From: a bacterium
GTDB lineage: Bacteria; Sysuimicrobiota; Sysuimicrobiia; Sysuimicrobiales; Kaftiobacteriaceae
Direction of reading: 5' to 3'
NCBI GenBank assembly: GCA_035763845.1
Contig: DASUAK010000022.1
Location: forward strand, 1-56,382
DNA length: 56,382 nt
In this document: piece by piece, positions 1 through 56,382 of the stretch
Layout: every line of letters begins with the position of its first letter
Position numbering within the stretch: position 1 is the stretch's first letter
The notes under the pieces: model-generated
What the model saw: the letters and a program-made list of their open reading frames with translations, nothing else
What the model was told of the DNA's origin: nothing
Database searches by the model: none
Translations under genes and position numbers: made by a program

Positions 1-169
1 GCCACCGACGAGCATGGAGGCGGCGAGCACGGAGCGGTGCCGGCTCCGCCTGCGGGAAGGGCTGGGACAGCGCCGGCTCGAGGCCCTGACGGAGGCGGGG
101 CGGGGGCAGGACGCCGAGCTCGTGCTCGTCGAGATCGGCCGCTGGTTGAGCGCGTCGGCGGGCGGCTGA
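1..169 (+). CDS. 3' end of an upstream CDS (partial, unknown product)
   Basis: Frame 2 is open from the window edge to TGA 167-169 and has about 95% G/C at codon position 3. The other open + frame does not. No recognisable motif in the 55 aa. Confidence 0.4.
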   Translation, partial: PPTSMEAASTERCRLRLREGLGQRRLEALTEAGRGQDAELVLVEIGRWLSASAGG

Positions 170-179
170 TCGCCACCTG

Positions 180-1091
180 ATGCCGCGTCCGTTGAAGGTC
201 GGTATCCAGCTGCCGGAGGTGGAGCGCGAGGTCCGGTGGTCGGAGCTCCGCGACATGGCCCGCGTGGCCGAGCAGGTCGGATTCGACTCGCTGTGGGTCG
301 GCGATCACCTCCTGTTCCGCGATCCGGGGATGCCTCCGCGCGGGCCGTGGGAAGCCTGGTCGACGCTTGCCGCCCTGGCGGCGGCGACCGAGCATGTGGA
401 ACTCGGCCCGCTCGTCGCCAGCGTGTCGTTCCATAGTCCGGCGATGCTGGCCAAGAAGGCGGCGACGCTGGACGAGATCAGCGGCGGCCGGCTGATCCTC
501 GGCCTCGGGGCGGGGTGGAATGAGCCTGAGTACCGCGCGTTCGGCTTCCCCTTCGACCATCGCGTCGAGCGGTTCGAAGAGGCCCTGACCATCATCCGGG
601 CGCTCCTCCGCGGCGAGGAGATGACCTTCGAGGGCCGGTACCACCGCGTGGAGGGCTGCCTCCTCCTGCCCCCGCCGGTCAGACCCGGTGGACCGCCGAT
701 CATGATCGGCACGACCGGCCCGCGGATGCTGCGACTGGCCGCCCAGCACGCCAACGCCTGGAACGCGTGGTTCACATGGTACGGCAACCGGCCGGATGGG
801 ATCGCGGCCCTGAGCGACAAGGTCGACGCGGCATGCGCCGCGGTGGGGCGTGATCCCGCGAGCCTCACGCGCACGCTGGCCGTCCTGATCCAGGTCGAAG
901 GGAAGGACGTGGCGATCAGAGGAGGGAAGCAGGAGCGCGTCCCGCCGCTGCGAGGCTCGGCCCAGGAGCTGGCGGGTCACCTCCGCGCCATCGCCGCCGA
1001 GAGCATCTCGCATGTGCAGCTCGTCGTCGATCCCATCACCGCCAGGTCGATTGAGCATCTCGCCCCGGTACTCCAGGCTCTGGACCGCTGA
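180..1091 (+). CDS. LLM-class (luciferase-like) flavin/F420-dependent oxidoreductase
   Basis: MPRPLKVGIQLPE...GFDSLWVGDHLLF and GLGAGWNEPEYRAFG are typical of the luciferase-like monooxygenase fold. High GC3. Confidence 0.85.
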   Translation: MPRPLKVGIQLPEVEREVRWSELRDMARVAEQVGFDSLWVGDHLLFRDPGMPPRGPWEAWSTLAALAAATEHVELGPLVASVSFHSPAMLAKKAATLDEISGGRLILGLGAGWNEPEYRAFGFPFDHRVERFEEALTIIRALLRGEEMTFEGRYHRVEGCLLLPPPVRPGGPPIMIGTTGPRMLRLAAQHANAWNAWFTWYGNRPDGIAALSDKVDAACAAVGRDPASLTRTLAVLIQVEGKDVAIRGGKQERVPPLRGSAQELAGHLRAIAAESISHVQLVVDPITARSIEHLAPVLQALDR

Positions 1092-1139
1092 CCCCACGCG
1101 TGGAAGGTGATTGGAACTACGGTCCGTAATCGGTGCGGC

Positions 1140-2888
1140 ATGTCCCGCGTCAAGCCGCTCCTGCTCCTCGCGGCCCTCATGGTCGGCCTGGTCGCTCCGG
1201 CCGGAGCGCAGGCCCCCGCGGACCTGGCCGCGCGGCTCGATCCGCTGCTCGCCGATCCGCGGTTGGCGGGAGCGCAGTACGCCGTCGTGGTGCGGGATGC
1301 GGCAAGCGGGACGGTCCTCTACGACCGGAACGGCAGCGTCCGCCTCATCCCGGGATCCAACCAGAAGTTGTTCGTCATGGCCGCGGCGTTCGCGGCGCTC
1401 GGACCGGAGTTCCGATTCCGCACGTCGCTGCTCAGCAGCGGGCGGCAGCGCGGAGACGTGCTCGAGGGCCACCTCTACCTCAAGGGGACGGGCGATCCGA
1501 CGATGACGCCGGCCCGCTGGGGGGAGCTGGCCGGCCAGCTCGCCGCGCTCGGCATCACCCGCGTGCGGGGCCGCTTGATCGCCGACGACACGTGGTTCGA
1601 CGACATCCGCCTCGGGCCGGACTGGGCCTGGAACGATGAGACCTTCGGCTTCGCTCCGCAGATCTCTGCCCTCACCATCTCGCCCGACGAGGAGCTCGAC
1701 GTGAACTCCGTGCTGGTCGAGGTGAGCCCCGGCGATCGGGTCGGATCGCCGGCCGGGATCACGGTCACGCCTGCGACCGACTACGTCCGCGTCGTCAACC
1801 GCATCTGGACCGAGGAACCTCCGGGGACGGGACGCCTCTTCGTGCGGCGCGAGCACGGGGCGAACAGAGTCGTCGTCGAGGGGATGATCCCGCTGGGGGC
1901 CATGCCGGTCCGCCGGGCGATCAGTGTGTGGGAGCCGACGGCGTACGCGGCGGGCGTCTTCGCCGCGGCGCTGGCGGGCCGCGGCGTCGTCGTCGAACAG
2001 GCGCCGCTGAGCGGACCCGTCCCGCTGTACGCCAGGGAGCTCGCCGCCGTCGAGTCGGTGACGCTCGGCGAGATCGCCGTGCCTTCCCTCAAGCTCAGCA
2101 ACAACGGCATCGCCGAGATCCTCGTGAAGACCCTGGGGCGGCGCGCCTACGGCGAGGGCAGCTGGGACGCTGGCATGCGGGCCGTCGGCGACTATCTGAC
2201 GGGTCTCGGGATCGATCCGGCGGGCCTGCGGCTGCGGGACGGCTCCGGGCTCACGCGCCTCAACCTCGCCACCGCCGGGGCCTTCGCCGCGCTGCTGGTC
2301 GCGGTGCGCTCTGCGCCGTGGTTTCCTTTCCTCCATGAGGCGCTGCCGGTTGCGGGGGCGCCGGACCGCCTGGTCGGCGGCACGCTGCGGACGCGGATGC
2401 GCGGCACGCGCGCCGAGGGCGCGGTTCGCGCCAAAACGGGGACCCTCACCGGCGTCAGCTCGCTGTCGGGTTACGCCGTGGGAGAGGGGGCGGCCCCGCT
2501 CGTCTTCTCGATCATCTTCAACAACGTGCTGGGTCCCGCTCCCCGGGACATCGAGGACAAGATCGCCGCCACTTTGGCCGGTGAGCCGCCTGCCGCGGGG
2601 AGCTCAGGCCCGGATGCGGCCCGCCCGGGGATCGGGGAGCGGCGTCAGGATCTTCTCCAGCTCCTCGCGCAGCGGCTCGAACTTCGGCGGGAGCGAGAGG
2701 CGCTCGCCGAGATGCTCGAGCGTCTCGTCGGTGGCGAAGCCGGGGCCGGCGGTGGCGATCTCGAACAGGACCCCGCTGGGCTCCCGGAAGTAGATGGACC
2801 GGAAGTAGAAGCGGTCGATGATCGGGGTGGGATGGCCGCCGCCCTCCTGCACGCGGCGGCGCCACGCTTCGTGCTCGTCCATCGGTGA
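1140..2888 (+). CDS. dacB: D-alanyl-D-alanine carboxypeptidase/endopeptidase, PBP4 (DacB) family
   Basis: Signal peptide MSRVKPLLLLAALMVGLVAPAGAQA. SxxK (SNQK), SxN (SNNG) and KTG (KTGTLTGVSSLSGY) boxes are present. Start trimmed from GTG 1107 to ATG 1140. The last ~95 codons run antisense through the next gene (see findings). Confidence 0.8.
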   Translation: MSRVKPLLLLAALMVGLVAPAGAQAPADLAARLDPLLADPRLAGAQYAVVVRDAASGTVLYDRNGSVRLIPGSNQKLFVMAAAFAALGPEFRFRTSLLSSGRQRGDVLEGHLYLKGTGDPTMTPARWGELAGQLAALGITRVRGRLIADDTWFDDIRLGPDWAWNDETFGFAPQISALTISPDEELDVNSVLVEVSPGDRVGSPAGITVTPATDYVRVVNRIWTEEPPGTGRLFVRREHGANRVVVEGMIPLGAMPVRRAISVWEPTAYAAGVFAAALAGRGVVVEQAPLSGPVPLYARELAAVESVTLGEIAVPSLKLSNNGIAEILVKTLGRRAYGEGSWDAGMRAVGDYLTGLGIDPAGLRLRDGSGLTRLNLATAGAFAALLVAVRSAPWFPFLHEALPVAGAPDRLVGGTLRTRMRGTRAEGAVRAKTGTLTGVSSLSGYAVGEGAAPLVFSIIFNNVLGPAPRDIEDKIAATLAGEPPAAGSSGPDAARPGIGERRQDLLQLLAQRLELRREREALAEMLERLVGGEAGAGGGDLEQDPAGLPEVDGPEVEAVDDRGGMAAALLHAAAPRFVLVHR

Positions 2889-3527
2889 CGACCAGGCCAC
2901 GTGATGGACGGTGCCGGCGCCCGGGATGCCGGCCCGGCTGGACTGCTCGTACTTGTAGAACGAACCGCGCAGTGGGCCGCGGGCGAGGTAGCTTGCATCG
3001 TGCATCCGCGCGAAGCCCATGGTCTGCTCGAGGAAGCTCCGGCTGGCCTCGGGATCCGGGCTGTAGGCATGGACGCCGGCGAACCCCTGGAGCGCATGCT
3101 GGCGGGGGACCTCCGGATGCCGGGCGATCAGCGGCTCATCCTCCGACTCGGAGACCGCCAGCTCCAGCGCGAGGCCTTCGGGATCGGCGAAGCGCAGGGA
3201 GCGATCGTCCCCCGAGGCGTCGATCCCCTCGAAGGCCAGCCGCCCCTTCCAGAAGTGCAGCGCCTCAGCGGAAGCGACGCGATACGCGACTCGATGGACC
3301 ATGCCCGCGCCCGGCCGGCCGGGGGCGGCACCCGGGTACTCGAAGAAGGTCAGGTCGGACCCCGGGCTCCCCGTCTCGTCGCTGTAGAAGAGATGGTAGA
3401 CGCTGGGGTCATCCTGGTTGACGGTCTTCTTGACCAGGCGCAGCCCGAGCACGCGGGTGTAGAAGTCTACGTTCCGCGGCGCGTCGCCCGTGATGGCGGT
3501 GACGTGATGCAGTCCATCCAGCTTCAT
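2604..3527 (-). CDS. Ring-cleaving dioxygenase, VOC/glyoxalase fold (MhqO/YfiE-like)
   Basis: MKLDGLHHVTAITGDAPRNVDFYTRVLGLRLVKKTVNQDDPSVYHLFYSD plus a second VOC repeat. Start trimmed to ATG 3527, preceded by GAAGGGA. Confidence 0.85.
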   Translation of the reverse strand: MKLDGLHHVTAITGDAPRNVDFYTRVLGLRLVKKTVNQDDPSVYHLFYSDETGSPGSDLTFFEYPGAAPGRPGAGMVHRVAYRVASAEALHFWKGRLAFEGIDASGDDRSLRFADPEGLALELAVSESEDEPLIARHPEVPRQHALQGFAGVHAYSPDPEASRSFLEQTMGFARMHDASYLARGPLRGSFYKYEQSSRAGIPGAGTVHHVAWSSPMDEHEAWRRRVQEGGGHPTPIIDRFYFRSIYFREPSGVLFEIATAGPGFATDETLEHLGERLSLPPKFEPLREELEKILTPLPDPRAGRIRA

Positions 3528-3553
3528 GCGGCATCCCTTCGCGGGGCGGACGG

Positions 3554-4060
3554 CTAGGGCGCCGTGAACGTCACGCGCCCCGTCGGATTGTCGAACAGCC
3601 ACAGGTGCGGCTCGCCCTCACTGACCTTTAACCCGATCCGCGGGCGGGTTAATCCGTCGAACAGCCAGATTCCGGGATCGTCGCGGTAGTCCACCCATAG
3701 ACCGATCCGCGGGCGTCCGAGGGCGTCGGTCACACGCAGCTCGGCGGCGCGCTCGGCGCCCACCCGCAGCAGCAGCCGGGGACGGCCTTCGGGATCGATC
3801 AGCGTCACCTCGGGCACCCCCTGGGGACTGATCGCGACGCCCAGCCTTCTGGCGCCGGCGGCGTCGAACAGCCAGATGCCCGGGCGATTCCCGTAGGCGT
3901 CGATCGTGATGCGGACGCGTCCGGAGCCGTCGGTGATCTCGACGGCCTGGGTGCGGACCGTGCGGCTCTGGGATCCGGCCGGTCCCAGGCCGGCGAGAAG
4001 CAGGATCGCGGCGGGGATGCCGATCAGAGCGGCGGCGAAGGGGGCGAGGCGGTATGACAC
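3554..4060 (-). CDS. Exported or membrane-anchored protein built from ~22-aa tandem repeats (hypothetical)
   Basis: N-terminal hydrophobic segment FAAALIGIPAAILLLAGLG, then 5-6 repeats ending in (W)LFD or LID/VTD. AGGAGG at 4071-4076 favours GTG 4060 over the ORF-track start 4069. High GC3. Confidence 0.65.
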   Translation of the reverse strand: MSYRLAPFAAALIGIPAAILLLAGLGPAGSQSRTVRTQAVEITDGSGRVRITIDAYGNRPGIWLFDAAGARRLGVAISPQGVPEVTLIDPEGRPRLLLRVGAERAAELRVTDALGRPRIGLWVDYRDDPGIWLFDGLTRPRIGLKVSEGEPHLWLFDNPTGRVTFTAP

Positions 4061-4185
4061 GGTGACCACCTCCTGCGGGTCCCTTCGACGCGGGCTCAGG
4101 CCGCGCCCTCCGCGGCCGGAGGGGTTTGCGAGGGGGAGTGCGAAGGGACTGAATGCCTCGCATCACCACGTCCAGGAGGTGTCGC

Positions 4186-5490
4186 ATGCTCTTCCGCATC
4201 GTCGCCCTGGTGTGCGCGCTGCTCCTGCTCGCCGGATCCGGCGCCGCAGTGTCCGCGCCCGCCCAGGAGATCGTGTTCACCTCCAACCAGTTCACGCCCG
4301 TCGAGGAGCAGGAGTGGGCCCGCAACACGCTGCTTGCGGGGTTCACGCGCGACACGGGCATCACCGTGCGGTTCATCACCGAGGCGGAAGGCCCGTACGT
4401 GGACCGGCTGGTCGCCGAGGCCCGGGCGGGGCGGGGGACGATCGACGTCACCGGCACCCTGCACGGGATCTTCCCCGTCTTCCTCGCGGGCGACGCCCTG
4501 CGGGACATGGCGGAGGTGCAGCGCCAGCTCGACGCGCGCAAGGATCGCACCTTCTTCAAGGACTTCCTCGCGGCCGCGAAGATGGAGAACGTCACGGCCT
4601 TCGTGCCCTGGATGCAGGCCACGTACCTCATGGTGGCGCACAAGGACGCGATGCGCTTCTTCCCGGCCGGGCGCAACCCGATGGCGATGACCTACGACGA
4701 CCTGCTGCAGTGGGGCGAGAACATCAGATCAGGGACGGGGCAGCGGCGCGTGGGCTTCCCGGCGGGGCCGCGCGGTCTCTACGGCCGTTTCCTGCACGGC
4801 TACATCTACCCGTCGTTCACCGGCGCCCAGGTGCGGCGCTTCAAGTCGCCCGAGGCGACGGAGATGTGGCGGTACCTGCGGCGGTTGTGGGGGGTGACGC
4901 ACCCGTCGTCCTTCACCTACGAGTTCATGAGCGAGCCGCTGCTGCGCGGCGAGGTGCTGGTGGCCTGGGATCACGTGGCCCGCATCCTGCCGGCCCTGCG
5001 GCAGCGCCCGAACGACTTCGTCGTCCTCCCGTCGCCGGCCGGGCCGCGCGGACGGTCGTTCATCTCGGTCGTCGTCGGTCTGGCCATCCCGCGCACCGCG
5101 CCGAACCCCGAGCTCGGCGCGCGATTGATCGAGTACCTGACACGCCCGGCCACCCAGGTGGTCACCCTGCAGGGCGTCGGCTTCTTCCCCGTCTCGCCCG
5201 AAGCGGGGCGGACGGTGCCGGCGGGTGCCCTGAAGGTGATGGCGGACGGGGTCTCGGCGCAGTCAGGCGCGCGGGACGCGCGCACCGCCCTCCTGCCGGT
5301 GGGGCTCGGGGCGCGCACCGGGGAGTTCGTGCCGCTCTACGTCGACACGTTCACGCGGATCGCGGTGCGGGGGGAGGACATCCAGCGCGTCCTCAACGAC
5401 CAGGGGGCGAAGCTGGCGGAGCTCTACCGGGCCACCAACGCGCCGTGCGCGCCGCCCGACCCGGCTGCCCGCCCCTGCGTGCCTGAGTAG
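4186..5490 (+). CDS. ABC transporter substrate-binding protein (family-1 extracellular solute-binding, sugar type)
   Basis: AGGAGG at 4174-4179, 6 nt before ATG 4186. Signal peptide MLFRIVALVCALLLLAGSGAAVSA. Followed by two MalFG-type permeases and a MalK-type ATPase. Confidence 0.85.
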   Translation: MLFRIVALVCALLLLAGSGAAVSAPAQEIVFTSNQFTPVEEQEWARNTLLAGFTRDTGITVRFITEAEGPYVDRLVAEARAGRGTIDVTGTLHGIFPVFLAGDALRDMAEVQRQLDARKDRTFFKDFLAAAKMENVTAFVPWMQATYLMVAHKDAMRFFPAGRNPMAMTYDDLLQWGENIRSGTGQRRVGFPAGPRGLYGRFLHGYIYPSFTGAQVRRFKSPEATEMWRYLRRLWGVTHPSSFTYEFMSEPLLRGEVLVAWDHVARILPALRQRPNDFVVLPSPAGPRGRSFISVVVGLAIPRTAPNPELGARLIEYLTRPATQVVTLQGVGFFPVSPEAGRTVPAGALKVMADGVSAQSGARDARTALLPVGLGARTGEFVPLYVDTFTRIAVRGEDIQRVLNDQGAKLAELYRATNAPCAPPDPAARPCVPE

Positions 5491-5505
5491 CGCCTGAGGG
5501 CTTCC

Positions 5506-5537
5506 GTGGGACCGGCGTCTCCGGGCGCCGGTCCCAC
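5506..5537 (+). terminator. Perfect 12-bp GC-rich hairpin after the binding-protein gene (partial terminator or mRNA stabiliser)
   Basis: GTGGGACCGGCG (5506-5517) pairs with CGCCGGTCCCAC (5526-5537) around an 8-nt loop. Followed by CCCTTTGAC, a weak U tract. Confidence 0.5.
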
Positions 5538-5546
5538 CCCTTTGAC

Positions 5547-6443
5547 ATGGCCGTCGCCGAAGCCGAGCTCCACCCCACGAGCCCGCGGGTCCGGCTCAAC
5601 CTGGCGCCGTACCTGCTCGTCCTGCCCACCCTCCTGTTCCTCGGGGTGTTCTTCATCTATCCTATGACCCAGGCGATCTGGCTGGGGGTGACCGACCCCC
5701 AGTCCGGGGCGTTCACGTGGGCGCACTTCAAGCGGATGAGCGGGGACCTGTACTTCCGCGACGCCATCCGCTTCACGCTCATCATCACGGCCCTCGCCGT
5801 CCCGCTGCAGGTGATCCTCGGACTGGCCATCGCCCTCCTGGTCAACAGCCGCTTCCGGGGGCACGGCGCCTTCCTGTACCTCACGGCCCTGCCGATCGGC
5901 ATCTCCGATCTGGCCGCGGGGCTGATCTGGCTGTCCATCTTCACCGAGCGCGGCTACATGAACGCGGCTCTCCAGGGGCTAGGCTTGATCGATACGCCTA
6001 TCATCTTCCTCACCCTGGAGAGCCGGCACTGGCTGCTCATGGCCATCGTCCTCACCGAGGTCTGGCGGGCCACGGCCATCGTGATGGTCATCCTCCTGGC
6101 CGGATTACAGCTGATCCCGCGGGACTACGTCGAGGTGGCGGGGGTGTTCGGCGCGGGGAAGTGGCAGACGGTGCGGCACGTCATCCTGCCCCTGCTGCGG
6201 CCCAGCCTGCAGACGGCGCTGATCATCCGCACGATCCTGGCGTTCCAGCTCTTCGGGACCGTGGTCACGCTGGCTGGCCGCCAGATCCCCGTCCTGGCGG
6301 GCGAGGCCTACTTCTGGTATTCGCTGTACCGCAGCCCGAACGTGGCCAGCGCCTACGCCGTGCTCATCCTGCTCTTCTCCGGCACCATCACCTGGCTGTA
6401 CCTCCGCCTCCTGCGGGTCCGGGAAGAGGAGGTCAAGCGGTGA
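5547..6443 (+). CDS. Carbohydrate ABC transporter permease (MalF/UgpA-like)
   Basis: Six hydrophobic segments and an EAA-loop region (EVAGVFGAGKWQTVRHVILPLLRP). Confidence 0.9.
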   Translation: MAVAEAELHPTSPRVRLNLAPYLLVLPTLLFLGVFFIYPMTQAIWLGVTDPQSGAFTWAHFKRMSGDLYFRDAIRFTLIITALAVPLQVILGLAIALLVNSRFRGHGAFLYLTALPIGISDLAAGLIWLSIFTERGYMNAALQGLGLIDTPIIFLTLESRHWLLMAIVLTEVWRATAIVMVILLAGLQLIPRDYVEVAGVFGAGKWQTVRHVILPLLRPSLQTALIIRTILAFQLFGTVVTLAGRQIPVLAGEAYFWYSLYRSPNVASAYAVLILLFSGTITWLYLRLLRVREEEVKR

Positions 6444-7249
6444 GCCTGCGCCGCCTCGGGCTGTACAGCGCGGCGCTGGCGATCAGCGCCTGGGTGGCCC
6501 TCCCGCTTGTGCTGATCGCGCTCGCCGCCTTCACGCCGCGGGAACTGCTCTACGAGTGGCCCCGGCCGTTCTGGCCGGAGGCGTTCACCCTGGAGACGAT
6601 CCGGTTCTTCCTGCGCTCCACGGGCGTGTGGCAGTCTACACTGAACAGCGTCCTCGTCGCCGGGCTGACCATCGTGCTGGCCTTCGCCATCGCCTCGCCC
6701 GCGGGCTACGCCATCGCCCGGTACACCTTCCGCGGCCGCGACTCGCTGCAGCTGGCCATCCTGGCCACGAAGATGTTCCCCGCGACCGTGCTTTCCATCC
6801 CGCTCGCCGTGGCGTTCATCCGCTGGCGGCTGTACGACACGCTGCTCGGCGTGGCCGTCGTGCACACGGCCCTCAGCATCCCGTTCGTGATCGTCATCGT
6901 GACCAGCGTCTTCCTGGGGATCTCCTACGAGCTGGAAGAGGCGGCGATGACGCTGGGCAGCAGCCGCCTGAAGGCGTTCCTGCGGGTGACGCTGCCCATG
7001 GCCCTGCCCGGGCTGGCCGCCTCGGCGATCTTCACCTTCGTGCTCTCGTGGAACGAGGTGTTCGCCGCGACGATCCTGACCCTGAACAACCGCACCCTGC
7101 CCGCCCTGATCATCGACTCCGTGCTGGGGCAGGGGGCGCCGCTGCACTTCCGCTTCGCCGGCGGGTTCTTCATGGTCGTCCCGGCGATGATCATCATCTT
7201 CCTCATCCGCCGCTACCTCCTCACGCTGTGGGGCGTGACGGTGCGCTGA
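6440..7249 (+). CDS. Carbohydrate ABC transporter permease (MalG/UgpE-like)
   Basis: GTG 6440 overlaps the upstream stop (GTGA). EAA loop EEAAMTLGSSRLKAFLRVTLPMALPG. Confidence 0.9.
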   Translation: MSLRRLGLYSAALAISAWVALPLVLIALAAFTPRELLYEWPRPFWPEAFTLETIRFFLRSTGVWQSTLNSVLVAGLTIVLAFAIASPAGYAIARYTFRGRDSLQLAILATKMFPATVLSIPLAVAFIRWRLYDTLLGVAVVHTALSIPFVIVIVTSVFLGISYELEEAAMTLGSSRLKAFLRVTLPMALPGLAASAIFTFVLSWNEVFAATILTLNNRTLPALIIDSVLGQGAPLHFRFAGGFFMVVPAMIIIFLIRRYLLTLWGVTVR

Positions 7250-7261
7250 CCGGAGGCGACG

Positions 7262-8347
7262 ATGGCAGAGATCCAGCTGCAGAGCCTGCGCAAGACATAC
7301 GGGAAGACGGCGGCGATCCAGGACCTCTCCCTGGAGATCCGCGACGGCGAGTTCCTGGTGCTCCTCGGCCCCTCGGGATGCGGCAAGACGACGACCCTGC
7401 GGGCCATCGCCGGGCTGGAAACGCTCGACCGCGGGCGCGTCGTGATCGGCGGTCGCGACGTCACGGCCCTGCCGCCGGGCCGCCGTGGCATCGCGATGGT
7501 CTTCCAGTCCTACGCGGTCTTCCCGCACATGCGCGTCTACGACAACATCGTCTTCGGGCTGCGCATGCGGCACGTGCCCGACGACGAGCAGCGGCGGCGG
7601 GCGCAGGAGGCGGCGGAGCTGCTGCAGATCGCGCCCCTGCTGGAGCGCTATCCGGCACAGCTGTCGGGCGGCCAACGCCAGCGCGTGGCCGTGGCCCGCG
7701 CCATCGTGATTCAGCCGGACGTGCTGCTGATGGATGAGCCCCTCAGCAACCTCGACGCGCTCCTGCGCCTGCACATGCGGGCGGAGCTCAAGCGGCTGCA
7801 CCGGGAGCTGCGCGCCACTACCGTGTACGTCACGCACGACCAGACCGAGGCCCTCAGCCTGGGCGACCGGATCGCCGTGATGAAGGAGGGCGAGATTGTG
7901 CAGTGCGCCTCGCCCACCCAGATCTACGACCGGCCGGCCAGCCGCTTCGTCGGCGGGTTCATCGGCACGCCGCCGATGAACTTCCTCGACGGTGTGCTGC
8001 GGGGCCACAACGGATCGGCCGCGGTGGAGACCGGCGGGGTGGCCGTCCCGGTCAGCCTGCCCGCCGCCGCGCCGTCCGCCGCCTCCGCCGTGACAGTCGG
8101 CATCCGCCCCGAGCACATCGAGGTCCTCGCGCACGCCCAGACCGGCGCGCTGCCCGCGGAGATCGTCGTCGCCGAGCCGGCCGGCGCCACGCAGCTCCTG
8201 ACGGTGCAGTTCGCCGGCCAGCTGCTGAAGGTGACGGTGGCGGCCGACCTCGAGGTGCAGCCGGGGGCCCGCGTCTGGCTGCATCTCAACCCCGCTCGCA
8301 TCCGCCTCATGGACCCTGCCACGGGCCAGGCGCTGCCCGCGTCATGA
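7262..8347 (+). CDS. ABC transporter ATP-binding protein (MalK/UgpC family)
   Basis: Walker A GPSGCGKTT, signature LSGGQRQRVAVARA, Walker B LLMDEPLSNLD. C-terminal TOBE-like domain. GGAGG precedes the ATG. Confidence 0.95.
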   Translation: MAEIQLQSLRKTYGKTAAIQDLSLEIRDGEFLVLLGPSGCGKTTTLRAIAGLETLDRGRVVIGGRDVTALPPGRRGIAMVFQSYAVFPHMRVYDNIVFGLRMRHVPDDEQRRRAQEAAELLQIAPLLERYPAQLSGGQRQRVAVARAIVIQPDVLLMDEPLSNLDALLRLHMRAELKRLHRELRATTVYVTHDQTEALSLGDRIAVMKEGEIVQCASPTQIYDRPASRFVGGFIGTPPMNFLDGVLRGHNGSAAVETGGVAVPVSLPAAAPSAASAVTVGIRPEHIEVLAHAQTGALPAEIVVAEPAGATQLLTVQFAGQLLKVTVAADLEVQPGARVWLHLNPARIRLMDPATGQALPAS

Positions 8348-9633
8348 AGGAAAACCGCGGGCTGCTCGGACGGGCGGAAGCCGTCCTGCGGGGGAACGAC
8401 GTGGACGGCGCGTACACGAAGCCGAGCCCCCGCCTGTATCCTCATCAGTGGAGCTGGGACAGCGCCTTCGCCGCGATCGGGTGGGCGCATCTGGACTGGA
8501 TGCGGGCGGTGCGCGAGATCGACACGCTGCTGGCCGGCCAGTGGACCGACGGGATGCTGCCTCACATCCGGTACAATCCCGCGGTCACCGACTACGCGCC
8601 GGGACCCGAGTGGTGGCCCGCCGTGCCGGTGCGCAAGAGCGGCGAGATCACGAGCGGCATCAGTCAGCCCTATATCCTCGCGTCGGCGGCGTACCTGGTA
8701 GGCATGCTCGCTCCCGATGCGCGCAGCCGGCGCGGGCTGTGGGAAGGACGCTACGACGCACTCCGTGACGCGTTGCTGTACTTCCCTCGCCGCCGCACGG
8801 TGGGCGGAAGTCCGCTGATCGTCGTCGTCCACCCCTGGGAGAGCGGGCTCGACAACAGCCCGCGCTGGGACTTCGCCACCGGGCAGGGGCACCGTCCCTC
8901 GCGGCCGTACCGCCGCGTCGACACGACGATCGTGGATCCCTCGGCGCGCCCGACCGGGAAGGACTACGACCTCTACATGTACCTGGTCGAGCTGTTCGCC
9001 GCATCGCGCTACGATCTGGCCGCCTACCTTTCCCGGACTCCGTTCGCCGTCTACGACGCACTGTTCAACGCGGCCTGGCATCGCTCGGCTCTCGACCTGA
9101 ACCGCATCGCCGCCGCGCTCGGGCGGCCCCCGGCCGTGGACGAGGCCGCGCTCCGGGCGTTCCGGGACGCCTATCACCGGACGCTGTGGGATGAGGGAGG
9201 ATCGCTCTTCCGCGACTGGGACCTCCGCGCCGGCAGGCCGATCCCCGTGGACACGCTGGCGGGAGCGATCGCGATCTACGGCGGTCTCGTCGACGCCGCC
9301 CAGGCAGCCCGCATCCTGACACGGTACCGGGAACGCTGCCGGGGCTGCACGCCGCTCCCCTCGACGCCGCCCGATCAGGAGGGGTTCGATCCCGTCAAGT
9401 ACTGGCGCGGCCCGGCCTGGGTGAACATGAACTGGATGGTCCTCCGCGGGCTGGAAGATCTCGGGCTGACCGGTCCGGCCGCGGAGCTGGCCCGGGAGAC
9501 GGTGGCTCTGGTCGGGCGATCCGGCTTCAGCGAGTACTTCCACGCGCGCACGGGTGAAGCCGCCGGCGGGGGGGAGTTCACCTGGTCCGCCTCGCTCCTG
9601 ATCGACCTGCTGAAGCGGCCGGTGGGGAGCTGA
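8344..9633 (+). CDS. GH63-like glycoside hydrolase (glucosylglycerate/mannosylglycerate hydrolase, MGH1-like family)
   Basis: ATG 8344 overlaps the upstream stop (ATGA). LYPHQWSWDSAFAAIG, HPWESGLDNSPRWD, YWRGPAWVNMNW and FSEYFHARTGE match my recollection of the mycobacterial/Thermus GgH/MgH family. Confidence 0.8.
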   Translation: MKENRGLLGRAEAVLRGNDVDGAYTKPSPRLYPHQWSWDSAFAAIGWAHLDWMRAVREIDTLLAGQWTDGMLPHIRYNPAVTDYAPGPEWWPAVPVRKSGEITSGISQPYILASAAYLVGMLAPDARSRRGLWEGRYDALRDALLYFPRRRTVGGSPLIVVVHPWESGLDNSPRWDFATGQGHRPSRPYRRVDTTIVDPSARPTGKDYDLYMYLVELFAASRYDLAAYLSRTPFAVYDALFNAAWHRSALDLNRIAAALGRPPAVDEAALRAFRDAYHRTLWDEGGSLFRDWDLRAGRPIPVDTLAGAIAIYGGLVDAAQAARILTRYRERCRGCTPLPSTPPDQEGFDPVKYWRGPAWVNMNWMVLRGLEDLGLTGPAAELARETVALVGRSGFSEYFHARTGEAAGGGEFTWSASLLIDLLKRPVGS

Positions 9634-9638
9634 CGGCG

Positions 9639-10094
9639 ATGCGCGCGGTGGTGCAGCGCGTCAGCGGGGGCAGCGTCCGGGTCGGTGAGGAGACCGTCGG
9701 CCGGATCGGGCGAGGGTACGTCGTGCTGCTGGGCGTGCACGCCGCGGACACGGAGGCCGAGGCGCGGGCGCTCGCCGAGAAGGTCGCCAACCTGCGCATC
9801 TTCGACGATGACGCGGGCAAGCTCAACCGCTCGCTCCTCGACGTCGGGGGCGAGGTGCTCTCGGTGTCGCAGTTCACCCTCTACGGGAACACGGAGAAGG
9901 GGCGGCGCCCCAGCTTCCTGGATGCCGCCCCTCCCGAGCTCGCGGACGCGCTCTATCAGGTCTTCAACGACCGCCTGCGCGCCCTCGGCGTGCCGGTCTC
10001 GACCGGCCGCTTCCGGGCCGTGATGTCCGTCGAGATCCACAACGACGGGCCGGTGACGCTTCTCCTCGAGGTCCCTCCCCCTACTGGACGTTGA
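9639..10094 (+). CDS. dtd: D-aminoacyl-tRNA deacylase
   Basis: MRAVVQRV...VLSVSQFTLYGNTEKGRRPSF...NDGPVT is the canonical Dtd sequence. Confidence 0.95.
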   Translation: MRAVVQRVSGGSVRVGEETVGRIGRGYVVLLGVHAADTEAEARALAEKVANLRIFDDDAGKLNRSLLDVGGEVLSVSQFTLYGNTEKGRRPSFLDAAPPELADALYQVFNDRLRALGVPVSTGRFRAVMSVEIHNDGPVTLLLEVPPPTGR

Positions 10095-10635
10095 AGGACA
10101 GGCTCGGCGCGTTCCAGTTCAGCAGGGTGGTGCGCAGCGACCAGTCCAGCGTGTTGATCCGCGGCACCAGCGGGAAGGCCAGGCCGAACTGCCCCCGCGT
10201 GACGCTCGTCTGGACCGTTTTCCGGGCCTCGATGTGGCGTACCACGACGGAGGCCGGCGGATGGTTGGTGATCGTCATCGCGCCGAACACCTTCGCCGAC
10301 ATTTTGGTGAGGTTGGCGATGATCGTCAGCTTCGTGAGCCACTTCGTGGCCCCGCTCGGCAGCCCGAGGGTGAACCGCCGGCTCTGGGACCCCTTCACGC
10401 CGACGAAGGTCATCGGCAGGGGGGACCGCAGGGTGAACCTGCCCGTCTTGTCCACGACCTTCGACATGCCCTTGACGGCCACGACCGTTCCGGGCACGGT
10501 CGTGCCCTCGACGGTGACGATGTTCGTGCCGCTTCCGGCGTACTTCACGCTCACCTGCATCGGCAGCGACGCCTGGGCGCCCGCCTGGCTTGCCAGCGCC
10601 AGGACCAGACCCAGCGCGATCATGATGTACCGCAT
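10081..10635 (-). CDS. Exported all-beta protein, unknown function
   Basis: GGGAGG then ATG 10635. Signal peptide MRYIMIALGLVLALASQAGAQA. High GC3 in this frame. The N-terminal part resembles a small prealbumin/CarboxypepD_reg-like module (VTVEGTTVPGTVVAVKG...DKTGRFTL). Confidence 0.7.
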   Translation of the reverse strand: MRYIMIALGLVLALASQAGAQASLPMQVSVKYAGSGTNIVTVEGTTVPGTVVAVKGMSKVVDKTGRFTLRSPLPMTFVGVKGSQSRRFTLGLPSGATKWLTKLTIIANLTKMSAKVFGAMTITNHPPASVVVRHIEARKTVQTSVTRGQFGLAFPLVPRINTLDWSLRTTLLNWNAPSLSFNVQ

Positions 10636-10725
10636 GACCGTACCTCCCACCTCGCGTGTCTCCGTACGACATGATACGGCCGCCGAAAGGGATGAGTTCA
10701 ACCGACTTTCGGCGGTCTCCTTGAA

Positions 10726-10753
10726 TTGACAGAGGGGGCGCCGGTGTTATACT
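10726..10753 (+). promoter_or_regulatory. Sigma-A type promoter of the thrS leader
   Basis: TTGACA (10726-10731), 16-nt spacer, extended -10 TGTTATACT (10745-10753). Confidence 0.6.
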
Positions 10754-10754
10754 G

Positions 10755-11002
10755 CTGCCTAGCAGGCGATGACGAGGCCGAGTAGGCCGTCGTCGGTCGA
10801 CGAGAGAGGGGAGAGCTCGGTGGGATCTCCCCCGACCGACCGGCTGAAGACCCCCTCCGAGCTGCCGCCCGAAGGCGAGTAGGGCCGGCCGGATCCTCCC
10901 CGTGACGGAGGTGCGAGCGCCGCCGGGCCCTGTGGTCCGGTGGAACCAGGGTGGAACCGCGGGTGCGCCCCGTCCCGATGTGGACGAGGGCGCTTTGTAT
11001 TT
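10755..11002 (+). promoter_or_regulatory. T-box leader (tRNA-sensing riboswitch) of thrS with intrinsic terminator
   Basis: GA/AGTA and AGAGAG stem-I motifs. T-box core AACCAGGGTGGAACCGCGGG at 10945-10964; GGTGGAACC also occurs at 10940-10948. Terminator at 10967-10993 is an 11-bp stem with one bulge, followed by TTTGTATTT. ACC triplets lie in the specifier region. Confidence 0.85.
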
Positions 11003-11014
11003 GGAGGGGCGACG

Positions 11015-12937
11015 ATGGCACGGATCAGCGTGACGCTGCCGGACGGCAGCCGCAGAGAGTACGACCGGGGTGTGACGCTCGCCCGCGTGGCGAAGGACGC
11101 CGGGGCGGGGGACGCGCTCGCCGCGAAGGTGAACGGGACGGTGCGGGATCTGGCCGTCCCCCTTCAGGGAGACGCCAGCGTCGAGCTCCTTACCTTCGAG
11201 CAGCCCGAGGGCCGCGAGGTCTACTGGCACTCATCGAGCCACCTGATGGCCCAGGCCGTGAAGGAGCTGTTCCCGGAGGCCAAGCTGGCCATCGGGCCGC
11301 CGATCGAACAGGGCTTCTACTACGACATCGACATCGGGCGGCCGTTCGGACCCGAAGATCTGGAGCGGATCGAGGCCCGCATGCGCGAGCTGGCCGCTAA
11401 GGATCAGCCCATCGAGCGGGTCGAGCTGCCCCGCGACGAGGCGATCCGCATGTACGAGCGCTCCGGGGAGAAGTACAAGGTCGAGCTGCTGCGCCAGGAC
11501 ATCCCCGACGCCCAGGTCTCCTTCTACCGGCAGGACAGCTTCCAGGACATGTGCCGCGGGCCGCACCTGCCGCGCACGGGGCTGATCAAGGCGATCAAGC
11601 TCCTCAGCACGGGCGGCGCCTACTGGCGCGGGGACGAGCACCGGGAGATGCTCTCGCGCATCTACGGGATCACCTTCCCCCGCCAGGAGCAGCTGGATGA
11701 GTTCGTGCACATGCTCGAGGAGGCGAAGCGGCGCGACCACCGCCGGCTGGGCCGCGAGCTGAAGCTCTTCACCTTCACGGAGGAGGTGGGGCAGGGGCTG
11801 CCGCTGTGGCTGCCGCGCGGGGCGACGGTGCGCCGCATCCTCGAGGACTACATCATGGAGACCGAGCGCCGGTACGGCTATCAGCACGTCTATGCTCCCG
11901 ACCTGGCGTCCTCGACGCTGTACAAGATCTCCGGCCACTGGGAGCACTTCCGCGAGAACATGTACCCGCCCATGAAGCTGGAGAACGAAGAGCTGGTGCT
12001 CAAGCCGATGAACTGCCCGCACCACATCATGATCTACAAGCAGGAGCAGCACAGCTACCGCGACCTGCCGGTGCGGATCGCCGAGCTCGGCCGGATGTAC
12101 CGGTACGAGCGGTCCGGCACCCTGACCGGGCTGCACCGGGTGCGCTCCATGACGCTGAACGACGCGCACATCTTCTGCACGCTGGAGCAGATCAAGGATG
12201 AGGTGGCGTCCGTGGTGCGCCTCATCCACGAGGTGTACCGCGACCTGAAGATCACCGAGTTCAAGAACGAGCTGGCCCTGCACGATCCGGCGGACAAGGC
12301 GGGCTTCTTCCCGGATGAGCAGCTCTGGGCGACGGCGGAGCGGATGCTGCACGAGGTCCTGGACGACCTCGGCCTGCAGTACACGCCGGTCGTGGGGGAC
12401 GCGGCCTTCTACGGCCCCAAGCTGGACGTGCAGGTGCGCACGGCCACGGGCAAGGAGGAGAGCCTCTCCACGATCCAGCTCGACTTCCTCCTGCCGCAGC
12501 GGTTCCAGCTGGAGTACATCGCCGAGGACGGGAAGGCGCACACGCCGGTGATGATCCACCGCGCGATCATCAGCACGCTGGAGCGGATGATGGCCTTCCT
12601 GATCGAGTCCTACGTCGGCGACTTTCCGCTGTGGCTGGCGCCCGAGCAGGCGCGCGTCCTGCCGATCGCCGCGCGGCATCTGGACTACGCGCGGCAGGTG
12701 AGGGTCCGCCTCGCCGGCCAGGGGTTCCGCGTCGAGCTGGACGAGAGCAACGAGCGGATGGGCTACAAGGTCCGGCGCGGCGAGGTCGAGCATGTGCCGT
12801 ACCTGCTGGTGGTGGGCGACAAGGAAGCCGCTTCCGGAGCGGTCTCGGTGCGCGCCCGGGGGCAGGGCGACCTTGGGCCGATGGCCGTCGAGCAGTTCGC
12901 GGCGCGGCTGGCCGAGCAGGTGGCTTCCAAGAACTGA
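11015..12937 (+). CDS. thrS: Threonine--tRNA ligase
   Basis: TGS domain MARISVTLPDGSRREYDRG, class-II motifs (LKPMNCPHH, RVRSMTLNDAHIF). GGAGGGG at 11003-11009 before ATG 11015. Confidence 0.97.
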   Translation: MARISVTLPDGSRREYDRGVTLARVAKDAGAGDALAAKVNGTVRDLAVPLQGDASVELLTFEQPEGREVYWHSSSHLMAQAVKELFPEAKLAIGPPIEQGFYYDIDIGRPFGPEDLERIEARMRELAAKDQPIERVELPRDEAIRMYERSGEKYKVELLRQDIPDAQVSFYRQDSFQDMCRGPHLPRTGLIKAIKLLSTGGAYWRGDEHREMLSRIYGITFPRQEQLDEFVHMLEEAKRRDHRRLGRELKLFTFTEEVGQGLPLWLPRGATVRRILEDYIMETERRYGYQHVYAPDLASSTLYKISGHWEHFRENMYPPMKLENEELVLKPMNCPHHIMIYKQEQHSYRDLPVRIAELGRMYRYERSGTLTGLHRVRSMTLNDAHIFCTLEQIKDEVASVVRLIHEVYRDLKITEFKNELALHDPADKAGFFPDEQLWATAERMLHEVLDDLGLQYTPVVGDAAFYGPKLDVQVRTATGKEESLSTIQLDFLLPQRFQLEYIAEDGKAHTPVMIHRAIISTLERMMAFLIESYVGDFPLWLAPEQARVLPIAARHLDYARQVRVRLAGQGFRVELDESNERMGYKVRRGEVEHVPYLLVVGDKEAASGAVSVRARGQGDLGPMAVEQFAARLAEQVASKN

Positions 12938-12973
12938 CCGGCACGACTGACCCGCCCGGGGCATGGCAGCGCT

Positions 12974-13009
12974 GCGGTCCTCCCGTCAGAGTCGGGGGCG
13001 GGAGGACCG
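12974..13009 (+). promoter_or_regulatory. 11-bp hairpin between thrS and comEC that contains the comEC Shine-Dalgarno
   Basis: GCGGTCCTCCC (12974-12984) pairs with GGGAGGACCGC (12999-13009). No U tract follows. The right arm holds GGAGGA, 5 nt before GTG 13012. Confidence 0.5.
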
Positions 13010-13011
13010 CT

Positions 13012-15372
13012 GTGCATCGACCCGTCGTCGTTCTGGCCTGCGCGTTCGCCGTGGGGATCGCCCTCTCGCGGACGCTGCCTCTCTCCCTTGAGGAGTGGCT
13101 GGTGATCGCCGTGCTCGTCCTGGCGGCCGCCGGCGGCCTGCTCTCGCTCGGCCGGGACGCGGTCCTCCCCCTGACAGCGGCGGCGATGTGCGCCGGGGCC
13201 CTTGTCTTCCTCTATGACGCCCGCCCGCCGCCGCACGATCCCTTTCTCGAACTGGACGGGCGGCGGGTCATCCTGACCGGCGTCGTCGCCCAGCCGCCGC
13301 TCCGCCGCGGCGACCGCCTGCGCGTGGTGATCGCGGCGGAGGCGATCGGGACGGGGGAAGGCGTGCGCTCGGTCCGCGGCCGGGTGATCGTCAGCCTGCG
13401 GCCGGCCGGCGAGACTGTGCGCTACGGCGATCTGGTCCGGGTCACGGGCCGGCTGGTGCGGCCGCCGGATCCGGGCAATCCAGGCGAGTTCTCCTACCGC
13501 GACCATCTGGCCGCGCAGGGGATCCGTGCCGCGCTGACGCTCCGCCGGGGCGATGCCGTGCGCGTCCTCGCGCGGGAGCGCGGCCATCCGGTCCTGGCGG
13601 GGATCTACGCGATCCGGGACCGGGTCGCCCGTGTCTTCACAGCCGCCCTGCCGGGCCCGCGCGGAGCGCTGCTGCTCAGCCTGCTGCTGGGGGACGACGG
13701 AGCCCTGGGTTCCGGGACGACCAACGTCTTTGCGCGGGCGGGCCTGCTGCACGTGCTGGTGGTCTCGGGCACGCAGGTGGCGTTGGTGATGGGGATGGTA
13801 GTGTGGCTGGCGCGCCTGCTGCGGGCGCCGCCCCTCCCGGCCGCGATCGCCTCCGCGCTGGCCGTCGTGGGCTTCGCCCTGATGACGGGCTGGGCGCCCT
13901 CGGTGGCCCGCGCCGCGATCATGGGCGTCATCGGCGCGTCCGCCCTGGCCGGGGGCCGCGTCTACGACGTGACGGCCGCGCTCGCCGTGGCGGCCCTCGG
14001 GCTGCTGGCGTCCTCGCCGTTCCTGCTCCTCGACGTCGGGTTCCAGCTCTCGTTCACAGCGACGTGGGCACTCGTCTACGTCGCGCCTGCGCTCCGGCCC
14101 CACCTCCGCCGCCTGCCGGGTCCTGCGGCGTCCCTCGTCGCCGTGAGCGTGTCCGCCCAGGTCGCGGTGATGCCGGTGCTGGCCTACCACTTCCAACAGG
14201 TGTCGGTGGCATCGTTCGCGGCGAACCTCATCGTGGTCCCCCTGGTGGGCCTCCTCGTGCCGGCCGGGTTCGCCGCGGCGGCCCTCGCGCTCATGCTCCC
14301 GCCGGCGGCCGCGGTCGTCCTCGCACCGCTCGCCCCGCTGTTGGACCTGATCCACCTTCTGGCGCGGTTCTTCTCCGGATTGCCGGGGGCGGCGATCCCG
14401 GTGTTTCCGCCGTCGCTGCCGCTGATCGCCGTCTTCTACCTCATCCTCTCAGGAGCAGTAGAGGTGCTGCGAGGCCGGTTCCGCTTCCGCCGTTCCGCCG
14501 CGGCCGCGGGCGCCCTGGCCGTCCTGGCGCTGTTGATCTGGGGGCGGGTCCTCGCGGGCGGCCCGGCGCTGCTCGCGGTGGCCGTCCTCGACGTCGGGCA
14601 GGGAGATGCCATCCTGCTCCGCAGTCCCTCGGGGCAGACGGTGCTGATCGACGGGGGCGGGGAGGTGGAGGGGGGCCGCGCCACGGGCTACGACGTGGGG
14701 GCCCGGCGGGTGGTACCGGCACTGCGGCATCTGGGCGTGCGGCGGCTCGACCTCGTGATCCTTTCCCATCCGCACGAAGACCATGCCGGAGGACTCGTTG
14801 CCGTCCTGCAGAACTTCAGGGTGGGTCTGGTCCTGGACAGCGGGCTGGCGCACGCGGGGCCGTCCTATGCGCGCCTGCGGGAGCTCGCCGCCGCGCGCGG
14901 TGTTCCCGTCCGTCCGGCCCGGCGGGGTATGCGGATCGATCTGGGGGACGGCGTGACCGCCGCCGTGCTGCTCCCCGAGGAGCCGCTGATCACCGGATCG
15001 GGCTCGGACCCCAACCTCAACTCGGTCGTCGTGCGGATCACCTACCACCGCGTCGGCGCGCTCTTCACGGGGGACATGGAAGCGCTGAACGAATCGCAGC
15101 TGCTCGCCCTGGGCGACGATCTCCGCAGCACCATCCTGAAGGTCGCCCACCACGGCGGCAGCACGGGCACGACGGAGGCGTTCGTGGACGCCGTGCGGCC
15201 CGCCGTCGCGGTGATCTCCGTCGGTGCGGTGAACCCCTTCGGCCATCCCCACCCCCGCACCCTCGACGTCCTCGAGGAGTGGGGCGCGGCGGTCTACCGG
15301 ACCGACCGCGACGGCGCGGTGCTCATCCACACCGACGGCCGCCGGGTGGCCGTGCGCACGGTGCGGCGTTGA
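13012..15372 (+). CDS. comEC: DNA internalization competence protein ComEC/Rec2
   Basis: Polytopic membrane core plus a C-terminal metallo-beta-lactamase domain (VLDVGQGDAILL, SHPHEDHAGG). The ORF-track N-terminal 127 aa overlap thrS and were trimmed to the SD-supported GTG 13012. Confidence 0.9.
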   Translation: MHRPVVVLACAFAVGIALSRTLPLSLEEWLVIAVLVLAAAGGLLSLGRDAVLPLTAAAMCAGALVFLYDARPPPHDPFLELDGRRVILTGVVAQPPLRRGDRLRVVIAAEAIGTGEGVRSVRGRVIVSLRPAGETVRYGDLVRVTGRLVRPPDPGNPGEFSYRDHLAAQGIRAALTLRRGDAVRVLARERGHPVLAGIYAIRDRVARVFTAALPGPRGALLLSLLLGDDGALGSGTTNVFARAGLLHVLVVSGTQVALVMGMVVWLARLLRAPPLPAAIASALAVVGFALMTGWAPSVARAAIMGVIGASALAGGRVYDVTAALAVAALGLLASSPFLLLDVGFQLSFTATWALVYVAPALRPHLRRLPGPAASLVAVSVSAQVAVMPVLAYHFQQVSVASFAANLIVVPLVGLLVPAGFAAAALALMLPPAAAVVLAPLAPLLDLIHLLARFFSGLPGAAIPVFPPSLPLIAVFYLILSGAVEVLRGRFRFRRSAAAAGALAVLALLIWGRVLAGGPALLAVAVLDVGQGDAILLRSPSGQTVLIDGGGEVEGGRATGYDVGARRVVPALRHLGVRRLDLVILSHPHEDHAGGLVAVLQNFRVGLVLDSGLAHAGPSYARLRELAAARGVPVRPARRGMRIDLGDGVTAAVLLPEEPLITGSGSDPNLNSVVVRITYHRVGALFTGDMEALNESQLLALGDDLRSTILKVAHHGGSTGTTEAFVDAVRPAVAVISVGAVNPFGHPHPRTLDVLEEWGAAVYRTDRDGAVLIHTDGRRVAVRTVRR

Positions 15373-15374
15373 CG

Positions 15375-16358
15375 ATGGCGCAGAGCGGCGCGCACGTCTA
15401 CCTGCTCCTGGGCGAGGAGGATCTCCTCGCCGACCAGGCCCTCGCCGCGCTCCTCGACCGCCTCGTACCCCCTGCCGAGCGCGACCTCAACCTCGACGTC
15501 GTGCGGGCGGACGAGGTTCCGATGAGCGACCTCATCACGCTGGTCGACACACTGCCGTTCTTCGGCCAGCGCCGCGCGGTCGTGGTGAAGGACGCCGACC
15601 TGTGGAAGCCCGCCGAGCAGGAGCGCCTGGCCGACTACCTCGACCGCGGCGCGCCGCCCTCGGCGCTGATCCTCGTCGCCGCCCAGCTGGACCGCCGGCG
15701 GCGCCTCTATGCGGCGGTCCGCAAGATGGGGGAGATCCAGGAGTTCCCCCGCCTCACCATGCGCCAGCTCCCGGCCTGGATCACCGAGCGGGTGCGCAAG
15801 GAAGGCCGGCGCATCGATCCCGATGCGGTGGAAGCGCTCATCGCGCTCGTCGGCCCGGGGCTGCGCCAGCTGACCCTGGAGCTGGAGAAGCTGTTCGCTT
15901 ACGTGGAGAGCCTGGAGCGCATCACGCGCAAGGACGTGGAGGCGGCCGTGAGCCGCCTGTCGGAGAGCACCATCTTCATGATGGTCGATGCGATCGGGCA
16001 GCGCCGGCCGGGGGACGCCCTGCGCGCCCTGGACGATATCCTGCGGGAGGAAGCGGCGCCCTACGTGCTGTTCATGATCGCCCGGCAGTTCCGGATCCTC
16101 ATGCGGGCGAGCATCCTGCGCGCGCGGAAGAAACCGTTCAGCGTGATCCAGGAAGCGGTGGGGCTGCCGCCGTACGTGGCGCGGAAGATCATGGAGCAGG
16201 TGGACAACTTTCCGCCCGGGGCCTTCCCGGCGATCTTCGCGCGGCTGGCCGAGGCCGACCGGGCGATCAAGACCGCGGGCCACAGCCGCCTGGCTCTCGA
16301 GACGCTGATCGCTTCGCTGTGTCTGCCGCAGCCCGCCGCCGCCGGAGCCGGCTCCTGA
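15375..16358 (+). CDS. holA: DNA polymerase III subunit delta
   Basis: MAQSGAHVYLLLGEEDLL...LPFFGQRRAVVVKDA is a typical HolA N-terminus. Sits in the conserved position after comEC. Confidence 0.9.
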   Translation: MAQSGAHVYLLLGEEDLLADQALAALLDRLVPPAERDLNLDVVRADEVPMSDLITLVDTLPFFGQRRAVVVKDADLWKPAEQERLADYLDRGAPPSALILVAAQLDRRRRLYAAVRKMGEIQEFPRLTMRQLPAWITERVRKEGRRIDPDAVEALIALVGPGLRQLTLELEKLFAYVESLERITRKDVEAAVSRLSESTIFMMVDAIGQRRPGDALRALDDILREEAAPYVLFMIARQFRILMRASILRARKKPFSVIQEAVGLPPYVARKIMEQVDNFPPGAFPAIFARLAEADRAIKTAGHSRLALETLIASLCLPQPAAAGAGS

Positions 16359-16362
16359 CAGA

Positions 16363-16617
16363 TCAGACGGCGCCGGTCTTTCCCGCCGTCCGGCGCAGCC
16401 GCGCCACCAGGCGGGACTTCCGCCGCGCGGCGGTGTTCTTGTGGATCTTCCCGGCGCCCGCGGCTTTGTCCAGCGCCGCGATCGCATCCTGCAGCGCCTC
16501 CGGGGTGGAGGCCTGCTTCGCCAGCGTGCGCAGGCGGGAGCTGACCGCCTGGTTCTGCTGGCGGCGCTTCTCCGACTTGCGCTTGTTCTTCAACCCTGAC
16601 TTGGACCGCTTGGCCAC
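16363..16617 (-). CDS. rpsT: 30S ribosomal protein S20
   Basis: MAKRSKSGLKNKRKSEKRRQQNQAVSSRLRT. GTG start with AGGAGG 6 nt upstream (16624-16629). Confidence 0.97.
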   Translation of the reverse strand: MAKRSKSGLKNKRKSEKRRQQNQAVSSRLRTLAKQASTPEALQDAIAALDKAAGAGKIHKNTAARRKSRLVARLRRTAGKTGAV

Positions 16618-16632
16618 CGCGAACCTCCTGGG

Positions 16633-18246
16633 ATGACGGACGGGAGACCGGACGCTATCCTAGCACAGGGGCGCGGGCCGGACAAGCAACGGGGCCCCAT
16701 CTCCGGCGCTCTGGCCCGCGCGGCGACACTGATGGCCGGAGCAACGGTCCTCAGCCGGCTGCTCGGTCTCGTACGCGAGGTGGTGGCCGCGGCGCTCTTC
16801 GGCGCCACCAGCGCGAAGGCCGCCTACGTCATCGCCTACTACGTTCCGTTCTTCGTGCAGCGCCTGCTGCTCGGGGGCACGCTCAGCATCGTCTTCATCC
16901 CCACGATCAGCCGCTACCTGGCCCGGGGCGAGACCGGCGAGGCCCGGGCGGTCTCCGCCAACCTGTTCACCCTGGTGCTGCTCCTGGGGCTGGGCATGGC
17001 CGCGGTGGGGCAGCTCATCGCGCCGCTGCTCGTGCCCCTGGCCGCGCCGGGATTCGCCGCCGAGCCCGGGCTGATCGCGCTGGCCGTCCGCCTCACCCGC
17101 ATCATCTTCGTGGCGATGGTTTTCCTCGCGCTGTCGGTGTTCGTGACGGGCTTCCTGCAGGCGCACGAATCGTTCACCGTGCCGGCGGCCGCGCCGCTCG
17201 TCTTCAACGCCGTGATCATCGCCGGGACGCTGCTCCTCGGCGTGCGGTACGGGATCGAAGGGCTGGCCGTGAGCTGGGTCCTCGGCACGGCGGCGCAGTT
17301 CCTCGTGCAGCTGCCCGCGGCCCGGGCCCGGGGGCTGCGCTTCGGCCGCCCGAATCTTCGCCACCCCGCGGTGGCCGGCCTGGGCCGGCTGGCCGTGCCG
17401 GCGATGCTGGGGCTCGCGGTGATCGAGATCAACGCCTACGTCGGGCGATTCTTCGCCTCATTCATCCCCCCCGCGGCGAACGCCAACGCCGTCGCGGTGC
17501 TCGATTACGCCTACGAGGTCGTGCAGGCTCCGGCGGGAATCTTCGCGATCTCCATCGCCACGGCGATCTTCCCCCTGCTGTCCGCCCACGCCGCGACGGG
17601 CTCCCGTGGCGAGCTGCGCGCGGCGGCGATGCTCGCCCTGCGCACCCTGCTGGTGATCATCCTGCCGGTGGCCGCCTTCGCCGTGGTCCTGCGCGAGCCC
17701 CTCATCCGGCTGCTGTTCGAGCGCGGTCTGTTCACGGGTGGGGCGACGGCCGCCGTGGCCTCCGCCATGGCGGCGTACGCGCTCGGCCTGCCCGCGGTCG
17801 CGGCCTACTACGTGCTGACCCGCGCCTACTACGCGCTGCATGACATGGCCACCCCCGTGCGGATCGGGGCCGGGATGATCCTGCTCAACGCCCTCCTCGA
17901 CTATCTGTTCATGCGGTGGTGGGGCGCGAGCGGGATCGCCCTCGCCACGTCGGTGGTGGCTACCGCGAACACCGGCGCGCTTCTCTACGTGCTGCGCCGG
18001 CGGCTGGAGGGGATCGAGGGCCGGCGCGTCGGCTCCACGCTGCTGCGGGCCGGGGCGGCGGCGTTGCTCAGCGCCGGGGTCATGGCCGTCGCGGCGCGGG
18101 CCGTCGGGCCGGGGACGGTGCTGCCCCTGGCGGCGGGCGGGGCCGCCGGGGCGGCGGCGTACGTGCTGCTGTCGAAGCTGCTCCGCGTGGAGGAGCTGGG
18201 CGGGGCCTGGGGCATGATCACACGGCGGAGAGGGGCCGTGCGTTGA
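16633..18246 (+). CDS. murJ: Lipid II flippase MurJ
   Basis: MAGATVLSRLLGLVREVVAAALFG is the MurJ N-terminal signature, followed by ~14 TM segments. Start is uncertain: ATG 16633 lies 15 nt from the rpsT start, and ATG 16732 is the alternative. Confidence 0.88.
   Translation: MTDGRPDAILAQGRGPDKQRGPISGALARAATLMAGATVLSRLLGLVREVVAAALFGATSAKAAYVIAYYVPFFVQRLLLGGTLSIVFIPTISRYLARGETGEARAVSANLFTLVLLLGLGMAAVGQLIAPLLVPLAAPGFAAEPGLIALAVRLTRIIFVAMVFLALSVFVTGFLQAHESFTVPAAAPLVFNAVIIAGTLLLGVRYGIEGLAVSWVLGTAAQFLVQLPAARARGLRFGRPNLRHPAVAGLGRLAVPAMLGLAVIEINAYVGRFFASFIPPAANANAVAVLDYAYEVVQAPAGIFAISIATAIFPLLSAHAATGSRGELRAAAMLALRTLLVIILPVAAFAVVLREPLIRLLFERGLFTGGATAAVASAMAAYALGLPAVAAYYVLTRAYYALHDMATPVRIGAGMILLNALLDYLFMRWWGASGIALATSVVATANTGALLYVLRRRLEGIEGRRVGSTLLRAGAAALLSAGVMAVAARAVGPGTVLPLAAGGAAGAAAYVLLSKLLRVEELGGAWGMITRRRGAVR
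16657..16685 (-). promoter_or_regulatory. Candidate rpsT promoter
   Basis: On the minus strand: TTGTCC (16680-16685), 17-nt spacer, TGC-TAGGAT extended -10 (16657-16665). Confidence 0.4.
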
Positions 18247-18272
18247 CACCCGGAAAATCCGGGTGGTATCGT
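18243..18272 (+). promoter_or_regulatory. Sigma-A type promoter of the hrcA operon
   Basis: TTGACA (18243-18248, overlapping the murJ stop), 18-nt spacer (the 15 nt before the TG extension plus TGG), extended -10 TGGTATCGT (18264-18272). Confidence 0.6.
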
Positions 18273-18284
18273 TACGGCAGGCCG

Positions 18285-18311
18285 TTAGCACTCCGCTGAC
18301 CCGAGTGCTAA
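18285..18311 (+). promoter_or_regulatory. CIRCE operator (HrcA binding site)
   Basis: TTAGCACTC-N9-GAGTGCTAA is a perfect match to the CIRCE consensus, placed between the promoter and the hrcA start. Confidence 0.95.
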
Positions 18312-18323
18312 GAGGTGGGGCCC

Positions 18324-19352
18324 GTGCTCGAGCTGGACGCGCGCAAGCAGGAGATCCTCAGGGCGGTCATCCACACATACGTGACCGAGGCCGAGCCCGT
18401 CGGCTCGGAGCGGATCGTGCAGTTCCTCCGCGCCCGGGTCAGCCCGGCGACGATCCGCAACGAGATGGCGGCGCTCGAGGAGCTCGGCGTCCTGATGCAC
18501 CCGCACACCTCCGCCGGCCGTGTGCCCACCGACCAGGGATATCGCCTCTACGTGGATCTGCTGCTGCGCGAAGAGCAGCCCAGCCACCGCGAGCGCACCC
18601 GCCTGCGGCGCCTCCTCGGCGAGCACGAGGAGGTCGACCGGCTGGCCGGCGCCGTGGCGCACGCGCTGGCCTCCGTCACCGACTACGCCTCGGTGGTCAG
18701 CGCCCCGCTGCCCGAGCGGCAGCTGTTCAAGCACCTGCACTTCATCCCCCTCGGCTCCACACAGGTCATGGCTGTGATCGTGACCGACGGCGGCGGGATC
18801 CACGGCCGCGCCTTCGACGCCCGCGAGCGCCTCGAGCCGGAAGCGCTGGACCGCCTTTCCCGCGTCGTCAGCCAGGCGCTGCAGGGGTACGCCCTCGACG
18901 AGATCACGGAGGATCTGCTGGCGCGGATGGTGGACGAGGCGGCCTGGCAGCAGCGCATCCTCCTTGCCATCCTGGAGTGGCTGCGCGAGCGGCTGCGCGC
19001 GGCGGCCGCGCGGCGCGTCTACATCGAGGGCGCCGCGAACATCCTCAAACAGCCGGAGTTCCGGGACGCGCGGGCGGCCGGCCTGGTGCTGGCCGCGCTC
19101 GAGGACGAGCATGTCGTCGCCGAGCTGCTGGCCGCCGCTCCCGAGCGGGACGTCTGGGTGACGATCGGCAGCGAGCACCGCCGCGAGGAGCTGCGGGGCA
19201 CCAGCGTCGTGGCCGCGCCCTACACGATGCATGGCCACGTGGCCGGGGCCCTCGGCATCGTCGGGCCGACGCGGATGCGCTACGGGCGCGCCATCGCCCT
19301 CGTCCGCTACCTCGCGCTCAGCCTCGGCGAGATCCTCGGCGAGACGTCGTAA
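18324..19352 (+). CDS. hrcA: Heat-inducible transcription repressor HrcA
   Basis: LELDARKQEILRAVIHTYVTEAEPVGSERIV is a canonical HrcA N-terminus. GTG 18324 has GAGG 8 nt upstream; the ORF-track start 18315 has no spacer. Confidence 0.95.
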   Translation: MLELDARKQEILRAVIHTYVTEAEPVGSERIVQFLRARVSPATIRNEMAALEELGVLMHPHTSAGRVPTDQGYRLYVDLLLREEQPSHRERTRLRRLLGEHEEVDRLAGAVAHALASVTDYASVVSAPLPERQLFKHLHFIPLGSTQVMAVIVTDGGGIHGRAFDARERLEPEALDRLSRVVSQALQGYALDEITEDLLARMVDEAAWQQRILLAILEWLRERLRAAAARRVYIEGAANILKQPEFRDARAAGLVLAALEDEHVVAELLAAAPERDVWVTIGSEHRREELRGTSVVAAPYTMHGHVAGALGIVGPTRMRYGRAIALVRYLALSLGEILGETS

Positions 19353-19355
19353 CCG

Positions 19356-20444
19356 ATGCGCGACTACTACGCCGTCCTGGGCATCGGTCGCACGGCATCC
19401 CAGGACGAGATCAAGCAGGCCTTCCGGCGCCTCGCCCGCGAGCATCACCCCGACGTCAAGAAGGACGATCCCCAGGCGGACGAGCGGTTCAAGGAGATCA
19501 ACGAAGCCTATCAGATCCTGAGCAACCCGGAGGCCCGCGCGCAGTACGACCGCTTCGGCACGGTCCAGCCCGGCGCGATGCGGGACAGCGGCTTCGGTCC
19601 GTTCGAGGATATCTTCGACATGTTCTTCGGGCGGCGCGGCCGGACCTCACCAGACGCGCCGGAGCGGGGCAGCGACCTGCGCTACGATCTCGAACTCACC
19701 CTCGAAGAGGCGGCTTCCGGCGTCGAGAAGACGATCGAGGTCGCCCGCCTGGAGACCTGCGCGTCGTGCTTCGGCACCGGCGCCGAGCGCGGCTCCGTTC
19801 CTGAAACCTGCGGCGCGTGCCGCGGGGCGGGCGAAGTCCGCTACTCGCAGCGCACGGTGTTCGGCTCGTTCACCCAGATCGGTCCCTGCTCCACCTGCGG
19901 CGGGACCGGGAAGGTCATCCGCGATCCCTGCCGGACCTGCGGCGGGAGCGGCCGGGCCGAGGCCGCGCGCTCGCTCTCGGTGAAGGTGCCCGCGGGCGTG
20001 GACACGGGGATGCGACTGCGCCTGGCGGGGGAGGGCGAGAGCGGCGCCCGCGGGGGCGAGCGGGGCGACCTCTACGTCTTCATCCACCTGCAGCCGCATC
20101 CCGTCTTCGAGCGGCGCGGGCGGGACCTCTTCACTGCGGTCCCCGTCTCCATCGCGCAGGCCGCCCTGGGGGACGAGGTGGAGATCCCGACCCTGGACGG
20201 GCGGGTCACGCAGGCCGTCCCGCCGGGGGTGCAGCCGGGCGCCCGGCTCACGCTGCGGGGGAAGGGCATGCCCGATCCGCGCGGCGGCCGGGGCGACCTC
20301 CACGTGCGCCTGGACGTACGGGTGCCTACGGACCTGTCCGACGCCGAGCGCAAGGCGCTGCTCGCGTTCGCGCAGCTGCGCGGCGAGCAGGTGAAGCCCC
20401 AGCGCAAGAAGCTCTCCGCCAAGGTCAAAGACCTCCTCCAGTGA
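19356..20444 (+). CDS. dnaJ: Molecular chaperone DnaJ (type I)
   Basis: J domain with HPD (REHHPDV), a G/F-rich stretch, and four CxxCxGxG motifs (CASCFGTG, CGACRGAG, CSTCGGTG, CRTCGGSG). Confidence 0.97.
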   Translation: MRDYYAVLGIGRTASQDEIKQAFRRLAREHHPDVKKDDPQADERFKEINEAYQILSNPEARAQYDRFGTVQPGAMRDSGFGPFEDIFDMFFGRRGRTSPDAPERGSDLRYDLELTLEEAASGVEKTIEVARLETCASCFGTGAERGSVPETCGACRGAGEVRYSQRTVFGSFTQIGPCSTCGGTGKVIRDPCRTCGGSGRAEAARSLSVKVPAGVDTGMRLRLAGEGESGARGGERGDLYVFIHLQPHPVFERRGRDLFTAVPVSIAQAALGDEVEIPTLDGRVTQAVPPGVQPGARLTLRGKGMPDPRGGRGDLHVRLDVRVPTDLSDAERKALLAFAQLRGEQVKPQRKKLSAKVKDLLQ

Positions 20445-21307
20445 AGTGGCTGGAGATCACCGTCACCACGGCGCGCGAAGCCGCCGAGGCGGTGTGCGAC
20501 ATCCTGCTGGCGTCCCGCGGCGGCGGCGTCGCTGAGGACGCCGCTCCGCCGGGGCTCGCCCGGCTGCGCGGCTATCTGCCCGCCGGCCCGGCCGCCGAGG
20601 CCAGCGTGGCCGCCATCACCTCCAGCGTGCGCGCGCTCGGCCGCTTCGGTCTGGATCCGGGGCCCGCCGCGGTGGAGGTGCGGGAGATCGAGGACGAGGA
20701 TTGGGCCCACGCCTGGAAGGCGCACTTCAAGCCGTTCGCGGTGGGGCGCTTGTGGATCACGCCGACGTGGGACCGCTCGCCGCCGCCGGAGGGGGCGGTG
20801 GTGGTCGAGATCGATCCCGGGATGGCCTTCGGGACCGGGCTGCACCCCTCCACGCAGATGTGCCTGGACGTCCTCGACGCGCGGGTGCGCGGCGGCGAGA
20901 GGGTGTTCGACGTCGGCACGGGCTCGGGCATCCTGGCCATCGCGGCGGCGAAGCTGGGGGCCGCGTCCGTCCTGGCGCGGGATGACGACCCCGTCGCGGT
21001 GGCGGTGGCGCGGAGCAACGCCGCCTACAACCGCGCGGCCGATCGGGTGACCGTCGAGGAGGGCGACCTGCTGGCCGGCGTGCGCGACCAGGCCGACGCC
21101 GTCCTCGCCAACCTCACCGCCGGCGCGCACCTTGTCTTCCTCCCGCGGGCCCGCCCCGCGCTGCGGCCGCGCGGGTGGCTCGCGGCTTCGGGGATCGTCG
21201 CCCCACGCCTCGCCGCGGTCGAGGCGGCGTCGCGCGAGGCCGGATTCACCGTGCTGCAGATTCTGGAGAGCGGCGAGTGGCGCTGCCTCGTCCTGGGAGC
21301 TGAGTAG
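20441..21307 (+). CDS. prmA: Ribosomal protein L11 methyltransferase
   Basis: GTG 20441 overlaps the dnaJ stop (GTGA). WLEITVTT..., DPGMAFGTGLHPST, and the SAM motif DVGTGSGILAIAA. Confidence 0.93.
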   Translation: MKWLEITVTTAREAAEAVCDILLASRGGGVAEDAAPPGLARLRGYLPAGPAAEASVAAITSSVRALGRFGLDPGPAAVEVREIEDEDWAHAWKAHFKPFAVGRLWITPTWDRSPPPEGAVVVEIDPGMAFGTGLHPSTQMCLDVLDARVRGGERVFDVGTGSGILAIAAAKLGAASVLARDDDPVAVAVARSNAAYNRAADRVTVEEGDLLAGVRDQADAVLANLTAGAHLVFLPRARPALRPRGWLAASGIVAPRLAAVEAASREAGFTVLQILESGEWRCLVLGAE

Positions 21308-21312
21308 CGCCG

Positions 21313-22032
21313 ATGCGCCGCTTCTTCGCCCCGGAAGGCGAGCGCGAGGGATGGATCACCCTCCGCGGCCGTGAAGCGCACCACCTGGCGGTGGTGCTGC
21401 GTCTGCGGCCGGGGGAGTCGGTGATCGCCGTCGACGCGGCCGGCCGCGAGCATGTCGTCCGCCTCACCGCCGTGGGCCCGGAGGAGGCGCGGGGCGAGGT
21501 GCTCGAGACCCGGCCGGGGACGGCGGTCGCGGTCGACGTCGTCCTCGTCCAGGGCGTGCCCAAGGGTTCGAAGATGGACGACATCGTCCGAATGGGCACC
21601 GAGCTCGGCATCGCCGAGTTCATCCCCGTGCTGACGAAGCGCACCGTGGCGGAGGGCCGCGGGCGTGCGGAGCGCTGGCGGCGCATCGCGGTCGAGGCGG
21701 CGAAGCAGAGCCGCCGGGCCGGCGTGCCGGAGGTGCTCGACCCGATGCCGTTCGCATCCGCCCTGGATCATCTGGCCGGCGCGGATCTCATCCTGCTGCT
21801 GTGGGAGGGCGAGCGGACGCGGTCGCTGGGGGACGTCCTGCGGGACGCCGCCCCCCGCCGGGTGGCCGTGCTTGTCGGTCCCGAAGGGGGATTCGACGAG
21901 GCCGAGGTGCGTGAGGCGGCCGGCCGGGGCGCCGTGCCCGTCACCCTGGGTCCGCTGATCCTCCGGACGGAGACCGCGGGGATGGCCGCCGCCGCGATGG
22001 TACTTTACGAACTGACCCTCCGGCGCGTATAA
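21313..22032 (+). CDS. rsmE: 16S rRNA (uracil1498-N3)-methyltransferase
   Basis: MRRFFAPE... and VLVGPEGGFDEAEV, the RsmE family signature. Conserved position after prmA. Confidence 0.93.
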   Translation: MRRFFAPEGEREGWITLRGREAHHLAVVLRLRPGESVIAVDAAGREHVVRLTAVGPEEARGEVLETRPGTAVAVDVVLVQGVPKGSKMDDIVRMGTELGIAEFIPVLTKRTVAEGRGRAERWRRIAVEAAKQSRRAGVPEVLDPMPFASALDHLAGADLILLLWEGERTRSLGDVLRDAAPRRVAVLVGPEGGFDEAEVREAAGRGAVPVTLGPLILRTETAGMAAAAMVLYELTLRRV

Positions 22033-22033
22033 T
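22004..22033 (+). promoter_or_regulatory. Candidate promoter of the carA leader
   Basis: TTTACG (22004-22009), 18-nt spacer, perfect TATAAT (22028-22033). The rsmE stop TAA (22030-22032) lies inside the -10 box. Confidence 0.45.
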
Positions 22034-22088
22034 CCGCTGAGAACCGTACGACACGTTCGCGACCATTAACGGTACCCCGGGAGGGACC

Positions 22089-22154
22089 ATGGCGCGCGCA
22101 GGCCGGCCGTCCTCATCGCACGGAGCCCGCATCCCCGGGCTCCGTTTTTCATGA
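22089..22154 (+). CDS. Candidate 21-codon leader peptide (uORF) of carA
   Basis: GGAGG (22080-22084), 4 nt, then ATG 22089. Encodes [21 protein letters not shown]. Its TGA (22152-22154) overlaps the carA ATG (ATGA). carA has no SD of its own. Confidence 0.35.
   Translation: MARAGRPSSSHGARIPGLRFS
22121..22149 (+). terminator. Intrinsic terminator or attenuator abutting the carA start codon
   Basis: CGGAGCCCG (22121-22129) pairs with CGGGCTCCG (22136-22144) around a 6-nt loop. Followed by TTTTT (22145-22149), and the carA ATG is at 22151. Confidence 0.75.
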
Positions 22155-23186
22155 CCGCTTTCCTCGTGCTGGAAGACGGGGCCGTCTTCCCCGGCCGCCG
22201 CATCGGCGTCCCCGACGGCGGCGCCGGCGAGGTCGTCTTCACCACCAGCATGACCGGCTACCAGGAAGTCCTCAGCGACCCCAGCTACCGCGGCCAGATC
22301 GTGACGATGGCCTACCCGCTGATCGGCAACTACGGTTTCAGCGCGGAGGCCTGGGAGGCTGAGGGCCCGCACGTCGCGGGCTTCGTCGTCCGGCATGACC
22401 ACGCCGGGTTGGACGGCTTCCTCCGCGAGGCGGAGGTGAGCGGGCTGGCCGGCGTCGACACCCGGGCCCTCGTCCTGCACCTCCGCACGCACGGCCTGCG
22501 GCGCGGGGTGATCGCCGACAGCCCCGGCCCGGAGGCGGTCCGCCGTGCCGCGGCGGTCGTACCGCCCGGGATGCGGGACCTGGTCGGCGAGGTCTCCTGC
22601 CGGGAGACCCGGCGCCTGCCCGGCCCCGGCCCCCGGATCGCCCTGATCGACTGCGGGGTGAAGGCGGGGATCGTCCAGGCCCTTCGCCGCCGCGGCTGCG
22701 AGGTCGTCCTGGTGCCGCACGACGCGGCACCGGCGGCGGTGGAGGCCCTCGATCCGGCAGGCGTCCTCGTCTCGAACGGTCCGGGCGACCCCGCGGTGCT
22801 GGCTTCCACGATCGCGACCGTGCGCGCTCTGGTGGAGCGCGTGCCGCTGATGGGCATCTGCCTGGGCCACCAGCTCCTCGCCCTGGCCCTGGGCGGCCGT
22901 ACATATAAGATGAAGTTCGGCCACCGCGGCAGCAACCAGCCGGTGCGGGAGGCATCGAACGGCCGTGTGATGATCACGACCCAGAACCATGGCTACGCGG
23001 TGGACCCGGCGCTCCCCCCGGACGTCGAGATCACCCATCTGAACCTGAACGACCACACCGTGGAGGGGCTCCGTCACCGCGAGCTCCCCGCCTTCTCCGT
23101 GCAGTTCCATCCCGAAGGTCGCCCGGGTCCTGGCGACGCCGAGGAGCTGTACGACCGGTTCCTGGCGATGGCGGACGAGGGGACGC

Positions 23187-23203
<17 letters not shown>
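22151..23203 (+). CDS. carA: Carbamoyl-phosphate synthase small (glutaminase) subunit
   Basis: [19 protein letters not shown]..., and a GATase triad region with ICLGHQLL. Confidence 0.97.
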
Positions 23204-26354
<3,151 letters not shown>

Positions 26355-26464
26355 CCCATGAGGCCACCTCGAAGTTCCAACAGTCTTCTCGCGTGGGAGT
26401 CTGTTCGTCTGGGCGTTTCACTCGCGGGGGCACATCGCTTGGCCGCTTCCAGCGCGGATGATGG

Positions 26465-26956
26465 TTACAGATGGAACGCTCTCGCCGGTGCTGGAGGGAA
26501 GGTGCCTCCTTCGACCTCCCGGACCAGCTGCCGGAGGACGTCACGGGCACGGTCCGCCTGGTCCCGCGAGATGTGCTTCAGACGTTCGGCCTCTTCGAAC
26601 TCGTCCTCGTCGAGCACGATGACAGCGCCGTCGGGCTCGATCCACAGATCGAGGAAGAGATCGACGACGGGCTCGAGCGTGGCGGGATCGGCCCCCGTCC
26701 ACCGCACCGGCTCGAGCACGTCCACGTAGTAGCCGGTCCACGTGCCGTCGGGGCGGTACACGCGGCCGACGTCGTAGGGCCGGTCCTTGAACAGGAACCA
26801 GATCCCCCAGTACCCGCGGTCGAGGACCACCTCGCCGCGCCGGCGCAGCGGCTGCGACGGCGCGTACTCCACCGCCGACACGAGCAGGTCGTCCCCGGCC
26901 TCGAGCAGCAGCGATCGGAGTTCCGCACGCCGATCCGGCGGGCGGATGTAGGTCAC
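26465..26956 (-). CDS. DUF402 domain protein (nucleoside tri/diphosphatase-like)
   Basis: GYWGIWFLF...RVYRPDGTWTGYYVDV...DLFLDLWIEPDGAVIVLDEDEF is typical DUF402. GTG 26956 has GGGGAG 6 nt upstream; the longest ORF would start at ATG 27001 without an SD. Confidence 0.78.
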   Translation of the reverse strand: MTYIRPPDRRAELRSLLLEAGDDLLVSAVEYAPSQPLRRRGEVVLDRGYWGIWFLFKDRPYDVGRVYRPDGTWTGYYVDVLEPVRWTGADPATLEPVVDLFLDLWIEPDGAVIVLDEDEFEEAERLKHISRDQADRARDVLRQLVREVEGGTFPPAPARAFHL

Positions 26957-26994
26957 GGTGATCTCCCCTTTGACACGCCGGGACGGGATCAAGG

Positions 26995-27033
26995 GTTGCA
27001 TGTTTATTCATCACTTTGGTATGATTATTCGCA
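26995..27033. promoter_or_regulatory. Tandem ARG boxes (ArgR/AhrC operator)
   Basis: GTTGCATGTTTATTCATC (26995-27012) and TTGGTATGATTATTCGCA (27016-27033) each match TNTGAATWWWWATTCANW at 14 of 18 positions. They are separated by 3 bp and sit in the only AT-rich patch of the region. Confidence 0.6.
26996..27025 (+). promoter_or_regulatory. Candidate argC promoter
   Basis: TTGCAT (26996-27001), 18-nt spacer (the 15 nt before the TG extension plus TGG), extended -10 TGGTATGAT (27017-27025). Fully covered by the ARG boxes. Confidence 0.5.
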
Positions 27034-27058
27034 CACCTGCTTGGCGCGGAGGAACGGC

Positions 27059-28096
27059 GTGACGATTCGGGCCAGCATCATCGGCGCATCGGGATACGGC
27101 GGGGGGGAGCTGGTGCGCCTGCTCGCCGGCCACCCGGAGGTGGCCCTCGCGCACCTCACCGCGGAGACGCGCGCCGGCGAGGCGATGGCCGACCTGTATC
27201 CGAACCTGCGGGGCTTCACCGCCGCGGTCACGGAGCCCGCCGACGCCGCGGCGATCGCCCGCGACTCCGACGTCGTCTTCATTGCGTTGCCGAACGGGCG
27301 GGCGATGGAGCTGGCGCCGGTGCTGGCGCCGCAGGCCCGGGTAATCGACCTGGGGGCGGACTTCCGCTTCCGCGATGCGCTGGTGTACGAGCGCTGGTAC
27401 AAGGCTGCGCACGCCCACCCCGACCTGCTGGACGGCGCGGCGTACGGTCTTACCGAGTTCCGGCGGGCCGAGATCCGGCGGGCCCGCATCGTGGGCAATC
27501 CGGGCTGCTACCCGACCGCGGCGCTGCTGGTCATCCTGCCGCTGCTGCAGGCCGGCGTGGTGGAGCGCGAGGGGATCATCGTCGACGCCAAATCCGGCGT
27601 CTCGGGCGCGGGGCGGTCGGCGACGATGGGCACACACTTCTCCGAGGTCAACGAGAACGTGACGCCCTACAACGTCGCCGCCCACCGGCACACGCCGGAG
27701 ATCGAGCAGGAGCTGTCCGCCCTGGCCGGCGGGCCGGTCGCCGTCGTCTTCACGCCGCACCTCATCCCGATGACGCGGGGGATCCTCGCCACCGTCTACC
27801 TCCGGGGGCGGGGCGGCCTGACGGCCGAACAGGGGACGGCGATCCTGCGGGAGGCCTACGCGGGCGAGCCGTTCGTGCGCGTCCTGGCCGAGGGACTGCC
27901 CCAGACGAAGGCGACCAGCGGCTCCAACTTCTGCGATGTGGCGGTGCGCGTGGACGGGCGGACCGGCACGGTGATCGCGATGGCGGCGCTGGACAATCTG
28001 GTCAAGGGCGCGAGCGGCCAGGCGATCCAGAACATGAACGTGATGCTCGGGTTCCCGGAGGAGTTGGGGCTGCGCGCTCCGGGGCTCTATCCCTAG
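27059..28096 (+). CDS. argC: N-acetyl-gamma-glutamyl-phosphate reductase
   Basis: IIGASGYGGGELVRLL and the active-site region GNPGCYPTA. GGAGGA 5 nt before GTG 27059. Confidence 0.96.
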   Translation: MTIRASIIGASGYGGGELVRLLAGHPEVALAHLTAETRAGEAMADLYPNLRGFTAAVTEPADAAAIARDSDVVFIALPNGRAMELAPVLAPQARVIDLGADFRFRDALVYERWYKAAHAHPDLLDGAAYGLTEFRRAEIRRARIVGNPGCYPTAALLVILPLLQAGVVEREGIIVDAKSGVSGAGRSATMGTHFSEVNENVTPYNVAAHRHTPEIEQELSALAGGPVAVVFTPHLIPMTRGILATVYLRGRGGLTAEQGTAILREAYAGEPFVRVLAEGLPQTKATSGSNFCDVAVRVDGRTGTVIAMAALDNLVKGASGQAIQNMNVMLGFPEELGLRAPGLYP

Positions 28097-28111
28097 GACG
28101 GGAGGACGGCC

Positions 28112-29344
28112 GTGGCGATCGTGGTCGAGCAGGGGCAGTGGCAGCGGGTGGTGGAGGGCGGGATCACCGCCGCGCGGGGGTTCCGCGCCGCGGGCATCCA
28201 CGCCGGCATCAAGGCCTCGCGGCCCGATCTCGCGCTGATCGTCTCCGACACGCTGGCCTCCGCGGCGGGTGTGTTCACGACCAACCTGGTCAAGGCCGCG
28301 CCGGTCCTGGTCAGCCAGGAGCGCATCCAGTCGGGCGCAGCGCAGGCGATCGTGGTGAACAGCGGCAACGCCAACGCCTGCACCGGGGCGCAGGGCATGG
28401 CCGACGCCCGCGAGATGGCCGCCCTGACCGCGGCGGCGCTCGGGATCGCCGAGGAGTTCGTCCTCGTCGGCAGCACGGGCGTGATCGGGATCCCGATGCC
28501 GATGGATGCACTCCGCGGCGGCATTCCCATGCTGCCGCCGGCGCTGAGCGCGGATGGCGGGCAGGCTGCGGCCGAGGCCATCCTGACCACTGACGCCTTC
28601 ACCAAGACCGCGGCGGTGCGCCTGCCGCTGAAGGGGACGACCGTCACCATCGGCGGGATGGCGAAGGGAGCCGGGATGATCCATCCGGAGATGGCCACCA
28701 CGCTGTGCTTCCTCACGACCGACGCCGCCGTGCCGGCCCCGCTCCTGCGGCGGGCGCTGCGCGAGGCCGTGGACCGTTCCTTCAATGCGATCTCGGTGGA
28801 CGGCGACACCAGCACCAACGACACCGTCTTCCTGCTCGCCAACGGGCACGCGGGCCACGCTCCGCTGCTCGAGGAGGACGGCGAGGACGTGGCGCGCTTC
28901 ACCGCGGCCCTCACCGCCGTGGCCGCAGAGCTGGCCCGCCTGGTCGTCAAGGACGGCGAGGGTGCGACGAAGGTCATCACGGTAACCGTGCGGGGGGCGC
29001 GCAGCACCGCCGACGCCCGCCGCGTGATGCGCACCGTGACCACCTCGCCCCTGGTGAAGACCGCGATCTACGGCGGGGAGCCGAACTGGGGCCGCATTCT
29101 GGCCGCGGCCGGCCGGGCGGGGGCCGACCTGGCGCCCGACCTCGCCGAGATCGCCATCGCCGGCGTCCCGGTCGTGCGGGGCGGGCAGGGGCTCGCCGGC
29201 GCGATGCCCCGGGCCGCGGAGGGGATGGCGCAGGCGGAGTACGAGATCGTGCTCGACCTGCACCTCGGAGAGGGCGAGGCCACGGGCTGGACCTGCGACC
29301 TCAACGAGGGCTACGTCAAGATCAACGCCGGCTACATGACATGA
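28112..29344 (+). CDS. argJ: Bifunctional glutamate N-acetyltransferase/amino-acid acetyltransferase
   Basis: GFRAAGIHAGIK, the self-cleavage region MIHPEMATTLCFLTTDA, and the C-terminal YVKINAGY. Confidence 0.96.
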   Translation: MAIVVEQGQWQRVVEGGITAARGFRAAGIHAGIKASRPDLALIVSDTLASAAGVFTTNLVKAAPVLVSQERIQSGAAQAIVVNSGNANACTGAQGMADAREMAALTAAALGIAEEFVLVGSTGVIGIPMPMDALRGGIPMLPPALSADGGQAAAEAILTTDAFTKTAAVRLPLKGTTVTIGGMAKGAGMIHPEMATTLCFLTTDAAVPAPLLRRALREAVDRSFNAISVDGDTSTNDTVFLLANGHAGHAPLLEEDGEDVARFTAALTAVAAELARLVVKDGEGATKVITVTVRGARSTADARRVMRTVTTSPLVKTAIYGGEPNWGRILAAAGRAGADLAPDLAEIAIAGVPVVRGGQGLAGAMPRAAEGMAQAEYEIVLDLHLGEGEATGWTCDLNEGYVKINAGYMT

Positions 29345-29353
29345 GGAGCTGAG

Positions 29354-30229
29354 ATGGCGCTCCAGACGCACGAGGCCGTGGATCTGGGCGGCTCCCTCGC
29401 CCGGGCGCTCCAGTATGTCAACGCCTGGAAGGGCAGGACCGTCGTCGTCAAGTTCGGCGGCAGCATCATGGGGGGCAGCGAGCAGGGCACCGTGGTCGAG
29501 GATCTGGTCCTGCTCAAGGGCGCCGGGGTGGACCCCGTGCTGGTCCACGGCGGGGGACCCGAGATCACGCGGATGCTGGAGCGGCTGGGCAAGGAGAGCC
29601 GCTTCGTCGACGGCCTGCGCGTCACCGACGGGGAGACGATGGAGGTCGTGGAGATGGTCCTGGCCGGTCGGGCCAACAAGGGCCTGGTCTCGATGATCCA
29701 CCGGGCCGGCGGCGCCGCGGTGGGCATCAGCGGGCAGGACGGCCGCGTGTTCCAGGCGCACCGCCTGGCCGGCGAGCTCGGCCAGGTCGGCGAGATCGAC
29801 GCCGTGGACACCTCGCTCGTCACGGTGCTCTCCCGGGCGGGCTACATCCCCGTCATCGCCTCCATCGGGATCGGAGCCGACGGCGAGAGCTACAACCTGA
29901 ACGCGGATCTGGCCGCCGGCGCGCTGGCCGCCGCGATGAACGCGAGCAAGTTCATCCTGATGACCGACGTGCGGGGCGTCTACGGGGGGCAGGACGCGTC
30001 CTCCCTGCTGTCCATCCTGCGCGCGCGCGAGGCGGCGGCGCTGATGGATGAGGGCGTGATCTCGCGCGGGATGATCCCGAAGGTCCAGGCCGCGCTCGGC
30101 GCCATCGCGCAGGGCGTGGGCAGCGCGCACATCGTCAGCGGGACGCTGCCGCACGCGCTGCTCGTGGAGCTGTTCACGCAGGAGGGCGTCGGGACGATGA
30201 TCGTTCCCGATGTCCCCGCGAGCGCGTGA
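29354..30229 (+). CDS. argB: Acetylglutamate kinase
   Basis: GRTVVVKFGGS, VLVHGGGPEI, NLNADLAAGALA. Confidence 0.96.
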   Translation: MALQTHEAVDLGGSLARALQYVNAWKGRTVVVKFGGSIMGGSEQGTVVEDLVLLKGAGVDPVLVHGGGPEITRMLERLGKESRFVDGLRVTDGETMEVVEMVLAGRANKGLVSMIHRAGGAAVGISGQDGRVFQAHRLAGELGQVGEIDAVDTSLVTVLSRAGYIPVIASIGIGADGESYNLNADLAAGALAAAMNASKFILMTDVRGVYGGQDASSLLSILRAREAAALMDEGVISRGMIPKVQAALGAIAQGVGSAHIVSGTLPHALLVELFTQEGVGTMIVPDVPASA

Positions 30230-30280
30230 GCGCGGGCGTGGCGATGTCGGCGCTGCCAATCCGAATGCGGAGGGATTAGG

Positions 30281-31486
30281 GTGGACACGCGAACGGCGCT
30301 GGCGCTCAGCGAACAGTATCTGATGGCCACCTACCGCCGGGCCCCCGTGGCCTTCGCCTCGGGGCAGGGAGCGTGGCTGACCGACCTGGAGGGCCGGCGC
30401 TACCTCGACTTCCTGGCCGGCATCGCCGTCAGCTCGCTGGGGCACACCCACCCCGCGCTCACGGCCGCGATCCGGGCCCAGGCTGCGCGGCTGCTGCACG
30501 TCAGCAATCTGTTCGTCATCCCCGAGCAGGCGGCGCTGGCCCGCTCGCTCGCCGGGATCTCCGGGCTGGAGCGGACCTTCTTCTGCAACAGCGGCGCCGA
30601 AGCGAACGAGGCTGCGATCAAGCTGGCCCGCCGGTACTGGCACCGCAAGGGGGCGTCTCGTTTCGAGATCATCGTGGCCCAGCAGTCGTTCCACGGCCGG
30701 ACGATGGGGACGCTTGCCGCCACGGCGCAGCCGAAGTACCAGCAGGGGTTCGCGCCGCTGCCGCCCGGCTTCGTCCCTGTGCCGTTCGACGACCTGGAGG
30801 CGCTGCGCGCCGCAGTGACGCCCTCCACCGCCGCGGTGATGCTCGAGGTCATCCAGGGAGAAGGGGGCTACCGCTTCCCCTCGCCGTCGTACTTCCCCAT
30901 GCTCCGGCGCTTGTGCGACGAGCAGGGCCTGCTGTTGATCCTGGACGAGGTCCAGACCGGCGTGGGCCGGACCGGCCGGTGGTTCGCCTACGAGCACTTC
31001 GGGATCAGGCCGGACGCCGTGACGCTGGCCAAGGGGCTCGGCGGCGGCGTGCCGATCGGCGCGCTCCTCGCCACGGAGCGCGTGGCCGAGGCCTTCCAGC
31101 CCGGGGATCACGGCTCGACCTTCGGCGGGAACCCCCTGGCGTGCGCCGCGGCGACGGCGGTCGTGGAGACGATCGAACATGAGGGATTGGTCCAGCGTGC
31201 GGCGGAGGTGGGTGCCTATCTGGTCCAGCGCCTGCGGCGGCTGGCAGAGCGGCAGCCCGCGATCACGGAGGTACGGGGGCTTGGGCTGATGGTAGCCGCG
31301 GATCTCGGCGTGGACGCCGCGCAGGTGGTCTCTGCATGCCGCGACCGCGGGCTGCTGCTTAATGCTGTGCAGCCAAGGACCCTTCGGTTCGCCCCACCGC
31401 TGATCGTGACGGAGGCGGAGGTCGATCAGGCCGTGGACATCCTCGACGGAGCCCTCGCTGCGGTGGCGCAGCCGGCGGCCGTCTGA
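30281..31486 (+). CDS. argD: Acetylornithine aminotransferase
   Basis: Class-III aminotransferase: LILDEVQTGVGRTG, and the PLP-lysine region DAVTLAKGLGGG. GGAGGG before GTG 30281. Confidence 0.95.
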   Translation: MDTRTALALSEQYLMATYRRAPVAFASGQGAWLTDLEGRRYLDFLAGIAVSSLGHTHPALTAAIRAQAARLLHVSNLFVIPEQAALARSLAGISGLERTFFCNSGAEANEAAIKLARRYWHRKGASRFEIIVAQQSFHGRTMGTLAATAQPKYQQGFAPLPPGFVPVPFDDLEALRAAVTPSTAAVMLEVIQGEGGYRFPSPSYFPMLRRLCDEQGLLLILDEVQTGVGRTGRWFAYEHFGIRPDAVTLAKGLGGGVPIGALLATERVAEAFQPGDHGSTFGGNPLACAAATAVVETIEHEGLVQRAAEVGAYLVQRLRRLAERQPAITEVRGLGLMVAADLGVDAAQVVSACRDRGLLLNAVQPRTLRFAPPLIVTEAEVDQAVDILDGALAAVAQPAAV

Positions 31487-31503
31487 CCAGGGAGGCGGAA
31501 GCG

Positions 31504-32745
<1,242 letters not shown>

Positions 32746-32755
32746 GCGGGCACCC

Positions 32756-34210
32756 GTGGCCGCTTCGCCGTCGCGCAAGATGTGGGGCGGCCGCTTCACC
32801 GCGCCGCTCGACCCGCAGCTGCTGACATTCACGTCGTCGTTCGACGTGGACCGGAAGCTGCTGCGCTGGGACGCGCTGGCCAGCATCGCGCATGCCATGA
32901 TTCTCGTCGAAGCCGACGTACTTGCCCCCGGCGACGGCGAGACGATCATCGGTGGGCTGCGCGCCATCCTGAAGGATCTTGCTGAGGATCGTCTCGCCAT
33001 CGCCGGGGAACATGAAGACGTCCATTCGTTCCTCGAGGCCGAGCTCTACGCGCGGATCGGCACGCCGGCCGGCCGCCTGCACACGGGCCGCAGCCGCAAC
33101 GACCAGGTGGTCACGGCATTCCGGCTGTATGTGAAGGAGGAGCTGACACACCTCGTCGCCGAGATTCACGCCCTCATGACGACTGCGGTCGACCGTGCCA
33201 CTGGCACGGTCGACGACATCCTGCCCGCCTTCACCCACCTCCAGCACGCGCAGCCTGTGCGGCTGGCCCACCATCTGCTGGCCTATGTCTGGATGCTCGA
33301 CCGCGACGCCGGGCGCCTCGCCGCCGCGCACGACCGCGCCGATGTGCTGCCGCTGGGGTCGGGGGCGATCGCGGGGGCGGGATTTCCCCTCGACCGCCGG
33401 CGCGCCGCGGCGCTGCTCGGCTTCCGCGCGATCTCCGAGAACAGCATCGACGCCGTGGGCGACCGCGACTTCGCCGTCGAAGCCGCCGCCGCCGCCGCAC
33501 TGCTCGGCGCGCACCTCTCGCGCTGGGCCGATGAGCTCGTGCTGTGGTCCACGGACGAGTTCGGCTTCGTCACGCTCGCCGATCGGGTGGCCACCGGCAG
33601 CAGCCTGATGCCCCAGAAGAAGAACCCCGATCCGGCCGAGCTGATCCGCGGCCGGGCCCCGCGCATCGCCGGGGATCTTGTCACGCTGCTGGGGATGTTG
33701 AAGGGTCTGCCTGCCGGCTACCACCGCGATCTCCAGGAGGACAAGGCCGCCACGTTCGAGGCGCTCGATGTGGCCCAGGGATGCACCCGGGCGATGCGGA
33801 TCTTCCTGGGAGGGGTCGAGTTCGCGAAGGAGCGGATGGCGCAGGCGGCGGCGCGGGGATGGCTGACCGCGACGGAGGCGGCGGATTACCTGACCCGCAA
33901 GGGGATGCCCTTCCGCGAGGCGCACGGGCTCGCCGGCGCAGTCGTTCGGCGGGCGATCGAGCGGGGTGTTCCCTTGTGGGAGCTCCCCCTGGCAGACTAC
34001 CAGGCGGTCAGCCCCGCCTTCGAAGTCGATGTCCTCCAGGCGGTTACCCTAGAGGCAGCCATCGAGACCAAAGATGTCCCGGGCGGGACCGGCCGCCGGC
34101 GCGTCGTCGAGCAGCTGGGGCAGGCCCGTGCCGCCCTCGCCCGGATCGAGCGCTGGCTCGAGGGCGCCGCGCCCGGGCTCGCCGCCGCGGGCGGCCTGGC
34201 GGAGGAGTAA
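32756..34210 (+). CDS. argH: Argininosuccinate lyase
   Basis: MWGGRFTAPLD and the fumarate-lyase signature GSSLMPQKKNPD. Start is ambiguous between GTG 32756 and ATG 32780. Confidence 0.95.
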   Translation: MAASPSRKMWGGRFTAPLDPQLLTFTSSFDVDRKLLRWDALASIAHAMILVEADVLAPGDGETIIGGLRAILKDLAEDRLAIAGEHEDVHSFLEAELYARIGTPAGRLHTGRSRNDQVVTAFRLYVKEELTHLVAEIHALMTTAVDRATGTVDDILPAFTHLQHAQPVRLAHHLLAYVWMLDRDAGRLAAAHDRADVLPLGSGAIAGAGFPLDRRRAAALLGFRAISENSIDAVGDRDFAVEAAAAAALLGAHLSRWADELVLWSTDEFGFVTLADRVATGSSLMPQKKNPDPAELIRGRAPRIAGDLVTLLGMLKGLPAGYHRDLQEDKAATFEALDVAQGCTRAMRIFLGGVEFAKERMAQAAARGWLTATEAADYLTRKGMPFREAHGLAGAVVRRAIERGVPLWELPLADYQAVSPAFEVDVLQAVTLEAAIETKDVPGGTGRRRVVEQLGQARAALARIERWLEGAAPGLAAAGGLAEE

Positions 34211-34213
34211 CGT

Positions 34214-34678
34214 ATGGCGATGGACCGGACTCCGGAGCGGCTGCGCGTGATCCGCCGGATCATCGGCGAGGAGCCGATCGCCACCCAGGGCGGGCTGGTG
34301 CGGGCGCTCCGGCGGCGGGGGGTCGCCGTCACGCAGGCGACCGTGAGCCGGGACATCCGGCGGCTCGGGCTGGTGAAGGTTCCGGGGCGGGGCGGCGCCC
34401 GCTACGGGCTGCCCGCCGGGCCGGCGCCCCGTGTCGATCCCGCGCGGATCCGGGCCGTGATGGACGAGTTCGCCCGCGAGGTGATCGTGGCGCTGGACCT
34501 GGTGCTGGTGAAGACGGTGCCGGGGGGCGCCGCCCCGGTGGCCCAGGCGATCGACGACGCGGGCTGGCCCGACGTGGCCGCCACGCTCGCCGGCGAGGAT
34601 ACGATCATCGTCGTGCCGCGGGACCGCCGCGCCGGCCGGGGCGTGGCCCGGCGCCTGGAGGAGCTGCTTCCGCGCTGA
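34214..34678 (+). CDS. argR: Arginine repressor
   Basis: N-terminal winged helix (IATQGGLVRALRRRGVAVTQATVSRDIRRLGLVK) and C-terminal oligomerisation/arginine-binding domain (LAGEDTIIVV). GGAGGAG before the ATG. Confidence 0.93.
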   Translation: MAMDRTPERLRVIRRIIGEEPIATQGGLVRALRRRGVAVTQATVSRDIRRLGLVKVPGRGGARYGLPAGPAPRVDPARIRAVMDEFAREVIVALDLVLVKTVPGGAAPVAQAIDDAGWPDVAATLAGEDTIIVVPRDRRAGRGVARRLEELLPR

Positions 34679-34686
34679 GCGGCCGT

Positions 34687-34712
34687 GAACGCGGCCCTGC
34701 GTCCCCGCGTTC
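34687..34712 (+). terminator. 8-bp hairpin after argR (weak terminator candidate)
   Basis: GAACGCGG (34687-34694) pairs with CCGCGTTC (34705-34712). No U tract. Confidence 0.35.
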
Positions 34713-34733
34713 GGGTATAATGGTCAGGACTGC

Positions 34734-36809
34734 ATGAGCGACCGAGCCGCGCAGTGGCGCGCGTCGTCCTGGTCGCGGCGGCTGGCCATCGGAGCGGGCA
34801 CGTTCGTCGCCCTCGCCCTGCTCTCCGGCGTCCAGTACCTGCGGCCCCGATCCGATCTCACGGTGGGCCAGGTTTCGCCCCGTGACGTCGAAGCCCCGCG
34901 CACCGTCGACTTCACCGACCGGGTGCGCACGGAGGCGCTGCGGCAGCGCGCCGCGCAGAGCGTCCAACCCGTCTACAGCCAGTCCCGCGAGATCAACGAC
35001 CGCACCCGCCAGCTCGTCGCCCGGACCTATGCCACGATCACCCGCGCCCGCGCCGCCGGCCAGGCCGCGGCCGCGGAGATCCTCGCGCGCGACGCGCCCC
35101 TGCCGCTCGGGGAGCCCGCCGTTCTGGCCGCCCTCACCCTCGAGCCCGCGCAGCTGGACGCCTCGCGCACCGTGGCCCTCTCCGTCGTGGACCGCATGCT
35201 GGAGCAGGGGATCCGCTCCGGGGATCTGCCGCGCGTGCAGGCCGACGCCCGCGTCTACCTGCGCTCGCTGCCGATCGCCGGGCGGGCCCTCACCCTGGCC
35301 AGCGCCGTGGTCACGGGGGCGCTGCAGCCCAACCTCACCGTGGACGCCACGGCCACCGAGCTGCTGCGCCGCCGGGCGATGGACAGCGTGGAGCCCGTGC
35401 GGGCGCGTGTCCTGCGCGGCGAGATCATCGTCCGCCGCGGCGAGGTCGTCACCGACGCGCATCTCCAGAAGCTCGTCGCGGTGGGGTTGGCCTCCCAGCC
35501 CTTCTCCTGGGTGCGCTTCGCCGGCACCGCGCTCGCCGCGCTGCTCCTGCTGCTCGTCTCGTACGCCTACATGCGCCAGTATCAGCCCGAGATCTGGTCC
35601 TCGGACACCCTGCTGCTGGTCTGGAGCCTTGCCGTGGTGCTCACCGCGGCCATGGCGCGCATCATGGTGACGCGCTTCAACCCGTATCTCCTGCCGGCCG
35701 CCGCGGGCACGATGCTGATCGCGGTGCTCCTGCGGCCGCGCCTGGCGCTGTACACCGCGGCGTTCCTCAGTCTCCTCACCGCGATCATCGCGGGGGGTGA
35801 CCTGCGGCTGGGCCTCGTGACCTTCATCGGCTCCACCGTCGGGGTCTACGCGATCAAGCGGATCAGCCACCGTACCGACCTCGTCGTGGCCGGGCTGCGG
35901 GTAGGAGTGGCCACCGCCCTCACCGTGATCGCCGTCGGATTGGCCGACCAGCTGCCGTGGTATCCGCACCTGCTGCGGGACGCCGCCTACGGGCTGGGCA
36001 GCGGGGTGCTGGTCGGAGTCATCGCCATCGGTATGCTGCCGTATCTGGAGAACCTCTTCGGGCTGGTCACCCCCATCAAGCTGCTCGAGCTGAGCAACCC
36101 CGGACAGCCGCTCTTGCGGCGGCTGCAGATGGAGGCGCCGGGGACCTACCACCACAGCATCATGGTGGCGAACCTGGCCGAGGCCGCGGCGGAGGCGATC
36201 GGGGCCGACAGCCTCCTCGTGCGCGTCGGGACCTACTACCACGACGTGGGGAAGATCCGGCGGCCGGCCTTCTTCGTGGAGAACCAGGTCGGCATCGAGA
36301 ACCCGCACGACAAGATGGCGCCCAGCCTCTCCGCCCTGACCGTGCTGGCCCACGTGCGCGACGGGCTCGAGTATGCGCACGAGTACCGGCTGCCCCAGGC
36401 CGTGGCCACCTTCATCCCGGAGCATCACGGCACCAGCCTGATCACGTACTTCTATCATCAGGCCGTGGAGCGCGGCGACCCGGTGGACGAGGAGGTCTTC
36501 CGCTACGAGGGGCCCAAGCCGCAGAGCCGGGAGACGGCCATCGTCATGGTCGCCGACGCGGTGGAGGGTGCCTCGCGCGCGCTGACCAAGCCCACCCCGG
36601 ACCGCGTCGAGCAGGTCGTCCGCCGGATCATCCGCGAGAAGCTCGAGGACGGGCAGCTGGACGAGTGTGACCTCACCTTCAGGGACCTGGACACGATCGC
36701 GCAGACCTTCACCCGGCTGCTGGCCAGCATGTTCCATCCCCGCGTCGAATACCCCGACCTCGAGCGAGACCTCCCCGCCCGCAGCGCCAGACCCGCGGCC
36801 GCCCGATAG
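34734..36809 (+). CDS. pgpH: Membrane HD-domain phosphohydrolase (7TM receptor with HD hydrolase; c-di-AMP phosphodiesterase PgpH/YqfF family)
   Basis: Extracellular N-domain, 7 TM segments, and an HD domain (HHSIMVANLAE, YYHDVGK, PEHHGT). Conserved position upstream of ybeY. Confidence 0.9.
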   Translation: MSDRAAQWRASSWSRRLAIGAGTFVALALLSGVQYLRPRSDLTVGQVSPRDVEAPRTVDFTDRVRTEALRQRAAQSVQPVYSQSREINDRTRQLVARTYATITRARAAGQAAAAEILARDAPLPLGEPAVLAALTLEPAQLDASRTVALSVVDRMLEQGIRSGDLPRVQADARVYLRSLPIAGRALTLASAVVTGALQPNLTVDATATELLRRRAMDSVEPVRARVLRGEIIVRRGEVVTDAHLQKLVAVGLASQPFSWVRFAGTALAALLLLLVSYAYMRQYQPEIWSSDTLLLVWSLAVVLTAAMARIMVTRFNPYLLPAAAGTMLIAVLLRPRLALYTAAFLSLLTAIIAGGDLRLGLVTFIGSTVGVYAIKRISHRTDLVVAGLRVGVATALTVIAVGLADQLPWYPHLLRDAAYGLGSGVLVGVIAIGMLPYLENLFGLVTPIKLLELSNPGQPLLRRLQMEAPGTYHHSIMVANLAEAAAEAIGADSLLVRVGTYYHDVGKIRRPAFFVENQVGIENPHDKMAPSLSALTVLAHVRDGLEYAHEYRLPQAVATFIPEHHGTSLITYFYHQAVERGDPVDEEVFRYEGPKPQSRETAIVMVADAVEGASRALTKPTPDRVEQVVRRIIREKLEDGQLDECDLTFRDLDTIAQTFTRLLASMFHPRVEYPDLERDLPARSARPAAAR

Positions 36810-36810
36810 A

Positions 36811-37236
36811 GTGCGGGTCGACGTGCTGCTCCAGGTGGACCGCCCCGGCATCCGGGCCGACCGTCTGCGGCGTGTCGTGGAGCACGTGCTGAAGCGGGAA
36901 CGGGCGCCTCGCGCCGCGGAGATTACGGTCGCCCTCATTTCCGACGCGGCGATCCGGCGGCTCAATGAGAGATTCCTCGGGAAGGACTGTACGACGGACG
37001 TCCTGTCGTTCCAGGGTGATCCCCCCTCGTTAGGCGACGTAGCGATCTCTGTGCATCGTGCACGGGTGCAGGCTCGCGAGGCGGGTCACGCCGTCGGCGC
37101 AGAGATTGCCCTTCTGGCCGCGCATGGCGTCTTGCATCTGCTCGGTTATGATGACGGTCTGCGCGGCCATCGGGCGACCATGATGCGCAGGCAGCGGGCG
37201 CTGCTCGGCGAATTGGGTATCGAGGTGCGGGGATGA
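36811..37236 (+). CDS. ybeY: rRNA maturation endoribonuclease YbeY
   Basis: TDVLSF...GDVAIS...HGVLHLLGYDD. GTG 36811 lies 2 nt after the pgpH stop. The third metal-ligand position is Asp rather than His (see findings). Confidence 0.9.
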   Translation: MRVDVLLQVDRPGIRADRLRRVVEHVLKRERAPRAAEITVALISDAAIRRLNERFLGKDCTTDVLSFQGDPPSLGDVAISVHRARVQAREAGHAVGAEIALLAAHGVLHLLGYDDGLRGHRATMMRRQRALLGELGIEVRG

Positions 37237-37754
37237 GAGTTCGTCCGGCGGGCCGGTGGGCGGGATTCGTACAGGCCCTGCGCTACGCGGTGGACGGGCT
37301 GCACTACGCGATCCGGACGCAGCGCACGTTCCGCATCCAGCTGGTGCTGGCCGCTGTGATCGTCCTCATCACCGTCTGGCTCGGCCTGTCCACGGCCGAG
37401 ATGGCCCTCGTCGCCCTGGCCCTGTTCGCCGTGCTCGCGGCCGAGCTCCTCAACACCGGCGTGGAGGCCATCGTCGACCTCCTCGTCGAGCGGAATCACC
37501 ACGAGCTGGCCCGGCTCGCCAAGGACATCGCCGCGGCGGCCGTGGTCACCTCCATCGCCGGCGCCATCGTCGCCGGCGCCCTGGTCCTGGGGCCCCCGCT
37601 GGCCGAGCGGGTGGGCGTCGCCCCCCTCTGGGCCCTGCGCATCGCCCGGGGCGGCGCCCTGCTCGTCCTCGTGGCCGTTTCCCTGGGGTTGGTCGGCCTG
37701 CTTCGCCGCCCGGCGGCGGGGGAGGCCGGAGGAGCGCGCCGCCGCGCGTCGTAA
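37233..37754 (+). CDS. dgkA: Diacylglycerol/undecaprenol kinase
   Basis: ATGA overlap with ybeY. AVDGLHYAIRTQRTFRIQL..., AELLNTGVEAIVD. Three TM segments. Confidence 0.92.
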   Translation: MRVRPAGRWAGFVQALRYAVDGLHYAIRTQRTFRIQLVLAAVIVLITVWLGLSTAEMALVALALFAVLAAELLNTGVEAIVDLLVERNHHELARLAKDIAAAAVVTSIAGAIVAGALVLGPPLAERVGVAPLWALRIARGGALLVLVAVSLGLVGLLRRPAAGEAGGARRRAS

Positions 37755-37801
37755 TCTCTGCCCTACATCATCCGCACGGCAGCCACAGGGGGGGTGGGAG
37801 T

Positions 37802-38815
37802 GTGCGCAAGACAGGCGCTTACCTGCTTGCCGTCGTGCTGACCGTCGCCTCGGTCAGCTACACGGTGCTCGCGCAGCAGTCCGGGGGCCGCCTGGAGGCC
37901 GTCCGCGCCCGCGGCCGGCTCATCTGCGGCGTTTCGGGCTCCACGCCGGGGTTCAGCTTCCCCGATCCGACCTCGGGCCGCATGACGGGCTTTGACGCCG
38001 AGTTCTGCAACGCCGTCGCAGCCTTCATCGACGTGCCCCAGGTCGAGTACGTGAACCTCACGTCGGCGAACCGCATCCCGGCCGTGGTGTCCGGGTCGGT
38101 GGACGTCGTCTTCCGTACCACGACGCAGACCCTCACGCGGGACGACCAGGTGGACTTCGGGCCCGTGACCTTCTTCGACGGCCAGCGGCTGCTCGTGCGC
38201 AGCAGCTCCCGCATCCGGACCCTGGACGACCTCAACGGGGCCCGGATCTGCGTGCACAGCGGCACCACGAGCGAGCGCAACATCACCGACCAGCTGCGCC
38301 AGCGTAACTTCCGCTTCCAGCTGGTCACCTTCCAGGAAGCCGCGCAGGCCTTCAACGGTCTGTCCGCCGGCCGCTGCGACGTCTTCACCACCGACGCCAG
38401 CCAGCTCACCGCCTTCCGGTCGACGGCGCCGAACCCCGCCGAGTTCATGGTCGTGGGCCGCGAGTTCAGCGACGAGCCGCTGGCTCCGATGTACCAGGAG
38501 AACGACTCGCGCTGGGCCGACGCCGTGACCTACACGGTCTGGGGCATGGTGCTGGCCGAGGAGCTCGGCATCACCTCCGCCGTGGCGCGCGACGCGGGAC
38601 GGCTGGGCCAGCTCACCGCGGCCAATCCGGCGGCGAAGGCGCTGGTGGAGCTGAAAGGCGGCGCCATGCTGCGGGTGCTCCGGCTGGTCGGCAACTACGG
38701 GGAAGTGTACGATCGCTACTTCGGCCCGCGGTCGCGTACGGCCATCACGCGGCCCAATACGCGCAACGAGCTCGCCGTGAAGGGCGGGGCGATGGCGTCC
38801 CGGCCGTTCCGTTGA
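37802..38815 (+). CDS. Amino acid ABC transporter substrate-binding protein (general L-amino-acid, AapJ/BztA-like)
   Basis: GGGTGGGAG before GTG 37802. Signal peptide VRKTGAYLLAVVLTVASVSYTVLAQ. LICGVSGSTPGFSF, GFDAEFCNAVA. Followed by two long permeases and a GlnQ-type ATPase. Confidence 0.85.
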   Translation: MRKTGAYLLAVVLTVASVSYTVLAQQSGGRLEAVRARGRLICGVSGSTPGFSFPDPTSGRMTGFDAEFCNAVAAFIDVPQVEYVNLTSANRIPAVVSGSVDVVFRTTTQTLTRDDQVDFGPVTFFDGQRLLVRSSSRIRTLDDLNGARICVHSGTTSERNITDQLRQRNFRFQLVTFQEAAQAFNGLSAGRCDVFTTDASQLTAFRSTAPNPAEFMVVGREFSDEPLAPMYQENDSRWADAVTYTVWGMVLAEELGITSAVARDAGRLGQLTAANPAAKALVELKGGAMLRVLRLVGNYGEVYDRYFGPRSRTAITRPNTRNELAVKGGAMASRPFR

Positions 38816-38821
38816 GATGCC

Positions 38822-38859
38822 GTCGGGCGAGGCGGGGTGGGGACCCCGTCTCGCCCGAC
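38822..38859 (+). terminator. 16-bp hairpin after the binding-protein gene (partial terminator or mRNA stabiliser)
   Basis: GTCGGGCGAGGCGGGG (38822-38837) pairs with CCCCGTCTCGCCCGAC (38844-38859), with one G-U pair and a 6-nt loop. No clear U tract. Confidence 0.5.
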
Positions 38860-38889
38860 TCCTGATGTCGCTCCAGAGAAGCACCCACC

Positions 38890-39918
38890 GTGTCCATGGC
38901 CCCATCATCTGACGTCCATCCGAGGTTCTGGCGAAACGAGCGCTTCCTCAGCCTCGTCATCCAGGTGCTGTTCCTCGCCGCCGTCGTGCTCGCCGCCTGG
39001 GCGGGGCTGGGGGCCCTCGACGCGAGCCTCCGGCGCCAGAACATCCGGCTCGACTGGTCATTCTGGCGCCAGCCCGCGGGGTTCGAGCTGAGCGCGCTGT
39101 CCTGGACGATCGATCTGGAGACGCTCAGCCCCAAGCGCTACGATCCCGGCGACTCGGCCGGCGAGGCCATGCTTGCCGGTCTCTTCAACACGATCAAAGT
39201 CGCCGCGCTGGGGATCGTCCTGGCGCTGTGGCTCGGGGTCCTGGTCGGCGTGGCCCGCCTCTCCCGGAATTGGCTGGTGAACCGGCTGGCCCTGGCCTAC
39301 GTGGAGCTGCTGCGGAACACGCCGCTGCTCGTGCAGCTGTTCTTCTGGTACTTCGCGGTGCTGCTCCAGATGCCGAACGGCTCGCCCGAGCAGCCGCCGC
39401 TGCGCCTGTTCGGCGACGCGGTGGTGCTGACCAACTCGGCGCTGGCCTTCGGCGGCACGGTCGTGGAGCGCTTCGGCCGGCTGATGGTGGACGGGGGCTT
39501 CCAGCTCACCCCGGAGTTCGCCGCCCTGGTGGCGGGGCTGTCCGTGTACACCGCGGCGTTCATCGCCGAGATCGTGCGGGGCGGGATCCTCGCCGTGCCG
39601 CGCGGGCAGATGGAGGCCGCGCGCAGCCTCGGTCTCACCTACGGGCAGGCGCTGCGGACGATCGTTCTGCCGCAGGCGCTGCGGATCGTGATCCCGCCGC
39701 TGGGGAACCAGTTCCTGAACCTCACCAAGAACAGCAGCCTGGCCCTCGGCATCGGCTTCGCCGAGTTCCTGACCACGGCGAACACCGTCAGCAGCCAGTC
39801 GTTCCGCTCGCTGGAGGCGTTCTCGGCCGTGACCGTGGGCTACCTCGTGCTCTCCCTGCTGATCGCCGGCGCGCTGGCCCTGATCCGGGGACGGCTCGCC
39901 CTGCCGGGGCACTCCTAG
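38890..39918 (+). CDS. Amino acid ABC transporter permease (AapQ/BztB-like)
   Basis: Long N-terminal extension, then the His/Glu/Gln/Arg-type permease core (FIAEIVRGGILAVPRGQMEAARSLGL). Confidence 0.88.
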   Translation: MSMAPSSDVHPRFWRNERFLSLVIQVLFLAAVVLAAWAGLGALDASLRRQNIRLDWSFWRQPAGFELSALSWTIDLETLSPKRYDPGDSAGEAMLAGLFNTIKVAALGIVLALWLGVLVGVARLSRNWLVNRLALAYVELLRNTPLLVQLFFWYFAVLLQMPNGSPEQPPLRLFGDAVVLTNSALAFGGTVVERFGRLMVDGGFQLTPEFAALVAGLSVYTAAFIAEIVRGGILAVPRGQMEAARSLGLTYGQALRTIVLPQALRIVIPPLGNQFLNLTKNSSLALGIGFAEFLTTANTVSSQSFRSLEAFSAVTVGYLVLSLLIAGALALIRGRLALPGHS

Positions 39919-40934
39919 TGGCGGCCCGGGTGGACGTCCTGCTCCCGTCCGATCGAGCCGTCTCCGCCCGGCAATGGGCGTCGCGCAACCTCTTCGACGG
40001 CGCGTGGAACTCCGTGCTGACCCTGGCCGCCGCGGGCATCCTCGCGGCGGGCGTCCCCGCCGCCCTGCGCTGGATCTTCAGGGCCCACTGGGGGATCGTG
40101 GCGGACAACCTCCGCTTCTGGCTGGTGGGGCCGATGCCGGTGGAGTATGCAGGCCGCGCCTACTGGGCGGGCGGTCTCGTCGCCGCGGCGGTCCTCCTGA
40201 CCGCGATCGGGATCCGCGCCCGGGTGCGCGCCGGACAGCTGGCCGCCCTGTGGGCCGGCACGGCGCTGGGAACGGTCTGGGTCATGTCGCCGGTCCGGCT
40301 GGACTACGTGGGCGGGCTGTACCTGACCCTCCTGCTGGCCACCGCCGCCATCACCGCTTCCTTCCCGCTGGGCGTGCTGATCGGGATGGGCCGGGTCAGC
40401 CGGCTGCCCGTGGTCCGCGCCTTCGCCATCCTCTACATCGAGCTGGTCCGCGGCATCCCGTTTATCACGGTGCTGCTCTGGTTCTCCGTCTTCGTCACGC
40501 TGGTGAGCGGGGACGCCCTGGGGCGCGTGCAGCGCGCGATGATCGCGATGACCGTGTTCACCGCGGCCTACGTGGGGGAGATCGTGCGCGCCGGCATCCA
40601 GTCCGTGCCGCGCGGCCAGGTGGAGGCGGCGCGGGCGCTGGGGCTGGGCCGCGGCCAGACGATGCTGCGCATCGTGCTGCCCCAGGCCATCAAGGTCATG
40701 ATCCCGGCGCTGGTCGGGCAGTTCATCAGCCTGTTCAAGGACACCTCGCTCGCCGTGATCATCGGGCTCACCGAGCTCGTGGGCACCGGCCGCGCGCTGC
40801 TGGCGATCACGGCCTACCTGCATGACGCCCGCGAGGTGTACGTCTTCCTGCTCGTCGTGTACTTCGTCTTCTCGTCCACGATGTCGTACGCCAGCCGCCG
40901 CCTGGAGCGCCGGCTGGGTCTGGGAGAACGGTAG
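39918..40934 (+). CDS. Amino acid ABC transporter permease (AapM/BztC-like)
   Basis: GTG 39918 overlaps the upstream TAG by 1 nt. AAYVGEIVRAGIQSVPRGQVEAARALGL. Confidence 0.88.
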   Translation: MAARVDVLLPSDRAVSARQWASRNLFDGAWNSVLTLAAAGILAAGVPAALRWIFRAHWGIVADNLRFWLVGPMPVEYAGRAYWAGGLVAAAVLLTAIGIRARVRAGQLAALWAGTALGTVWVMSPVRLDYVGGLYLTLLLATAAITASFPLGVLIGMGRVSRLPVVRAFAILYIELVRGIPFITVLLWFSVFVTLVSGDALGRVQRAMIAMTVFTAAYVGEIVRAGIQSVPRGQVEAARALGLGRGQTMLRIVLPQAIKVMIPALVGQFISLFKDTSLAVIIGLTELVGTGRALLAITAYLHDAREVYVFLLVVYFVFSSTMSYASRRLERRLGLGER

Positions 40935-40946
40935 CGGAGGGGCGGC

Positions 40947-41702
40947 ATGGCCGAGGGGAACGGCGCACCGATCATCCTGATGGACGACGTGCACAAGTGG
41001 TTCGGCAAGCTGCACGTCCTGCGCGGCATCAACCTGCGGGTCAACGCCGGCGAGGTGGTGGTGATCGCCGGGCCGTCCGGATCGGGCAAGTCGACGATGA
41101 TCCGCTGCATCAATCGCCTGGAGAGCCATCAGCGGGGACGGATCGTCGTGGACAGCATCGAGCTGACCGACGACACCCACAACATCGACGCGGTGCGCAG
41201 CGAGGTGGGGATGGTCTTCCAGTCCTTCAACCTCTTCCCGCACCTCACCGTGCTGCAGAACATCGCGCTGGCCCCGGTGCGCGTGCGGAAGTGGCCGCGG
41301 GCGAAGGCGGAGCGCGCGGCGATGGAGCTGCTGGAGCGCGTGGGGATGCCGGAGAAGGCGTCCGGCTACCCGGGCCAGCTCTCCGGCGGCCAGCAGCAGC
41401 GCGTGGCCATTGCCCGGGCCCTGGCCATGCAGCCGAAGATCATGCTGTTCGACGAGCCGACCTCGGCGCTGGACCCCGAGATGATCCAGGAGGTCCTGGA
41501 CGTGATGCGCGGGCTGGCCCGCGAGGCCGGGATGACGATGCTGATCGTGACGCACGAGATGGGCTTCGCCCGCGAGGTCGCCGACCGCATCATCTTCATG
41601 GACGGGGGCGTGATCGTGGAGGAGGGCGCGCCGGAGCACTTCTTCACGAACCCGACGCACCCGCGCACGAAGCTGTTCCTCTCGAAGATCCTGCACCAGT
41701 AG
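40947..41702 (+). CDS. Amino acid ABC transporter ATP-binding protein (GlnQ/AapP-like)
   Basis: Walker [10 protein letters not shown], signature [15 protein letters not shown], Walker [19 protein letters not shown] before the ATG. Confidence 0.95.
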
Positions 41703-41730
41703 CGGGTGGCGCGGGCGCAGACGCCGCGCA

Positions 41731-41739
41731 TGCTATAAT
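41731..41739 (+). promoter_or_regulatory. Extended -10 element (TGCTATAAT) upstream of the CNNM gene
   Basis: Perfect TATAAT at 41734-41739 with a TG at the extended -10 position. No convincing -35. Confidence 0.4.
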
Positions 41740-41766
41740 GATCAGGCACGCCTGCACCACGAAAGG

Positions 41767-43062
41767 GTGAGACCTCCTCCGTTGGACGGTTCAGGTAGTC
41801 CGCTGGGCTACGTCGTTCTGGCCCTCCTGCTCCTGCTGTCCGCCTTCTTCTCCGGATCGGAGACGGCGCTGCTCGCCGCGAACAAGCTCCGGCTGCGGCA
41901 GCTGCACGAAGAGGGAAACGCCCGCGCCGGCATCGTCCGCCGCCTCCTGGACGAGCCGGGCCGCGTGCTGACGGCGCTGCTCGTCGGCAACAACATCGTC
42001 AACGTCGCCGCGACGGTCCTGGCCACGGCGCTCCTCGTGGGGCTCTGGGGGCCGCAGCGCGGGCCGCTGTACGCCCTGATCGGCATGACGCTGCTGCTCC
42101 TCGTGTTCGGGGAGATCACGCCCAAGACGTTCGCCGCGAAGTACGCGGACCGCCTGGCGATGTGGGTCTCCACCCCCGTGCGGGCGCTCACCGTGCTGCT
42201 CTCCCCCGTGATCCGCGTCCTCTCGCTCCTCAGCAACCTGCTCCTGCGGCCGCTGGGCGGCCGCGTCGACCTGGCCTCTCCGCTCGTCACCGAAGAGGAG
42301 ATCCGCCTCCTGGTGAAGATGGGCGAAGAGGAAGGGGTCATCCAGGAAGACGAGCGCGAGATGATCCACTCCATCTTCGAGTTCGGGGACACCGTGGCCC
42401 GCGAGGTGATGGTGCCGCGCATCGACATGGTCTGCGTCGCCGACACGGACAGCGTCGCCGACGCGATGCGCGTCGTGCGCGCGGAGGGGCACTCGCGGCT
42501 CCCCGTCTATCACGACTCGATCGACCAGATCGTCGGCGTCGTGCACGTGAAGGACCTGATCCCCTTCGTCCAGGACGGCCGCGGCTCGACCCCGGTGAAG
42601 GAGGCCGCGCGGGCCGCCTATTTCATCCCGGAGAGCAAGCCCCTCGACGGTCTGTTCCGCGAGATGCGCCGGCGCAAGGCGCACCTGGCCATCGTCGTGG
42701 ACGAGTACGGCGGGACGGCGGGGCTGGTCACCATCGAGGACCTGCTGGAGGAGATCGTCGGGCCCATCCTGGACGAGTACGACGTCGAGGAGAAGCTGTT
42801 CGAGGTCGTCAACGAGTCCGTGGCCCTGGTCGACGGCCGGGTCAGCCTCGAGGAGGTCAACGAGCAGCTGGGCCTGGATCTCCCCGTCGACGAGGTGGAC
42901 ACCATCGGCGGCTTCGTCTACTCGCTGCTCGGGCACGTCCCTGCCCAGGGCGAGAGCGTGACCCACGACGGCGTCGAGCTCGTCGTCGAGCGTCTGGAGG
43001 GCCACCGCGTCGCGCGGGTGAAGGTCACCCGGCGCGTTCCCACCGAGCAGCTCCGCTCGTAG
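41767..43062 (+). CDS. CNNM/CorC-HlyC family transporter-associated protein (DUF21 + CBS pair + CorC_HlyC)
   Basis: FFSGSETALLAANKLRL (DUF21), a CBS pair (AREVMVPRIDMV...HSRLPVY), and a C-terminal GESVTHDGVELVVERLEGHRVARVKV. Confidence 0.88.
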   Translation: MRPPPLDGSGSPLGYVVLALLLLLSAFFSGSETALLAANKLRLRQLHEEGNARAGIVRRLLDEPGRVLTALLVGNNIVNVAATVLATALLVGLWGPQRGPLYALIGMTLLLLVFGEITPKTFAAKYADRLAMWVSTPVRALTVLLSPVIRVLSLLSNLLLRPLGGRVDLASPLVTEEEIRLLVKMGEEEGVIQEDEREMIHSIFEFGDTVAREVMVPRIDMVCVADTDSVADAMRVVRAEGHSRLPVYHDSIDQIVGVVHVKDLIPFVQDGRGSTPVKEAARAAYFIPESKPLDGLFREMRRRKAHLAIVVDEYGGTAGLVTIEDLLEEIVGPILDEYDVEEKLFEVVNESVALVDGRVSLEEVNEQLGLDLPVDEVDTIGGFVYSLLGHVPAQGESVTHDGVELVVERLEGHRVARVKVTRRVPTEQLRS

Positions 43063-43695
43063 ATGCGCTCCCGGCTGCGGACCTACTTCATCGCCGGGCT
43101 GATCGTCTTTCTCCCCATCGCGATCACCTTCAGCGTGCTGGCCTGGCTGTTCCGCGTCATGGACAGCTTCCTGGGCTGGGTGCTGCCGCCGGTGATCGGG
43201 CGCGAGATCCCGGGGCTGGGGCTGGTCGCCTCGGTCGTGGTCATCTTCCTCCTCGGCGTGCTCGGCACGAACGTCCTGGGCGGCCGCCTGGTCGCCTTCT
43301 TCGAGCGGCAGATGCTGCGCATCCCGCTCGCCCGCAGCATCTACTCGGCGACGAAGTCCGTCAGCGACGCGATCTTCCAGCAGCGCCGGGGGGCGTTCCA
43401 GCGCCCGGTGCTGGTGGAGTGGCCGCGCGCGGGGATGTGGACGCTGGCGTTCGTGACGGGGGAGACGCCGGGCTTCCCCGGCGCGCAGGGGCGGCGGATG
43501 CTCAACGTGTTTGTCGTCACCACCCCGAACCCCACGACGGGGTTCCTTGTCTTCGTGCCGGAGGACGAGACCCGGCCGCTGGCGATGAGCATCGAGGACG
43601 CGCTGAAGATCGTCATGTCCGGCGGGATCGTGTCGTCGGCGTTCACCCCCCAGCCGATGCCGCGGGGCGGCGTCGCCGGCGGGGAGGGCCGGTAG
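43063..43695 (+). CDS. DUF502 family membrane protein
   Basis: ATG directly follows the upstream TAG. FIAGLIVFLPIAITFSVLAWLF..., IPGLGLV..., PNPTTGFLVFVP is typical DUF502. Confidence 0.8.
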   Translation: MRSRLRTYFIAGLIVFLPIAITFSVLAWLFRVMDSFLGWVLPPVIGREIPGLGLVASVVVIFLLGVLGTNVLGGRLVAFFERQMLRIPLARSIYSATKSVSDAIFQQRRGAFQRPVLVEWPRAGMWTLAFVTGETPGFPGAQGRRMLNVFVVTTPNPTTGFLVFVPEDETRPLAMSIEDALKIVMSGGIVSSAFTPQPMPRGGVAGGEGR

Positions 43696-43699
43696 CCCG

Positions 43700-44143
43700 A
43701 TGGCGGCGCCAGCGCGGGCGCGCAGCCGGCGGGGTGCGGCCTCCGACGCGGCGCTCATCGAGCTGGCCTCGGCCGCGCGCAGCCATTCTTACGCCCCGTA
43801 CTCGCGCTTTCGCGTGGGCGCGGCAGTGCGCACGGCGGACGGGCGGGTCTACACCGGGGCCAACATCGAGAACGCCGCCTATCCGGTCTCGCACTGCGCC
43901 GAGCGCGTGGCGATCCACAAGGCGGTCTCCGAGGGCCACCGCGCGATCGACACCGTGGCCGTGGTGGCGGACGGGGACGAGCCGGCCATGCCCTGCGGAT
44001 CCTGCCGGCAGGTGATGGCGGAGTTCGGCGTCCGCCGCATCATCGTCGCCGCTCCCGGCGGGCGGCCGCGGGTGCGCACCCTGCGGCAGTTGCTGCCCGA
44101 GCCCTTCTTGCCGGAGCGGCTCCTGGGGAAGCGCCGCCGGTAG
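43700..44143 (+). CDS. cdd: Cytidine deaminase
   Basis: YAPYSRFRVGAAV, zinc ligands HCAERVAI and PCGSCRQVMAEF. Confidence 0.93.
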   Translation: MAAPARARSRRGAASDAALIELASAARSHSYAPYSRFRVGAAVRTADGRVYTGANIENAAYPVSHCAERVAIHKAVSEGHRAIDTVAVVADGDEPAMPCGSCRQVMAEFGVRRIIVAAPGGRPRVRTLRQLLPEPFLPERLLGKRRR

Positions 44144-44147
44144 CCGG

Positions 44148-45032
44148 ATGCGCAGCGGCTTCGTCGCCCTGGCCGGCCGCCCCAATACCGGCAAGTCCAC
44201 GCTCCTCAACCGGCTCGTCGGCCACAAGGTGGCCATCACCTCGCCGGTGCCCCAAACGACGCGAACACGCCTGCAGGGGGTGCTCACCCTCCCCGGCGTC
44301 CAGATCGTCTTTGTGGACACGCCGGGGCTGCACGACCCACGCCACCGCCTGGGGGAGCGCATGGTGGCGGAGACGCGCGAGGCGCTCGGCGACGCCGACG
44401 CCGTCCTCGCCGTCTTCGACGTCTCCGTCCCCCTGACCGCCGAGGACCGGCTCACCGCAGCCCTCGTGCGCCGGGTGGGGAAGCCGGCGGTCGCCGCGCT
44501 AAACAAGGCCGAGCGGGTCTCAGGAGAGGATCTCGCCGCCCGTGAAGCCGAGATCCGGGACCTCGCGCCGTTCACCGCGGCCCTCCCCGTTTCCGCCGCA
44601 CGGGGGGAAGGGCTGCCGGGGCTGCTCGAAGCCCTGGCCGCCCTGCTGCCCGAGGGGCCGCAGTACTTCCCTCCGGAGATGATGACCGACCGCAGCGAGC
44701 AGTTCCTCGTGCGCGAGCTGATCCGGGAGCAGGCCATCGCCCTCACGCGCGAGGAGCTGCCCCACGGCATCGCCGTGGAGCTCGAGGAGTTCGCCGAGCG
44801 CCCCAAGGACCTGACCTACATCCGGGCCACGGTGCACGTGGAGCGCGAGTCGCACAAGAAGATGCTGATCGGCCGCGAGGGCCGGAGGCTCAAGGAGATC
44901 GGCCGCCGGGCGCGGGCGGAGATCGAGCGTCTGCTCGGCCGCCGCGTCTACCTCGACCTGTGGGTGAAGACCTCGAAGGACTGGCGCGACCGCGAGGAGC
45001 TCATCCGCGCCTTCCACCCCGAGCAGGAGTAA
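44148..45032 (+). CDS. era: GTPase Era
   Basis: G1 GRPNTGKST, G3 DTPG, and a C-terminal KH domain (IRATVHVERESHKKMLIGREGRRLKEIG). Confidence 0.97.
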   Translation: MRSGFVALAGRPNTGKSTLLNRLVGHKVAITSPVPQTTRTRLQGVLTLPGVQIVFVDTPGLHDPRHRLGERMVAETREALGDADAVLAVFDVSVPLTAEDRLTAALVRRVGKPAVAALNKAERVSGEDLAAREAEIRDLAPFTAALPVSAARGEGLPGLLEALAALLPEGPQYFPPEMMTDRSEQFLVRELIREQAIALTREELPHGIAVELEEFAERPKDLTYIRATVHVERESHKKMLIGREGRRLKEIGRRARAEIERLLGRRVYLDLWVKTSKDWRDREELIRAFHPEQE

Positions 45033-45070
45033 ACAAGGGAAATAGCGGGCGGGCGTGAAAAGCCCATCGG

Positions 45071-46360
45071 ATGATTTACCTGAGCCGCCTCATCAACGCA
45101 CCCATCGTGGATGCCTCAAGCGAGCGCCTCGGAGTACTGGGCGACATCGCGGTGGACGTCCGGGAGTCCCTCCCGCGCGTGACGGGGCTCTGGCTCCGGG
45201 GCGACCGCAGCCGTCTGGCCCTCATCCCGTGGGAGTCGGTCGCCCGCGTCGCCGAGGGCGAGATCCTCCTCAAGGTCGAGCGCCGTTTCCTCCAGCCCCG
45301 CCCCCTGCAGCCGGAGGAGCTGCTGCTGGCCGGCGTCCTCGACTCCCAGGTGGTCGACACCGACGGTCTGAAGGTCGTGCGCGTCAACGATCTGCACCTC
45401 ACCCCCGCCAACGGGGAGGTCCGCCTCATCGCCGCCGACGTGGGGACGATGGGACTGCTGCGCCGCCTGAATCTCGATCGCCCCGTGCAGTCCGTCGCCC
45501 AGGCGCTGCGCCGCCCGCTCTCCGACCGGGTCATCCCGTGGAAGATGGTGGCCGCCTTCGGCGGCGGGCTCACCCCGATCAAGCTCAGCGTCTCGCGCCA
45601 GCGCCTCCGGGAGATCCACCCCGCCGACCTGGGCCAGTTGATGGAGGACCTCGACCGCGACGAGCGGCTGGAGGTGATGACCGCCCTCGAGCACGAAGCC
45701 GCCGCGGACGCCCTGGCCGAGGCCGATCCCGAGGTCCAGACCGACGTGATGAAGAGCCTGCCCAGCGAGCTCGCCGCGGACATCCTCGACGAGATGTCAC
45801 CGGACGACGCCACGGACGTGCTCGAGGAGCTGCCGGAGGAGCGCGCCGAGGAGCTGATCGGGCTGATGGCCCCCGAGGAGGCGGCCGACGTCAGGAAGCT
45901 GCTCAAGTATCCCGAGGACACCGCCGGCAGCGTCATGACCACGGAGTTCATCGCCCTGCCGGAGGGGCTGACCGCGGAGGCGACGCTGGCCCGCCTGCGG
46001 GAGCTGGCCCCCGAGGCGGAGTCCATCTACTACTTCTATGTGGTCGACGGCCAGCACCGGCTGGTCGGGGTGCTGCCCCTGCGCGCTTTGATCATGGCCC
46101 GGCCGGCCCAGCCGATCGCCGAGATCATGGCCCGGGACGTCATATCGATCTTCGCCTACGACGAGATCGAGACGGTGGCGGCCGCGCTGACCAAGTACGA
46201 TCTGCTCGCCCTGCCGGTCGTGGACGAGACGGGGCGGCTGCTCGGCGCGGTCACGGTGGACGACATCATCGACGTCGTGCTGCGCAAGGGCCGGCGCCGC
46301 ATCCCCCTGCGGTTCCGCCGGCGCGGCAAGCAGCGCCGGGAGCGCGCCGGGGCGCGCTGA
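45071..46360 (+). CDS. Soluble MgtE-like protein: PRC-barrel-like N-terminus + MgtE_N domain + CBS pair, with no transmembrane pore
   Basis: HPADLGQLMEDLDRDERLEV...LPSELAADILDEMSPDDATDVLEELPEE (MgtE_N). TAGSVMTTEFIAL...LPVVDETGRLLGAVTVDDIIDV (CBS pair). Ends in a basic tail RKGRRRIPLRFRRRGKQRRERAGAR with no hydrophobic helices. Confidence 0.85.
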   Translation: MIYLSRLINAPIVDASSERLGVLGDIAVDVRESLPRVTGLWLRGDRSRLALIPWESVARVAEGEILLKVERRFLQPRPLQPEELLLAGVLDSQVVDTDGLKVVRVNDLHLTPANGEVRLIAADVGTMGLLRRLNLDRPVQSVAQALRRPLSDRVIPWKMVAAFGGGLTPIKLSVSRQRLREIHPADLGQLMEDLDRDERLEVMTALEHEAAADALAEADPEVQTDVMKSLPSELAADILDEMSPDDATDVLEELPEERAEELIGLMAPEEAADVRKLLKYPEDTAGSVMTTEFIALPEGLTAEATLARLRELAPEAESIYYFYVVDGQHRLVGVLPLRALIMARPAQPIAEIMARDVISIFAYDEIETVAAALTKYDLLALPVVDETGRLLGAVTVDDIIDVVLRKGRRRIPLRFRRRGKQRRERAGAR

Positions 46361-47604
46361 TGCGGGGGTGGCTCCAGGCGCGGTGGGCGCGCCTGACGGT
46401 GTTCCTGGCGGTGATGGGGCCGGGCATCATCACCGGGAACGTCGACAACGACGCCAACGGCATCGCGACATACTCGATCGCGGGGGCCCACTTCGGCTAC
46501 GGCCTCCTGTGGACGCTCATCCTCTCCACCATCGCCCTGGCCCTGGTCCAGGAGATGGTAGCGCGCATGGGCGCAGTCACGGGCAAGGGGCTGGCCGACC
46601 TGATCCGCGAGCGGTTCCGGGTGCGGCTGACCGTCTTCATCATGATCGTGCTCGTTCTGGCGAACTGGGCGAACACGATCGGCGACTTCGCCGGGATCGC
46701 CGGCGCGCTGGAGATCTTCCGGGTCAGCCGCTACCTCGCCGTGCCCCTGGCCGTCCTCTTCATCTGGCTGCTGGTGGTGCGGGGGAGCTACCGGGTCGTG
46801 GAGCGGGTGTTCCTCGGCGCCACGGTGATCTACGTGACGTACGTCATCTCCGCGGTCCTGGCCGACCCGCCCTGGGCTGAGGTCCTGCGCGCGGCGGTGC
46901 GCCCGACCTGGTCCTTCGACGGGACCTATGTCTCGCTGGTGATCGGGCTCATCGGCACGACGATCGCGCCCTGGATGCAGTTCTACCAGCAGGCCGCGGT
47001 CGTGGACAAGGGGATCGGCGCCCGCGACTACGGCGACGCGCGCCTGGACACCTTCCTCGGCGTGATCTCGCTGAACGCGGTGGCCTTCTTCATCATCGTG
47101 GCCTGCGGGGCGACGCTGTTCGCCCGGGGGGTGGAGGTGCGGAACGCCGCCGACGCGGCCGTGGCCCTGGCGCCGCTGGCCGGCTCGTACGCCGCGGGGC
47201 TGTTCGCGCTGGGACTGCTGAACGCTGGGCTCTTCTCGGTCGCCATCATCCCGCTCTCTACCGCCTACGCCGTGTGCGAGGCCTTCGGCTGGGAGGCGGG
47301 GCTGGACCGGACGATGCGGGAGGCGCCCGCGTTCGTGGGGCTGTTCACGGCGATGCTCGCCGCCTCGGCCCTTGTCATCCTCCTGCCGGGCGTGCCCCTG
47401 ATTCCCGTGATGCTGCTCTCGCAGGTGCTGAACGGGATGCTGCTGCCCTTCGTCCTGATCTTCCTCATTCTGCTCACCGGCGACAGGGAGATCATGGGCG
47501 CCCACCGCAACTCGCGCTTCTTCTCGGCGGTGGCCTGGGTGCTCGTCGTCGCCCTGGCCGCCCTGAGCATCCTGCTCGTCGGCGTCACGATCGTGGGAGG
47601 CTGA
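46360..47604 (+). CDS. Nramp/SLC11-family transporter with an NRMT-type (Mg2+-type) binding-site signature
   Basis: ATG 46360 overlaps the upstream TGA (TGATG). Reads GPGIITGNVDNDANGIATY in TM1 and GLIGTTIAPWMQFY in TM6, in place of the canonical DPGN and GAxxMPH. About 11 hydrophobic segments. Confidence 0.85.
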   Translation: MRGWLQARWARLTVFLAVMGPGIITGNVDNDANGIATYSIAGAHFGYGLLWTLILSTIALALVQEMVARMGAVTGKGLADLIRERFRVRLTVFIMIVLVLANWANTIGDFAGIAGALEIFRVSRYLAVPLAVLFIWLLVVRGSYRVVERVFLGATVIYVTYVISAVLADPPWAEVLRAAVRPTWSFDGTYVSLVIGLIGTTIAPWMQFYQQAAVVDKGIGARDYGDARLDTFLGVISLNAVAFFIIVACGATLFARGVEVRNAADAAVALAPLAGSYAAGLFALGLLNAGLFSVAIIPLSTAYAVCEAFGWEAGLDRTMREAPAFVGLFTAMLAASALVILLPGVPLIPVMLLSQVLNGMLLPFVLIFLILLTGDREIMGAHRNSRFFSAVAWVLVVALAALSILLVGVTIVGG

Positions 47605-47608
47605 GCAT

Positions 47609-48355
47609 TTGCCGGTCTATCGCATCGAGGGGATCGTGATCCGCCGGACCAATCTCGGCGAAGCCGACCGCATCGTCACGCTGTACACCCGAGACCACGG
47701 CAAGCTCGCCGCCGCGGCGAAGGGCGCACGCAAGCCCGGCAGCCGTTTTGCTGGCCGCCTCGAGCTGTTCACGCAGCTGCGCGCGCTGCTGGGGCAGGGA
47801 CGCACGCTGGACGTCGTCTCGCAGGTGGAGGTGATCGAGCCCTTCGCGGCCGTCCGCACCGATCTGGAGCGCCTGGGGGCCGCCTCGTTCGTCGCCGAGG
47901 TGACGGACCGGGCCACGCCCGAGCGAGACCCCCAGCCGGCGGTCTACCACACGGTGCGATCAGCCCTCGAGATGATCGCCGGGGGCGACGCCCAGTTGGC
48001 CGCGATGTGGTTCGTCGCGCAGATGCTGGCCCTGGCCGGCTACGCGCCGGTGACGGACCGCTGCACCGTCTGCGGGCGCGAACCGGCGCGGGGAGCGGCC
48101 TTCAGCTCCGCGCTCGGCGGGAGCGTGTGCGCGGCCCACCGCGAGCGGGACCCCGAAGCGGTGCCGGCGTCCCCGGTGGCGCTGGCCGCCATCGGCTTCC
48201 TGCGGGACGCATCCCCCAGGACGCTGGGCCGGGTCGCGTTCGACCGGGCCCAGCGTGCCGAGGTCGAAAGCCTCCTGCGCCGGTACGCCGAATACCGCTT
48301 CGAGGTCCGGCTGCGCAGCCCGCTCGTCAACGAGCGGCTCGGGCGGGTGCGCTAG
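47609..48355 (+). CDS. recO: DNA repair protein RecO
   Basis: VYRIEGIVIRRTNLGEADRIVTLYTRDHGKL (OB fold) and a zinc motif C..C (DRCTVCGRE...SVCAAH). TTG start with GGGAGG 8 nt upstream. Confidence 0.93.
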   Translation: MPVYRIEGIVIRRTNLGEADRIVTLYTRDHGKLAAAAKGARKPGSRFAGRLELFTQLRALLGQGRTLDVVSQVEVIEPFAAVRTDLERLGAASFVAEVTDRATPERDPQPAVYHTVRSALEMIAGGDAQLAAMWFVAQMLALAGYAPVTDRCTVCGREPARGAAFSSALGGSVCAAHRERDPEAVPASPVALAAIGFLRDASPRTLGRVAFDRAQRAEVESLLRRYAEYRFEVRLRSPLVNERLGRVR

Positions 48356-48359
48356 TTCC

Positions 48360-48632
48360 TCAGTCTTCTTTGATGACCGTGCGGTCCGCGCCGCGGCCGG
48401 ATGCAGCGATGGCGATCACCGCGATCAGGACTACGAGCGCCAGGATCACGATCCAGGTCGTGCTCATACCGCCGCCGCCGGGCGCGTCGGGCGCCGAGGG
48501 AGCGGGCGAGGGGGCCGGTGCAGGCGCGGGCGAAGGAGCGGGCGTGTAGGGCGGCGCGGTTTCCTGGCCGAGCGCGGCCGCGGCCGCGCCGAACGTGACG
48601 AGCAATGTGAGCAGCAGGACGATCAGTCGCAT
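48360..48632 (-). CDS. Small Pro/Ala-rich bitopic membrane protein (hypothetical)
   Basis: GGAGG 6 nt before ATG 48632. Signal peptide MRLIVLLLTLLVTFGAAAAALG, a PAPSPAPAPAPSPAPS linker, GGGG, TM WIVILALVVLIAVIAIAA, and a charged tail. High GC3. Confidence 0.7.
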   Translation of the reverse strand: MRLIVLLLTLLVTFGAAAAALGQETAPPYTPAPSPAPAPAPSPAPSAPDAPGGGGMSTTWIVILALVVLIAVIAIAASGRGADRTVIKED

Positions 48633-48709
48633 CGTGAGCCTCCGTGGGTGCGTCGTCGGGAACGATTTACCCGAGTGCGTGGTATAGTTAATCTACGGAG
48701 GTGGACGCT

Positions 48710-48967
48710 GTGGACATCGACCTTGAACGGGCCCGGCGGGCTCTGACCCAGCTGGGGGAGGCCCTGGACGAAGTGCGGGGCGTCATCCGCTTCGGCCCGG
48801 AGGGCACGGTCCGCATCAAGACGGACGACAAGGTCATCAACCTGCCCATCTCCTGGGCGGTCGCCGCCGCGGTGGCGTTCGTCGTCGCGGCGGTGCTCTC
48901 GAATGTCCCCACGCCGACCGGCCGCCGGCGGCGGTACCGCGACGAGGAGCCGCTCGGCATCGGGTGA
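48710..48967 (+). CDS. Small membrane protein (hypothetical)
   Basis: GGAGG (48697-48701) 8 nt before GTG 48710; the ORF-track start 48701 has no spacer. High GC3. Single TM ISWAVAAAVAFVVAAVLSNV followed by RRRRYRDEE. Confidence 0.65.
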   Translation: MDIDLERARRALTQLGEALDEVRGVIRFGPEGTVRIKTDDKVINLPISWAVAAAVAFVVAAVLSNVPTPTGRRRRYRDEEPLGIG

Positions 48968-49009
48968 TCCGCACCGCAGGAGCACGGTGCGCGGCGGCGT
49001 AACGTACAC

Positions 49010-49226
49010 TCCACAGCGCGCGACGACGGAGAGGAGTAGCCGGACGGAGTCCCAAGCGAGCCCGCGGCGGGTGCGAGCGGGCGGCTCCGGCGGTGAACGG
49101 GGCTCCCGAGCGCGGACGGCTCGTCCCCGATAGAGGACCTCGAGGCGCAGGCCCGCCGGCGGGCCTGAATCAGGGTGGAACCGCGGATGCCCTCCGTCCC
49201 TGGGGACGGATGGGCATCGTTGTTTT
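49010..49226 (+). promoter_or_regulatory. T-box leader (tRNA-sensing riboswitch) of glyQS with intrinsic terminator
   Basis: GGAGAGGAGTAG stem-I motifs. T-box core AATCAGGGTGGAACCGCGG at 49168-49186. Terminator at 49187-49217 is a ~13-bp stem with one bulge, followed by CGTTGTTTT. GGC triplets lie in the specifier region. Confidence 0.85.
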
Positions 49227-49242
49227 CGGGGAGGCAGCGGCC

Positions 49243-50160
49243 ATGACATTCCAGGACGTCATCCTCGCCCTGCAGCGCTTCTGGGCGGCGCAAGGCGCGG
49301 TGCTGGAGCAGCCGTACGACATCGAGGTCGGCGCAGGGACGATGCATCCGGCAACATTCCTCCGCGCCCTGGGACCCGAGCCCTGGCGGGTGGCCTACGT
49401 GCAGCCGTCCCGCCGGCCCGTGGACGGCCGCTACGGGGAGAACCCCAACCGCCTGTTCAAGCACTACCAGTTTCAGGTCGTCCTGAAGCCCTCGCCCGAC
49501 GACGTGCAGGAGACGTACCTGGCCAGCCTCCGCGGGCTAGGCATCGACCTGCTCGAGCACGACATCCGCTTCCTGGAAGATGACTGGGAGGCGCCCACGC
49601 TCGGCGCCTCCGGGCTGGGCTGGCAGGTGTTCCTGGACGGCCAGGAGATCACGCAGTTCACGTACTTCCAGCAGATGGGGGGCCTCGAGGCGCGCCCCGT
49701 CTCCGCCGAGATCACCTACGGCGTGGAGCGCATCACGATGTTCCTCCAGCGCAAGGCCAACATCTTCGAGATCGATTGGGCTCCGGGCATCGCCTACGGG
49801 GAGGTCCGCCGGCAGGACGAGGCCGAGCAGTCGCGCTACGGCTTCGAGCTGGCCGATGCGGCGATGCTGCGCGCGTGGTTCGAGGGGGCGGAGGCGGAGG
49901 CGAAGCGACTGCTCGAGGAGCACCTCGTGCTGCCGGCCTACGACTACGTCCTGAAGTGCTCCCACCTCTTCAATCTCCTCGAGTCCCGCGGGGCGGTGGG
50001 CGTAGCGGAGCGGACCAGCCTGATGGGACGATGCCGCTCCCTGGCCCGGCGGTGCGCCGAAGCCTACGTTGCCGGGCGGGAGGCCCAGGGCTTCCCGCTG
50101 CGCGGAGCCTTCGCGCAGCCCGCCCCGCGCCGCGCGGGCGGGCGGGTGCGCCGTGGCTGA
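49243..50160 (+). CDS. glyQ: Glycine--tRNA ligase alpha subunit
   Basis: [48 protein letters not shown] is highly conserved GlyQ. GGGGAGG upstream. Confidence 0.97.
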
Positions 50161-52237
50161 CCTGCTGCTCGAAATCGGCACCGAGGAGCTGCCGCCGGGC
50201 GACGTAGGCCCGGCGATGACGCAGCTGGCCGAGGGCCTGCGCGCGGCGCTCGAGCAGCTGCGGCTGTCCGCCGGCGCGCCCGCAACCTACGGCACGCCGC
50301 GCCGCCTCGCCGTCCTCGTACGGGGCGTGGCCGACCGCCAGAAGCCCGCGGAGCGCCGGGTGCGCGGACCGGCAGCCGGCGCCGCCTTCGATGCCCAGGG
50401 CCGGCCCACCCAGGCGGCGCAGGGGTTCGCCCGCAGCCAGAGAGTGCCCGTGGAGGCGCTCGAGATCGTGGAGGAGACCGGCGGCCGCCGCTACGCCGTC
50501 GCCGTGCTGAAAGACCCGGGGCGGCCCGCCGCCGCGGTACTGCCGGAGGCGCTGGCCGGCGTGATCACCGGCCTGTCGTTCGCGAAGACGATGCGCTGGG
50601 GCGCCGGCGAGATGCGCTTCGCGCGGCCCCTGCGCTGGCTGGTGGCGCTGCTCGGCACCGCCGTTCTGCCGCTCGAGGTCGGAGGGGTGCGCGCGGACCG
50701 CCAGACGCGGGGCCACCGCTCGCTCGCCCCCGGCCCCCGCGCCGTGGCCCGTCCCGCCGATTACCCCCGCGTCCTGCGGGCGGCGAAGGTCATCGCCGAT
50801 CCCGCCTCGCGCCGCCACGCCGTCGAGGCACAGGCCGAGCGCCTCGCCGCGCAGGCGGAAGGGACGGTCGTGCTGGACGTGCGGCTGCTCGAGGAGATCG
50901 TGATGAGCGTCGAGCATCCCTACGCGCTGCGCGGGGCCTTCGACCAGGCCTTCCTGTCGCTGCCGCGCGAGGTGCTGATCACCGTGATGCAGCACCATCA
51001 GAAGTACTTCGCCCTGGAAGACGGGCGGGGGGAGCTGCTGCCGGGCTTCATCGCCGTGCGCGACGGCGGCGCTCAGCACGTCCAGACGGTGCGGCAGGGG
51101 CACGAGTGGGTCCTGGCCGCCCGGCTGGCCGACGCCCGCTTCTTCTTCGAAGAGGACCGCAAGCAGTCGCTGGAAGCGTTCCTGCCCGCTCTGGACGGGC
51201 TCGTCTTCCAGGCGCAGCTGGGCACGGTCGGCGACAAGACGCGCCGGCTGATCTCGCTCGCCGGCACGCTCGCCTCGATGCTCGGGCTCGACGGCCGCAC
51301 CGCGGAAGCCCTGGGCCGCGCGGCGGCGCTGTGCAAGGCGGACCTGGTGACGCGCCTGGTCGGCGAGTTCCCCGAGCTGCAGGGCACGGTTGGCCAGATC
51401 TACGCCGCCCTCGACGGCGAGGGCACCGACGTCGCCCGGGCGATCGGCGAGCACTACCGTCCCACCGGCGCCGGGGACAGCCCCCCGCGCACCGAGCTGG
51501 GAGCGTACCTCGGCCTGATCGACAAGATGGACACGCTGGCCGGCGCGCTCGCCGCGGGCCTGACGCCGACGGGCTCCCAGGATCCGTACGGCCTGCGCCG
51601 GGCGGCGCAGGGGATCGTCGAGATCGTCCTGATGCTGGCTCTGCCGGCGTCCATGAAGACGCTGGCCTACGCGGCCCTCAGCCTGTTCGAGCGGCGGGAC
51701 GAGGACGTGGCCGGGGACGTCGTCGAGTTCCTCCGCCAGCGCCTGCGCGGCGCGCTGATCGACCGCGGCATCCGCTACGACGTCGCGGACGCGGCCCTCG
51801 CCGTCAGCGGCGACGACCTGCTCGCGGCCTCCTCGCGCGCCGATGCCGTGGCCCAGGCGCTGGGCGGGCCCGGCTTCGGCCCCCTGTACGTCGCGTACGA
51901 GCGGGCGGCGCGGATCGCCGTCGGAGACGGGACCGGCCCGGTCGATCCTGCCCTGTTCGAGGCGCCGATCGAGCGGACCCTGTTCGAGGCGCTGCGCTCG
52001 GTCCAGGATCCCGTGGCGGAGGCCGCGCGCGCGGGCGATTACGCCGCGGCGCTGGAGGGGCTGCGGCCGCTGGTGGATCCCGTGAACCAGATCTTCGACG
52101 ACGTGCTCATCATGGCGCCCGACGAGCGGGTGCGGGCGAACCGCCTGGCCCTGCTGCGGTCGGTCGTCGCGGTCTTCCGGCACGTCGCCGACTTCGCGAA
52201 GATCGTGATGGGGGAGCAGGAACGCGCGGTCGGCTAG
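50153..52237 (+). CDS. glyS: Glycine--tRNA ligase beta subunit
   Basis: GTG 50153 gives an 8-nt overlap with gly[13 protein letters not shown] is the canonical GlyS N-terminus. Confidence 0.96.
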
Positions 52238-52303
52238 GGATTCCCTCGCCGATTCGGTAATATGAAGGGGTATCCCACGGGACCCAGATCACCGAGGTGG
52301 AGC

Positions 52304-55084
52304 ATGGCACAGGTAAGGAACCGCAGGACCCGGACCACGGCCCGCACGCGGGCGAAGCCCGCCCGGTCCGCCAAGGGGCGGGGAGCCCAGGCCAAGGGGC
52401 GGGTCGCCGCTGCGCGCGGCCGCCGCTCCGGCCGCTGGACGCTGCTCTTCGAGGAAGGCAACGCGACGATGCGCGAGCTGCTCGGCGGCAAGGGCGCCGG
52501 GCTGGCCGAGATGAGCCGCATCGGCCTGCCGGTGCCGCCCGGCTTCACGATCACGACCGAGGCCTGCCTGGAGTACATCGGCAAGGACCGCCAGTATCCC
52601 GACGGCCTGCTCGACGAGGTGCGCCGCCGGGTGCGCACCGTCGAGGAGCGCACCGGGAAGCGCTTCGGCGATCCGGCCAACCCGCTGCTCGTCTCCGTCC
52701 GCTCCGGCGCGAAGTTCAGTATGCCCGGGATGATGGACACGGTGCTGAACCTCGGCCTGACGCGGCAGACGGTGGAAGGGCTGGCCGCCCGCACGGGCGA
52801 CCGCCGCTTCGCCTTCGACAGCTACCGCCGCTTCATGCAGATGTTCGGCAACGTCGTCCTCGGCATCAAGCACGAGCACTTCGAATCCGTGCTCGAAGGC
52901 CTCAAGCACCGCCGCGGCGTGACGCTGGACACCGAGCTGACGGCGAAGGATCTCGAGGAACTGACCGAAGCGTACCGCAAGGTGGTGCGCTCGCGGCTCG
53001 GCGAGGAGTTCCCCGACGATCCCTGGGCGCAGCTGGAGATGGCCGTCCGCGCGGTGTTCGACTCATGGAACAACCCCCGCGCCGTCACCTACCGGAACTT
53101 CAACAAGATCCCCCACGACCTCGGCACCGCGGTCAACGTCCAGACGATGGTGTTCGGGAACATGGGCACGACCTCGGGCACGGGCGTGGCGTTCACGCGC
53201 AATCCCGCCACCGGCGAGAGGCGCGTGTACGGCGAATACCTGCTGAACGCGCAGGGCGAGGACGTCGTCGCCGGGATCCGCACGCCCAAGCCCATCGAAG
53301 AGCTGGAGCGGGAGTTGCCCAAGGCCTACCGGCAGTTCATGGAGATCTGCGCGCTGCTCGAGAAGCACTACCGGGACGTCCAGGACGTCGAGTTCACGAT
53401 CGAGAACGGCACGCTCTATCTCCTGCAGACCCGCGCCGGCAAGCGCACCGCCCCGGCCGCGGTGAAGATCGCCGTGGACATGGTCGGCGAGAAGCTGATC
53501 TCCAAGGACGAGGCCGTCCTGCGTGTGGAGCCCGCGTCGCTGGAGCAACTGCTGCACCCGCGGCTCGATCCTTCGGCGAGGAAGCAGCCGATCGCCAAGG
53601 GCCTGGCGGCCAGCCCGGGCGCGGCCTCCGGCATCGCCGTCCTCGACGCGGATCGCGCGGCCGAGCTCGGCAAGACCCAGAAGGTCATCCTGGTGCGGCC
53701 GGAGACCAACCCCGACGACATCCACGGCCTCGTCGCCGCCCAGGGCGTGCTGACCACCCGCGGCGGCATGACCAGCCACGCCGCCATCGTGGCGCGCGGC
53801 ATGGGCAAGCCGGCCGTCGTCGGCGCGGAGTCGATCCGGGTGGACGAGGCCGGCCGCCGCTTCACCGCCGGCAGCGTCACCGTGGCCGAGGGCGACACCA
53901 TCACGCTGGACGGGTCCACGGGCGAGGTGATGAGGGGCCAGGTGCCGGTGATCGAGCCGACCCTGACCGGCGAGATCCAGGATCTCCTGCGCTGGGCCGA
54001 CCAGGCCCGCACCCTGGGCGTGCGCGCCAACGCCGACTACCCCCGCGACGCCCGCACCGCGCGGGAGTTCGGCGCCGAGGGGATCGGGCTGTGCCGGACC
54101 GAGCACATGTTCATGGAAGAAGAACGCCTGCCGATCATGCAGCAGATGATCATGGCCGGCACCGAGGCGGATCGCCGCAAGGCCCTGGACCGCCTGCTGG
54201 AGTTCCAGAAGGAGGACTTCAAGGGTCTCTTCCGCGAGATGGGCAGCCTGCCCGTGATCATCCGCCTGCTCGATCCGCCGCTGCACGAGTTCCTGCCGCG
54301 CCTGGAGGAGCTGCTCGTCGAGGTCACCGAGCTGCGGATGCAGGGCGAGACCGAGAAGCTGCGCGAGCGCGAGACGGTGCTGCGCCGCGTGCAGGCCCTG
54401 CACGAGTTCAACCCGATGCTCGGCCTGCGGGGCTGCCGGCTCGGCATCCTCTATCCCGAGATCAACGAGATGCAGGTGCGTGCCATCCTGCTCGCCGCGG
54501 TCGAGATGAAGAAGGAGGAGCGCATCGACGTCGTGCCGGAGATCATGATCCCGCTGATCGGCACGGTGAACGAGCTCCGGGTCGTCCACGAGCAGCTGCA
54601 GGCCGTGGCGCAGGACGTCATCCGGGAGGCCGGGGTGACGGTGCGCTACATGTTCGGGACGATGGTCGAGATCCCGCGGGCCTGCCTCGTCGCCGACGAG
54701 ATCGCCGAGATCGCAGAGTTCTTCTCCTACGGCACGAACGACCTGACGCAGACGATCTTCGGCTTCAGCCGCGATGACGCGCAGGGCAAGTTCCTGCACA
54801 TCTATCTGGAGAAGGGCATCCTCAAGGACGACCCGTTTCAGGTCCTCGACCGCGAGGGCGTCGGCGAGATGATGCAGATCGGCACCGAACGCGGGAAGAA
54901 GACCCGCAAGGATCTCGAGGTGGGCATCTGCGGTGAGCACGGCGGCGAGCCCTCCTCGGTGGAGTTCTGCCACCAGATCGGTCTGGACTACGTCTCCTGC
55001 TCGCCCTACCGGGTCCCGGTGGCCCGGCTGGCCGCGGCGCAGGCGGCGCTCAAGGAGAAGACGCAGGTTACCAAGGACGTGTGA
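52304..55084 (+). CDS. ppdK: Pyruvate, phosphate dikinase (with a ~44-aa basic N-terminal extension)
   Basis: LLGGKGAGLAEM, phospho-His loop TTRGGMTSHAAIVARGMG, and the PEP-utiliser C-terminus ICGEHGGEP. GAGG 6 nt before ATG 52304; ATG 52262 is the in-frame alternative. Confidence 0.93.
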   Translation: MAQVRNRRTRTTARTRAKPARSAKGRGAQAKGRVAAARGRRSGRWTLLFEEGNATMRELLGGKGAGLAEMSRIGLPVPPGFTITTEACLEYIGKDRQYPDGLLDEVRRRVRTVEERTGKRFGDPANPLLVSVRSGAKFSMPGMMDTVLNLGLTRQTVEGLAARTGDRRFAFDSYRRFMQMFGNVVLGIKHEHFESVLEGLKHRRGVTLDTELTAKDLEELTEAYRKVVRSRLGEEFPDDPWAQLEMAVRAVFDSWNNPRAVTYRNFNKIPHDLGTAVNVQTMVFGNMGTTSGTGVAFTRNPATGERRVYGEYLLNAQGEDVVAGIRTPKPIEELERELPKAYRQFMEICALLEKHYRDVQDVEFTIENGTLYLLQTRAGKRTAPAAVKIAVDMVGEKLISKDEAVLRVEPASLEQLLHPRLDPSARKQPIAKGLAASPGAASGIAVLDADRAAELGKTQKVILVRPETNPDDIHGLVAAQGVLTTRGGMTSHAAIVARGMGKPAVVGAESIRVDEAGRRFTAGSVTVAEGDTITLDGSTGEVMRGQVPVIEPTLTGEIQDLLRWADQARTLGVRANADYPRDARTAREFGAEGIGLCRTEHMFMEEERLPIMQQMIMAGTEADRRKALDRLLEFQKEDFKGLFREMGSLPVIIRLLDPPLHEFLPRLEELLVEVTELRMQGETEKLRERETVLRRVQALHEFNPMLGLRGCRLGILYPEINEMQVRAILLAAVEMKKEERIDVVPEIMIPLIGTVNELRVVHEQLQAVAQDVIREAGVTVRYMFGTMVEIPRACLVADEIAEIAEFFSYGTNDLTQTIFGFSRDDAQGKFLHIYLEKGILKDDPFQVLDREGVGEMMQIGTERGKKTRKDLEVGICGEHGGEPSSVEFCHQIGLDYVSCSPYRVPVARLAAAQAALKEKTQVTKDV

Positions 55085-56172
55085 GCACGACGCGGTCGCC
55101 GCGCGAGGTCACGGAGCAGTGGGAGCGTGAGCGCTTCAGCCCTCACGCCGCGCTGGCCGCGGCCTCGCGCGGCCGCGAGACCGCCGAGGCCCAGGACGCG
55201 CTGCGCACCGTCTTCCAGCGCGACCGCGACCGGGTCATCCACAGCAAGGCGTTCCGGAGGCTGAAGCACAAAACCCAGGTCTTCCTCGCCCCCGAAGGCG
55301 ACCACTACCGCACGCGGCTCACCCACACGATCGAGGTGGCGCAGGTCGCCCGCACCGCCGCCCGCGCCCTGCGCCTGAACGAAGACCTCACCGAAGCGAT
55401 CGCCCTGGCCCACGACCTCGGCCACCCGCCGTTCGGCCACGCCGGCGAGGCCGCCCTCGACGAGGCGATGCGCCCCGTGGGCGGCTTCAAGCACGACGAG
55501 CAGAGCCTGCGGGTCGTCCGGCTGCTCGAGCGGCGCACGCGCGCCGACGGGACGGTGGTCCCGGGGCTCAACCTCACCTGGGAGGTCCGGGACGGCATCG
55601 GGGGGCACTCCAAAGGGCTGCGCGACCTCGAGGCGGGCTCGCCCGCCGAGGCGCTGCCGGCGACGTGGGAAGGGCAGGTCGTCCGGCTGGCCGACCGCAT
55701 CGCCTACGTGCACCACGACACCGACGACGCCGCACGGGCGGACCTCATCGCGGAGGAAGAGGTGCCGCCGGACGTCCGGGCGGTGCTCGGACAGCACCGC
55801 GGGGGGTGGCTGGGCGCGCTCGTCGGGGATCTGGTCCAGACGACGGAGCGCGCGGGCAGCGTCGGCCTGAGCGACCAGGCCCGGGAAGCCCTGAACCGCC
55901 TCAAAGACTTCCTGACCGACCGGGTCTACATGGGTCCCGCCGCGGCAGGCGAGGTGGACGGGGCGCGGCGGCTCGTCCTCGCCCTGTACGCCTATCACCT
56001 GGAGCACCCGGAGGACCTCTCTCCGGAGTACCGGGAGCTGATCAGGCAGGGGGAGGCGCTGCCCCGCGTCGTCGGCGACTTCCTGGCCGGGATGACCGAC
56101 CGCTACGCGATCCGGGCCGCCGAGATTCACCTGGGGGAGACCCTGTTCTCCCCCAGGAGCTGGGCGCTCTGA
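55081..56172 (+). CDS. dgt: dGTP triphosphohydrolase-like HD-domain protein
   Basis: GTG 55081 overlaps the ppdK stop (GTGA). FQRDRDRVIHSKAFRRLKHKTQVF, RLTHTIEVAQV, LAHDLGHPPFGH. Confidence 0.92.
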   Translation: MSTTRSPREVTEQWERERFSPHAALAAASRGRETAEAQDALRTVFQRDRDRVIHSKAFRRLKHKTQVFLAPEGDHYRTRLTHTIEVAQVARTAARALRLNEDLTEAIALAHDLGHPPFGHAGEAALDEAMRPVGGFKHDEQSLRVVRLLERRTRADGTVVPGLNLTWEVRDGIGGHSKGLRDLEAGSPAEALPATWEGQVVRLADRIAYVHHDTDDAARADLIAEEEVPPDVRAVLGQHRGGWLGALVGDLVQTTERAGSVGLSDQAREALNRLKDFLTDRVYMGPAAAGEVDGARRLVLALYAYHLEHPEDLSPEYRELIRQGEALPRVVGDFLAGMTDRYAIRAAEIHLGETLFSPRSWAL

Positions 56173-56285
56173 GGGCCGGCGAGGAGCCCGAACGGGTCGG
56201 GGCGAACTCTGCGGGGACCCGGCGGCAGTAACCCGGTCCAGCGCGGCGAAGTGGCGAAGTGAGAGACGGGAGGAGGGATCGCCTC

Positions 56286-56382
56286 GTGGTCCGGGAGCGC
56301 GAGCCGCTGCACGTCATCGTCCAGGGGAAGCACATCGCCGTCACGCCCGCCCTGCGCGAGTACGCAGAGGAGAAGCTCGGCC
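56286..56382 (+). CDS. hpf: Ribosome hibernation promoting factor (5' partial, runs off the window)
   Basis: GGAGGAGGG 9 nt before GTG 56286. LHVIVQGKHIAVTPALREYAEEKLG matches the HPF/RaiA N-terminus pattern (I.G...E.T.AL..Y...K). Confidence 0.75.
   Translation, partial: MVREREPLHVIVQGKHIAVTPALREYAEEKLG

Follow-up and report, generated by a model that had tools for sequence, protein, structure and literature searches.

A conserved hairpin over the start site of a terminator-spanning leader frame upstream of carAB in Sysuimicrobiota: a candidate PyrR-gated attenuator

In a genome of the phylum Sysuimicrobiota (CSP1-3), carAB is preceded by a leader in which a conserved, covarying hairpin encloses both the Shine-Dalgarno (SD) sequence and the start codon of a 21-codon open reading frame. 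This frame runs through an intrinsic terminator and ends at the start codon of carA. We consider it reasonably probable (roughly 55%) that the leader is a PyrR-gated, ribosome-operated attenuator of the Thermus type, which would respond to pyrimidines and be translationally coupled to carA. The analysis is based on a stretch of DNA of 56,382 nucleotides (the window) and on related genomes; all window features described below are located on the forward strand.

Results

Anatomy of the carAB leader

The gene carA (22151-23203; TIGR01368, 411 bits) encodes carbamoyl-phosphate synthetase's small subunit, and carB (23187-26354; NF003671, 1407 bits), whose start overlaps the carA end, encodes the large subunit. 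The carA start at ATG 22151 agrees with the conserved N-terminus. In the genome of the window carA is single, other matches being unrelated amidotransferase domains, and carAB is the only carbamoyl-phosphate synthetase of this genome. The genes adjoin the arg cluster argCJB; upstream lies the operon hrcA-dnaJ-prmA-rsmE.

An initial sequence-only reading had described a promoter at the end of rsmE, a short frame with its own SD sequence, a GC-rich stem with a U run inside this frame, and a carA gene without an SD sequence whose start codon overlaps the stop of the short frame. All of these elements are present. The promoter P1 (22004-22033) consists of TTTACG (22004-22009), an 18-nt spacer and TATAAT (22028-22033) within the 3' end of rsmE, so that its -10 element overlaps the rsmE stop codon TAA (22030-22032). 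With 10 of 12 consensus matches it is the sole sigma-70-like site within 19-29 kb, where shuffled sequences lead to an expectation of 0.2, and transcription is predicted to start near 22040. Among the relatives compared, P1 is kept within the genus of the window, though it is located in the rsmE coding sequence. The other families carry TTGCAA or TTTACT, a 17-nt spacer and TACAAT or TAGACT about 14-22 nt upstream of the hairpin. A leaderless carA mRNA starting at 22151 was also considered and dismissed by eye because the region 22136-22146 holds no -10 element.

The leader frame (22089-22154) is opened by GGAGG (22080-22084) and ATG 22089 and closed by TGA (22152-22154), which overlaps the carA start codon as ATGA. 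It crosses the entire terminator (22120-22149), whose stem was measured as 10 bp instead of the 9 bp noted at first: positions 22120-22129 pair with 22136-22145 around a 6-nt loop, eight of the ten pairs are G-C, and TTTT, a single C and the ATG at 22151 follow, so that the terminator ends 1 nt before carA. Its predicted energy is -19.6 kcal/mol. A GGAG-like sequence is absent from the 20 nt before 22151. The ATGA overlap and the missing SD sequence point to translational coupling, as judged from the arrangement of the sequence, which agrees with the earlier proposal that carA translation would depend on the short frame.

A hairpin encloses the start site of the leader frame

The sequence-only reading had overlooked that the SD sequence (GGGAGGG, 22079-22085) and the AUG (22089-22091) both lie inside a conserved hairpin of about 40 nt (22058-22096). 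The lower stem is formed by CGCG(A)CCAU and AUGGCGCG and includes codons 2-3 of the leader frame; it is followed by a 5' bulge UAAC, an upper stem of GGU(A)CCC and GGGACC, and the loop CGGGA. The predicted energy is -16.7 kcal/mol, and a covariance model built from the carA hairpins (R1) matches the window at 22052-22102. The hairpin is under strong selection: 90% of the cells are paired, compared with 35-41% in slid controls, and compensatory changes occur at six pairs. Isolated hairpins are predicted to be stable at 37 C (-17 to -20 kcal/mol), and therefore ribosomes might be blocked even without a factor, with "off" as the default state. The fold of the whole leader is not unusually stable (z = -1.16); the structural signal resides in the hairpin and not in the global fold.

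The unit of hairpin and terminator precedes carA throughout the Sysuimicrobiota, in the families designated here f1-f4, f6 and f7. A pattern search in 185,579 species genomes gave 41 matches, 39 of them at 55-217 nt before carA. Of 80 metagenome matches, 70 were assigned to carA, one (L159) was recognized as carA by eye and one belongs to pyrF, so that at least 71 of the 80 copies are carA copies. Model R1 found the motif in 48 of 94 genomes, that is in roughly 50 genomes; a regular-expression search of the genome of the window gave a single copy. This recurrence exceeds chance. Promoter spacing, peptide, frame and distance to carA vary between genera. In an Rfam scan of 4 kb and of 120 nt of the leader nothing relevant was detected, and the motif matches no Rfam family.

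A copy at pyrF points to a probable pyrimidine signal

In genus g17 the hairpin occurs a second time, where it forms the translation start of pyrF and is not followed by a terminator (genomes G034 and G071, and metagenome locus L117). From this use without a terminator it follows that the hairpin itself is the control element. The motif sites are thus 5' leaders of pyrimidine genes, carA in all motif-carrying lineages and pyrF in g17. The gene pyrF has no part in arginine synthesis. The sequence-only reading had left the sensed signal open; the copy at the pyrF start indicates that it is very probably pyrimidine-related and not arginine.

Arginine control, where present, is a separate module, since in the genera g3 and g4 and the families f3, f4, f6 and f7 a promoter with an ArgR box sits between terminator and carA. 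This P2-like promoter was lost in the genus of the window. The ARG-box consensus, with up to three mismatches allowed, gave no match in the window, as the sequence-only reading had stated for the leader, and a lineage-specific search for ARG half-sites identified the argC promoter only. The same reading had also found no PyrR-type motif in the leader, which is incomplete: the hairpin over the SD sequence and ATG has the architecture of a PyrR loop.

Relation of the hairpin to PyrR and to canonical PyrR loops

PyrR is encoded in the genome of the window (C80:6579-7100; NF003549, 227 bits), and 38 of 41 relatives have it as well. The best phosphoribosyltransferase match in the genome of the window is hpt and not pyrR, which is found on C80. 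The conserved basic motifs of PyrR are intact in f1, f3, f4 and f7, in f3 as the N- and C-terminal ones. With the canonical PyrR loops of the phylum the carA hairpin shares a 5-bp lower stem, a UAA or AAG bulge on the 5' side, an upper stem of 6-7 bp and a loop ending in GA-GG. In f6 and f7 the carA hairpins even possess the canonical CNGNGA hexaloop (CGGUGA, CAGCGA); f1, f3 and f4 instead have a pentaloop, CGGGA, or else CCGGGA containing an A.G mismatch.

A model built from the canonical PyrR loops of the phylum (R2) aligns f4 hairpins over their full length with scores of 10-14 bits; its top match in 88 kb was an f4 carA hairpin (14.4 bits, full-length alignment with one deletion in the loop). 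R2 misses the hairpin of the window, and R1 misses the canonical PyrR loops. The Rfam model for PyrR (RF00515) gave no match at E<=10 on the 4 kb, on 120 nt of the leader or in the leaders L019 and L024. It does find the pyrBC leader of the window's genome, at 36 bits with a gathering score of 54. This leader is organized like that of carA: a near-canonical loop is placed on the SD sequence, and a GTG-initiated frame passes through a terminator and stops in overlap with the pyrB ATG. In family f1, seven of seven canonical leaders have a frame of this kind. In family f3 no canonical PyrR loop was found (0/6), though PyrR is encoded in this family; the best R2 match in f3, in coding sequence upstream of proS, was rejected as spurious.

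The hairpin might alternatively belong to a new, very small riboswitch class confined to the Sysuimicrobiota, which would directly bind a metabolite of the pyrimidine pathway (e.g., UMP, UTP, CTP, PRPP or carbamoyl phosphate) and thereby close the SD sequence and AUG. The downstream logic would be unchanged, with attenuation at carA and purely translational control at pyrF, but PyrR would not be involved. We regard this as rather unlikely. It would fit a motif that belongs to no Rfam family and escapes the PyrR models, and the core CCGGGAGGGA hardly changes from family to family, whereas the N positions of the canonical PyrR loops of these genomes are free to vary. In beta-proteobacteria an orphan "carA motif", unrelated to this one, was also put forward as a riboswitch candidate (PMC8632094). 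Yet a simple hairpin of some 40 nt with one bulge offers little space for a binding pocket, and SD sequence and AUG by themselves explain much of the invariance. Moreover, the common architecture, the hexaloops of f6 and f7 and the parallel pyrBC device favor PyrR, and a riboswitch would leave the PyrR of f3 without a detected RNA target.

The leader frame as probable antiterminator

The sequence-only reading had tied its proposal to the conservation of the short frame and the stem upstream of carA. The terminator does recur and the frame stays open as far as its stem, but the peptide is not conserved; the conserved part of the leader is the hairpin and not the peptide. Among 37 related leaders with an identified terminator, none (0/37) has a leader frame that closes more than 1 nt ahead of the terminator stem, while the other two frames do close that early in about 11 of 74 cases; hence an open frame reaches the terminator in every one of these leaders. 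For several leaders of f4 and a few further ones, the terminator-finding script gave no terminator. From the AUG to the terminator stem 27-32 nt were counted across the leaders, the distance being the same in f1, f3 and part of f4. Sequence, length and frame of the peptide and its Arg codons vary among relatives, and in the sister genera g2 and g7 the leader frame is fused in frame to carA. For annotation, carA of some genera may in truth begin at the leader AUG.

Every carAB transcript has to pass this terminator, as proposed earlier, and we regard it as a conditional terminator with the translated short frame as the likely antiterminator. When an RNA antiterminator was looked for, none appeared consistently; the alternative folds engage 0-8 nt of the terminator's 5' arm, and folding alone does not prove such an element absent. 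In some f3 leaders a palindromic CGAUCG/GCGC repeat might allow the linker to pair with the hairpin's 3' half, but the terminator arm would hardly be involved.

A ribosome that follows the polymerase and suppresses termination had been proposed before by analogy to pyrBI of Escherichia coli, and the frame that never closes ahead of the stem supports this part. The pure pyrBI form is not supported because a U-rich pause tract was found between AUG and terminator in no lineage; the 20-nt linkers are rich in G+C and free of U runs. In such an attenuator, which would need no factor, low UTP would slow the polymerase until the ribosome catches up and blocks the terminator, and the hairpin would set the rate of ribosome loading or act as a pause site. 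Although, as in pyrBI, the frame crosses the terminator and closes at the start of the gene, and the spacing of AUG and terminator is constant, the missing pause tract and the terminator-free hairpin at pyrF make this explanation improbable.

Still less can be said for attenuation by arginine. In that scheme a shortage of arginyl-tRNA would stall the ribosome at Arg codons, particularly at R14 on the terminator's left arm, and the terminator would thereby be masked. Four of the 21 codons encode Arg and argCJB is adjacent, and stalling of this kind had been named as a second possibility. Number and position of the Arg codons are, however, not conserved; in some leaders none precedes the terminator, and the peptide of L016, MVAQSSCVHPEPAVSGSSF, has none at all. 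The variable length and frame and the fusions to carA in g2 and g7 speak against it as well, and what fixes codons 2-3 is RNA pairing and not the peptide. The motif also serves pyrF, and arginine control uses ArgR boxes elsewhere. A trp- or his-type attenuator is not apparent either: besides the unconserved Arg codons, the stop never precedes the terminator and a 2:3 structure was not found. We consider arginine-dependent stalling very unlikely. The peptide stretch GRPS resembles the arginine attenuator peptide of fungi; since the leader peptide lacks conservation, this likeness was set aside as coincidental.

Also highly improbable is a lack of regulation, with a terminator that simply closes the hrcA-dnaJ-prmA-rsmE operon and leaky expression of carA. 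The terminator is located 88 nt after rsmE, and rsmE lies upstream of the unit in f1, f4, f6 and f7. However, the fetched loci of f3 and g2, some with flanks limited by contig ends, gave no rsmE match upstream, a promoter belonging to the unit itself is seen in every lineage, there is no room for a carA promoter after the terminator, and the upstream hairpin is strongly selected.

Discussion

On the PyrR-gated reading the leader would operate as follows. A transcript started from P1 near 22040 would fold its first ~55 nt into the hairpin that holds SD sequence and AUG. An ample supply of pyrimidine nucleotides would keep the hairpin shut, most likely through PyrR with UMP or UTP; ribosomes could then not load, the terminator at 22120-22149 would fold behind the polymerase, and carAB would not be transcribed. 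Under pyrimidine shortage the hairpin would be free, and a ribosome would start at AUG 22089, trail the polymerase and prevent termination by occupying the terminator's 5' arm. It would finally stop at the UGA overlapping the carA AUG and hand over to carA, which has no ribosome binding site (RBS) of its own. We infer PyrR as the factor, this direction of the response and the ribosome as antiterminator from the organization of the leader.

The closest counterpart is the pyr leader of Thermus strain ZO5, in which the regulator site is reportedly located at the RBS of the leader frame and the terminator inside this frame; the ribosome is said to have been proposed as antiterminator there, its loading being blocked by PyrR. 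The window contains the corresponding elements: a regulator-like hairpin overlaps the SD sequence and start, and the frame runs through the terminator. Both leaders share the order of promoter, regulator site at the RBS of a short frame, internal terminator and frame end at the start of the first gene. They differ in this gene, which is pyrR in Thermus and carA here, and in the phylum; sister genera of the Sysuimicrobiota moreover add an ArgR promoter after the terminator, and the hairpin deviates from a canonical PyrR loop and includes the AUG as well.

In Mycobacterium smegmatis PyrR reportedly represses translation through a PyrR-type hairpin which overlaps the RBS. The pyrF copies of g17, a hairpin on the start site and no terminator, look just like this arrangement; the copy in the window has the terminator and the relay frame in addition. 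The PyrR attenuation reported for Bacillus subtilis (RF00515) resembles the leader in its lower stem, A-rich 5' bulge, upper stem and G/A-rich loop with a terminator behind, in its occurrence in leaders of pyrimidine genes and in the presence of PyrR. It differs in that no RNA antiterminator was found here, RF00515 is silent and the loop is one base shorter. In the pyrBI leader of E. coli (pyrL), UTP is sensed by polymerase pausing at U tracts, and there is no regulator hairpin on the SD sequence. Common to both are a leader frame that spans the terminator and ends beside the gene start and, probably, a ribosome that suppresses termination; the leader in the window has the SD hairpin and lacks the U tracts.

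For carAB of E. coli, tandem promoters are described, P1 being responsive to pyrimidines and P2 to ArgR (Charlier et al., 1988, as summarized in PMC8632094). The same two-input logic for a single synthetase can be seen in g3, g4, f3, f4, f6 and f7, where the attenuated upstream promoter is followed by an ArgR-box promoter, whereas P1 of E. coli uses reiterative transcription and DNA-binding proteins and not an RNA hairpin with terminator. The carA motif of Polynucleobacter, an orphan riboswitch candidate (PMC8632094), likewise is an extended hairpin just before carA that is thought to gate translation; it differs in sequence and phylum and has neither a terminator nor a short frame.

The motif adds to an uncultured phylum a phylum-wide RNA element that is absent from Rfam. 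One module is used in four ways: alone on the start codon of pyrF, with terminator and relay frame at carA of the window, fused to the gene in g2 and g7, and before an ArgR promoter in most other lineages, where the stacked hairpin and ArgR promoter arrive by other means at the two-input logic seen at carAB of E. coli. If PyrR binds the hairpin, the range of sequences recognized by this protein would widen to a shorter loop and to a site that includes both SD sequence and AUG, and the target of PyrR in f3, where a canonical site was not found, would be explained.

Organization of the carA leader

All of the features which the sequence-only reading had described in front of carA are present in the sequence. 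The predicted promoter on the forward strand is composed of TTTACG (22004-22009), an 18-nt spacer and TATAAT (22028-22033), straddles the stop codon of rsmE and is the sole sigma-70-like site between 19 and 29 kb, with a shuffled expectation of 0.2. It is followed on the same strand by an SD GGAGG (22080-22084) and a 21-codon leader frame which starts with the ATG at 22089 and ends with a TGA (22152-22154) overlapping the carA ATG at 22151 as ATGA. The terminator (+) is located inside this frame; its 10-bp stem (22120-22129 with 22136-22145), 6-nt loop and U run reach to 1 nt short of the carA ATG, and the computed fold has an energy of -19.6 kcal/mol. An SD of its own is lacking in carA.

The genes murJ, hrcA, dnaJ, prmA and rsmE are located upstream, and downstream the order is carA, carB, a gap of about 700 nt, argC, argJ and argB. 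Since the genome of the window (G000) carries a single carA, the carAB enzyme must feed both the arginine and the pyrimidine pathway. Most of the carB-argC gap is occupied by a 178-aa frame (26465-27001, minus strand) divergent from argC, for which the FomD/DUF402-like match is weak and, at 32 bits, stays far under the cut-off.

A conserved hairpin encloses the start of the leader frame

Comparison of the region 5' of carA in 30 relatives revealed a near-invariant block of about 35 nt, GCGACCATTAACGGTACCCCGGGAGGGACCATGG, surrounding the SD and the ATG. The block folds as a hairpin with a lower stem (GCG)ACCAU/AUGGU(UGC), a 5'-side bulge UAA(C) and a loop CGGGA, and the upper stem differs by family (GGU(A)CCC/GGGACC in f1, CGAUCUC/GGGAUCG in f3 and GGCUCUC/GGGAGCY in f4). 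The copy of the window comprises positions 22058-22096 and has a predicted energy of -16.7 kcal/mol. When 45 distinct sequences were aligned by fitting them to the model, which favors the structure, 90% of the cells were paired compared with 35-41% for slid partners. Compensatory changes occur at six pairs (e.g., AU 17, CG 10 and GC 7 at columns 22-38), and none of 500 shuffles reached the covariation score. Despite the fitted alignment, the slid controls and three Watson-Crick types at one pair would be hard to explain without a real structure. Codons 2-3 of the leader frame (GUU GCC, GCG CGC or GUG CGC) build the 3' strand of the lower stem, which accounts for the conserved peptide start MVA, MAR or MVR.

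A second hairpin, rich in G+C and followed by a U run, starts 27-32 nt past the ATG in most leaders; the terminator script identified none in several leaders of f4 and a small number of others. In f3 leaders (e.g., the loci L025, L021, L052 and L062) GUGCGCC and the palindrome CGAUCG, both part of the hairpin's 3' half, occur again in the linker in front of the terminator, permitting an alternative helix with an energy of -22 to -27 kcal/mol.

Distribution of the hairpin

The exact core pattern was scanned over 185,579 species with one genome each and yielded 41 matches, 39 of them located 55-217 nt 5' of carA and two being chance matches in Firmicutes. All 39 derive from metagenome-assembled genomes of the CSP1-3 lineage, titled Candidatus Sysuimicrobiota, Sysuimicrobium, Tepidifontimicrobium, "Armatimonadetes bacterium" or "Bacillati bacterium ANGP1". 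Among 80 loci on metagenome contigs, 70 were matched to carA, one (L159) was assigned to carA by eye and one lies at pyrF; six were too short for judging and two were chance matches. The covariance model of the hairpin (R1) detected one carA-type copy in 48 of 94 genomes of the phylum, belonging to families f1-f4 and including a single copy in G000, and none in the 34 f5 genomes. In f6 and f7 the hairpin is present in diverged form. An Rfam scan of the leader gave no matching family.

The carA hairpin is missing from f5 (34 genomes) and genus g5, and in several of these genomes no carA match was found, the best matches being other amidotransferases; this suggests that carbamoyl-phosphate synthetase has been lost there. 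In genome G036 carA is preceded by an ArgR-box promoter only.

Leader frame and proposed antitermination

The structure is more than a terminator of rsmE. This gene lies 5' of it in f1, f4, f6 and f7, and no upstream rsmE match was found in the loci retrieved for f3 and genus g2, some with flanks limited by contig ends. A promoter-like element precedes the hairpin by 14-30 nt in every lineage. The leader unit is real, conserved and regulatory.

Conservation in relatives extends to the block of hairpin, SD and ATG and to the openness of the frame up to the terminator; it does not extend to the peptide, which is not conserved past its first three residues and varies in sequence, length and frame. 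The frame stops within the terminator loop in L004 and exactly at the first stem bases in L009, L011 and L074. A stop more than 1 nt 5' of the terminator stem was found in none of the 37 leaders with an identified terminator, which come from relatives and are not independent, compared with about 11 of 74 for the other two frames; this suggests that the leader frame is kept open to the stem.

Stalling at Arg codons, considered initially as a second possibility, was not borne out. The leaders differ in how many Arg codons they contain, and L016 has none ahead of the terminator; sensing of arginine through the peptide is therefore rejected. As no consistent RNA antiterminator emerged among alternative folds, the ribosome stays the best candidate for this role.

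The assumed translational coupling to carA gained support from the leader frames of g2, g7 and L007, which continue into carA without a stop, and from those of L001-L003, which close as ATGA at the carA start. Fused frames were observed in L008, L012, L014, L016-L018, L057 and L007. Initiation at the leader AUG would add a CarA N-terminal extension of about 20 residues encoded by the terminator, and in fused loci translation may have starts other than the annotated carA GTG or ATG directly behind the U run.

The closest precedents are the pyr leader of Thermus ZO5, M. smegmatis, in which PyrR reportedly represses translation, and, in geometry, E. coli pyrBI. The hairpin by itself is predicted to be stable at 37°C; in the "on" state ribosomes may enter because the GGGA exposed in the loop is accessible during transcription or because the organism grows at high temperature.

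Relation to PyrR binding loops

The carA hairpin shares its architecture with the canonical PyrR loops of the phylum (lower stem CCUUU/AAAGG, bulge AAG or AAC, upper stem CCGGUC/GGCCGG, loop CNGNGA), and those of f6 and f7 carry the canonical hexaloops CGGUGA and CAGCGA. In an unfiltered search of 88 kb of carA loci with a covariance model built from canonical loops only (R2), the best match was the carA hairpin of the f4 locus L030 (14.4 bits, E 0.19), aligned end to end with one loop deletion; L028 ranked sixth. PyrR is encoded in G000 and in 38 of 41 relatives. In f3 the motifs RMAHEIVERN and VDRGHRELPIRPDYVGKN, in which the RNA-binding residues are reported to lie (Savacool and Switzer, 2002), are intact, and a search of f3 for canonical PyrR loops came back empty (0 of 6), R2 giving spurious matches only.

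On the other side, neither the Rfam PyrR model RF00515 nor R2 scored the hairpin of the window, R1 did not score canonical PyrR loops, the carA loop is one base shorter, and the invariance of the core exceeds what a PyrR loop requires, for which SD and AUG account in part. From these points membership in the PyrR-loop family is unproven; a PyrR mechanism is most likely for the carA leader.

The f3 PyrR proteins have VGIxRRGV vs. VGIxTRG in f1, f4 and f7 and a longer insert after RDD; f3 is also the family without a detected canonical loop. The genomes G003, G015, G019, G021 and G026 each have two genes that score over the cut-off of the PyrR family, possibly paralogs or assembly contamination.

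Pyrimidines as the probable signal

Three results point to pyrimidines as the signal of the carA leader. The pyrBC leader of G000 (contig C261:2187-2304, minus strand; 1440-1700 in L039) is a parallel device. It contains a promoter TTGACG-18-TAGAGT followed by a PyrR loop of near-canonical form (UCCUUU-AAC-CCGGUC-CGGAGA-GACCGG-AAAGGA; 36 bits with RF00515, under the gathering score), the 3' strand of which doubles as SD. A GTG frame opens 7 nt past the loop, traverses a terminator and ends with a TGA overlapping the pyrB ATGATG; pyrB has a GGAGG of its own. A frame of this kind is present in all seven canonical PyrR leaders of f1.

Genus g17 carries a second carA-type hairpin (R1 scores 49 and 46 bits), and pyrF (NF001273, 262 bits), a gene unrelated to arginine or carbamoyl phosphate, starts at the AUG of this hairpin. 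These copies (L103 4552-4603, corresponding to G034:C151:17051-17102, and L104 1976-2027 in G071:C46, both minus strand) and that of L117 have their own TATAAT/TATACT promoter upstream and no terminator. Beyond g17 the arrangement was encountered on a single metagenome contig.

Between terminator and carA an ArgR-type box promoter (TTGCATnTTTATKCA ... GTATAATTATGCA) is present in g3, g4, f3, f4, f6 and f7. It is missing before carA in the genus of the window; in the window itself, argC has a promoter of the same type (26995-27030, TTGCATGTTTATTCATCACTTTGGTATGATTATTCGC; box TGCATGTTTATTCA at 26997-27010). Arginine control, where present, is a module separate from the carA hairpin and terminator. 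E. coli carAB has a pyrimidine-controlled promoter P1 and an ArgR-controlled promoter P2 (cited in PMC8632094), and the upstream leader unit followed by an ArgR-box promoter in most lineages of the Sysuimicrobiota mirrors this layout.

What the first reader, a model, noticed from the sequence alone, without database searches (positions are those of the whole stretch)
45071..47604. Pore-less MgtE sensor module translationally coupled to an NRMT-type Nramp: a candidate two-gene Mg2+ uptake system
Seen in sequence, gene 1 (429 aa): PRC-barrel-like N-terminal repeats, a clear MgtE_N domain and a CBS pair. It stops in an Arg/Lys-rich tail with none of the five TM helices that form the pore in canonical MgtE. 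Its TGA overlaps the ATG of gene 2 (TGATG, 46358-46362).
Seen in sequence, gene 2 (414 aa): a complete Nramp/SLC11 protein whose metal site is altered. TM1 reads D-A-N-G (46450-46461) instead of DPGN. TM6 reads G-T-T-I-A-P-W (46954-46974) instead of G-A-x-x-M-P-H. These are the Asn-to-Gly, Ala-to-Thr and Met-to-Ala changes.
Established knowledge: as I recall the published work on Clostridium acetobutylicum and Eggerthella lenta NRMTs, these changes distinguish Nramp-related Mg2+ transporters from Mn2+/Fe2+ Nramps. In MgtE, the cytosolic N and CBS domains act as the Mg2+ sensor that gates the pore.
Inference: the stand-alone sensor gates or regulates the NRMT in trans, so the MgtE pore has been swapped for an SLC11 transporter at the operon level. 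I am not aware of this pairing having been described.
Basis: partly seen in the sequence, partly recalled or inferred. Interest (0 to 1): 0.7.

Follow-up and report, generated by a model that had tools for sequence, protein, structure and literature searches.

The report
Known MgtE-fragment plus NRMT transporter operon
This is a real two-gene unit, a pore-less MgtE-type magnesium-sensor protein followed by an Nramp-related magnesium transporter, but the pairing was already reported in 2014 and is common in bacteria and archaea, so this copy is an ordinary new member whose sensor function is still untested.

Summary
Gene 1 (45071-46360, 429 aa) has PRC-barrel, MgtE_N and two CBS domains and no MgtE pore. 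Gene 2 (46360-47604, 414 aa) is an Nramp whose best solved relative is the Eggerthella lenta Mg2+ transporter EleNRMT (E 2e-116). It carries the same D..G / T..A metal-site residues. The two genes overlap in TGATG.

The novelty claim is wrong. Shin et al. 2014 (PLoS Genet, PMC4072509) described "mgtE-nramp operons", found the MgtE-like gene next to most NrmT genes, and proposed the same feedback-sensor idea. Their one co-expression test showed no effect.

My survey of 80 NRMT loci from species-representative genomes found the partner adjacent in 71 of 78 assessable loci, across many phyla and two archaea. M-box riboswitches precede some of these operons, but not this one.

What I add:
- The partner always carries a tandem PRC-barrel N-terminus.
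- It keeps the cytosolic Mg2+-ligand acidic residues of MgtE.
- It replaces the acidic plug helix with a basic tail.
- The same module is found fused to MgtE pores and to MgtA-type Mg2+ P-type ATPases.

This supports a portable Mg2+-sensing regulatory module. That reading is inference, not demonstration. Whether the substrate is Mg2+ or Mn2+ remains uncertain.

The parts
45071..46360 (+). Gene 1: soluble PRC-PRC-MgtE_N-CBS-CBS protein of 429 aa, the 'MgtE-like fragment' partner of NRMT.
   Evidence: ORF. Pfam PRC, MgtE_N and two CBS stretches, with no MgtE TM domain. Residues 175-404 match the T. thermophilus MgtE cytosolic domain 2yvy (E 4e-48). AF2 model pLDDT 81; Foldseek TM 0.86 and rmsd 2.0 A to 2yvy.
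45071..45310 (+). PRC-barrel repeat 1 (aa 1-80).
   Evidence: Pfam PF05239 E 5.5e-07 for the segment scanned alone. AF2 and Foldseek match PRC-barrel structures.
45311..45586 (+). PRC-like repeat 2 with a helical insert (aa 81-172).
   Evidence: Weak Pfam PRC match, E 0.016. Beta-rich in the AF2 model. My family HMM for this segment matches in nearly all partners. In P0392, Pfam's PRC match lies in this repeat.
45614..45919 (+). MgtE_N domain (aa 182-283). It holds D213, D245 and D249, which align with TtMgtE E59 (Mg7), D91 (Mg4) and D95 (Mg6).
   Evidence: Pfam. Alignment to TtMgtE and family conservation. Site definitions from PMC5882242.
45926..46285 (+). CBS pair (aa 286-405). It holds D377, D398 and D401, which align with TtMgtE D226 (Mg5), D247 (Mg4) and D250 (Mg5).
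   Evidence: Pfam CBS, two stretches. Alignment.
46283..46357 (+). Arg/Lys-rich C-terminal tail (aa 405-429; 14 K/R, 1 D/E). It takes the place of the acidic MgtE plug helix that carries the Mg2 and Mg3 sites E258 and D259.
   Evidence: Sequence. The partner family has K/R or a gap at the E258/D259 columns. pLDDT is below 50 for residues 407-429.
46358..46362 (+). TGATG: the gene 1 stop overlaps the gene 2 start by one base.
   Evidence: Sequence. The same 1-nt overlap was called in relative L087 and a 4-nt overlap in L084. Ten of 62 surveyed loci overlap.
46360..47604 (+). Gene 2: NRMT-type (Nramp-related) divalent metal transporter of 414 aa.
   Evidence: Pfam Nramp, full-length profile match. 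EleNRMT 7qia at E 2.2e-116, against about 1e-29 for MntH/DraNramp structures.
46450..46461 (+). TM1 metal-site motif D31-A-N-G34. The canonical motif is D-P-G-N and EleNRMT has D-A-G-G.
   Evidence: Alignment to 7qia. Motif survey.
46954..46977 (+). TM6 motif G199-T-T-I-A-P-W-M206, identical to EleNRMT. T200 corresponds to Ele T224 and A203 to Ele A227.
   Evidence: Role of Thr224 from PMC8806188.
44148..45032 (+). Flanking gene era (GTPase plus KH domain). Its stop lies 38 nt before gene 1, which leaves no room for a riboswitch.
   Evidence: Pfam. Sequence. No Rfam family reaches threshold anywhere in the window.
47609..48355 (+). Flanking gene recO. It starts 4 nt after the gene 2 stop, so the pair sits inside a tightly packed co-directional housekeeping gene string.
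   Evidence: Pfam RecO_N and RecO_C. The same gene order is found in relative L087.

Best explanation
What is shown. This is a standard 'mgtE-nramp' operon of the kind Shin et al. described in 2014. Gene 2 is an NRMT-clade SLC11 transporter with the EleNRMT-type enlarged metal site. Gene 1 is the cytosolic sensor half of a PRC-barrel-bearing MgtE lineage, without the pore. The two genes are co-directional, overlap at stop/start, and travel together across phyla.

What is inferred about the mechanism. NRMT takes up Mg2+, and probably Mn2+, without proton coupling, as reported for EleNRMT. Such a carrier has no cytosolic domain of its own to sense when the cell is replete. The partner probably supplies that function as a separate subunit.
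- Its N and CBS domains bind Mg2+ at the conserved acidic sites equivalent to MgtE Mg4-Mg7 and close up, as in MgtE.
- In that state the protein binds the cytosolic face of NRMT and limits transport.
- The tandem PRC barrels and/or the basic C-terminal tail are the likely docking or membrane-contact elements. They replace the acidic plug helix that couples sensor to pore in MgtE.

In this genome there is no M-box riboswitch, and the pair is packed between era and recO. Any Mg2+ control would therefore have to act at the protein level.
For: Identity of the parts.

Conserved pairing:
- Of 80 NRMT loci from GTDB species genomes, 62 have a full-length PRC-PRC-MgtE_N-CBS gene directly upstream on the same strand. 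The median gap is 26 nt, and 10 overlap.
- In 4 more loci the upstream partner is cut by a contig end. In 1 it is frameshifted. In 4 it lies downstream.
- Only 7 loci lack a partner, and 2 are not assessable.
- The loci span Nitrospirota, Planctomycetes, Syntrophia, Omnitrophota, Acidobacteriota, Chloroflexi, Firmicutes, Armatimonadota, Methanobacterium and Methanocellaceae.
- Starting from gene 1 instead, homologues at 55% and 82% identity are also followed by Nramp genes, the 55% one (P0113) in an unrelated flanking context.

Link to Mg2+: M-box riboswitches precede the partner-NRMT pair in L019, L020, L023 and L071.

Sensor competence: all six cytosolic Mg2+-ligand positions of TtMgtE are acidic in gene 1. 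Across the 66 full-length partner-family sequences (the window's gene 1 included), D91, D95 and D247 are kept in 55, 65 and 55 (sites from PMC5882242).

Portability of the module:
- The same PRC-PRC-MgtE_N-CBS module is fused to MgtE pores (P0258, P0341, P0375, P0277).
- It is also fused to MgtA-type Mg2+ P-type ATPases. P0327 scores 1120 bits on TIGR01524. Six more clusters, P0390-P0395, have the same architecture. P0392 is identical on three independent assemblies and lies beside mgtC.

Prior proposal of the same role: PMC4072509.

EleNRMT transports Mg2+ and Mn2+ without H+ coupling: PMC8806188, PMC9606685 and PMC13060092.
Against: - There is no direct evidence of interaction or regulation anywhere.
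- The one published test found that co-expressing the A. capsulatum partner with its NrmT in B. subtilis did not change Mg2+ rescue. A purely inhibitory partner would not be expected to improve rescue, so this is not decisive.
- That NrmT behaved as a Mn2+ importer.
- The window's TM1 variant D-A-N-G is shared with several Acidobacteriaceae/Terriglobia loci. Mn2+ preference therefore cannot be excluded here.
- I found no trustworthy natural fusion of the module to an NRMT. P0372 and P0417 look like frameshifted or chimeric assemblies.
- Seven NRMT loci have no partner within 5 kb. Published transport work used NRMT alone, so the partner is not required for transport.
- The Mg5 residues (D226, D250) vary across the family.
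Confidence: 0.55

Rival explanations
1. The pair is mainly a Mn2+ (or broader transition-metal) uptake system. The partner senses Mn2+ or another signal rather than Mg2+.
For: Shin et al. found that the A. capsulatum NrmT, which also has an adjacent MgtE-like gene and no M-box, rescued a Mn2+-uptake mutant fully and Mg2+ auxotrophy only at millimolar Mg2+. EleNRMT transports Mn2+ as well as Mg2+. The window lacks an M-box. Its TM1 D-A-N-G variant is shared with Acidobacteriaceae/Terriglobia loci.
Against: The metal-site residues that matter for Mg2+ in EleNRMT (Thr224, Gly58, Ala227) are all present. The partner keeps the MgtE Mg2+ ligands. Relatives of the pair are under Mg2+ riboswitch control. 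The same module is fused to MgtE and MgtA, which are Mg2+ transporters.
Confidence: 0.2
2. The partner is not a gate. It is a metal chaperone or buffer, or a positive assembly or activation factor for NRMT. This is the alternative offered by Shin et al.
For: Proposed in PMC4072509. The conserved acidic sites could hand over or buffer ions. PRC barrels are general protein-protein adaptor folds, for example RimM and CdpB.
Against: In MgtE the homologous domains act as an inhibitory sensor (PMC5882242). NRMTs transport without the partner. Co-expression did not improve rescue.
Confidence: 0.12
3. The partner reports energy or nucleotide status (ATP or Mg-ATP) through its CBS pair and tunes NRMT accordingly.
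For: The CBS pair of MgtE binds ATP: PDB 5x9g and 5x9h are among the best structural matches. Many CBS pairs are adenine-nucleotide sensors, and AcuB and CNNM/CorB structures appear in the same hit list.
Against: I did not test conservation of ATP-contact residues. The N-CBS interface Mg2+ ligands are the most conserved feature. This role would complement Mg2+ sensing rather than replace it.
Confidence: 0.08
4. Gene 1 is a decayed or frameshifted MgtE, and its position next to an Nramp is accidental.
For: None beyond the absence of a pore domain.
Against: Sixty-two orthologues of 398-450 aa end at the same point and sit next to NRMT. More than 100 database homologues have the same architecture and none has PF01769. 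The stop overlaps the NRMT start. The AF2 model is well folded.
Confidence: 0.01

Closest known systems
mgtE-nramp (NrmT) operons of Shin et al. 2014, e.g. C. acetobutylicum Ca_c0685 and A. capsulatum ACP2976/ACP2977
   Same: An NRMT-clade Nramp lies directly downstream of a gene homologous to the MgtE N-terminal cytoplasmic domain. The genes are co-directional and apparently co-transcribed. The same functional hypothesis was proposed: feedback sensor or chaperone.
   Different: This copy has no M-box riboswitch, like ACP2976/2977 and unlike Ca_c0685. It is embedded between era and recO with a 1-nt stop/start overlap. It carries a long, very basic C-terminal tail. The PRC-barrel N-terminus, which I find throughout the family, is not mentioned in the parts of that paper I read, and no paper in the searchable library pairs 'PRC barrel' with MgtE.
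EleNRMT (Eggerthella lenta; PDB 7qia; Ramanadane et al. 2022)
   Same: Full-length similarity at E 2e-116 and about 47% identity. TM6 GTTIAPWM is identical. The TM1 Asp and Gly and the alpha10 Gln are conserved.
   Different: TM1 is D-A-N-G rather than D-A-G-G. The N-terminus is about 24 residues shorter. EleNRMT was studied without any partner protein.
MgtE Mg2+ channel (Thermus thermophilus; PDB 2yvx, 2zy9, 2yvy)
   Same: The N domain and CBS pair match at 44-45% identity over about 230 residues, with TM-score 0.86. The acidic ligands of Mg4-Mg7 are present.
   Different: There is no five-helix pore. The acidic plug helix (E258, D259) is replaced by a basic tail. About 172 residues of tandem PRC barrel are added at the N-terminus.
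PRC-bearing MgtE channels and PRC-MgtE_N-CBS-MgtA fusions
   Same: The same four-part cytosolic module, at 35-45% identity to gene 1.
   Different: In those proteins the module is covalently attached to a Mg2+ pore or a Mg2+ P-type ATPase. Here it is a separate polypeptide next to an SLC11 carrier.

Membership tests
NRMT / NrmT (Nramp-related Mg2+ transporters, PF01566 outgroup of SLC11) | Full-length Nramp (LeuT-fold) domain. | tested here: met
   PF01566 profile positions 1-357 of 357, E 6.7e-100.
NRMT / NrmT (Nramp-related Mg2+ transporters, PF01566 outgroup of SLC11) | Closer to a characterised NRMT than to Mn2+/Fe2+ Nramps. | tested here: met
   392 bits to EleNRMT 7qia, against 106 bits or less to MntH/DraNramp/ScaDMT-type structures. 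The MntH NCBIfam models score far below their cut-offs.
NRMT / NrmT (Nramp-related Mg2+ transporters, PF01566 outgroup of SLC11) | Metal-site signature: TM1 Asp kept and Asn replaced by Gly; TM6 Ala replaced by Thr and Met replaced by Ala. | tested here: met
   D31, G34, T200 and A203 align with Ele D55, G58, T224 and A227. Roles of these residues from PMC8806188.
NRMT / NrmT (Nramp-related Mg2+ transporters, PF01566 outgroup of SLC11) | Mg2+ transport without proton coupling. | not testable with these tools
   Needs proteoliposome assays or complementation. The tested family members differ: Ca_c0685 and EleNRMT carry Mg2+, while ACP2977 mainly carries Mn2+.
NRMT / NrmT (Nramp-related Mg2+ transporters, PF01566 outgroup of SLC11) | M-box riboswitch upstream. 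This was used by Shin et al. as a marker of Mg2+ specificity and is not universal. | tested here: not met
   No Rfam family reaches its gathering score in the window, and only 38 nt separate era from gene 1. An M-box is present in 5 of 26 related loci scanned.
MgtE-like fragment partner of NrmT (Shin et al. 2014) | Homologous specifically to the MgtE N-terminal cytoplasmic domain, encoded adjacent to an NrmT gene, with no pore. | tested here: met
   Description in PMC4072509.
MgtE Mg2+ channel (TIGR00400 / PF01769) | Five-helix TM pore domain. | tested here: not met
   No PF01769 match. TIGR00400 matches only positions 20-254 of 450, at 207 bits against a cut-off of 232.75. No hydrophobic segment.
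MgtE Mg2+ channel (TIGR00400 / PF01769) | Cytosolic Mg2+-ligand residues: Mg4 D91/D247, Mg5 D226/D250, Mg6 D95, Mg7 E59. | tested here: met
   D245/D398, D377/D401, D249 and D213 in gene 1 (sites).
MgtE Mg2+ channel (TIGR00400 / PF01769) | Acidic plug helix carrying Mg2 and Mg3 (E258, D259). | tested here: not met
   It is replaced by an Arg/Lys tail. The family has K/R or a gap at these columns.
PRC-barrel domain (PF05239) | PRC-barrel fold at the N-terminus, present in tandem. | tested here: met
   Repeat 1 scores above the Pfam cut-off. Repeat 2 is only weak by sequence. The AF2 model of residues 1-175 matches PRC-barrel structures. The tandem nature is supported but not rigorous.

The most novel reading that the evidence does not exclude
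The PRC-PRC-MgtE_N-CBS unit is a portable Mg2+-sensing gate that evolution has attached to three unrelated Mg2+ import machines. It is covalently joined to MgtE pores and to MgtA P-type ATPases, and it acts as a separate, translationally coupled subunit with NRMT carriers. If the stand-alone form binds and gates NRMT in a Mg2+-dependent way, it would be the first dedicated soluble metal-sensor subunit shown for an SLC11/LeuT-fold transporter. The PRC barrels would be the docking device. Neither the PRC extension nor the MgtA fusion is mentioned in the literature I could search.
Probability: 0.4. Interest if true: 0.6.

Novelty: new member of a known kind. Interest (0 to 1): 0.3.

Why it matters
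As a discovery it matters little. The gene pair and the proposed role were published in 2014, and the pair is common.

It matters more as a pointer to an unresolved question. Twelve years on, nobody has shown what the MgtE-like partner does, and the structural work on EleNRMT ignored it. Three observations here make that question cleanly testable with mutants and pull-downs:
- The partner keeps the MgtE Mg2+ ligands.
- It always carries tandem PRC barrels.
- It belongs to a module that is also fused to MgtE pores and MgtA pumps.

They also suggest that control of Mg2+ import by one shared sensor module is more general than the MgtE channel alone.

Tried and rejected
- M-box or any other Rfam family in the window: none found.
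- Promoter and terminator scan around the pair: nothing above the shuffled background.
- Search for natural partner-NRMT fusions, using a concatenated gene1+gene2 query against 1.84 billion representative proteins. No clean full-length fusion turned up.
  - P0372 joins CBS to NRMT in one ORF but ends in frameshift-like sequence.
  - P0417 joins the module to an NRMT, but the same N-terminal part is also joined to half an AcrB in P0418. I treat P0417, P0418 and P0436 as assembly chimeras.
- hhalign of PRC repeat 1 against repeat 2: inconclusive.
- An AF2 run on a linker-fused pair was considered and dropped. The tool returns no interface metrics or coordinates, so a complex could not be judged.
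- Hattori 2009 (the source of the Mg-site mutants) is not held in the library. I took the sites from Maruyama 2018 instead.
- The ACP2977 sequence is not in the held supplements. I could not check whether the Mn2+-preferring protein shares the window's D-A-N-G motif.
- The NJ tree of sensor modules has no support values. I use it only to say that PRC-bearing modules group apart from TtMgtE, and that the MgtA-fused modules nest among the pore-bearing ones.
Full report
**1. The observation**

Gene 1 runs 45071-46360 (429 aa) and gene 2 runs 46360-47604 (414 aa). The TGA of gene 1 shares its A with the ATG of gene 2 (TGATG, 46358-46362).

Gene 1:
- Pfam finds a PRC barrel (residues 1-68), MgtE_N (182-283) and two CBS stretches, and no MgtE pore domain.
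- The NCBIfam mgtE equivalog matches only its cytosolic part, profile positions 20-254 of 450, and scores below its cut-off.
- Residues 175-404 align to the Thermus thermophilus MgtE cytosolic domain at E 4e-48.
- An AF2 model (pLDDT 81) superposes on the Mg2+-bound cytosolic domain 2yvy with TM 0.86 and rmsd 2.0 A.
- There is no hydrophobic segment, and the last 25 residues hold 14 Arg/Lys.

The second PRC repeat (residues 81-172) is weak by sequence. Pfam gives E 0.016 and hhalign against repeat 1 gives 44% probability. An AF2 model of residues 1-175 (pLDDT 85) matches PRC-barrel proteins in the PDB: CdpB1/B2, MTH1859, the reaction-centre H subunit and RimM.

Gene 2:
- It is a full-length Nramp.
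- Its best solved relative by far is the Eggerthella lenta Mg2+ transporter EleNRMT (7qia) at E 2e-116, against about 1e-29 for Mn2+ Nramps.
- TM1 D31-A-N-G34 aligns with Ele D-A-G-G.
- TM6 GTTIAPWM is identical to EleNRMT, which places Thr and Ala at the positions of Ele Thr224 and Ala227.

**2. Prior knowledge**

It is not.

Shin et al. 2014 (PLoS Genet, PMC4072509) named the NrmT clade. [quoted passage not shown] They spoke of 'mgtE-nramp operons'. [quoted passage not shown]

They also co-expressed the Acidobacterium capsulatum pair (ACP2976/ACP2977) in B. subtilis. The partner did not improve Mg2+ rescue, and that NrmT looked like a Mn2+ importer.

Later structural work on EleNRMT does not discuss the partner. 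In the searchable library only these two papers contain both 'NrmT' and 'MgtE'.

**3. How general is the pair?**

I scanned one genome per GTDB species for NRMT relatives, using the peptide patterns GTTIAPWM and CEAFGWE. At least 598 loci matched, and the best 80 were kept. I annotated them with HMMs built from the database homologues of both genes.

| Arrangement | Loci |
|---|---|
| Full-length PRC-PRC-MgtE_N-CBS gene (398-450 aa) directly upstream, same strand | 62 |
| Upstream partner cut by a contig end | 4 |
| Upstream partner frameshifted | 1 |
| Partner downstream | 4 |
| Not assessable | 2 |
| No partner within 5 kb | 7 |

For the 62 full-length upstream partners the median gap is 26 nt, and 10 overlap the NRMT start. 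So 71 of 78 assessable loci carry the partner.

The loci span Nitrospirota, Planctomycetes, Syntrophia, Omnitrophota, Acidobacteriota, Chloroflexi, Firmicutes, Armatimonadota and Zixibacteria, plus two archaea (Methanobacterium and Methanocellaceae).

The sample is biased towards NRMTs most like the query. The TM6 motif is conserved by construction of the scan. TM1 is DNDAGG in 68 of 82 sequences and DNDANG, the window's form, in 8.

Starting from gene 1 instead gives the same picture. A 55%-identical homologue (P0113) is followed by an Nramp with a 4-nt overlap in an unrelated context. An 82%-identical one (P0012, from an Armatimonadota MAG) reproduces the whole window arrangement: ybeY-dgkA-ABC-CNNM-DUF502-cdd-era-[pair]-recO-glyQS.

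Gene 1 is therefore not a frameshift remnant, and the pair moves as a unit.

**4. Evidence bearing on function**

(a) Riboswitches. M-box riboswitches (RF00380, 107-137 bits) lie upstream of the partner-NRMT pair in four relatives (L019, L020, L023, L071). One lies upstream of a partner-less NRMT (L050). That is 5 of the 26 loci scanned. The window has none. It has only 38 nt between era and gene 1, and 4 nt between gene 2 and recO.

(b) Mg2+ ligands. I took the TtMgtE Mg2+ sites from Maruyama et al. 2018 (PMC5882242). Gene 1 has an acidic residue at all six cytosolic ligand positions:

| Gene 1 residue | TtMgtE residue | Site |
|---|---|---|
| D213 | E59 | Mg7 |
| D245 | D91 | Mg4 |
| D249 | D95 | Mg6 |
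| D377 | D226 | Mg5 |
| D398 | D247 | Mg4 |
| D401 | D250 | Mg5 |

Across 66 full-length partner-family sequences (the window's gene 1 included), D91, D95 and D247 are kept in 55, 65 and 55. The Mg5 pair is variable. The plug-helix ligands E258 and D259 are replaced by Lys/Arg or are absent. The sensor interface is therefore conserved, but the element that couples sensor to pore in MgtE has been exchanged for a short basic tail. That tail is unusually long in this window.

(c) Portability. A concatenated gene1+gene2 query against 1.84 billion representative proteins, followed by domain scans, showed that the same four-part module occurs in other settings.
- It occurs in proteins of about 600 aa with an MgtE pore: P0258, P0341, P0375 and P0277. 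These keep an acidic plug helix.
- It occurs in proteins of about 1315 aa whose C-terminal 870 residues are a magnesium-translocating P-type ATPase. P0327 scores 1120 bits on TIGR01524 against a cut-off of 611.
- Six further clusters, P0390-P0395 at 57-60% identity, share the ATPase architecture.
- P0392 is found identically on three independent assemblies, next to mgtC and a ZIP gene.
- A rough NJ tree groups all PRC-bearing modules apart from TtMgtE and nests the MgtA-fused ones among the pore-bearing ones.

Covalent attachment of this module to two other Mg2+ importers is the best indirect argument that the stand-alone version acts directly on its neighbouring transporter.

**5. Most likely mechanism (inferred)**

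NRMT imports Mg2+, and Mn2+, without proton coupling, as reported for EleNRMT. It has no cytosolic domain. The partner, probably a CBS-mediated dimer like the MgtE cytosolic domain, binds Mg2+ at the N-CBS interface when the cell is replete. It then docks on NRMT through the PRC barrels and/or the basic tail and limits uptake.

In this genome, with no riboswitch and with packing inside a housekeeping gene string, this would be the only Mg2+-responsive control.

A purely inhibitory partner is compatible with the negative co-expression result of Shin et al. No step after 'the residues are conserved' has been demonstrated.

**6. Rivals**

- The system may be chiefly a Mn2+ importer. The window's D-A-N-G variant is shared with Acidobacteriaceae/Terriglobia loci, which is the group of the Mn2+-preferring ACP2977. 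I could not obtain that sequence.
- The partner may be a chaperone, buffer or activator.
- The partner may sense adenine nucleotides through its CBS pair, as MgtE also binds ATP (5x9g appears).
- The pseudogene reading is excluded by the survey.

**7. Verdict**

The finding is real and correctly annotated, but it is a further member of a published and widespread operon type. Residual interest lies in three things:
- the still-unknown function of the partner;
- the PRC-barrel extension, for which no paper in the library links PRC barrels with MgtE, and which a 2025 MgtE classification seeded on the TM domain does not cover;
- the MgtA fusions seen in passing.

Noticed in passing
P0327, P0390-P0395; loci L081-L083 (gene at 4001-7948 in L081): The PRC-PRC-MgtE_N-CBS module is fused to the N-terminus of MgtA-type Mg2+ P-type ATPases of about 1315 aa. 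P0327 scores 1120 bits on TIGR01524. P0392 is identical on three independent assemblies and lies next to mgtC and a ZIP transporter gene. I found no mention of this architecture in the searchable literature.
   Followed up: partly
P0258, P0341, P0375, P0277, P0349 (protein ids): Full-length MgtE channels of about 600 aa carry the same tandem PRC-barrel N-terminus and keep an acidic plug helix (EESAEDL). Some have a TM domain so divergent that Pfam PF01769 misses it, while TIGR00400 still aligns end to end.
   Followed up: partly
window 41767-43062 (+): A CNNM/CorC-type protein (DUF21/CNNM, two CBS stretches, CorC_HlyC), which is a candidate Mg2+ exporter, lies 2 kb upstream in the same co-directional gene string. 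The whole string ybeY-dgkA-ABC-CNNM-DUF502-cdd-era-[pair]-recO-glyQS is conserved in an Armatimonadota MAG (L087).
   Followed up: partly
L019 3431-3597, L020 3417-3587, L023 3430-3595, L050 4569-4735, L071 118-295: M-box (RF00380) riboswitches precede the partner-NRMT pair in four relatives and a partner-less NRMT in L050. The window and 21 other scanned loci have none.
   Followed up: yes
P0417, P0418, P0436, P0372: These are apparent fusions of the module to an NRMT (P0417, 967 aa), to half an AcrB (P0418) and to a MATE transporter (P0436). P0372 is a fragment with CBS, a linker of about 55 aa and NRMT in one ORF, ending in frameshift-like sequence. They probably reflect assembly or frameshift artefacts, and I did not count them as evidence.
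   Followed up: partly
P0416, P0419, P0420, P0421 (749-781 aa; P0421 from a Coriobacteriia MAG): Here the PRC-MgtE_N-CBS module is followed by about 350 residues of hydrophobic sequence with no Pfam match. This may be another divergent transporter domain attached to the same sensor.
   Followed up: no
window 46450-46461; L001, L003, L037, L052, L058, L061, L073 (DNDANG); L068, L074 (DNDPNG): The window's TM1 has Asn at the third motif position (D-A-N-G), whereas most NRMTs and EleNRMT have Gly. The variant recurs in the window's own clade and in Acidobacteriaceae/Terriglobia, the group of the Mn2+-preferring ACP2977.
   Followed up: partly
L048 3228-4989: In this Spirochaetota MAG the partner gene upstream of the NRMT is split over three reading frames. 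This is either a pseudogene or an assembly error.
   Followed up: no
window 45055-47604 (+) and other long ORFs: At 71% G+C the window yields long spurious ORFs. One is an 849-aa ORF that runs in the NRMT frame back through gene 1. The 6-frame lists of several high-G+C loci show similar artefacts. None of these is a fusion gene.
   Followed up: yes
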